From the sequence record DRR378314_598: a stretch of DNA of 37,031 nt, one strand, 5' to 3'. The notes below the pieces were generated by a model, which was given only the letters and a program-made list of their open reading frames with translations, was not told the origin of the DNA and ran no database searches. The position numbers and the translations under genes were made by a program. Positions 1 through 37,031 of the stretch are shown here, one piece after another; positions within the stretch are counted from its first letter, which is position 1; each line of letters opens with the position of its first letter.

Positions 1-479
<479 letters not shown>

Positions 480-550
480 CTAACTGACTATAGCTCCTGA
501 ATTGGCTGCGCATTCTATCATTTTAGCGCGCACGAGGGTAGCTCAGGAAG

Positions 551-1126
551 TTACCAAACTGGTGGTTCTGAACGCCATTCGCCGGGCTGCATTGTTTTTA
601 ACTGAAAAGGACCCACAGCGGCCCGTATCAGGCGAAGGGTAGGTAACCCAACATGCGCTGTCATACGGCGAACCTGGCGGTTTTTGCCTTCGCGAATTTT
701 AAGGCAAAGCCAGCTGTCAGGAACGCTTTTGCGCTCACGAACGGGAGGGTTTCGTGGCCATAAATTCATTGGTTCAGGCATAACGAAGGCTTCAGCTGGG
801 CGGGTCATTCCGTCGTTTAACTCGACACCGTTCCTTAATTGCTCTAACTGCTCTTCGCTTGGGTCACCTTCTACCTGCACCCAATAGGTTTTCCAGACTT
901 TGTACTTAGGGTTAGCAAGGCGAGCCTGATAAACGCCGTCATTGGTTAGCAACAACAACCCTTCGCTGTCTTTATCAAGACGTCCGGCGGGGTAAACGTC
1001 GTTATGGGGAATGAACGGCTTTAAAGTCTGGTCGCCTTCTTCTCCGGTAAACTGAGATAAAACGCCGTAAGGCTTGTTCAGTAAAACCAACTTGGGGTTT
1101 GCCGGTCGTTTTGTCTGCGATTTCAT
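551..1126 (-). CDS. rluE: 23S rRNA pseudouridine synthase, RsuA family (RluE-like)
   Basis: [39 protein letters not shown] motifs; no S4 domain; adjacent to mnmA as in other gammaproteobacteria. Confidence 0.9.
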
Positions 1127-1232
1127 GACTGCCTCAGATTGTTCTGTCGATTTAAATTGGATCGTACCAGAGGATACTCTAGTATATCGGGCGCTAGTTT
1201 ATCTTACTGATCAAAAAAGTGTGGGAATTTCT

Positions 1233-1988
1233 GTGGATGATAACAAAGTAATAATTGGTGGTTCATTAGTTGAATCGCTTAAAGGAAACTATCAGCTGTC
1301 GTTGCGGCAAATTTTTGAGCAGGCATTTAACATTACCAAATCAAATTTGACCCCGCTAATTGGTGGTTTTTTGGTTTTATTGGCTACTGCATTTCTGATG
1401 GTACAGGCTCTGATGAATGTCTTCTCAGTTGAAGATATTATGGGGTCAATAAAAATTCAATATATCTCCAATATCCTTGGCTCCGTTTTAATAGCTCCAT
1501 TGTTGGGCGGACTGATATTAATGGGTATAAAGCATAGTGTCGGCATTAAAACCAAAGTGGGAGATGTCTTTAATGGTTTTAATGTAATGATGCCCTTAAT
1601 TGCTGTAGCGCTTGTAAGTACAACTTTAAAACTAGTAGCGGGTCAATTACTTGGTTTGATTCACCCGAATTTTATGATAATTGCTCAGCTTTATGTTACC
1701 GCTATTTTAGTCTTAGCAATGCCGCTGGTGATCGAGCGAGGAGTTGGCCCGTTAAACGCCTTATACTATTCAATAAAAATTATTCATTTCAAGCTGCCTA
1801 AATTTATTTTGTTATTTTTGGTTATGTTCGGTTTACTGCTGTTGGCTTTTATTCCTCTTGGATTAGGTCTTATTTGGGTGTTACCGATGATTTGTAACCT
1901 TATTGGAGTGGTCTATAGAGAAGTCATTGGCGTAACAGTTATTGAGAAACCCAAAAAAGACAGTTCGTCTGAGAATATTTCGGCTTGA
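1233..1988 (+). CDS. Conserved multi-pass inner membrane protein
   Basis: About 5-6 hydrophobic segments. Start moved to the in-frame GTG at 1233 (GGGA upstream) because the ORF-track start overlaps rluE. Confidence 0.75.
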   Translation: MDDNKVIIGGSLVESLKGNYQLSLRQIFEQAFNITKSNLTPLIGGFLVLLATAFLMVQALMNVFSVEDIMGSIKIQYISNILGSVLIAPLLGGLILMGIKHSVGIKTKVGDVFNGFNVMMPLIAVALVSTTLKLVAGQLLGLIHPNFMIIAQLYVTAILVLAMPLVIERGVGPLNALYYSIKIIHFKLPKFILLFLVMFGLLLLAFIPLGLGLIWVLPMICNLIGVVYREVIGVTVIEKPKKDSSSENISA

Positions 1989-1995
1989 GGACTAC

Positions 1996-2841
1996 ATGCG
2001 ATTATTAACCATATTACTATTTATTGTATTGAGCGTAGCGGCATTACTTTTACCCTGGCTTATTAAAGATACCGAGGTAGAAACACCTGAACAGTCAGTC
2101 ACGGCTCATTTACCGGCAATTCCTGAAGTGCCGGTTCAAAGAGACTTACCAGATTTTATGTCGATGACCGATGTTACAGAAAAGAAAGAAGAATTCTTTC
2201 GCTTTTTACTGCCTTTGGTGGAGGCCGAAAATATACGAATATTGCATGACAGAGCATACCTCAAGGCAATTCACGAACGATTTAAAAGCAATGAACTGAC
2301 CGAAGCGGATAAAAAACGAATAGCAGATTGGATAGAGTATTATCGACTGGAAGACGATATTGCGATTGATGAAAATTTATTTGGTTTGTTGAAGCGCCGT
2401 ATTGATATTATTCCAGAAATGATGGTGCTGGTTCAGGCTGCAAATGAGTCAGGCTGGGGAACTTCCAGATTCTCACGTCAAGGTCTGAACTTATTTGGCC
2501 AGTGGTGTTACTCCAAAGGTTGCGGCTTAGTTCCTAACCAAAGAGATGACGATGGGCGCCATGAAGTTGCGCAGTTTGATTCTGTTAACGCTTCCGTAAA
2601 AAGCTATATGCGCAATATTAATACTCATGGCGCTTATCTCGATTTACGTTTGCTGCGAGAGCAAAAACGCCTGGATAACGAGGACATACTGGCAAGAGAT
2701 TTAATTACCGGCTTATCAAGCTACTCTGAACGAGGAGAAGAGTATATTGATGAATTACGCGCGATGATTCGTATCAATCGACCCATTGTGAAACGAGTCA
2801 GCGAGGAATTGAATACGCCGGAAGTTCCGCAGCCAGAGTAA
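1996..2841 (+). CDS. Bax-like glucosaminidase-domain protein with N-terminal anchor
   Basis: QAANESGWGTSRF...NLFGQWC...SVKSYMRNINTHGAY...YSERGEEY; ATG at 1996 preceded by GAGG. Confidence 0.85.
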   Translation: MRLLTILLFIVLSVAALLLPWLIKDTEVETPEQSVTAHLPAIPEVPVQRDLPDFMSMTDVTEKKEEFFRFLLPLVEAENIRILHDRAYLKAIHERFKSNELTEADKKRIADWIEYYRLEDDIAIDENLFGLLKRRIDIIPEMMVLVQAANESGWGTSRFSRQGLNLFGQWCYSKGCGLVPNQRDDDGRHEVAQFDSVNASVKSYMRNINTHGAYLDLRLLREQKRLDNEDILARDLITGLSSYSERGEEYIDELRAMIRINRPIVKRVSEELNTPEVPQPE

Positions 2842-2873
2842 GGTTTAAGCGAAATTATATTGGCATAAACATA

Positions 2874-2901
2874 AGAGAGGCTCAATTCAGAGCCTCTTTT
2901 T
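2874..2901 (+). terminator. Intrinsic terminator between convergent genes
   Basis: AGAGGCTC-aattca-GAGCCTCT followed by TTTT. Confidence 0.75.
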
Positions 2902-2910
2902 GTATCTGGT

Positions 2911-3813
2911 TTAGGCCAAATGTTTGATGGGAATATTGCTGGCAAAAACAGGACTATCTTCAGTTTCAAAGTTTGTAGTAAAGCTGTCAGTATCAAAAGC
3001 TTTATCGCCATTTTCATCAGCAACGCCGTCTGCGGTAACGGCTTTAAAATCAAACAGGGCACTGTCGGCCAAATGTGAGGGTACAACGTTTTGCATTGCC
3101 GTAAATAAGCTTTCAATTCTGCCCGGAAATTGTTTGTCCCACCCGTTAAGCATTTGCTTTATTTGTTTTCTTTGCAGGTTTTCCTGAGAGCCGCATAAGT
3201 TACAAGGGATAATAGGAAACTCCATTGCAGCTGAGTATTGTTCTATATCCTTTTCACGGGCATAAGCCAAAGGGCGAATAACTACATGCTCACCATTGTC
3301 ACTGGCCAATTTTGGCGGCATAGACTTTAACTTGCCACCGTGAAACATATTCAGAAAAAGGGTTTCAATCATGTCATCGCGATGATGGCCCAGAGCTATT
3401 TTAGTCGCTTTTAACTCTTTCGCTGTGCGATACAAAATGCCGCGTCTAAGGCGTGAACATAGAGAACAGGTTGTTTTTCCTTCGGGAATTTTATCTTTTA
3501 CGATGCTGTAGGTGTCTTCTTCAACAATTCTGTAGTCAACACCAAGCTTTTCCAGATAGGCCGGAAGCACATGCTCCGGAAACCCGGGTTGCTTTTGATC
3601 CAGGTTGACCGCAACCAGAGAAAAGCGAACAGGAGCAACTTTTTGCAGATAGAGAAGGGTGTCCAGCAAAGTGTAACTGTCTTTGCCGCCTGACAGACAC
3701 ACCATAATATGATCGCCGTCTTCAATCATGCCGAAATCTTGTATGGCTTTTCCCGCATCGCGACGAATACGTTTCTGTAGCTTGTTGAAACTGTATTTAT
3801 TTTCACTGGCCAT
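2911..3813 (-). CDS. ttcA: tRNA 2-thiocytidine(32) synthetase TtcA
   Basis: SGGKDS PP-loop, CSLC and CNLC motifs, GHHRDD; likely start MASENKY at 3813 (GGAG upstream). Confidence 0.96.
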
Positions 3814-3879
3814 AGTGGCTCCTGCAACCTGTGTCATCTGGAAGTTCTGAGGAGCCGGATTATACCTGAGGCATTAAAC

Positions 3880-4806
3880 TCAAGCGAGGGGACTGACAAA
3901 GTCTTCTGGTTTAATTGCCAGCACGTCACAATTTAACTGGTCCAGTACGTGTTCAGCTGTGTTACCTAATAAGGCGGCGCTTAACCCCGTGCGGCCAATG
4001 GTGCCTAATACCACCAATTCCGCATCGAGTTGTTTTGCTGCTTCGGGAATAACCTGTTCCGGCAAACCTTGCGACAAATGCTGGTAGTGGCTGGAAATGC
4101 CGTAATCACGTCCCAGCGCGGCCATACGGTTCACGTGGTGCTGCTCGAGTGCATCGCTGTATTCGCTGACATCAAATTCAGGAATCTCCACCGCTACGTT
4201 AACCGGAGCGCTGGGGTAAGCATTGACCAGGTGCACACTTGCATTCAGCACTTTGCTCATTGACTGCGCGTGTTCAATAATACGTTTATTTAACTGTTGG
4301 TGATGTTCTTCTTCAGAACCGGTATGAACGGCAGCAATGATCTGCCCGTGGCTTGGCCACTCATGTTCTTTAACCAGCAAAACCGGGCAGGGGGCTTTTC
4401 GTAACAAGTGCCAGTCAGTTGGTGTGAAAATTAAATTCTGGAAGCTGGCACTGACCTGAGTACCTTTTATTATAAGGTCGTGCTTGTGTTTTATTGCTTC
4501 TTTAATAATGGCTTCAAAAGGTCGGTTATGCCAGACCACATCAATATCAATGCGAACCGAATCGGTATCAAATTCGCTCAATACGTCGGTTAACCAGGCT
4601 CTTCTGTCCGCTATAAGATTTGAACGCATAACGTCGCGTTCCTCACTGGATAGCATGGTTGTCATTTCGTAAGAAAAGTCATAAATAGACAAAAACAGCG
4701 TTAATCTGGCATCGCTCAATCTAGCCATATGTAAAGCGCGTTTTAATGCTTTGTGCTGCTCATCTGCAGCGTCTATAACAACTAAAATATGACGGAATGC
4801 GTCCAT
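3880..4806 (-). CDS. uspE: Universal stress protein E (tandem Usp domains)
   Basis: IFTPTDWHLLRKAPCPVLLVK and GTIGRTGLSAALLGNTAEHV. Confidence 0.95.
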   Translation of the reverse strand: MDAFRHILVVIDAADEQHKALKRALHMARLSDARLTLFLSIYDFSYEMTTMLSSEERDVMRSNLIADRRAWLTDVLSEFDTDSVRIDIDVVWHNRPFEAIIKEAIKHKHDLIIKGTQVSASFQNLIFTPTDWHLLRKAPCPVLLVKEHEWPSHGQIIAAVHTGSEEEHHQQLNKRIIEHAQSMSKVLNASVHLVNAYPSAPVNVAVEIPEFDVSEYSDALEQHHVNRMAALGRDYGISSHYQHLSQGLPEQVIPEAAKQLDAELVVLGTIGRTGLSAALLGNTAEHVLDQLNCDVLAIKPEDFVSPLA

Positions 4807-4874
4807 ACTGACCTCGTAGTTAATCTATGTTCATTGTTAAGATTAGACGAAAGCAGAACGCTTTGCAGGCTTTA

Positions 4875-5543
4875 TTAGAAAAAAGGTTTGATTAAGGTCA
4901 ACATGCTCCATAAAGCATAGATTATGAGCAAAACACCCATAGCTGTACGCACGCCCTGGGCGCGTAAAAAGCGGTGCAAAAATTGACTGAAATGTCCGGC
5001 GGCTATCATTGCTGGCAAGGTTCCCAGACCAAAAGCAGCCATGGTTAGCGCTCCACCGCTAGCTGAGCCACTTAAAGCTGCCCAGCTGAGGGCACTATAG
5101 ACCATGCCGCAGGGTAACCAGCCCCATAAAGCCCCGGCAAAGAAGGTGGCAAAAATACCAGGCTTGTTTCTGAGTTTTGCGGCCAGAGGCTGTATTTTCT
5201 GCCAAATTGGACGTGCTGACTTTTCCAGATACACCAATCCTGAAAACCATCCGGTAAAATACAGTCCGAGCAAGAGGAGAAAAGCAACAGCTAACCAGCG
5301 AAGAATGATTGTTGTATAACCACCTTCCGGAGCAAACAAGCCAATAGCTCCCCCGACCAAAGCTCCAATAAGCATGTAAGAACAAACCCGGCCTAAGTTA
5401 TACAGCCAGACATGGTAGGGGCGGGTATTAATGCCCATGGCACTGGCAATGCCCCCGCACATCATTAAGCAATGCCCGGCACCGGCCAGCCCCATCAGCA
5501 AGGCTGTAACTAAATCAGCGCTTGGATTTATCGGATTCATCAT
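4875..5543 (-). CDS. DsbD_2 / sulfite exporter TauE-SafE-like membrane protein of the cco maturation cluster
   Basis: HCLMMCGG, YNLGR, GWLPCGMVY, FGLGTLP motifs; directly after ccoS. Confidence 0.88.
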   Translation of the reverse strand: MMNPINPSADLVTALLMGLAGAGHCLMMCGGIASAMGINTRPYHVWLYNLGRVCSYMLIGALVGGAIGLFAPEGGYTTIILRWLAVAFLLLLGLYFTGWFSGLVYLEKSARPIWQKIQPLAAKLRNKPGIFATFFAGALWGWLPCGMVYSALSWAALSGSASGGALTMAAFGLGTLPAMIAAGHFSQFLHRFLRAQGVRTAMGVLLIIYALWSMLTLIKPFF

Positions 5544-5700
5544 CAGCGTTATTGGTGTTATCTTCGTCGTCCATCAGAATATTGAGTCCCTGACGTTCAA
5601 TGTCCTCAAACTGGTCGGAACGTACCGCCCAGAAAAAGACCGCAACAGCGATAATAACGAAAATTATAGCGATGGGAATTAATGCGTAAATTACACTCAT
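5515..5700 (-). CDS. ccoS: cbb3 oxidase assembly protein CcoS
   Basis: Single TM then FWAVRSDQFEDIE; overlaps ccoI stop. Confidence 0.93.
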   Translation of the reverse strand: MSVIYALIPIAIIFVIIAVAVFFWAVRSDQFEDIERQGLNILMDDEDNTNNADDESDKSKR

Positions 5701-8075
5701 TTTCGATACAACCTTAGAGAGTTTCCTATTACCAGAAGAGAACTAAGCGACATACCAAGTGCTGCTGCCCAGGGAGCAATCATACCGATAGCAGCTACAG
5801 GTAATACAGAAACATTATACACCAATGCCCAAATGAAATTCTGTTTCATAATCTGGCGTGTTTTGAGAGCGCTTTCTATTACCACTTTAATTTGATTCAG
5901 GGATTCAGACATCAACACAACATCGGCTGCCGTTTGCGCTAAATCAGATGCTTGAGAAAACGTCATTGAAAGGTCGGCTTTTGCCAGAACCGGGCTGTCA
6001 TTAATGCCGTCGCCAACCATCCAGACCGTATGCCCAGCTTCTTGTTGAGCTGTGACAAAAGCAAGCTTTTCTGCTGGTTTCAAGGCACTGTGATATTCAG
6101 GGATACCCAGTTCATGAGCCAGAGACTGAACTCTTGATTCGCTATCTCCGCTTAGAATAATGGGTTGATAACCGTTGTTTTTTAACCAGTTAATGGTTTC
6201 AGCGGCATCTTCTCTTATTTGATCTTCCACTCTGAACTCGGCCAGGATGCGTTCTTTACTGGCAATGACGACCTGGTGCTTGTTAGTCGCTTTAAACTCC
6301 GGATGCCATTGCTGGATGTAAGTTTCACTACCTGCGCGATATGATTGACCCTTGAATTCTCCTTGCAGGCCAAAACCCATCTCGTTAGTGACATCCTGAA
6401 ATGACGCCGGGGTGTCCGACAGCTGGCTTAAAGGAACCGAAAGAGGGTGTTCGGAAAAAAGCTCCAGTCCGCTAATCAGTTCATCAACGGTGTTAGAGTC
6501 TATGTAGTCATTTCGCTCAACCAGCCGAAACTTTCCCTCCGTTAGGGTACCGGTTTTATCCAGACACACTTTATTCAGTTGTTTAACGGACTCAAGGACA
6601 TCCGAGCCTTTTAATAAAATACCATCTCTGTTTAGTCGATGAATGATGCCAGTTAATGCTGTCGGTGCCGCGAGAGACAAAGCGCAAGGGCAGGTGGCAA
6701 CTAAAACAGCCAAAGTAACCCACAGGGCGTGATCTGGCTGGATCCACCACCAGCTAAAATAGGTAATAACTGCAACGGTTAAAATTGCAGCAATGAAATA
6801 GCCCGCTAGTTTATCGATAACTTGCTGTGCCTTGGGTTTAACCGCTAAAGCAGAATCCTGCATTGCGATAATGCCGGCCAAAACTGTTTGCTGAGCAGTT
6901 GCTGTTACTTTTATCCGTATTGGAGAGTGTTGATTAATACTGCCGGCAATAACCGCGTCTCCAAGTTTTTTTGATCTGGGCAGGCTTTCTCCGGTCAACA
7001 AGCTTTCATCAACCTGAGCTTGTTTATTCAGTAATTCACCGTCTGCAGGAATAGTCTCACCAGCTTTCACACGAATAATGTCACCGGTTTCCAGCAATTT
7101 AATAGCAACGGATTCATAGCCCTCGGGAGTTTCACGGTTAGCCAGCTTAGGCAGTAAGGTCAGACGGTTAGTGGCAAATTTCAATGCTCGTTCTTTTGCC
7201 AGTAACTCCAAAAAACGGCCCGTCAACAAGAAAAAAGTAAACATGGATATGGATTCGAAATAAACCTCCCCCGTATTGGTTATTGTCGCGTACACACTGG
7301 CACTGTAGGCGCCTAATAAGGCGATACTGACGGGAGTGTCCATGTTCAAACGCGATGCCTGTAAAGCTCTTAAGGCACCGGCGTAAAAAGGTTGTGCGCT
7401 GTAAAGAATAACAGGGGTCGCGAAAACCAGACTGACGCTCCAGAGAAAGCGTTGTAAGTCAGGTGATAAGTCGCTGACAGCGCCGAAATACAGCCCAAAG
7501 GCAATCATCATAACCTGCATAGTAGCAATGCCCGCTACGCCTAATCGACGGATATAACTCTTTCGCTGCCTTGCATATTGTTGCTCGGCTTCATTGGGCT
7601 GGAATGGCAGAGCCTTGTATCCAATATTGGCTAAAACTCTTAAAATATCGCTTAGTTTTAATTGAGCAGGAGACCAGCTAACCTGAACCCGGCGGCTGGT
7701 AACATTAACCACCGCTTTTTGTATACCTTTAAGGCGCAATAGCTCACGTTCAATTAGCCAGCCACAGGCGCCACAGGTAATGTTCTCTACGGTGAGAGTT
7801 GCCAGCTCGGTGTCGGCTCCCTCATGCCTTACAAACTCTTTTTGTAAGGCAGGGTTGTCGTAGAGATTTAAATCATTTAATTCTTCAGGAAGAACGGGAG
7901 AGTCCTGTAATTGAGATGTGTCTCTGTGTTCGTAATAAGCGTGCAGGTTGTGCTGAATGATGGTTTGTGCCACAGCTTGACATCCAGCACAACAGACCGG
8001 TTTCTCAGAACCTTTGTACTCAACAGCAAGATTAACCCCTTTGGGAACCGGCTGCAGGCAGTGAAAACATTCCAT
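5697..8075 (-). CDS. ccoI: Copper-translocating P1B ATPase CcoI/FixI
   Basis: CFHC...CCAGC N-terminus, CGAC HMA motif, TGES, CPC, DKTGTLT, GDGIND. Confidence 0.94.
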   Translation of the reverse strand: MECFHCLQPVPKGVNLAVEYKGSEKPVCCAGCQAVAQTIIQHNLHAYYEHRDTSQLQDSPVLPEELNDLNLYDNPALQKEFVRHEGADTELATLTVENITCGACGWLIERELLRLKGIQKAVVNVTSRRVQVSWSPAQLKLSDILRVLANIGYKALPFQPNEAEQQYARQRKSYIRRLGVAGIATMQVMMIAFGLYFGAVSDLSPDLQRFLWSVSLVFATPVILYSAQPFYAGALRALQASRLNMDTPVSIALLGAYSASVYATITNTGEVYFESISMFTFFLLTGRFLELLAKERALKFATNRLTLLPKLANRETPEGYESVAIKLLETGDIIRVKAGETIPADGELLNKQAQVDESLLTGESLPRSKKLGDAVIAGSINQHSPIRIKVTATAQQTVLAGIIAMQDSALAVKPKAQQVIDKLAGYFIAAILTVAVITYFSWWWIQPDHALWVTLAVLVATCPCALSLAAPTALTGIIHRLNRDGILLKGSDVLESVKQLNKVCLDKTGTLTEGKFRLVERNDYIDSNTVDELISGLELFSEHPLSVPLSQLSDTPASFQDVTNEMGFGLQGEFKGQSYRAGSETYIQQWHPEFKATNKHQVVIASKERILAEFRVEDQIREDAAETINWLKNNGYQPIILSGDSESRVQSLAHELGIPEYHSALKPAEKLAFVTAQQEAGHTVWMVGDGINDSPVLAKADLSMTFSQASDLAQTAADVVLMSESLNQIKVVIESALKTRQIMKQNFIWALVYNVSVLPVAAIGMIAPWAAALGMSLSSLLVIGNSLRLYRK

Positions 8076-8079
8076 TCAA

Positions 8080-8577
8080 TCAAACTCCGTATAATAACGG
8101 ACGAAGTTTAGTCAACTCGGATTTTGGTAGTTGATATTTTTCGCTTACTTTCCAGACTTCATTAAAAGGCTCAACGGTTATGGTCCACTTGCCCTCTATC
8201 TCTTCAGGAATATCTGCTCGATAGGTACCATCTGAAGCAACCGTCAACATGCGGGTAAAGTCTTTTTCATCTTGTGTAGCGTGAATAAAAAACACTCGTA
8301 GAGCAGACAGTTCTTCCGGCTGGCCAGAAGCATATTTAAGAGTAAACAGGCCTTTATCAGCAGTAAACTCAAAAGAGATATTACGGCGTTGTGCTTCTTC
8401 AACATGCTCGATAATTGCGTTGATGGTTTTGCCGCGTTTGTAGTAGTCATCAACCACCATGGAAACGCCGCCCTGAGATACTGACAGATAAATAATAACG
8501 CCACAGACGATCATGACAGTAACGGGGAGGGAAATAAGAAACCATGGCCAGAACTGCTTATACCAGGGTTGAATCAT
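8080..8577 (-). CDS. ccoH: FixH/CcoH family protein
   Basis: PWYKQFWPWFLI...VVDDYYKRGKTIN; located between ccoP and ccoI. Confidence 0.9.
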   Translation of the reverse strand: MIQPWYKQFWPWFLISLPVTVMIVCGVIIYLSVSQGGVSMVVDDYYKRGKTINAIIEHVEEAQRRNISFEFTADKGLFTLKYASGQPEELSALRVFFIHATQDEKDFTRMLTVASDGTYRADIPEEIEGKWTITVEPFNEVWKVSEKYQLPKSELTKLRPLLYGV

Positions 8578-8592
8578 AATGAGACCTCATAC

Positions 8593-8616
8593 AAAAAGCC
8601 CCGCCGTAGCGGGGCT
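8593..8616 (-). terminator. Intrinsic terminator after ccoNOQP
   Basis: Minus strand AGCCCCGC-tacg-GCGGGGCT-TTTT, just upstream of the ccoH RBS. Confidence 0.85.
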
Positions 8617-8630
8617 GTGTTTACTAGGTT

Positions 8631-9584
8631 TTATTCGTCGTTAGATAAGCTGTAGACATAAGCTGAAATAACGTGAATTTTATCTTCACCCAGAATGTTT
8701 TTCCACTTGGGCATAACACCGTTACGACCATGCTTCAGAGTTTCTTCAATTTTATTAATTGAACCACCGTAAAGCCAGACATCGTCAGTTAAGTTTGGCG
8801 CGCCAAGCTGCTGGTTACCTTTACCATCCGCTCCGTGACACGCACTACAAACTGCGAAGTTTGCTTTGCCGGCTTCGACTAAATCGGCATCACGTTCACG
8901 ACCACTTAAGCTGGCGACATAGTTTGCTAGTTCATTAATTTCTTTATCGCTGAACTGCTCACCAAATGCCGGCATATTGCCCTGGCGTCCTTCACGCAAG
9001 GTGGTTTTTATATTGCTTGGTTCACCACCATATAGCCAGTCGTCGTCAGTCAGGTTAGGGAAACCTTGACCACCCATAGCGTTTGAGCCATGACACTGCG
9101 CACAGTTTTGCAGGAACAAACGTTGACCAACATCTAGCGCATCTTCATTTTTAGCCAGCTCTTCAATTGGCTGCTCTGCAAATGCCGCAAAAATAGGGCC
9201 ATACTTTTCTTCCGCCGCACGGACGGCACGGTCATACTCAACAATCATCCCTTTTTCATGGGCTTCTTCCATTGCCTGGCGAGACTCTTCTAAGGATTGA
9301 ACATCCTGGTTTGAGCTTTTCCAGTCTAGCAAGCCGTTGAAGTTCCCAAGCCCGGGGTATAGAGCCAGATATATAAAGCCCCATACAAAGCAGGCCCAGA
9401 ACAAATAGGTCCACCATTTAGGAAGAGGGTTGTTTAACTCTACAATCCCATCGAATTCGTGGTCCATTTCCTGACCTTCTTCGATGTGAGTGTAATTTTT
9501 CATGTTCCAGCGCAGTAGCCAAATTAATACCACTAAGGTGGCCAGCGTTAAAACAATTATCCATGCACTCCAGAAGCTACTCAT
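8631..9584 (-). CDS. ccoP: cbb3-type cytochrome c oxidase subunit III
   Basis: HEFDGIVELNNPLPKWW; two heme motifs CAQCH and CSACH. Confidence 0.97.
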   Translation of the reverse strand: MSSFWSAWIIVLTLATLVVLIWLLRWNMKNYTHIEEGQEMDHEFDGIVELNNPLPKWWTYLFWACFVWGFIYLALYPGLGNFNGLLDWKSSNQDVQSLEESRQAMEEAHEKGMIVEYDRAVRAAEEKYGPIFAAFAEQPIEELAKNEDALDVGQRLFLQNCAQCHGSNAMGGQGFPNLTDDDWLYGGEPSNIKTTLREGRQGNMPAFGEQFSDKEINELANYVASLSGRERDADLVEAGKANFAVCSACHGADGKGNQQLGAPNLTDDVWLYGGSINKIEETLKHGRNGVMPKWKNILGEDKIHVISAYVYSLSNDE

Positions 9585-9759
9585 CTTTCTTCGACTCCGG
9601 TTTGTCGCTGTTATCTATTGATGATTCGTCCTCAAATATAGAATTAGCCGCATCATCAAATTGTTTTTTTGTACGGCGACTGAACGCCCAGGCCACGATG
9701 GCAATAAAAATTGCCAGTATGATCAGGCTGAACACGCCGCGCCAAGTTCCGTAATCCAT
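9577..9759 (-). CDS. ccoQ: cbb3-type cytochrome c oxidase subunit IV
   Basis: 60 aa, one TM, WAFSRRTKKQFDDAA; located between ccoO and ccoP. Confidence 0.93.
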   Translation of the reverse strand: MDYGTWRGVFSLIILAIFIAIVAWAFSRRTKKQFDDAANSIFEDESSIDNSDKPESKKDE

Positions 9760-10379
9760 TACTTATCAGCCTGCTGTAGCGTTGTGCCAAGAGATTGTAA
9801 GTAAGCGATAAGCGCCTCCATTTCAGTCTTACCCTGAACGGCTTCTTTTGCACCGGCGATGTCCTTGTCTTCGTAAGGAACGCCCAATGTCCGCATAACT
9901 TCCATCTTCTTAGCTGTGTATTCACCCGTTAGCTTATTTTCTGCAAGCCAAGGGAACGCTGGCATATTAGATTCAGGAACCACATTACGAGGGTTCATTA
10001 AGTGAACGTGATGCCATTCATCGCTGTAACGGTCACCCACACGTGCCAGATCAGGACCTGTACGCTTAGAGCCCCAAAGGTGAGGGAATTCCCAAACGTG
10101 CTCGCCAGCTAATGAATAGTGCCCATAACGCTCCGTTTCTGCACGGAAAGGACGAATCATCTGGCTGTGGCAGTTGTTACAACCTTCGCGCATATAAATG
10201 TCGCGACCTTCAAGCTCTAACGCGGTGTATGGCTGCAAACCTTTTATGGGTTCATTGGTCTGGTTTTGAAACAGTAGGGGAGTAATTTCTACTAACCCAC
10301 CGATAGAAACCGCAATGATCATTAAAATTGACAACCAACCTAAGTTCTTTTCAACAAATTCGTGTTTAAAACGACTCAT
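9759..10379 (-). CDS. ccoO: cbb3-type cytochrome c oxidase subunit II
   Basis: [26 protein letters not shown]. Confidence 0.97.
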
Positions 10380-10390
10380 TATTCTCTCCC

Positions 10391-11827
10391 TCAGGCAGTT
10401 TGTACGACGTTGCCTGCAGCTGTCTCACGACGGCCGGCACGAATTGTCTGATAACAGTTATAAGCCATCAGCAACATACCAATTACAATGAAAACACCAC
10501 CGATAAAACGGCCTGTCCAGAATGGGTATGATGCCTGAACACTCTCTACGAAACTGTAAGTTAAGGTTCCGTCAGAGTTTGTCGCACGCCACATAAGACC
10601 TTGCATCACACCTGAAATCCACATTGAGACGATGTAGAAAACAACGCCAATAGTGTGTAGCCAGAAATGAACGTTCACCAGCTTAATGCTGTGAATTTCT
10701 TTCTGGTTAAACAGGCGAGGTACCAGGTAGTACATGGAACCGATAGTGATCATAGCAACCCAGCCTAAAGCACCTGAGTGTACGTGACCCACAGTCCAGT
10801 CTGTATAGTGAGAAAGTGCGTTCACTGATTTGATTGCCATCATCGGGCCTTCGAAAGTCGACATGCCGTAGAATGACAGAGAAACAATTAAGAAACGCAA
10901 GATTGGGTCGGTTCGTAGCTTATGCCATGCACCAGATAACGTCATGATACCGTTAATCATGCCGCCCCATGAAGGCACGAACAGGATAACAGACATGACC
11001 ATACCGACCGACTGAGTCCAGTCTGGTAACGCGGTATAGTGTAAATGGTGAGGTCCGGCCCAGATGTATAAAGAAATAAGGGCCCAGAAGTGAACAACCG
11101 ACAAGCGGTAAGAGTAAACAGGGCGCTCAGCTTGCTTCGGTACAAAGTAATACATCATACCCAGGAAGCCAGCGGTCAGTAGGAAACCTACCGCGTTATG
11201 CCCATACCACCATTGAACCATGGCATCGACAGCACCTGAATAGATTGAATAAGACTTCATAAATGACACTGGTAAAGCGAAGCTATTCACAATGTGCAGC
11301 ATGGCGATAACGATAATGAAACCACCGTAGAACCAGTTAGCCACATAAATGTGCGATGTTTTACGAATAGCCAGTGTGCCGAAGAAGACGATTAAGTAAG
11401 CCACCCAGACGACAGTAATTAAAATGTCGATAGGCCACTCAAGCTCAGCGTATTCTTTCGTGCTGGTAAGACCCATAGGCAGAGTAATAACGGCTGCCAC
11501 TATAACGGCCTGCCACCCCCAGAAAGTGAAAGCGGCCAACTTGTCTGAGAACAAGCTCACTCTACACGTTTTCTGAACAACATAGTAAGAAGTGGCAAAA
11601 AGAGCGCTGGTACCAAACGCGAAAATAACAGCGTTTGTATGTAGCGGGCGAAGACGGGAGTAGGTTAGCCAGGGAGTATTGAAGTTAAGCTCTGGCCAGA
11701 CAAGCTGGGCAGCTATCAATACGCCTACAGACATACCGACGATACCCCAAATGATCGTCATGACAGTAAACTGCCGGACGACTTTCATATTATATTCGAT
11801 CGGTTGTTGTGGAATTGTTTGACTCAT
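10391..11827 (-). CDS. ccoN: cbb3-type cytochrome c oxidase subunit I
   Basis: [40 protein letters not shown]. Confidence 0.98.
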
Positions 11828-11931
11828 CTTTTAAATCCGCAGTGATGTAAAATCAGGAAAAAGGTGACTTTTACCAGACAGACACAATCCATGTAAAAGT
11901 GCATTTATTTTACGTCTTGTGAGTTGAAAGG

Positions 11932-11960
11932 TACAGGGGAGATTACCAGTATCCCCTGTA
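11932..11960. terminator. Stem-loop downstream of the MCP gene (probable terminator)
   Basis: TACAGGGGA-N11-TCCCCTGTA, 9 nt past the MCP stop. Confidence 0.6.
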
Positions 11961-11969
11961 TTTTTAAGG

Positions 11970-13610
11970 TTATTTTGTCTTAAACCGACTGACAAGTTGA
12001 CTCAAATCAATACTGTTTTTACTCAAATCCCGGCTGACTTCAGCAACGCGTGTATTAGCGTCCTGATTGGCTTGAGAAAGGTCGGAAATGCCAGTGATAT
12101 TCTCGTTCAGATCTTTAGTTACCCGACTCTGCTCGTCGGTCGCAGAAGCAATTTGTATATTCATGCTCGATATATTCGCAACGGCTTCCTGAATCTGACT
12201 TATCGCTTGCTCGGCTTTCAGAGCCTCCTCGTTTGTAGAGGACGAACGACGTTCAACATCGCTGATGATCTGGCTCACGTCTTTAATCGCACTCTGGATA
12301 CTTTCCACAATAGAAGATATTTCATCCGTTGAATGCTGAGTTCGGGTTGCCAGCGTTCGAACTTCATCAGCAACGACCGCAAACCCGCGTCCGGCATCGC
12401 CAGCGCGAGCAGCCTCAATAGCCGCATTTAACGCCAGTAAGTTGGTTTGTTCCGCTATAGCAACAATGACGCCGAGTATGTTTCCTATTTTGTCAGAGCC
12501 GTCTTGCAGTAAGCGGGCTTTTTCGCCTGCTTTACCCAGCTCAGAAGTCAGTGCTTCGATGTTATTAACAGACTCTCGTACGATGATAGCAGAGCGTCCG
12601 GCTTCTTCGTCTGCCGTGTTGGCCGAGTCAGCCGCCTGGCGAGCGTGATCTGCAACTTCTGAGGCTGAGGACGACAGTTCGGTAATGGCTGTCGCAACAG
12701 AACTTGTTTGCGAGCTAAGCTCATCACTTTGACGACTGCTTGTACCTGATAACTCAGTCAGCTGACTTGCAGCTTCGCTCTCATTCCTAGCACTTTCCTG
12801 AACACTTTGAACAAGTTGCTGAATTTTGTGAACAAAGGTGTTGAATGATTTTGCTAGTCGGGCGAGCTCATCAGAACCCGATTCATTCAGTCGTCTAGTC
12901 AAATCACCTTCGCCTTCGGCGATATCGAACATAGCGCTATTAATGGTTTTTAAAGGGCTGGTGATACTGCGTATGATGACAACAAATAACAAAAGCAGGG
13001 GCACGGATAAAACAACGGCTAAACCAGCCAATTTAAAAAACTCCTGCCATAAAATAGCGGTAATGTTGTCGCTGTACTGTCCTGTGCCAAGGATAATATT
13101 CCATGGTTCAAAAACTCGTATTCGGCTGACTTTCGCGACGAGGTTATTGGCGTCACTGCCTTTTTGCCAAACATATTTTACGGTGGCCTCATTGGCCGAA
13201 CGAGCTTTTTGGACCATTTCCTGAAACAGACGTGTTCCTTCAGGGTCCTCATAACTCATGACATCCTTACCAACTAACTGTTTAGTAAAAGGATGTTGAA
13301 CCAGAATTCCATCACGATTCAGTGTGAAAATGTACTCGCTGCCTTCGTATCGAATGCCATCGAGACTGGTATAAGCTCTATTTTTGGCTTCTTCCTCAGT
13401 CAGATTACCATCCTGATATTGGTTATGGTAATGACTAACAACGCTGTGCGCCGTATCAAGAACCGAGTCGAGCTTGCGCTTTTCTTCCTTAACCAACAGG
13501 TTATTCAATAGAAACATCATAAAGGCAACCATCAGGGCGGTTCCTAAAGCAGCTATACCCAATAATGATATCAGTCTCTGCGTGATACTTAACTGCTGTA
13601 CGATTTTCAT
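11970..13610 (-). CDS. Methyl-accepting chemotaxis protein (single Cache sensor, HAMP, signalling domain)
   Basis: Two TMs around a Cache-like region (RYEGSEYIF...QHP...YVWQK); [34 protein letters not shown]. Confidence 0.96.
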
Positions 13611-13709
13611 TAATAGTCCTTATTCAATCGTCGGAAAGCTTTCGTAATAGGCTATCGGCAGTTTACAAAATCTTTACAGCAGAAAAGTAGCTTAATAATG
13701 TTTATTTTT

Positions 13710-16700
13710 CTAGGACTTGATCTTTCTCCCTTTAAGTACCAACGCAGATAAAGCCGGCAAGGTAAATACTGTAACTAATGCGGCGCCGATTAAGCCAAAC
13801 ATCACAATAGCCCCAACGCCCCTGTATAACTCCGTGCCGGCTCCGGGGATAAAAACCAGAGGCGCAATACCGCATAACGTGGTTAATGTAGTGATGGTTA
13901 TAGGGCGTACGCGCGACAGCAAACCTTCCTGAACCGCCTCTTTAAGTGAGTAGTTCTCTTTATCGCGAAGATAAATTGCCCGCTCAATGACCAGAATAGG
14001 GTTGTTAATGACGGTTCCCATAAGAATGAGAAAGCCGAGCATGGTAATCATGTCAAAAGGCTGACTCAGTGGCTGTAACCCAACAACGGGTAAAAGCTGG
14101 CCAACACCGTTCATAAGAGCCAACCCGGCTATCCCGGCACTTATCCCCATGGGTATGGTTGCCATTATCAGTAGCGGATAGCCCCAGTGCGCAAAAATAG
14201 CGACCATCAGCAGGTAAATAATGGCGATGGAAATAACATAGTTTTCACTTAAGGCCGCCTGGGTTTCTGCAAGCTGGTCAGCGGCCCCGGATAACTGGGT
14301 TGAAATATCGGCAGCTATGACACCTTGCTTCCGTAAGTGCTGCAAGACGTCTGAACGAACTATTTCAACTCCAGATTCAAGTGCAACTGACTCGGGAGGT
14401 ATAATGTTTAAGGTTACTGTACGGCGACTATCGACCCGGCGCACGGTACTGGTATCAACAATCTCGCGTACATCGCTTATAGCATTCAGTACCACAGGCC
14501 GACCGTTGACATTAAGTAGTGGCAAGTCATCCAGCATCTCCGGTGTCACTTCTGTGCCTTTATTGCTATACAGGTACATATCAATTTTATCGTCACCCTG
14601 AAAATATTCACCGACAAAGGCGCCGTCAGTTAATGCAGAAACAGCATAACCAAAACTGTCCGCATCCAGACCTAATTCACTCATCCGTTCCCAGTCAGGA
14701 CGCACCTCTAATAAAGGCTGGGCCAGAGTAAGAGAGTTCGGTGTAGATTGAATTCTGGGGTCATCGAAAACCTCTTGCGAGCGATCATAAATGGCTCGTG
14801 CGGCCGCATAAACTTCGTTGAGCTCTTGTCCACCAACATCGACATTAATGCTACGGGTACCACCATCATTGCTGCTGATAATGGAGCCTTTAGCTGCAAA
14901 GGCCCGCATGCCGGGGTAGCGTTCATAAACTTCGGTGATGATTTCCATAAGTTCATCAATCCGGCTTTTATCCCGGGTTTCGGCAATAATTCTAATATTC
15001 GACGGAGCGACGCTTAAGCTCATTGTTTTTAACGAAGGAATAGTGACTCCCGAGCGAGTAACCTCATTATCTTCCGTCGTTAATGCCGGGTCGAAAATGT
15101 CACGTATTTCGTCTCCAATCGCAGACATAGTTTGCAAGTTATAGCCGGGTGGGGCGCTCATAGTGGCAAAAGTTTTAGCTTCTTCCCCCTCAGGCAAGTA
15201 CTCTGCGGGGGGCATTAGAAACCACCAAATAGCCACTACTGCGAGAAAAGTGACTCCAACGGTACTGAGTTTTGACTTTTTGGAACGCAAAAGCCGGCTA
15301 GTGACGGCTTCAATTCGGTTGGTCAGTTTGTCTGTTACTTTTGTTTTTGCCTCTGCAGGAAAGTAAGCCGCGAGTAAAGGTACTAAGGTCACAGAAACAA
15401 ACATGGAAGCGATAATCGATGCCGAAATAGCAATAGCGATATCGGAGTACAATTGTCCGGCTTCCTGAACAATAAAGAGAATTGGAAGGAAGACCATGAC
15501 AGTTGTCAGGGTAGAGGTGAGCACGGCGGTCCAGACTCGTTTTACCCCTTCAACCGCAGCGTCTTTAGGGTTTAGCCCTTTTTGTCGTTCCAGCTCAATA
15601 CTTTCTAACACGACAATGGTGTTGTCCAGCGTCATGCCAATAGCGAATGCAATACCAGCTAATGAAATGACGTTGATGGTTCTGTCCAGCAGCAACAGCC
15701 CCAGAAATCCGGCCAGAGTACAAATTGGAATGCCGATAACCGCAATTAAAGTGGCTCGAGCGGAACGCATCAAACCATACATAACCAGAGTTGCAAACAG
15801 GGCGCCTAACAGTAAATTCACTAAAACATTCTGAACCGAGCTTTCCACATAACGAACATCATCAGAGTTTAGTGTAATTTCCATACCGGCCGGGCGCAGC
15901 AACTCCTCGTTAATGCGCTCAACTTCGTCCAGCATGGTGTATTTTATGTCAATGACATTAGAACCCAGCTCACGCTGAACCTGAAGGCTTAGCACCTGCT
16001 GGCCTTTAAACCAGGACTCACTGTTCAGTTCAAAGTGATTAAAGTCGATATCGGCGACATCTTTTAATCGAACCAGACTGTCACCGGTTCTGCGAATAAT
16101 GGTATTTTCTATTTCCTCAAGCGAATCAAAACGACCCACCGTGCGCAGCAGGAAACGGCGTTTTCCTTGCTCAAGCTCTCCGGCAGAGGTATCTCTGTTA
16201 CGGCCGCTTATTGATGTTCTTACGTCAGCAACCGATACGTTGTACTGAATCAGTGCATCTTTATCCATCAGAATACGAACTTGTCTTTGTGCACCGCCAC
16301 TGACATTCACTTGTGATACGCCCGCGACCGAAGACATTCTTGGACGAACGTTGTCTTCTATGTAATCGCGCATCATGATCATGTTGATGTTTTTAGGATT
16401 ATCCTTAATTGGCGCTACCCGAAAGTACATAAACGCATTACTTGAGAAGGAAGCCGAGAAAATACGAGGCTCATCGACGTTCTCGGGGTAATCCGGAACC
16501 TGACTTAACGCATTGTTAACCAGAATTAATGTTTCGGTAACATCAACCCCGAAAGGAAAGTCCAGTTCTATGCTTGCTTCGCCATTACTGGCACTGCTTT
16601 CCATACGTTGTAAGTTGGGGACAGTGCGAAGAAACTCTTCCTGTTCAATTAGTATCTCTTTTTCGATATCCTGCGGTGTGGCACCCGGCCATTGAGTCTG

Positions 16701-16835
16701 TACAGAAATCGTTCTGACTTCTAAATCAGGTATCATTTGTACCGGAATACGTAATGCTGCCGTTATGCCCAGTAAACAAAGTATTAAAATGGCGACGATG
16801 GTGACATGTTTATGCTTTATTACGGCTTCAATCAT
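13710..16835 (-). CDS. RND family efflux transporter permease (AcrB/AcrD/AcrF-like)
   Basis: 1041 aa, two large periplasmic loops, PGATPQDIEKEI, RVRPITITT. Confidence 0.93.
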   Translation of the reverse strand: MIEAVIKHKHVTIVAILILCLLGITAALRIPVQMIPDLEVRTISVQTQWPGATPQDIEKEILIEQEEFLRTVPNLQRMESSASNGEASIELDFPFGVDVTETLILVNNALSQVPDYPENVDEPRIFSASFSSNAFMYFRVAPIKDNPKNINMIMMRDYIEDNVRPRMSSVAGVSQVNVSGGAQRQVRILMDKDALIQYNVSVADVRTSISGRNRDTSAGELEQGKRRFLLRTVGRFDSLEEIENTIIRRTGDSLVRLKDVADIDFNHFELNSESWFKGQQVLSLQVQRELGSNVIDIKYTMLDEVERINEELLRPAGMEITLNSDDVRYVESSVQNVLVNLLLGALFATLVMYGLMRSARATLIAVIGIPICTLAGFLGLLLLDRTINVISLAGIAFAIGMTLDNTIVVLESIELERQKGLNPKDAAVEGVKRVWTAVLTSTLTTVMVFLPILFIVQEAGQLYSDIAIAISASIIASMFVSVTLVPLLAAYFPAEAKTKVTDKLTNRIEAVTSRLLRSKKSKLSTVGVTFLAVVAIWWFLMPPAEYLPEGEEAKTFATMSAPPGYNLQTMSAIGDEIRDIFDPALTTEDNEVTRSGVTIPSLKTMSLSVAPSNIRIIAETRDKSRIDELMEIITEVYERYPGMRAFAAKGSIISSNDGGTRSINVDVGGQELNEVYAAARAIYDRSQEVFDDPRIQSTPNSLTLAQPLLEVRPDWERMSELGLDADSFGYAVSALTDGAFVGEYFQGDDKIDMYLYSNKGTEVTPEMLDDLPLLNVNGRPVVLNAISDVREIVDTSTVRRVDSRRTVTLNIIPPESVALESGVEIVRSDVLQHLRKQGVIAADISTQLSGAADQLAETQAALSENYVISIAIIYLLMVAIFAHWGYPLLIMATIPMGISAGIAGLALMNGVGQLLPVVGLQPLSQPFDMITMLGFLILMGTVINNPILVIERAIYLRDKENYSLKEAVQEGLLSRVRPITITTLTTLCGIAPLVFIPGAGTELYRGVGAIVMFGLIGAALVTVFTLPALSALVLKGRKIKS

Positions 16836-17907
16836 AGTCAGCAGACTCCGTAAGCTTTAGTGCCTGACCATCAGTTAGAGCTTCATTACCGCGTACTATG
16901 ACTCTCTCGCCTTCACTTACACCGCTTTCCACCTCGACATAGCCATTAAAGCGTAAGCCGAGCTCAACGGACAGTTCCTTAGCTTGCCATTCACCATTTT
17001 CGTTCACCGCTATCCAGACAGAGGTTCTGCCATCACTGTAACGAACAACCGCATCCTGAGGCACAGAGGCCTGAACCCGTCCGGTGTCTATCTCAAATGA
17101 GGCTTCTAATGGAATGCCAACAATCCAGTTATCAGGGTAATCCCCAGTCAGGCGAACCTGAAAAGAACGATCATTTCCATCCACAAAAGGCACTATGCGA
17201 CTTAAACGAGCATCAATAGTTGTATCTTTGTAGCTAAGCGATGCTTGAGTATCAGAGTTTATAGAGGAATAGTAAGACTGCGAAAGAAACACATCAGCAT
17301 GCTGATTGTCACTGCCGACCAACTGAAAAACGATCTGATCGGCACTTAGCCATTCGCCTAAATCCGCAGTGCGACTAGCAATAACGCCGTCGAAAGGTGC
17401 TGTAAGTTGATGATAATTTTGATTAACTTCGGTTTCGTTTAGCAATGCTTTTGTTTCTGCAAGCTGTGCCTGTGCAACCTGAACCCGGGTACGTGAGCGC
17501 CTTAAATCGCTAGTGGGAACAAAATCGGTTTCAGCTAACTCTTCCAGTTCACTTAGCTGCTGTTTTTCGTCGGCAAGACTGGCTTTAGCGCTGTCGACCT
17601 GAGCCTGTAAAGATTCTATAGTCGAATTAATTTGACGCGCGTCTAACCGTGCAAGCAAATCTCCTTTGCTCACTCTGTCACCTATATCCTTGTTCAGGCT
17701 CAATAACTTTCCTTCGACAGCAAAACTGAGTTGAGAGTTATTCAAAGCGGATAGGGTGGTCGGTAAGTCAACGCTATTAATTATCGGCTGCTTTTTAGCT
17801 TTAACATACTCAACGGGAGCCTGGGCCCAGGCCGCGTTGCTAAATACTGCCAGCATTAATAGTAACGGAATTAAAAAAACAGACTGCCTGAACCATGATG
17901 CCATCAT
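16828..17907 (-). CDS. RND periplasmic adaptor (membrane fusion protein)
   Basis: Lipoyl-like GDRVSKGDLLARLD, helical hairpin, TAPFDGVI; overlaps the RND start. Confidence 0.92.
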   Translation of the reverse strand: MMASWFRQSVFLIPLLLMLAVFSNAAWAQAPVEYVKAKKQPIINSVDLPTTLSALNNSQLSFAVEGKLLSLNKDIGDRVSKGDLLARLDARQINSTIESLQAQVDSAKASLADEKQQLSELEELAETDFVPTSDLRRSRTRVQVAQAQLAETKALLNETEVNQNYHQLTAPFDGVIASRTADLGEWLSADQIVFQLVGSDNQHADVFLSQSYYSSINSDTQASLSYKDTTIDARLSRIVPFVDGNDRSFQVRLTGDYPDNWIVGIPLEASFEIDTGRVQASVPQDAVVRYSDGRTSVWIAVNENGEWQAKELSVELGLRFNGYVEVESGVSEGERVIVRGNEALTDGQALKLTESADYD

Positions 17908-18009
17908 TCGTACTCAGCTATTTTGTTAAAAGGAAGTTGTCTATATGTTACGCAAATTGAGTCAGATTCGATTACTATTGTAGATTACAGAGACAATTAA
18001 GGGGCTTGT

Positions 18010-18201
18010 ATGAGCTTAACGGATCCGAAAACATTCGAATGTCCTTATTGTATGGCAATAAATGACATTGAAATTGATTGGATAAATGATATTGGCCAAC
18101 ATCAGATTGTCGATTGTCAGATCTGTTGTCAGCCAATAGAGATCGAAATTCTGCAACTCGGGGACGATGTGCAGATTAAAGCGCACCGTGATGATGAATA
18201 A
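18010..18201 (+). CDS. CPXCG-motif cysteine-rich small protein
   Basis: CPYC...DCQICCQPI pattern. Confidence 0.85.
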   Translation: MSLTDPKTFECPYCMAINDIEIDWINDIGQHQIVDCQICCQPIEIEILQLGDDVQIKAHRDDE

Positions 18202-18218
18202 GGTGCGCTTTTAAAAAG

Positions 18219-18779
18219 TTATATTGTTTCAATTTCCTGTTCAGCTTCTTTGAAGCCTTGTTGGCGTGGTTCGTCACCCATGTTCATGCCCTCGGCGCGG
18301 ATGATGGTCACGTCGGTAATACCGATAAAAGCAAGTGCCTGTTTTAAATAGCTTTCCTGGTGGTCCATAGCCTGGGCTTCACCTTGAGAATAGATACCAC
18401 CCCGACCCGACGCGATATAAACTTTTTTGTCATTTACCAGGCCTTGAGGGCCTTGTTCTGTATATCTAAAAGTGACACCAGCTTGCAATACACGGTCAAA
18501 CCAAGCTTTTAGCTGAGTCGGAATAGTGAAGTTATACATTGGCGCACCAATGACAAGCGTATCTGCATCGAGCAGTTCCTGAACCAGCTCATCAATCAAA
18601 GGCTTCTCTTCAGCTAATAACTCATCAGCTGCCAGGTGAGGAACAGGGTTTGCAACCAAGTCTCGGTGAACAAGGGTAATCTCTTGTTTTTCTTTAAGTT
18701 TATTAACAATGTTCTGACTAACCTGACGGCTAACAGATTGTTCTAAAAAGATACCTGAATCCAAATGTAAAACTTTCAT
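18219..18779 (-). CDS. azoR: FMN-dependent NADH-azoreductase
   Basis: APMYNFTIPTQLKAWFD, AGVTFRYTEQGPQGL, SGRGGIY. Confidence 0.93.
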   Translation of the reverse strand: MKVLHLDSGIFLEQSVSRQVSQNIVNKLKEKQEITLVHRDLVANPVPHLAADELLAEEKPLIDELVQELLDADTLVIGAPMYNFTIPTQLKAWFDRVLQAGVTFRYTEQGPQGLVNDKKVYIASGRGGIYSQGEAQAMDHQESYLKQALAFIGITDVTIIRAEGMNMGDEPRQQGFKEAEQEIETI

Positions 18780-18820
18780 AGAAACCTCTTCGTTTTTTTA
18801 ATTGATGCAAGGAGTATAAT

Positions 18821-18878
18821 TCGTTCCAATTAATCTAATAAGTGGTTAAAATGGAAACTATCGTTCCAAATTCGGAAC
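18821..18878. promoter_or_regulatory. Probable LysR binding sites between divergent azoR and lysR
   Basis: GTTCC-aaattc-GGAAC dyad (18863-18878) containing T-N11-A; TCGTTCCAA repeated at 18821 and 18861. Confidence 0.5.
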
Positions 18879-18894
18879 CGTAGAGGTTTTCTTA

Positions 18895-19806
18895 ATGTCC
18901 TTTCCTGATGTCACAAACTACTACCTGTTCGCTCAGGTTATGGCCTGCGGCAGTATCAGCGCAGCCTCACGAGAGCTCGGCTTGCCCAAATCCACCATAA
19001 GCCGAAAAATGGCTTTACTTGAACAAGAGCAGGGCACCCGGTTGTTTCACAGAAGCCGATCAGGACTTAAACTAACCGACGTTGGACGTGAGTTTCTGGT
19101 GCACTGCGAGCGACTTGTCAGCGCGGCTGAATCGGCTCAGCAAGTGACACAACGTTTACTGGATAAACCCCGGGGGAAAGTTGAAATAAGTGCGCCCTAT
19201 GCTTTAAGTCAAAGCTTGTTAGTCCAGGTGTTACCTGAATTTATGAGCTTGTATCCGGAAGTTGAAATTCAGCTTGTTGTGACAAACCGGCCAGTTAACT
19301 TAATAGAAGAGGGCATCGACATTGCTTTACGCGTACGAAAAAATATAGAAGACTCCAGTTTAATAGCCAGACCCATAAGTCAGGCTCCTCAAACCCTTTA
19401 TATCTCTCCCGATTTAATAAATCAGAACTCAATAACTGAGCCTGAGGACTTATTAACGTTCGAACATTTGAGTATGCATTACACCAACGGACGATATGGT
19501 TATGAATTGATCCATAGTTCAGGGCAGCAAAAAAACATCAGAATAAAACCCCGGCTTATCACCGACGACATGATTGTCTTACGAGAAGCTGCAATAAAAA
19601 AACTTGGTATTGTCGCTTTGCCAAATTACCTCTGTAACGATGCAGTGAATAGCGGGGAACTCGTCCCCGTTTTAACCGACTGGCATCTACCCATCGGAAT
19701 TATGCATATAACGTACTCGCACCGACGCGGAATATTGCCGGCAGTGCGTGTCCTTATCGATTTCCTCGCTGAAAAGCTTCCGCATCTTGCACAGCAGCAG
19801 TTTTAA
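18895..19806 (+). CDS. LysR family transcriptional regulator (CrgA-like)
   Basis: GSISAASRELGLPKSTISRK HTH; VNLIEEGIDIALR. Confidence 0.95.
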   Translation: MSFPDVTNYYLFAQVMACGSISAASRELGLPKSTISRKMALLEQEQGTRLFHRSRSGLKLTDVGREFLVHCERLVSAAESAQQVTQRLLDKPRGKVEISAPYALSQSLLVQVLPEFMSLYPEVEIQLVVTNRPVNLIEEGIDIALRVRKNIEDSSLIARPISQAPQTLYISPDLINQNSITEPEDLLTFEHLSMHYTNGRYGYELIHSSGQQKNIRIKPRLITDDMIVLREAAIKKLGIVALPNYLCNDAVNSGELVPVLTDWHLPIGIMHITYSHRRGILPAVRVLIDFLAEKLPHLAQQQF

Positions 19807-19843
19807 AAAGTAAGTGCTTCGTACTAGCGTTATACTGACATAG

Positions 19844-20176
19844 TTATGATTTAACATAATATACATTATACGCAATCATCATCACTGGCGTTATCATCAT
19901 CACTAAACTGGCCGCTGTGCTCGTCAATAACTTTACCCATGCTTCCCGTTCTTTTTTCGATTTTGACTTGTCCATATTCGATTTGATTAGAACAATCTCC
20001 GGACGAATCTCTAATGCTTCAGCTAACGTCACTAACTGTTCGTTTGTGAATCGCAATTCACCTTTGCGAACCCTAGAAACATTGGGCTGTAGCATTCCTA
20101 AGAACGCAGCAGTCTCGCTGACATTCTTTCCAGTTTTCTCCATGAAGTCTTTCAATAACTCTTGGCTGTAACTCAT
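19844..20176 (-). CDS. Phage XRE-type HTH repressor; 3' end encoded by dif
   Basis: NVSETAAFLGMLQPNVSRVRKG HTH; AGGAGG RBS; divergent from the replication operon; hydrophobic C-terminus. Confidence 0.85.
   Translation of the reverse strand: MSYSQELLKDFMEKTGKNVSETAAFLGMLQPNVSRVRKGELRFTNEQLVTLAEALEIRPEIVLIKSNMDKSKSKKEREAWVKLLTSTAASLVMMITPVMMIAYNVYYVKS
19849..19876 (-). other. dif: Chromosomal dif site (XerCD), intact copy = left prophage junction
   Basis: Minus strand ATTGCGTATAA-TGTATA-TTATGTTAAAT; 25/28 identical to E. coli dif, with perfect spacer and XerD arm. Confidence 0.95.
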
Positions 20177-20302
20177 CGCTTATTCCTCCTAGTGATCAAT
20201 ATCTAATTTTATATACAAAAGTCATATTTGCAAATTATTCAAAACTGTATATAAATATATAATGTTTTATATGGACAAATTGTCAAAATAAGGACTAAGG
20301 CA

Positions 20303-20521
20303 ATGGCTAACGTATCAGACACGTTTTTAGACAAAGCGATTCACGGTTTTGGTAACCGTCCACGCCTAACTATGGTGGGACTTGAGGAAGATTTAGGTTA
20401 TCACCGCAAAATGATCGCAAAGCTCAATGCTGCAGTCCCGTTAACCCGACAGCAGCGCGAACGCCTATCACATCATCACGCTCAAGTTCAGCGCATCCAG
20501 CAACTTATCAGTTTGCGGTGA
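20303..20521 (+). CDS. Phage hypothetical protein (first gene of the rightward operon)
   Basis: AAGG RBS; 4 nt before rep. Confidence 0.7.
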   Translation: MANVSDTFLDKAIHGFGNRPRLTMVGLEEDLGYHRKMIAKLNAAVPLTRQQRERLSHHHAQVQRIQQLISLR

Positions 20522-20525
20522 AATT

Positions 20526-21587
20526 ATGATTGATTGGCTCACTCTGGTTATCCCAATGAAGCACCCAGTAATCAACTCAGGCCATTTTATCGAGCTTACC
20601 CCTGACGGTGACCTAGTTCGCGAATTTGCGAAGGTACGCACCGTTAAGGGGTCTTTTTCTTCATCTATCAGTCTGAAAACAAATATCGTGAGTCCTTGCC
20701 AGAAATATGGTGAACAGCTTTATATCTCCGGCAACCCTTCAAAATTTCTACAGGGTCATAACTGTTTCGGCTCAAATGACATTAAATCGCTGGCACTTGG
20801 AATGGTCGAGCAGGCACTCGCCCTGCTCGATTTTGAACTCAACGACTTTTCACGCCAGACCATTCTTAACGGCAATTACACCGTTAAACGCATTGATATT
20901 ACGGAAATGTTCGAGTTACCGAACGCCGCTGACGTAGATGCTTGGATATACGCCATGAGCAACAGCAGTAAATCCCGCCACGGATTACCCGAACTGACCA
21001 ACAGAACTTTGTATTTCGGCAAGAATTCACGCCGCTACGCAACAAAAATGTATTCAAAATTCCGTGAATTAACCACGGGCAAAAAAGAACACGCTTTACC
21101 TCAAGAACTGCTGAATTCCGGCATTCTCGACTGGACGATTAATAAAGTCCGTATAGAGCACGTTTTACGTGCGCAAGAACTCAAGAAAATAGCTCAAGAC
21201 CGTTGCAACAAAGACTTTTTACAAGGCAAAGACCTAACCCCGACCGTCATAGAGCAATTGTTTAACGAATATGTGGGGCGCATTGATATGTCAGGACAAA
21301 TCACCGCAACAGACGAAAAATTACAGCAATTACCAAGTGGCGTTTATGGAACCTATCAACTCTGGAAACAAGGCTTAGACATTCGTTCGGTAGTCTCCAG
21401 AGCAACAATGTTCCGCCACCGTAAAACCATCAAAGATACTCTGAATATCGACATTTTCTTACCGCCGAAACAAGCGAAAACAAACGTTATTCCGCTGTTG
21501 CGGCCTTTAGAAGCAAAACCAGCCCAAGTTCCGGCTGAGTTACTTACTTACCAATACGACGGAGAAAAACAGTATGCAACAGGTTAG
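20526..21587 (+). CDS. Phage/plasmid rolling-circle replication initiator, gene II/X (Cri) family
   Basis: MIDWL start, GSFSSSI, ISGNPSKFLQGHNCFGS, RIDIT, TLYFGKNSRR, KMYSK. Confidence 0.92.
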   Translation: MIDWLTLVIPMKHPVINSGHFIELTPDGDLVREFAKVRTVKGSFSSSISLKTNIVSPCQKYGEQLYISGNPSKFLQGHNCFGSNDIKSLALGMVEQALALLDFELNDFSRQTILNGNYTVKRIDITEMFELPNAADVDAWIYAMSNSSKSRHGLPELTNRTLYFGKNSRRYATKMYSKFRELTTGKKEHALPQELLNSGILDWTINKVRIEHVLRAQELKKIAQDRCNKDFLQGKDLTPTVIEQLFNEYVGRIDMSGQITATDEKLQQLPSGVYGTYQLWKQGLDIRSVVSRATMFRHRKTIKDTLNIDIFLPPKQAKTNVIPLLRPLEAKPAQVPAELLTYQYDGEKQYATG

Positions 21588-21933
21588 AAATCACGGCTTA
21601 TCACTGAAAGGTGTCTGGAAAGGTATCTTGGAAAATCGCCGCACCAACAACGACGGTCAAGCTTATGTTCAGCATTTCGGTGGCATAGAAGTACCCAAAA
21701 TGAACGGCTTTCCTGGGGAAACCGAGGTTATTCGCGTTCAGGTTCCTAAAGACCTCGTTTCTCAGGGAATCATGGGTAAAACCTCGTCACTGATTGATAA
21801 ACAGGTCGAGTGCTTTATCTGGGTACGTGCATACCCTACCCGCGCAGGTGCTGGCTACGGCTATTACCTAGAGAACAATATCGACTGTGTTCAGCTATTG
21901 AACGGTCAGTCTGAGTTGAAAAAGGCAAGCTGA
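21574..21933 (+). CDS. Probable ssDNA-binding protein (gV / RstB position)
   Basis: 119 aa, beta-rich with aromatic and basic residues; overlaps the rep 3' end; assignment is positional. Confidence 0.65.
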   Translation: MQQVRNHGLSLKGVWKGILENRRTNNDGQAYVQHFGGIEVPKMNGFPGETEVIRVQVPKDLVSQGIMGKTSSLIDKQVECFIWVRAYPTRAGAGYGYYLENNIDCVQLLNGQSELKKAS

Positions 21934-21936
21934 TTT

Positions 21937-22212
21937 ATGCCTCAATCTCAGTCCATAGTTAGCATCGAAAAAATTAAGTCTATTACCAATTTGGAAGACT
22001 TGAAAGTTACTGTCGAGTTCTCTGGAACAGAGCTTTGTGCCTTGCATGAAGCTCTAGACACATATCTTAAGTCAAATCCGATTACAGTTTCCGACGTTGA
22101 GGATCGTGTTCTATCCATTGAGCGGCTTATCAATAGCTTATTAATTGATATCGATGCTTATTCAAATATTCCTGATTCGCACGCTAAATACTGGCTATTT
22201 GGGGTGCGCTAA
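21937..22212 (+). CDS. Phage hypothetical protein
   Basis: 91-aa ORF tightly packed between ssb and the coat genes. Confidence 0.6.
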   Translation: MPQSQSIVSIEKIKSITNLEDLKVTVEFSGTELCALHEALDTYLKSNPITVSDVEDRVLSIERLINSLLIDIDAYSNIPDSHAKYWLFGVR

Positions 22213-22443
22213 ATGTCTTTTCTCTCAGGGCTATTCATATTCGCAATTGTCGCTGTGAGTTTCGTTCGGGTCTGCCCTACGGACGTTGTAAACGGGTCAT
22301 GTCCTGAACCAATGGTTTGGCGGGAAGTTGCTTCAACATTGCCGTTAACGTTTGAGCAATTTCTCACCATTACCCCCTATTTACTAGGGGTTCTTTTCAT
22401 AGCATGGGGCTTTAAAAAGCTCATTAAAATGCTGAATCTTTAA
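22213..22443 (+). CDS. Probable minor coat protein (pVII/pIX-like)
   Basis: Cys pair, C-terminal TM and basic tail; directly before the major coat gene. Confidence 0.6.
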   Translation: MSFLSGLFIFAIVAVSFVRVCPTDVVNGSCPEPMVWREVASTLPLTFEQFLTITPYLLGVLFIAWGFKKLIKMLNL

Positions 22444-22459
22444 ATATTTGAGGTGATTT

Positions 22460-22681
22460 ATGATTGCAAAATTTAAGGCTTGGGCACTAACAGCAATGCT
22501 TGTTGTTATGTCTTTATTAGTAGCCGTTCCGGCTATGGCTCAGGACGACCCTGTGGCTCAGGCTGCTCAGGGTTTCCAATCCACTTTTTCAGGTCATGCG
22601 ACAACTATTGGTGTAGCTCTTTTGAGTGCGGCATTCGTTGCCCTTGTCTGGAAATGGGTTAAGGGAATGGCTTTCTCATAA
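22460..22681 (+). CDS. Major coat protein (pVIII) precursor
   Basis: Signal peptide ending PAMA; mature ~46 aa with acidic N-terminus (QDD), TM and basic C-terminus (WKWVK); GAGGTG RBS. Confidence 0.88.
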   Translation: MIAKFKAWALTAMLVVMSLLVAVPAMAQDDPVAQAAQGFQSTFSGHATTIGVALLSAAFVALVWKWVKGMAFS

Positions 22682-22690
22682 GGGGGCTTT

Positions 22691-22759
22691 ATGTTCACGG
22701 CCGACGATGTATTTATCATTGTCGGCCTTATGAGTCTATACAACCTTTTCGATTCATAA
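22691..22759 (+). CDS. Putative 22-aa hydrophobic micro-protein
   Basis: AGGGGG then ATG: MFTADDVFIIVGLMSLYNLFDS*; fills the pVIII-pIII gap. Confidence 0.4.
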   Translation: MFTADDVFIIVGLMSLYNLFDS

Positions 22760-22769
22760 GGTCTACACC

Positions 22770-24320
22770 ATGTTTAACAAATCCCTCTGGCTTATCCTCC
22801 TGACGATACTGGGGGGATTTTTCTTTTATTCTCCGGCTGCATCTGCGGATATTTTTATTTGTGCATCTTCGATGTATTCAGGTTGTTCTGCTAATCAAAA
22901 ACAAGTTACCTTCGCCGGTTCAACCGCAGCAATGAGTTGTGAAATTTTCGGGGGAACTCAGACAGGTTACGCCCCAAATACTCGTAGAACCCAATGCTCC
23001 GATGGTTTTGCTCCGAGCTGGTATTATACTAGTTCTGCTGCCTCACCAGATAATCCACCGCTTCCTTTTGACGAATCAGGCGAGTGTGTTCCCGACACTG
23101 AGTTTGGAATGTGTCAGCCAGAAGAAGATTGGGATAACGACGGAACTCCTAATTTTCAAGATGAAGATTCCCCCGCCTATGACCCTGATTATTGTTCTTC
23201 CAATCCGTTGTCTCAATATGCTTGTGAAGATGATGATTCCGGCGACGACGATGGTGGTGATGATGGTTCCGGTGGTGGAGGTAGCGACGGTGGTGGTGAC
23301 TCTGGCGGTGGCGGTTTACCGTCAAGCTGTGAAGGTAGCCCGACGTTCTCAGAATCTTGCTGTCGGGAGCATGCAGAAGCTCAGTGCATTGATTCAGGTG
23401 GTTTAGCTGATTGGGGGCTTGTTTCTATCGGCTCCCCAACTTGTAATTATACTTGCAACAACGATGGTGATAACGGTTCCGACCCCGGCGACGATGGAGG
23501 TTCAGGCGACGACGGTTCCGGTGACCAGACAGACAATTCAGACGTTGTTAACGCCATTAATCAGCTTAAAGATTCGAATATAACTGAGTTCGGCCAATTC
23601 AAAGAGGCTTTAGATTCTCTCGTTGCTCAGACCAGCCAGCAAACCGATGATTTAGTTGCCGCTCAGCAAAATAACACTGATACGTTAAGTAACGATTTAT
23701 CGACTCTCAATGAAACAAATCAGACAGGTTTTGAGGCTCTTTCTTCCCAGTTAGAAGCCATTAAAAACAATACTGCTCAGGACTCTCCTACAAATCCTTT
23801 TCTTGCTGATATAGCTGAAAACACCAGTAGAACTAATGAGCTTTTAGAAATAGCTAATGACCAGTATTTTTCACAGAACGGCGCGCTCATGGGTATTGAA
23901 AGTGAAATCATGGCTAACGGCGATACTTTAGGAGATATTTCAGGCCAGTTAGGTGATATATCAGATTCTTTGAATCCAGACGGCCCTGTTCCTTCCCCTG
24001 ATTCTTTTGGTGATGGTGATTTTGGTGGTGCTGCTGCCGGAAGTGGTATCGGTGACGTCATTACAGACCGTTTCGGTGAGTTGCCGGATGGTTTACCCAA
24101 TGAGGTTATAGACCTCAGCAAGGAAGCAGATAAATTTAAACCCATTCTTCGCGATACACCCTCTGACTGCCCTGCTAACCCTAAGATTGATTTAGGTGTC
24201 GCTGAATTCACCCTTAATTGGAATCCTATTTGCGACTTGTTCGGCATTCTTAAAATTTTTCTTATCGCGTCTGCAACGATTGCGGTTCCGTTCATTATTC
24301 TTGGTACAGGTAAAAACTAA
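22770..24320 (+). CDS. Attachment protein pIII-like
   Basis: Signal peptide (ASA), Cys-rich domains, Gly/Asp/Ser linkers, C-terminal CP...ICD plus TM anchor. Confidence 0.85.
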   Translation: MFNKSLWLILLTILGGFFFYSPAASADIFICASSMYSGCSANQKQVTFAGSTAAMSCEIFGGTQTGYAPNTRRTQCSDGFAPSWYYTSSAASPDNPPLPFDESGECVPDTEFGMCQPEEDWDNDGTPNFQDEDSPAYDPDYCSSNPLSQYACEDDDSGDDDGGDDGSGGGGSDGGGDSGGGGLPSSCEGSPTFSESCCREHAEAQCIDSGGLADWGLVSIGSPTCNYTCNNDGDNGSDPGDDGGSGDDGSGDQTDNSDVVNAINQLKDSNITEFGQFKEALDSLVAQTSQQTDDLVAAQQNNTDTLSNDLSTLNETNQTGFEALSSQLEAIKNNTAQDSPTNPFLADIAENTSRTNELLEIANDQYFSQNGALMGIESEIMANGDTLGDISGQLGDISDSLNPDGPVPSPDSFGDGDFGGAAAGSGIGDVITDRFGELPDGLPNEVIDLSKEADKFKPILRDTPSDCPANPKIDLGVAEFTLNWNPICDLFGILKIFLIASATIAVPFIILGTGKN

Positions 24321-24329
24321 GGGGGATTT

Positions 24330-24695
24330 ATGCATTGGTTAATAGCTGCTTTAGGTAGTCTTTTAACTTGGCTTGCCAGAGGTTTAATTACCAGCTTCGG
24401 TAAGCTAATGACAAACTTTTGGGCGGGTTTATTATTTTTTCTTCCCGGCATTGTTTACAAAGCTCTAGTTGGTTTAGGCGTTGGTACTGCAACTTACCTT
24501 CTCGGTAGTTTCAGTCTCGATATTCTTTACAGTCAAGTTGAAGCACAGTTAACGGGCTTGCCAGCTAACATGCTCGCATTCGTAAAAATGTCAGGCATTC
24601 CCGAAGGCTTATCTATTCTTTTTGGGGCTCTCTCCGCTCGCATTACTTATTCCGCTTTAGGTGTTACGAAAAAGACTATTACTTGGAACGCATAG
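24330..24695 (+). CDS. Minor coat protein pVI-like (DUF2523-like)
   Basis: Hydrophobic 121 aa with LGVG and GIPEGLSILFGA motifs; located between pIII and pI. Confidence 0.8.
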   Translation: MHWLIAALGSLLTWLARGLITSFGKLMTNFWAGLLFFLPGIVYKALVGLGVGTATYLLGSFSLDILYSQVEAQLTGLPANMLAFVKMSGIPEGLSILFGALSARITYSALGVTKKTITWNA

Positions 24696-24764
24696 AGGAA
24701 CGACAGACAGACGAGCGAGTAGCCGGCTGGCTGGCGTTCTTCGTTTTAGGGAGGATAAAATACA

Positions 24765-26114
24765 ATGCTATTTCTCAGAACGGGTTTACCTGGTGCATCT
24801 AAAACACTGAATACACTTCGTGAAATTTGTCACGATAAATCCACGGCCAATAGAGATATTTACTACAACAACATTAAGCTCTTAATGCTTGATTTTGACG
24901 TTGTGTCGAGCTTTCAGGGCTTCTTTTACGGTGAGTTTTATCCGACATTAGATAAAAAACATAAGCCCAAATACGAAAAGATATTATTGAAAATTCACGA
25001 TCAAGATGAATTAGCCAAGCCGGAAGATTTTCCGCATTTACGTACTCAATATGATGCATGGTTAGAAACGGGGGGACATATTAGTCTCTGGCTTTACTGG
25101 GTTAAACGTACTCACCCGAAAGCCAAACTCTCGGCTCTTGAAGACTATTTGAGTATTGTTGAATCCCCTACCGTTGATGACTTAAAGCAGTTTAAATTGC
25201 ACTGGAACGATTTTCCCGACCCGACAACATGGCCGGATTTACCTCGTCACTCCATTTTCGTTATTGATGAATGCCAAAGGTGGTTTCCTGTTCGCCCTGT
25301 TGGTGCAAAAGTTCCTCGTCATGTCTCTGAATTCGAAACTCACCGACACAAAGGTTTCGATGCTCATTTGGTCACTCAGGACGCGAAGCTTCTCGATTCA
25401 CATGTTCGTCGCCTTGTCGGGCGTCATATTCATTATTCTAATCCGTTGGCCTCCAAAAAAATCTCCCGAATGGAGCATGATAAAGTTTTTGACCCTTCGG
25501 ATTATCACCAACGTAAAAACGCGACTAAGGCTATTAAATCCCGTGACAGCAAGTTTTATGGGCTTTATTGGTCGGCTGATGTTCACACGCACAAAGCCAG
25601 AGTTCCTAAGTTTCTCTTTTTGCTGATCCCAGTTCTCTTTGTGCCGTTCTATTTCTATTTTCACTTTTTTGCTTCAACCGATGAAGTAGCATCTAAACCT
25701 GTCGTTGTTGACCAACAGTTAAACGATACTGAAGCCTTTATGAATTTTCCGGACACGCCACCAGACGACCCTGAAGAATCCCAAATTAAACATTTCGATG
25801 AGCTGATGAATGACGATACACCGCTTTCTTCATACTGTGACCGTGTAACCTATGCCGGAAAAGAAGTCATATCCAGACGCGGCCAAGTCACTACGAACTA
25901 CTATCTGCAATGTGAACGTGATGGGGCTGACTCTGAAACTTCAACGAAATCTAATGACGAAGAAAAGGACTCCAAATCGAGCCCAGGCATAAAAAGTGAT
26001 TCCTATCTTTTGGGGTACCGGTTCCTGACCGCGCTTGGTTTTGAGTTAGAAGTTGTTCAGGGAATGCCCTTACTTCGTTATAAGCAGAATCTTTATGCCT
26101 TTCCCCCGATTTAA
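24765..26114 (+). CDS. Zot / pI morphogenesis ATPase
   Basis: Walker A TGLPGASKT, Walker B FVIDECQ, HRHKGFDAHLVTQ, single TM, acidic C-terminal domain. Confidence 0.93.
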   Translation: MLFLRTGLPGASKTLNTLREICHDKSTANRDIYYNNIKLLMLDFDVVSSFQGFFYGEFYPTLDKKHKPKYEKILLKIHDQDELAKPEDFPHLRTQYDAWLETGGHISLWLYWVKRTHPKAKLSALEDYLSIVESPTVDDLKQFKLHWNDFPDPTTWPDLPRHSIFVIDECQRWFPVRPVGAKVPRHVSEFETHRHKGFDAHLVTQDAKLLDSHVRRLVGRHIHYSNPLASKKISRMEHDKVFDPSDYHQRKNATKAIKSRDSKFYGLYWSADVHTHKARVPKFLFLLIPVLFVPFYFYFHFFASTDEVASKPVVVDQQLNDTEAFMNFPDTPPDDPEESQIKHFDELMNDDTPLSSYCDRVTYAGKEVISRRGQVTTNYYLQCERDGADSETSTKSNDEEKDSKSSPGIKSDSYLLGYRFLTALGFELEVVQGMPLLRYKQNLYAFPPI

Positions 26115-26135
26115 TAAAAAATCGTCACTTAAAAA

Positions 26136-26292
26136 CTGTCAACGCTCGGCGCAGGGTCGAAACTCGTTTCGACCTGAGCAAGCGTAACGATAGATGGCAC
26201 TGAAAAATGAAAGTACACACCGAAGCAGAAAAAAGAAGAACCCAACGGGCAAAGGTGCAAGTAGTACTGCACTTTAGTCTCAAATTGAGACT
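26136..26292. other. Phage intergenic region with several hairpins (candidate origin / packaging signal)
   Basis: GGTCGAAAC-tc-GTTTCGACC (26155-26174); GTGCA-N8-TGCAC within 26251-26275; AGTCTCA-aat-TGAGACT (26276-26292). Confidence 0.55.
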
Positions 26293-26374
26293 CACAAATT
26301 AGTAATTGCCTTTACATTTCTGCTATAACTGATTGACCTGAAACGGATTTTTAGTATTTAGGGGATGTTGTACC

Positions 26375-26773
26375 GTGGCAACTGAATTTCAGACGGATTT
26401 TGTGCACGTTTTCGCCTTTAACTATAAGGCTGCTGCTGACCATTTTGGCGTAACTCTACGAACGATTTACCGCTGGTTTGACGGTAACCCGCCGTCCTAT
26501 ATAAAACGCTACATGAATGTCATGGCTCGCGGTTGGCTTCCTCATTACGAACCCTTTAGTAACTGGCGAATTGATGGTACCGATATTTATTTCCCGACTG
26601 GCAAAGTATCGGCCTTTGATGTGGAATTCATTGAGCAGTACAAATGGAGTCAGAGAACATTGACAGAACGTTTTAAGAATCGCCAACTGAACCAGAAAGA
26701 AATGCTTGAATCGGTCGAAAGGATTTTAGAGGAATCCGAGCGATTGAGATTGAAGCTCGGTAAGGTTATTTAA
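26375..26773 (+). CDS. HTH + DUF3653-like phage protein (XafT-like candidate)
   Basis: AAADHFGVTLRTIYRW HTH followed by GWLP...FSNWRIDGTDIYFPTG and a coiled-coil tail; GTG start with GGGG upstream. Confidence 0.65.
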   Translation: MATEFQTDFVHVFAFNYKAAADHFGVTLRTIYRWFDGNPPSYIKRYMNVMARGWLPHYEPFSNWRIDGTDIYFPTGKVSAFDVEFIEQYKWSQRTLTERFKNRQLNQKEMLESVERILEESERLRLKLGKVI

Positions 26774-27443
26774 ACTCATTATCTAGAGATTTTATTTCTT
26801 TTTCTAATGCTCTTTCTATTTTATTTTTTAGAGCATCGGTTTTTCTTCGTAAATGTGCATTTTCACTCTTTAAGCTATCTTTATCTATTTCATTTTTACT
26901 ATTTATTTTTTCCTCAACGTATAAGTGTATTTTTGCAAGATGGATCTTTAGTTTGTGGCAATGTGAATCGATTACCTCCATCTTGTAATCCATTATTTCA
27001 CCTTCGCTTTTTGTTACATCCCTTAGCCATTCATAAGTGTGAGTTTGAGTTTTAAACTCGGTAAGTTGCGCGATTAATTCTTGCTGCTGTTCTTCATAAG
27101 CACGAAAATCTGTCAGATTGGATTGTTTTAGCATTACATTTGTCATGCTATCAATACGCGCCAATATGTCTGTTAAGGTGAGCATCTGTATAGATAACTG
27201 AACCTGTGCTCTTTTCAGTTTTGCAATTTCATTGTATAGGTTGTTTCTTGTAGTTTTTTTTAGCCACTGTTTTTCGAAATCGATTACAGTCGTTAACGTT
27301 TTGGTAGTTATCAATAATGTTACTACTGTTGCAGCAACGCCAAGTATTGACACTAATTCAAAATATTCGATTGGCACTATCAAGTATATGACGCAAAGAG
27401 AAATAATTACTGTTGCGGGAAAGAGGAGAGCATTCTTATTCAT
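26766..27443 (-). CDS. Prophage accessory protein: two N-terminal TM helices plus helical/coiled-coil domain
   Basis: 225-aa ORF, visibly AT-rich, antisense to the phage core genes. Confidence 0.75.
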   Translation of the reverse strand: MNKNALLFPATVIISLCVIYLIVPIEYFELVSILGVAATVVTLLITTKTLTTVIDFEKQWLKKTTRNNLYNEIAKLKRAQVQLSIQMLTLTDILARIDSMTNVMLKQSNLTDFRAYEEQQQELIAQLTEFKTQTHTYEWLRDVTKSEGEIMDYKMEVIDSHCHKLKIHLAKIHLYVEEKINSKNEIDKDSLKSENAHLRRKTDALKNKIERALEKEIKSLDNEFK

Positions 27444-27538
27444 TATAATAATTCTCTAATTTTTTCTGTAACTTATCACACCTCGCCTCGAATTCCACTG
27501 CCTACCGCACTCATAACTTTCGTTTATGGTAAAGCCCA

Positions 27539-27566
27539 TTAAGTATAAATATACATTATACGCAAT
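27539..27566 (-). repeat. Right prophage junction: dif-like site with degenerate XerD arm
   Basis: Minus strand ATTGCGTATAA-TGTATA-TTTATACTTAA; 19 bp identical to the left dif. Confidence 0.92.
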
Positions 27567-27816
27567 TATATATTTAAGAGAAAATAGCCGTAAATTGAAG
27601 TCCTTACCACTAGCATCCCTTTAAGGTCGCGGATTACCGAAGTTCAGCTTTAAACTATGAAAACTCAATACCGAAATTGAAGCCAAATGGAAGTTTCTCT
27701 CCAGTGACAAAATGGCAAAGATCCCGCAGAGAATCGTTATTTCCCACAGCAAAACTCTCTCAATTCAGCATTTCTGTTATCATGTCGTTATTGCTAGTTA
27801 AGAGAAGAACAATTAA

Positions 27817-29733
27817 ATGAAATTAGACTGTCTGGCGCTACAGCCACAAACCGGCGAGTGGCTCAAAGAGCTGCCTGCGGAACTTAAAGAAGATGCCTTA
27901 GTTGGACAAAAACGTGCGGTTACAGCCTTAAACAACGCGTTACGTCAGCATGGTACATACTCTAATATTTATGCTTTATTTCCTGGTGGCCTTTTAAAGC
28001 GAGACATCCTCGATGCCTACTTTACTGATAGTCGCTGGGAATTCACTAATTGGTATGACTGGCTGTATTTGGCGAATCCGTCCGATCCTCTGCGTCCTCT
28101 ATGCGTTAACTTGCCGTCAGGAACAGCTGACGCAGCAATTAAAGCGATATGGGGCTTTCTGCAGCGACCGCTAGATCAGCGCGAAGAAGCTTACAACACC
28201 ATTATTGAACAGTTTGATACCCACAAGCTTCGTGATTACATGCAACAAATACGGGATAAAAAGGCTGAGGACATCCAGGGCGAGAGTCTAGCTTCTGTTT
28301 TAGTGGGACATCAGCACCCTGCCCCTTACTACTATTGCGACCGTGTTACTGAGGAACGTCTCTTTGGTCACATTGGTGTGCAGTCTGTTGAAGGAACGGT
28401 CAGTTCAGAGCTGCATTTGATTGAGGCCGGCCTTTTGCATAAAGCAAACGGAGGCGTTTTGGCTATTGAAGTTGCTCAATTGCTTGAAAACATTACGCTC
28501 TGGAAACGCCTGAAGGATGTTATCGAAGGCGGAGAATTTGAATGGCCGCGTCAGTCACCGACTTCAGGTGCAGCTTTCTTTTACCGACCCGAGTCTGTGC
28601 CCATTAATATCAAGATCATTTTACTGGGTTCACGTAACGAATACGCACAGCTGCGCGAGTATGACGAAGACTTTGATAACTTCTTCCCGTTTTTGGCAGA
28701 CTTTCATGGCCATTATGCCACTCAGAATGAGCCGGTAGCGCCCTACTTTAACTACTTACAGTATGTGTGGCAGCTTGCTGATGTGCTGCCGTTAAGTGCC
28801 GACGGTTATTCTGCCTTACTGCGGGTTTGTGCTCGATACACGGATTATCAGCAGGAACTTACGTTAAACACAATACAGTTACTGCAATTGCTTCGCGAAG
28901 CCAACGACTGCGCGCTGCAGAATCAACACGCAAAAATAGATAAAGCCGCAATAGATTTAGCGCTGCAGCAACAGCGGGATCGTGAAGGTAATCTGGCTGA
29001 ACTGAGCCGCCGCAGCATACTCGAGCAGCAGGTTCGAATAGACACTCATGGTTCTGCAGTTGGCCAGCTAAATGGCCTGACGGTAGTGACTATGGGCGGC
29101 AGTGAGTTCGGTGAGCCTTCCCGAATTACTGCGACCATTCACTATGGTGATGGCGATATTATTGATATTGAACGTAAATCTGACCTCTCCGGTAATATTC
29201 ACACTAAAGGGGTTATGATTTTAAGCGCTTATTTGGCCAACCAATTTGCCCGCCATGAGCCGCTATCAGTATCAGCAACTGTGGTATTCGAGCAGTCTTA
29301 CTATGAGGTAGATGGCGACAGCGCATCACTTGGCGAGCTTTGCTGCTTAATTTCAGCTCTGGCTGAGCAGCCGTTGAAACAGTCACTGGCTATTACTGGT
29401 GCGATAGATCAGTTTGGTAACGTTCAGTCTATTGGTGCAGTGAATGAAAAAATTGAAGGTTATTATGCGCTTTGTGCTCACAGGGGCTTAAATGGCGAGC
29501 AAGGCGTTATTATTCCTCAGTCGAATAGACATCAGCTTAACCTCAATGACGATATCATTGACGCGGTTAAAGCCGGTAAATTTCATGTGTACACGGTAGA
29601 GCATGTTGAGGAAGCGTTAGAATTACTGACAGACACGCCGGTTAAAGAACTTTTTCAGAAAGTTCGGGAACGAACACTGGATAGTTCTGATAATGATCAA
29701 CCCCGGGGTTTCTGGCGACGCCTTTTTAGCTGA
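27817..29733 (+). CDS. Lon protease family protein (YcbZ/LonB-like, AAA plus Lon_C)
   Basis: [38 protein letters not shown]; next to fabA as ycbZ is in E. coli. Confidence 0.88.
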
Positions 29734-29752
29734 GAAGTCACTTGTCGGATTT

Positions 29753-29778
29753 GTCTAGCGTACAGTTGTACGCTAGAC
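29753..29778. promoter_or_regulatory. FabR operator upstream of fabA
   Basis: Perfect dyad GTCTAGCGTACA-gt-TGTACGCTAGAC containing the AGCGTACA-N2-TGTWCGCT FabR consensus. Confidence 0.8.
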
Positions 29779-29816
29779 TGCTGCCTAGTTTTTTCGAACA
29801 ATTAATTAGGGTATTT

Positions 29817-30329
29817 ATGAATCAATCGAGCTTTACTCGCGAAGAACTTCTCGCCTGCAGTCGCGGGGAAATGTTTGGTCCTGGTAACAGTAAGTTGCCT
29901 GCACCTAATATGTTAATGATGGATCGCATCATTGAAATTAACGAAGACGGCGGATCGGCCGGAAAGGGTTTTATCCATGCCGAGCTCGATATTAACCCAG
30001 ATCTTTGGTTCTTTGACTGTCACTTTAAAGGTGACCCGGTAATGCCTGGCTGTTTGGGGCTTGATGCTATGTGGCAGTTGCTTGGCTTTCACCTGGCATG
30101 GTCTGGTGGCCCAGGGCGCGGTCGTGCATTAGGTGTTGGTGAAGTTAAATTTACCGGGCAAATTCTGCCGGAACACAAAAAAGTCAGTTACTTTATTGAT
30201 ATGACACGAGTTATTAAACGTAAACTATTTATGGGCGTTGGTAATGGTCGTGTTGAAGTTGATGGTCGCGAAATTTACACAGCCAAAGACTTAAAAGTTG
30301 GCTTGTTTACCGACACTTCTACTTTTTAG
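29817..30329 (+). CDS. fabA: 3-hydroxydecanoyl-ACP dehydratase/isomerase
   Basis: [37 protein letters not shown]; true start MNQSS at 29817. Confidence 0.97.
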
Positions 30330-30344
30330 TCCATCTTTGAATTG

Positions 30345-30377
30345 AAAAAAACGCCGATGCTTTCGCTATCGGCGTTT
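30345..30377 (-). terminator. Intrinsic (probably bidirectional) terminator between fabA and rmf
   Basis: AAACGCCGAT-N9-ATCGGCGTTT with an A-tract on the left. Confidence 0.8.
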
Positions 30378-30403
30378 CGTCTAACCTTTAATGTCTCTGA
30401 CAA

Positions 30404-30580
30404 TCAGCGGAATAAGCCGGTATTTCGGGCTTCCATTGCATCTCGCCAACCTCCCAGCCAGTGGGAACGAAAATCATCCTGAGTCTGATAAGGACAGTTG
30501 TCTTTTGAGCGACCATGCAAACCGGCTTTAAAGCCTTGAGTATGTGCTCTTTCAAAGCGATCGCGCTTTTGTCTTTTCAT
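30404..30580 (-). CDS. rmf: Ribosome modulation factor
   Basis: Manual translation MKRQKRDRFERAHTQGFKAGLHGRSKDNCPY...WLGGWRDAM (58 aa); below the ORF-track cutoff. Confidence 0.96.
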   Translation of the reverse strand: MKRQKRDRFERAHTQGFKAGLHGRSKDNCPYQTQDDFRSHWLGGWRDAMEARNTGLFR

Positions 30581-30754
30581 AAATCTATCCCTCGCCTGTT
30601 ATTCACAGATTATTATTTAGAGAGTTGAGACATTTTTGCTGCCTCATTACTATTGATAGACTTATTTGGTGAGAGTTCAATTGTAAAAGCAGCACAGTAT
30701 CCATTGACTTTTTTTAACGGATTGAAACTGTGCTACTTTTTATTTTAAGACCTA

Positions 30755-32500
30755 TTATGATTTTTTGGTCTTAAGGAAGGTTCTTCTTCTTATTCCGGTA
30801 ATAAGCAAACCTAAGGCGCCAAATCCAAGTAGCGAGCCAAGCCCGACAGCTGCGCCCTGACGCTCTACAGGTTCTTCATTGTCAGTACAGTTATTAAGTT
30901 CGCCTTCAATAGGATCGAGCTTTATATTGACAAGAATTTCACGAGTCCGGGTTTCCCCCTCTTCGTCTGTATACTCTTCAGTTTTGAGCGCTGTAGCAAT
31001 AATCTCACCGTTTTCGGTAATGTCATTGGCATCAACAATATTGTATTCGCTGTCACAGCTAATCGTATTGTTCAGGTTGATAATTTGTGGGGCTTCTGCA
31101 CTCATATCGTAGTAAAAACCAGCGCGTGCACGAACCTGAGAAAGTGTTGGGTCAACCTCCGCTGTACCGACCATTTCGCCATTGTCGTTGATACTGCGAA
31201 CCACGGTCGATGCGCCATTAAAGAAACTGTCAAGAATCGTCAATTCACTCGCATCAACATCGTAATAGAAGCCGTAGCTTCGCAACGTTCCTGCGGGACG
31301 TTTGGTTAAATGTCCGACAGCAATATTCGAGTCGTTGATGTCTGTTGCTGAGCCCCACAAATAAACCGGGTCTTCAGTTACAGGCAGCGCCTCTTGATTC
31401 TGGAAAATTGCCGGCATGCGAATAGCACCGCGATCAGGATGATAAGTCCAGCTTTGCCCTACTGCGATGTCATTGTTATTAACGGCGTAAGCGTAGCTCG
31501 AGAAGTCATTTTCATCGTCACTTCTTCTTTCTACCAAAGTTGGTAATTCAACTGCGTCAATGACCTCACCACTAGCGTCAAACTGCCATAACTTTCCGCG
31601 AATGTCATAGATAGAACGACCGGCACTATACCCTGAACGGGGTTGGCTGTAATAATATTGACTACTGGTATATGCAGCAATATTCGACGCATCGGCATTT
31701 TGTAAGCCTTTCCAGATGTTCCATACACAAACTTCCAGGGGCTGTGATTCATTGGCAACTTCGGGGTCTTCGCAGCTCTCTTCAATTCGAGTCGTTGCAG
31801 CAGGACTTAAACCAACGCTTTCATAACCAGCAGCGAGCCCGCTGTCGTTTATATCGAAAATAGCACTTTCACCACCCAGGTAATCCTGAGCTTGAGGTTC
31901 AACGACACTGGATTCGCCGTTGTTGTACCACATTCCGCGACTTAAAAAGTCTGATACAAAGTACTCTGCAGTCTCAGTTTCGTCGTCGGCATTGGTATAT
32001 TGATGTTCAATAAGCTCATACGGTGCACTGGTTACACCAACCGCTGTATTGGCATTATTAATTGAGTATAAGAAGCTGTCGACGCTATTAGCGAGTTGAT
32101 CCGCAGTTGCTGGCACTGCGTTAACGGCACTACTGCTTCCTTTATAAATAAAGGCCTGGTTCAATCCAATACGTTGAGTCTGAAGGCTGCTATTTGCATA
32201 GTTTCCCAAGTTTTCTACAATTGCCTGATACTGAGCAATAGTCAGTTCTTCATCTTCTTCGGGATCAAAACCTATCTGCGCGAGTAGTCGCGAAGGAACT
32301 CTAGAAAAATCAATTTCGACATTTTCGGGAAAACGTGCAACACCAACAATTTGCCCACTTGCGTTAATACTTTGCGGGATACTGCTTCGATAATTATTCA
32401 AAGTTTCAATTGTTTCAATGTTATAAGTGTCTGCTGCAGATGCAAAAGAGACTGTTGAAACAATTGCTACGGTAAGTGACTTCAACGTAAATGATTTCAT
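30755..32500 (-). CDS. DUF3466-family secreted protein with GlyGly-CTERM-like anchor
   Basis: Signal peptide; repeated INxxGxxVG units; C-terminal RQGAA-TM-RRR; conserved position after uup. Confidence 0.78.
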   Translation of the reverse strand: MKSFTLKSLTVAIVSTVSFASAADTYNIETIETLNNYRSSIPQSINASGQIVGVARFPENVEIDFSRVPSRLLAQIGFDPEEDEELTIAQYQAIVENLGNYANSSLQTQRIGLNQAFIYKGSSSAVNAVPATADQLANSVDSFLYSINNANTAVGVTSAPYELIEHQYTNADDETETAEYFVSDFLSRGMWYNNGESSVVEPQAQDYLGGESAIFDINDSGLAAGYESVGLSPAATTRIEESCEDPEVANESQPLEVCVWNIWKGLQNADASNIAAYTSSQYYYSQPRSGYSAGRSIYDIRGKLWQFDASGEVIDAVELPTLVERRSDDENDFSSYAYAVNNNDIAVGQSWTYHPDRGAIRMPAIFQNQEALPVTEDPVYLWGSATDINDSNIAVGHLTKRPAGTLRSYGFYYDVDASELTILDSFFNGASTVVRSINDNGEMVGTAEVDPTLSQVRARAGFYYDMSAEAPQIINLNNTISCDSEYNIVDANDITENGEIIATALKTEEYTDEEGETRTREILVNIKLDPIEGELNNCTDNEEPVERQGAAVGLGSLLGFGALGLLITGIRRRTFLKTKKS

Positions 32501-32503
32501 TAA

Positions 32504-34450
32504 CTAACTACTCTGTTCTGATAAGTTTTCCAGTTCTTCCCAGCGCTCCAGATCCTGCATCAACTGCCCTTCAATTTCGGCAATTTGAGTCATGACTGGT
32601 TCGGTTTTTTCTAATGGCTGTTCGAAGAACCCCGGTTCATTCATTAACTGTTGTAATTCTTCAAGTTTTGCTTCTTTTTCTGCAATAACTTTGGGTAACT
32701 GCTCTAGTTCGCGTTGCAATTTATAGGATAACTTCTTCCGCGGCTTGTCTGAACCTTTGTCTGCGGTTTTTCCTTTATTTTGCGAACTTTTGTTGCTGTC
32801 AGACTCTTTAGCTGCCGCTTTGGTTCCGTTGCTATGAAATGAATTTTCCGCTTTTGCCGCTAAATAGTGGTTTAACTCAGTAAAACCACCAATAATTTCC
32901 GTAATAACGCCCTCACCTTCAAAGTACAGTACACTGGTCGCCGTATTATCGACAAATTCCCTATCGTGACTGACCAACAGAACCGTGCCCTGATAATTCG
33001 CTACAATTTGCTCGAGCAGTTCTAAGGTTTCAATATCAAGATCGTTGGTTGGTTCATCGAGTACCAGAATATTACTGGGTTTAAGCAGTATTTTCGCTAA
33101 CAACGCCCGGTTTCTTTCCCCACCGGAAAGCGCCCGAACCGGAGTTCGTGATTGTTTCGGTGAAAAGAGAAAATCCTGCAGGTAACTTAAAATATGTCGG
33201 CTGCGGCCCTGAAACTCTATGTCCTGCTTGCCGTCACCAACGTTGTCCATAACGGTTTGTTCAGGGTCAAGCTGCGCCCGGTGTTGATCAAAGTAAGCGA
33301 CTTCCAGATTAGTTCCCAGCTGAACCTTACCGCTGTCCACTTCCTGCATGCCTAAAATTACTTTAATCAGCGTACTTTTACCGCAACCATTAGGCCCGAC
33401 AAAGGCTATTTTGTCGCCGCGCATCAACAAGAGATCCAGGTCATTGATAATGGGCTTGTCGCCAAAGCGCAAAGCCATATTTTCGCCTTCAAAGACTTTC
33501 TTACCAGAACGCGAGGACTCGTTCACTGCCAGATTTGCCTTACCCTGAAGCTCGCGTCTTTGCTGACGTTGCTTCCGTAAGTCCTGAAGTGCACGTACCC
33601 GCCCTTCGTTACGAGTGCGACGTGCCTTAACGCCCTGGCGTATCCAGGTCTCTTCAGCTGCCAGCTTTTTATCAAACTCAGCGTTGTGGCTTGCTTCAAC
33701 TTCCAGTGCTTCCTGCTTTTTCTGTAGGTAGGTATCGTAGCTGCCCGGGTAACTGGTTAAATGTCCGCGGTCTAAATCGATAATTCGTGTGGCCAAACGG
33801 CGGATGAATGCCCTGTCGTGACTAATAAATAACACGGCGCCGGAAAAGTTAACGATTTGCTCTTCCAGCCAACGCACCATTTCAATATCCAAGTGGTTGG
33901 TCGGTTCGTCTAACAGTAAAATGTCCGGATCAACAACCAGAGCACGGGCAAGCGCCACGCGACGTAACCAACCGCCGGAAAGTGCAGCCATGGTTTCATC
34001 TGCAGGTAATTGCAGCTGAGTTAAAACCTGCTCAATACGGGTATTCACTTGCCAGCCGTTAATGGCATCCAGTTGATTCTGCAGTTTGTCCATTTCATCA
34101 AGCGTTGCGCTGCTGGGCGAGTCGGTAAGACTTGCAGACAATTCATGATAACGAGCCAACGCCTTGCCCGATTCAGCAAGAGCTTCTGCTACGTAGTCAA
34201 ATACTCTCTGCTCGGACTGCTTGGGCGGATCCTGTGGCAAACGAGTCACTTTAGTATCGCCAACCCACTGTATTTGCCCTGAATCTAAGACCACTTCGTT
34301 ATCTATCGCTTTTAAGAAAGTGGATTTACCGGCGCCGTTACGGCCAACCAAACAAACTCGTTCACCGGCTTCAATGGTAAAATCAACACCGTCTAAAATG
34401 GCATCAGCGCCAAAGGCCAGGTGTGCATCCTGTACACGTAATAAACTCAT
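32504..34450 (-). CDS. uup: ABC-F ATPase Uup
   Basis: Two ABC cassettes (GRNGAGKST, GPNGCGKST), LSGGW, WIRQGVKARRTRNEGRVRAL, KLSYKLQRELEQLP. Confidence 0.96.
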   Translation of the reverse strand: MSLLRVQDAHLAFGADAILDGVDFTIEAGERVCLVGRNGAGKSTFLKAIDNEVVLDSGQIQWVGDTKVTRLPQDPPKQSEQRVFDYVAEALAESGKALARYHELSASLTDSPSSATLDEMDKLQNQLDAINGWQVNTRIEQVLTQLQLPADETMAALSGGWLRRVALARALVVDPDILLLDEPTNHLDIEMVRWLEEQIVNFSGAVLFISHDRAFIRRLATRIIDLDRGHLTSYPGSYDTYLQKKQEALEVEASHNAEFDKKLAAEETWIRQGVKARRTRNEGRVRALQDLRKQRQQRRELQGKANLAVNESSRSGKKVFEGENMALRFGDKPIINDLDLLLMRGDKIAFVGPNGCGKSTLIKVILGMQEVDSGKVQLGTNLEVAYFDQHRAQLDPEQTVMDNVGDGKQDIEFQGRSRHILSYLQDFLFSPKQSRTPVRALSGGERNRALLAKILLKPSNILVLDEPTNDLDIETLELLEQIVANYQGTVLLVSHDREFVDNTATSVLYFEGEGVITEIIGGFTELNHYLAAKAENSFHSNGTKAAAKESDSNKSSQNKGKTADKGSDKPRKKLSYKLQRELEQLPKVIAEKEAKLEELQQLMNEPGFFEQPLEKTEPVMTQIAEIEGQLMQDLERWEELENLSEQSS

Positions 34451-34686
34451 TGCTCTACAAACTCCAGCAATTGATTAGCATCGAAAGGCCAACGCAACTC
34501 TGCGTCGTCTTTTCCCCGAATAAATACTGGTACTAACCAGCCATACTCTTCTTGCAGCTCCTGCTGTTCGGCAATGTCGACTACTCCAAGTTCAACCGGC
34601 TCTTCCAGGTCGAGCGAATGCAGTAACTGAATAGCCTGAGTACAAAGCGGACAGTTTGGTTTCGTAAGCAAATAAAACGCAGACAT
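34447..34686 (-). CDS. Glutaredoxin-like protein (DUF836)
   Basis: CPLC, EYGWLVPV, ELRWPFD. Confidence 0.85.
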   Translation of the reverse strand: MSAFYLLTKPNCPLCTQAIQLLHSLDLEEPVELGVVDIAEQQELQEEYGWLVPVFIRGKDDAELRWPFDANQLLEFVEQ

Positions 34687-34689
34687 TAA

Positions 34690-36804
34690 TTAAGCCCGTG
34701 AAATAATATAATAATGATGAATACCTTTATGGCGTTTGAAGTCCTCGGGTATTGAGGCCTGGGTCTGATCATTTACTTCAAGACCGGCTTTATCCAGGCC
34801 TTCGGTGTCGATGCGGAATTTCTTTCTATTGTTAGAGAATAGAATCACGCCATCCTCTTTCAACATTCCCGTGGCGGTTTTTATCAAACCGACGTGGTCA
34901 CGCTGTATGTCTAAGGTTCCGCTCATCCGTTTTGAGTTACTAAAGGTGGGCGGATCAAGGAAAATAACGTCAAACAGTTGCTTGCCACGTTGTTCCCGCA
35001 TCCAGCTAAAGCAGTCAGCCTGAATAAACTGGTAGTCGCCTCGTAAGCGGTTTAAGGCAAAGTTACGCTCGCCCCACTTCAGGTAAGTTTTCGACATATC
35101 AACAGAAACAACTCGTGCGGCTCCGGCTCTGGCAGCCTGAACAGAGGCTGTGCAGGTATAGGCAAATAAATTCAGCACATCCAATTCTTCGCATTTATCC
35201 AGTAGCTCTTTACGCACCAGTCTGTGGTCCATAAATAAGCCGGTATCAAGGTAATCAGTTAAATTCACCTCAAACTTGGCGCCGTATTCATTAACCGTTA
35301 ACACCGTGCTGTCCTGCGATTGTTTTTCGTATTGCTGCTTACCGCTTTGCCGTTGGCGGCGTTTCAAAATGATTTTATCTTCTGACACAGGCAAAGCTGA
35401 ACTTAAAGACTCGAGCATGAACCACAAACGGTCATTGGCAACGCCTTCCGGAATGTCTTTTGGAGCTGCGTATTCCTGTACAACCACGTAATCCTGATAG
35501 ATATCGATAGCGGCGTTGTACTCAGGAATGTCTGCATCATAAACACGCCAGCAATCCAGTCCTTCCTTGTCTGCCCACTTGCTTAATTTCGCGTAATTCT
35601 TCTTAACCCTGTTAACCAGGTCATCAGCTTGACTCTCTGCGAAGTCAGGTTGCTCTTTAGTTAAGTCGTAAAGCGCCAGGTTAACCGGGATTGCGCCGTT
35701 TAACAGCGGGTATTTCTTATGACTACGCAGTTTCAGACGTTTCAATAACTGCTCGTCTCCTGCCAGTACGGCTATATGCCAATTATGGAAAGTGTCTTTT
35801 AGTTGACGGCCAAAACGGCGGTACAACAATAAGGTTTCAACGGCCTCACCCAGACGTTCACCGTAGGGAGGATTACAGACTAACAGGCCACTTTCTGCCG
35901 GTGCTTCACAGTTTGTTGCATCCGCAACTTCAAACTCTATCACTTCATGCAATAGCACACGCTTGGCGTTATCTTTAGCTTTAGCGACCAAATGAGGGTT
36001 GTTGTCAGAGCCTTTTAAATGGCCTTTAAAGTTTTTCTTACCTTCTTTAAAGCGCTGCTCAGCCTGCTCGAGCACGTCGTGCCACAGTTGCGACGAATGT
36101 TCATGCCAAAACAAGAAGCCCCAATGCGCGCGGCTCAAACCTGGTGCGTGGTCCATTGCCATCATAGCGGCTTCAATGACTAAGGTACCCGAGCCACAAA
36201 AGGGGTCAAAAATAACGGGCTCGTCTTTTTCCAATTCGTTTTTGATGCCGGCGCGGACTAATATAGCGGCAGCTAAGGTTTCCCGCAGCGGTGCTTCACC
36301 CTGCTGCAGGCGATATCCCCTTTTGTGCATGCCGTCACCGGTAAAGTCTAAAGACCAGGTGAGCTTGTCTTTATGTACTCGCACGGCAATACGAATGTCC
36401 GGGTCCTGCTTATCGATACTGGGGCGTTCAAATCCGCTATTACGAAAGTTATCGACAATACAGTCTTTTACTAACTGTGCGCCAAACTGAGTGTGGCGAA
36501 TGTCGTCGTTACCGCCAGAGAAATCAACTACAAAGGTTCTGTTCGCATCGAAAACCTTGCTCCAGGAGAATTGAGTCAATGCCAGTTTAATCTCATCCAG
36601 GCTGGAAACGTCCTTTTCACCCAGTTGTAATAGCATACGGCTTGCTAACCTGGACCACATAGCCACGGTATAAGCTTGCTGCAAATCAGCCTCGATATAG
36701 CAGCCCGCAAGGGTTTGCTTAACGTGACTTAAATTGAACTCTTGCAACTCATCAAACAAAAGCCCTTCAAGGCCTTTGGAGCACGCAATAAAAAAACGAT
36801 ACAT
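34690..36804 (-). CDS. rlmKL: Bifunctional 23S rRNA m2G2445/m7G2069 methyltransferase RlmKL
   Basis: THUMP region, [39 protein letters not shown]. Confidence 0.96.
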
Positions 36805-36962
36805 AGAAACTTCGCCTAAAAAATTAAGGGGACAATTATAACGGAGAGCTCAGTGGCTGTCTGTAATTCCAGCTGAAATAAGGGAATTACATAGAGAATG
36901 ACTAATAAATCAGCAGTTAAACCGTATTTGTATAAATACTATGCGGTTGGTTTAAATAAAGC

Positions 36963-36999
36963 TTGCGCAGCACGAATTATGACTATACTATGCGCTCTC
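36963..36999 (+). promoter_or_regulatory. Sigma70 stable-RNA promoter with GC-rich discriminator
   Basis: TTGCGC-17 bp-TACTAT-GCGCTCTC immediately before the tRNA. Confidence 0.65.
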
Positions 37000-37006
37000 A
37001 ATCGGA

Positions 37007-37031
37007 CGCGGGGTGGAGCAGTCTGGTAGCT
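37007..37031 (+). tRNA. Initiator tRNA-fMet, 5' 25 nt only (truncated by window end)
   Basis: CGCGGGGTGGAGCAGTCTGGTAGCT matches the E. coli tRNA-fMet 5' end except for one base; anticodon is outside the window. Confidence 0.85.

Follow-up and report, generated by a model that had tools for sequence, protein, structure and literature searches.

An inovirus prophage at dif

The window, the whole 37,031-nucleotide stretch of sequence record DRR378314_598, contains a 7,690-bp prophage bounded by an exact 19-bp repeat, 19858–19876 being identical to 27548–27566 by script. A complete dif site of 28 bp lies at the left end (19849–19876). On the plus strand it consists of an XerD arm (19849–19859), a centre (19860–19865), and an XerC arm (19866–19876); read on the minus strand, these become the XerC arm ATTGCGTATAA, the centre TGTATA, and the XerD arm TTATGTTAAAT. 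The right end carries a hybrid att site (27539–27566), built from a degenerate phage XerD-side arm (27539–27549), a centre (27550–27555), and an XerC arm (27556–27566). Its XerC arm and centre are the same as those of dif and are followed by TTTATACTTAA. The reconstructed attP thus has an XerC arm and centre identical to dif and a degenerate XerD-side arm. By eye, this arm shares 3 of 11 positions with that of dif in the window and 7 and 4 of 11, respectively, in L024 and L014, two relatives described below. IMEX (integrative mobile elements exploiting Xer) of the TLC type have an attP of the same kind, in which a dif-like XerC arm and centre are joined to a degenerate XerD arm, and need XafT (PMC6744903).

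The nearest relative compared, genome G001, carries an identical single dif site with the same LysR-type gene alongside and no phage. The flanks of the window are 98.3% (left) and 90.9% (right) identical to those of G001, which has about 1.1 kb of other DNA in place of the prophage.

The inovirus core occupies 20303–26114 on the plus strand and begins with orf72. It is followed by the pII replication protein (20526–21587; Phage_CRI, 1.2e-48, and G2P_X_C), which is 42.8% identical to that of phage I2-2, and by a G5P-like single-stranded DNA-binding protein (21574–21933; Putative_G5P). Next come small ORFs with the coat protein (22460–22681), a pIII-like protein (22770–24320), a pVI-like DUF2523 protein (24330–24695), and a Zot/pI-type assembly ATPase (24765–26114; Zot, 1.4e-16). 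The gene order is syntenic with L014. By its gene set and size, the element is an inovirus (filamentous phage) prophage. As the first-pass annotation had proposed, it appears to lack an integrase: a scan of 12 prophage ORFs revealed no domain of an integrase or recombinase, and both ends are dif-type sites. Together with the unoccupied copy of the same dif in G001, these features class the element, as judged from sequence, as an IMEX.

Close phage relatives are scarce in the collections searched. The whole prophage has no megablast match among phage records, and the repressor described below gives nothing at E 1e-3 or better by tblastn against the whole phage collection. A scan of IMG/VR with the repressor and a scan of representative-genome contigs with an alignment returned no relative. 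Among Logan contigs, no joint of the prophage ends was reported for run X1 (depth about 1–5), possibly the sample from which the window came; contigs cannot show rare circles, so the missing joint says nothing on circle formation. Contig cover is absent at 19967–20233 in runs X2 and X3 and at 27176–27442 in runs X2–X4. These gaps hint that related phages may carry other immunity or cargo regions.

Two genes lie between the core and the right att site. The first, o132 (26375–26773, plus strand), encodes an HTH protein (phrog_23834, 3e-20) and stands at the far att end in the window, L024, L014, L015, L016, L018, and L020. Five of the seven o132 homologues match NF040522, the VC1465/XafT family, with a best E of 0.0012 and a score of 16.6 bits against a cut-off of 70. 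PF12375/DUF3653 gives no match to o132 even at E up to 10. In corticovirus PG21, the gene that occupies the P15 position encodes a protein 35% identical to that of o132. Its position makes o132 a candidate Xer activation factor of the XafT/P15 type, with weak profile matches. A compact lysogeny module of RstR/P16, a dif-like attP, and XafT/P15 has been described (PMC12715192). The window prophage has a repressor gene at one end and, where XafT would be expected, the gene of an HTH protein at the other, an order that may fit this CTX-I/TLC-type module.

The second gene, o225 (26766–27443, minus strand), occupies a cargo slot that in the window lies between attP and o132, whereas the slot in PMC12715192 lies between zot and xafT. 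The o225 product has, by eye, a hydrophobic N terminus and a charged, repetitive remainder. Neither o225 nor the 82-aa gene found at the same place in L024 has a match in Pfam, PHROGs, PADLOC, or NCBIfam.

The repressor-like gene and its two coding states

The repressor-like gene lies at the left end of the prophage, at 19844–20176 on the minus strand, and encodes a protein of 110 aa in the integrated form. The protein contains an XRE-type HTH domain (residues ~3–70), a juxtamembrane DUF3693 motif (67–94), and a hydrophobic C-terminal helix that extends to residues 106–109. The DUF3693 (PF12472) match scores 22.2 bits against a cut-off of 21, and matches to HTH_37 and HTH_26 fall under their own cut-offs; the protein also matches phrog_638 (1.5e-15). 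A literature search found no mention of the DUF3693 domain. The AF2 model has a pLDDT of 90.7 and shows a five-helix XRE domain within residues 3–70, followed by one long helix (74–109) that runs through the att-coded residues. Fold searches with this model returned generic XRE HTH matches only, the best at E 6e-3 and none at E 0.001 or better.

A divergent control region (20177–20302) separates the gene from the replication module. On the minus strand it holds a promoter-like site that would serve the repressor gene, with TTGACA from 20286 and CATTAT ending at 20259 (10 of 12 matches). Five promoter-like sites were found in the region against 2.5 ± 1.4 in shuffles, and the site is only suggestive. 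The HTH fold and the position divergent from the replication module suggest a possible role in repression or immunity.

The last 11 codons of the gene, stop included, coincide with 19844–19876, so that the protein ends in IAYNVYYVKS*, or, over a longer stretch, ITPVMMIAYNVYYVKS*. The dif site at 19849–19876 doubles as codons 100–109. The last four codons and the stop of the 110-aa form are supplied by the host dif and its flank. The reading of the first-pass annotation, that the ORF ends in the dif site itself, is therefore borne out.

The overlap would be meaningless here if the protein ended earlier or were not made, or if the prophage were a decayed remnant. Several features make this very improbable. 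The core genes are all full length, with lengths equal to those of L024 (pII 353 aa, Zot 449 aa). The repressor ORF is also open in independent assemblies. In addition, the C-terminal third does not vary, as far as the att-coded residues, among four homologues whose overall identity is 78–85%. The four full-length close homologues in the protein collection (78–100% identical) are all of the prophage type and end in IAYNVYYVK.

The two repeats were joined by script to reconstruct the circular form. As had been claimed, the frame stays open across the joint and yields an ORF of 136 aa that ends in IAYNVY-LYLMGFTINESYECGRQWNSRRGVISYRKN*, with its stop at 27458–27456. The would-be 30-residue C-terminal extension corresponds to 27456–27548 on the minus strand, which in the prophage lies 7.6 kb away from the repressor gene. 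The two alternative frames stop after 2 and 11 codons. The probability of a frame remaining open for at least 29 codons is 0.14 in random sequence of local composition and 0.29 over any prophage position and frame. By itself, the open extension to 136 aa is thus unremarkable and within chance. What raises the overlap above chance is that a circular relative reads across attP and that the overlap recurs in the protein family.

The circular form had been expected to extend the hydrophobic stretch. The stretch is indeed longer than in the 110-aa form, but the 19-residue Kyte-Doolittle maximum is 1.83, at residue 83, in both. A membrane tether simply present in one isoform and absent in the other was considered and rejected, since the hydrophobic helix is found in both forms by hydropathy and in the AF2 models. 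The proposed difference in membrane tethering would therefore probably not arise simply from the presence of a helix.

The circular relative is L024, a metagenome contig of 7,138 bp (LFUF01004219.1) and the one locus returned by a metagenome contig scan. Its two ends fall within pII and abut, the encoded parts adding up to the pII length of the window (293 + 60 = 353 aa), and across the joined ends the sequence runs collinear with the pII of the window. The contig therefore represents a circularly permuted genome, whether free or part of a tandem array, that includes the attP junction. Its repressor gene (1231–1596) encodes 121 aa, reads across attP as ATTGCGTATAA TGTATA TAATAATCAAT, and ends in IAYNVY NNQSLSSRRASLKQA*. 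The AF2 model of this circular form has the same arrangement, with the helix extended to 74–120 and a pLDDT of 84.6, lower than that of the 110-aa form.

P0002, a 110-aa integrated form from an Idiomarina isolate, equals the L024 repressor at 104 of 106 residues and then ends in YVKL*. Both coding states of essentially one repressor, of 110 aa (P0002) and 121 aa (L024), are thus represented among public sequences. The two states claimed for the window, 110 aa and a reconstructed 136 aa, have in this pair a natural counterpart.

The window and L024 repressors are 86% identical, but their tails, of 30 and 15 aa, show no relationship. The DNA past attP also differs: the window has o225, and L024 has the gene for the 82-aa membrane protein. 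The layout is shared. In the circular form of the window prophage, o225 would start 12 nt past the stop of the 136-aa repressor and on the same strand (stop at 27458–27456, start at 27443), and the repressor is likewise followed by its cargo gene in L024. In the prophage, o225 lies at the opposite end from the repressor, behind host DNA.

This arrangement raises the alternative that the main effect of integration is transcriptional, the circle co-transcribing the cargo gene with the repressor and integration cutting the cargo off and changing its expression. No terminator-like site was found within 27444–27575, which agrees with such a transcript. A promoter-like site at 27594–27565 (10 of 12 matches) spans the host flank and att and might serve the cargo gene after integration, but the number of promoter-like sites is at chance, 5 being counted where 4.6 would be expected. 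L014 carries nothing in the cargo slot, and the related phages of runs X2–X4 lack the o225 region. We consider a mainly transcriptional effect improbable.

The att overlap in relatives and in known phages

L014, a locus of genome G032 from the same genus, is more distant; its pII, Zot, and repressor are 68%, 58%, and 43% identical, respectively, to those of the window. It reads dif in another frame, and its prophage form ends in NCVECILC*. The reconstructed circular form has 19 further residues, unrelated to the tails of the window and L024. The XerC-side arm of the phage differs from the host dif at the sole base that would otherwise give an in-frame TAA, a change that hints at selection for read-through.

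Six distant relatives from the same bacterial family (L015–L020) are organized differently. The same gene adjoins a dif-like site, which is inverted in three of the six, but its stop lies a few bases earlier. Because the frame closes before att, integration would not change the isoform in these phages. The expectation that relatives keep the frame open across attP holds for L024 and, by reconstruction, for L014 but fails for L015–L020. The extension itself is not conserved: the tails of the window, L024, and L014 share no resemblance.

The family search covered 1.84 billion representative proteins and returned 34 matches at E 0.001 or better. As judged by protein motifs rather than DNA, 17 of these 34 representatives end in or read through dif-encoded peptides in two frames, the motifs counted being ..YYVK.., IA[YH]NVY.., ..ILC*, and QCIF... 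Six more of the 34 show a third frame (protein motif ..IM..).

At the DNA level, the att site and the ORF overlap in the window, L024, L014, L027, L030, L035, RSS0, and Cf1c; three frames and both orientations are represented among them. L027 and L030 end in ..ILC* within the site, and L035 has the site inverted; L026 probably overlaps as well. A class-wide genome search matched 87 of 400 genomes, mostly by the HTH alone, and 10 of the 30 returned loci were inspected. Of these ten, four (L031, L037, L040, and L049) lack a dif-like site near the stop, whereas L028 and L029 encode proteins of about 600 aa that run off the locus.

The placement of attP within a regulator gene has already been published as a hypothesis for RSS0 ORF13 and XacF1 ORF12, and the window locus adds a further member. 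In RSS0, attP lies within ORF13, integration shortens the protein of 156 aa to one of 130 aa, and these forms may function differently (PMC3816273, in a statement that cites unpublished or in-preparation work); the placement is repeated in PMC4471427. For a repressor role of this protein, the published evidence is the immunity of the lysogen (PMC3816273).

RSS0 ORF13 resembles the window repressor in several respects. Both have an HTH domain, a DUF3693-like motif, a hydrophobic helix, and, where the ORF ends at its 3' side, a dif-like attP, and both genes are reverse-oriented and adjoin the replication module. In ORF13, the dif-like core tttatcttatgtaaaata is followed by a very basic 26-residue tail. 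The two proteins are 28% identical over 88 aa by BLASTP (pairwise E 1e-9), and their hhalign probability is 98.9%. They also display differences. RSS0 reads att in another frame, and its integrated form would end in FILC*, compared with YYVKS* in the window. Unlike the window repressor, ORF13 has no DUF3693 match in Pfam at E 0.01 or better. The host of RSS0 is a betaproteobacterium, unlike that of the window. For close relatives of the window repressor, a natural pair of circular and integrated forms (L024/P0002) is documented from sequence.

Cf1c and XacF1 are, like the window prophage, dif-integrating inoviruses. In XacF1, attP lies within ORF12, a putative regulator that is 99% identical to Cf1c Cp8, and integration may affect ORF12 (PMC4076744). 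ORF12 was compared here through Cp8, on the basis of that reported identity (PMC4076744). The attP core of Cp8 lies inside the ORF, about 26 codons before the stop, and its orientation relative to the ORF is opposite to that in the window. The circular-form tail of Cp8 has a second hydrophobic stretch. Cp8 matches the family profile with an hhalign probability of 97.8%. The relationship to the RSS0 and Cf1c regulators is distant, as the phage collection gave no match by tblastn.

Taken together, these comparisons indicate that the att/ORF overlap is an inherited trait of one family of regulators with an HTH domain, a DUF3693 motif, and a membrane helix, to which RSS0 ORF13 and Cf1c Cp8 also belong. 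The passages of PMC12715192 and PMC6744903 considered here make no mention of an overlap between an ORF and attP.

The tail swap and its possible consequences

The 7.7-kb prophage (19877–27566) would have entered the chromosome of an Idiomarina, the genus being judged from a homologue, at dif through the host XerC/XerD, probably helped by the XafT-like protein o132 of the phage. Its attP lies within the 3' end of the repressor gene, with the XerC arm and centre encoding the end of the hydrophobic helix, I-A-Y-N-V-Y. Recombination would swap everything past Tyr106, so that the circle encodes a 30-residue, net basic tail and the prophage encodes Y-V-K-S and a stop.

The HTH domain, the DUF3693 motif, and the hydrophobic helix all lie upstream of the crossover, and for this reason the swap may well be tolerated. 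We therefore favour the reading, with a probability of roughly 55%, that attP and the immunity gene overlap mainly because they are packed closely together in a compact lysogeny module. This module would comprise the repressor, attP, an optional cargo gene, and the XafT-like gene, and any regulatory effect would be secondary. The recurrence of the overlap across the family, in different frames and orientations, speaks against mere compaction and is too frequent to dismiss.

A second reading centres on the tails. Nine circular-type tails were compared, from the window, L024, L014, P0009, P0012, P0008, P0021, RSS0, and Cf1c; P0010 was left out as a near-duplicate of P0008. All nine exceed the prophage endings in length. 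The net charge is +3 or higher in eight of them and zero in the other. Lysine and arginine make up 35 of their 184 residues (19%), compared with 11.4% in random translation at local composition; the rough binomial p of 0.0017 for this excess applies to sequences that are not independent. The constitutive tails of the relatives that stop before att are acidic or neutral.

By the positive-inside rule, a long basic tail behind a helix with a basic N-side should disfavour tail-first insertion. The basic tail of the circular form might thus hinder tail-anchored (N-in, C-out) insertion or mark the protein for turnover, and integration would then yield a stable, anchored, active repressor. Such an integration-dependent switch is possible, and we hold it only tentatively. 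Its corollary, that immunity is locked in only once Xer recombination is done, is to be taken with the same reserve.

The length and charge of the tails are consistent with this idea, as are the recurrence of the overlap and the single stop-removing base change in the att arm of L014. There are also precedents. For RSS0, the authors suggested that the 156-aa and 130-aa forms act differently (PMC3816273), and truncation is the core of a switch in BPs, where attP lies inside the repressor gene and gp33 is shortened from 136 aa in the viral form to 103 aa in the prophage form (PMC4557955). None of 12 papers listed on filamentous phage, dif, and XerD contains the term 'integration-dependent'.

The BPs parallel, drawn already in the first-pass annotation, holds for the geometry: in both systems attP lies in the repressor gene, and the repressor encoded by the prophage is shorter than that of the viral genome. 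The likeness ends there. BPs has its own tyrosine integrase, whereas the window prophage has host Xer sites, with no phage integrase found. Apart from the HTH, the two repressors are unrelated, and that of the window has a hydrophobic C-terminal helix. The viral form of BPs carries an ssrA-like degradation tag. The consensus of such tags has a terminus of the Ala-Ala type. The tails of the window, L024, and L014 end among SYRKN, SLKQA, and HVLNS, and inspection revealed no ssrA-like terminus in the three. A BPs-type ssrA tag was rejected on this inspection, which leaves room for other degrons.

Several observations weigh against a switch, the missing ssrA-like terminus among them. Tail sequences diverge even between repressors that are 86% identical, and six att-adjoining relatives (L015–L020) have no switch. 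Random translation of AT-rich DNA already favours basic over acidic residues by about 2:1, and open frames of 15–30 codons arise by chance with P of 0.14–0.47. The AF2 model of the circular form, moreover, simply lengthens the helix.

The divergence of the tails could be accommodated if the tail needed only length and positive charge, since its sequence would then be free to drift. A generic property of this kind would account for an overlap that persists, in three frames and two orientations and among inoviruses of gamma- and betaproteobacteria, alongside a tail sequence that does not. The long basic tail of the circular form would block tail-first insertion of the helix or expose the protein to proteolysis, and the dif-encoded ending of two to four residues would give an anchored, active repressor. 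That Xer recombination at dif acts in this way as a topology or stability switch for a membrane-anchored repressor seems to us rather doubtful, and compaction with a tolerated tail swap remains the preferred reading.

The location of attP in a regulator gene has so far been noted in single phages of two crop pathogens, and the present comparison provides evidence for a family-wide trait. The locus also offers, in a harmless marine host, a clean pair from nature of the circular and the integrated coding state, and it points to a simple contrast, with a long basic tail in one form and a short dif-encoded ending in the other. It bears on how filamentous prophages that have no integrase couple integration to immunity. 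If the swap is not functional, the overlap would be a neat case of inovirus genome compaction. If it is functional, integration-dependent immunity would extend from mycobacteriophages to Xer-exploiting elements, and a true switch would mean such immunity without an integrase, built on the host site for chromosome-dimer resolution.

Organization of att sites and the dif locus

Three relatives from the same bacterial family, L016, L018 and L020, carry att in inverted orientation with respect to the repressor gene, which stops at oriented positions ~13812, ~13699 and ~14064, respectively. Only the XerD arm, 12–14 bp in length, is common to both prophage ends in these loci. The three loci constitute a different attP design built around the same gene module. 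In L017 (G070), another relative from this bacterial family, the left att site (region at oriented ~6393–6460) follows a stretch that looks like the 3' terminus of a further copy of the repressor gene. This arrangement suggests a tandem array at dif, or the remnant of a second element.

The dif locus of the nearest genome, the phage-free L013 (G001), carries ~1.1 kb that is absent from the window and lies on the XerC side of dif. Two small ORFs within this segment, at ~486–1039, lie beside dif (~1466–1493); by eye, one looks like a ribbon-helix-helix antitoxin and the other like a ParE/RelE-type toxin. The ~1.1 kb segment may be another insertion at dif.

Variant forms of the repressor

A repressor variant of 80 residues, P0005, is recorded on 15 contigs. 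The first 70% of the protein is aligned at 86% identity and the remainder is out of frame. P0005 is a frameshifted or truncated allele, with neither the hydrophobic helix nor the overlap with att. In two loci from the class-wide search, L028 (G374) and L029 (G540), the HTH and DUF3693-like region of the family (profile positions 1–87) opens frames of ~600 residues or longer, which extend past the locus ends. These long frames are possibly fused forms.

Variable regions of the phage

The pIII-like protein (window 22770–24320, + strand) contains long low-complexity linkers rich in Gly, Asp and Ser. When the window is compared with the close relative L024 or with the run contigs, the N-terminal part of this protein is where they diverge most, in line with expectation for a protein that binds a receptor.

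Comparison of the window, L024 and the same-genus relative L014 reveals a variable cargo slot, flanked by attP on one side and the XafT-like gene on the other. The slot is occupied in the window by o225 (26766–27443, − strand), a 225-residue protein with a hydrophobic N terminus and no family match in Pfam, PHROGs, PADLOC or NCBIfam, and in L024 by an unrelated 82-residue protein with two hydrophobic stretches (1657–1905, + strand); it is empty in L014. A promoter-like site (TTTACG, 18 nt, TATAAT; 10/12 matches; 27565–27594, − strand) runs from the host flank into the margin of att and is directed into the prophage towards o225. Such sites occur at chance level in this region, with five found versus 4.6 expected.

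A related phage in sequencing run X2 (record 11), a 7,153-bp metagenome contig of depth 75, aligns to window 20302–26772. The contig jumps from 26772 to 27548 and therefore lacks o225, and none of it covers the repressor gene at a likeness of 80% or above. Otherwise similar phages appear to swap their immunity and cargo regions.
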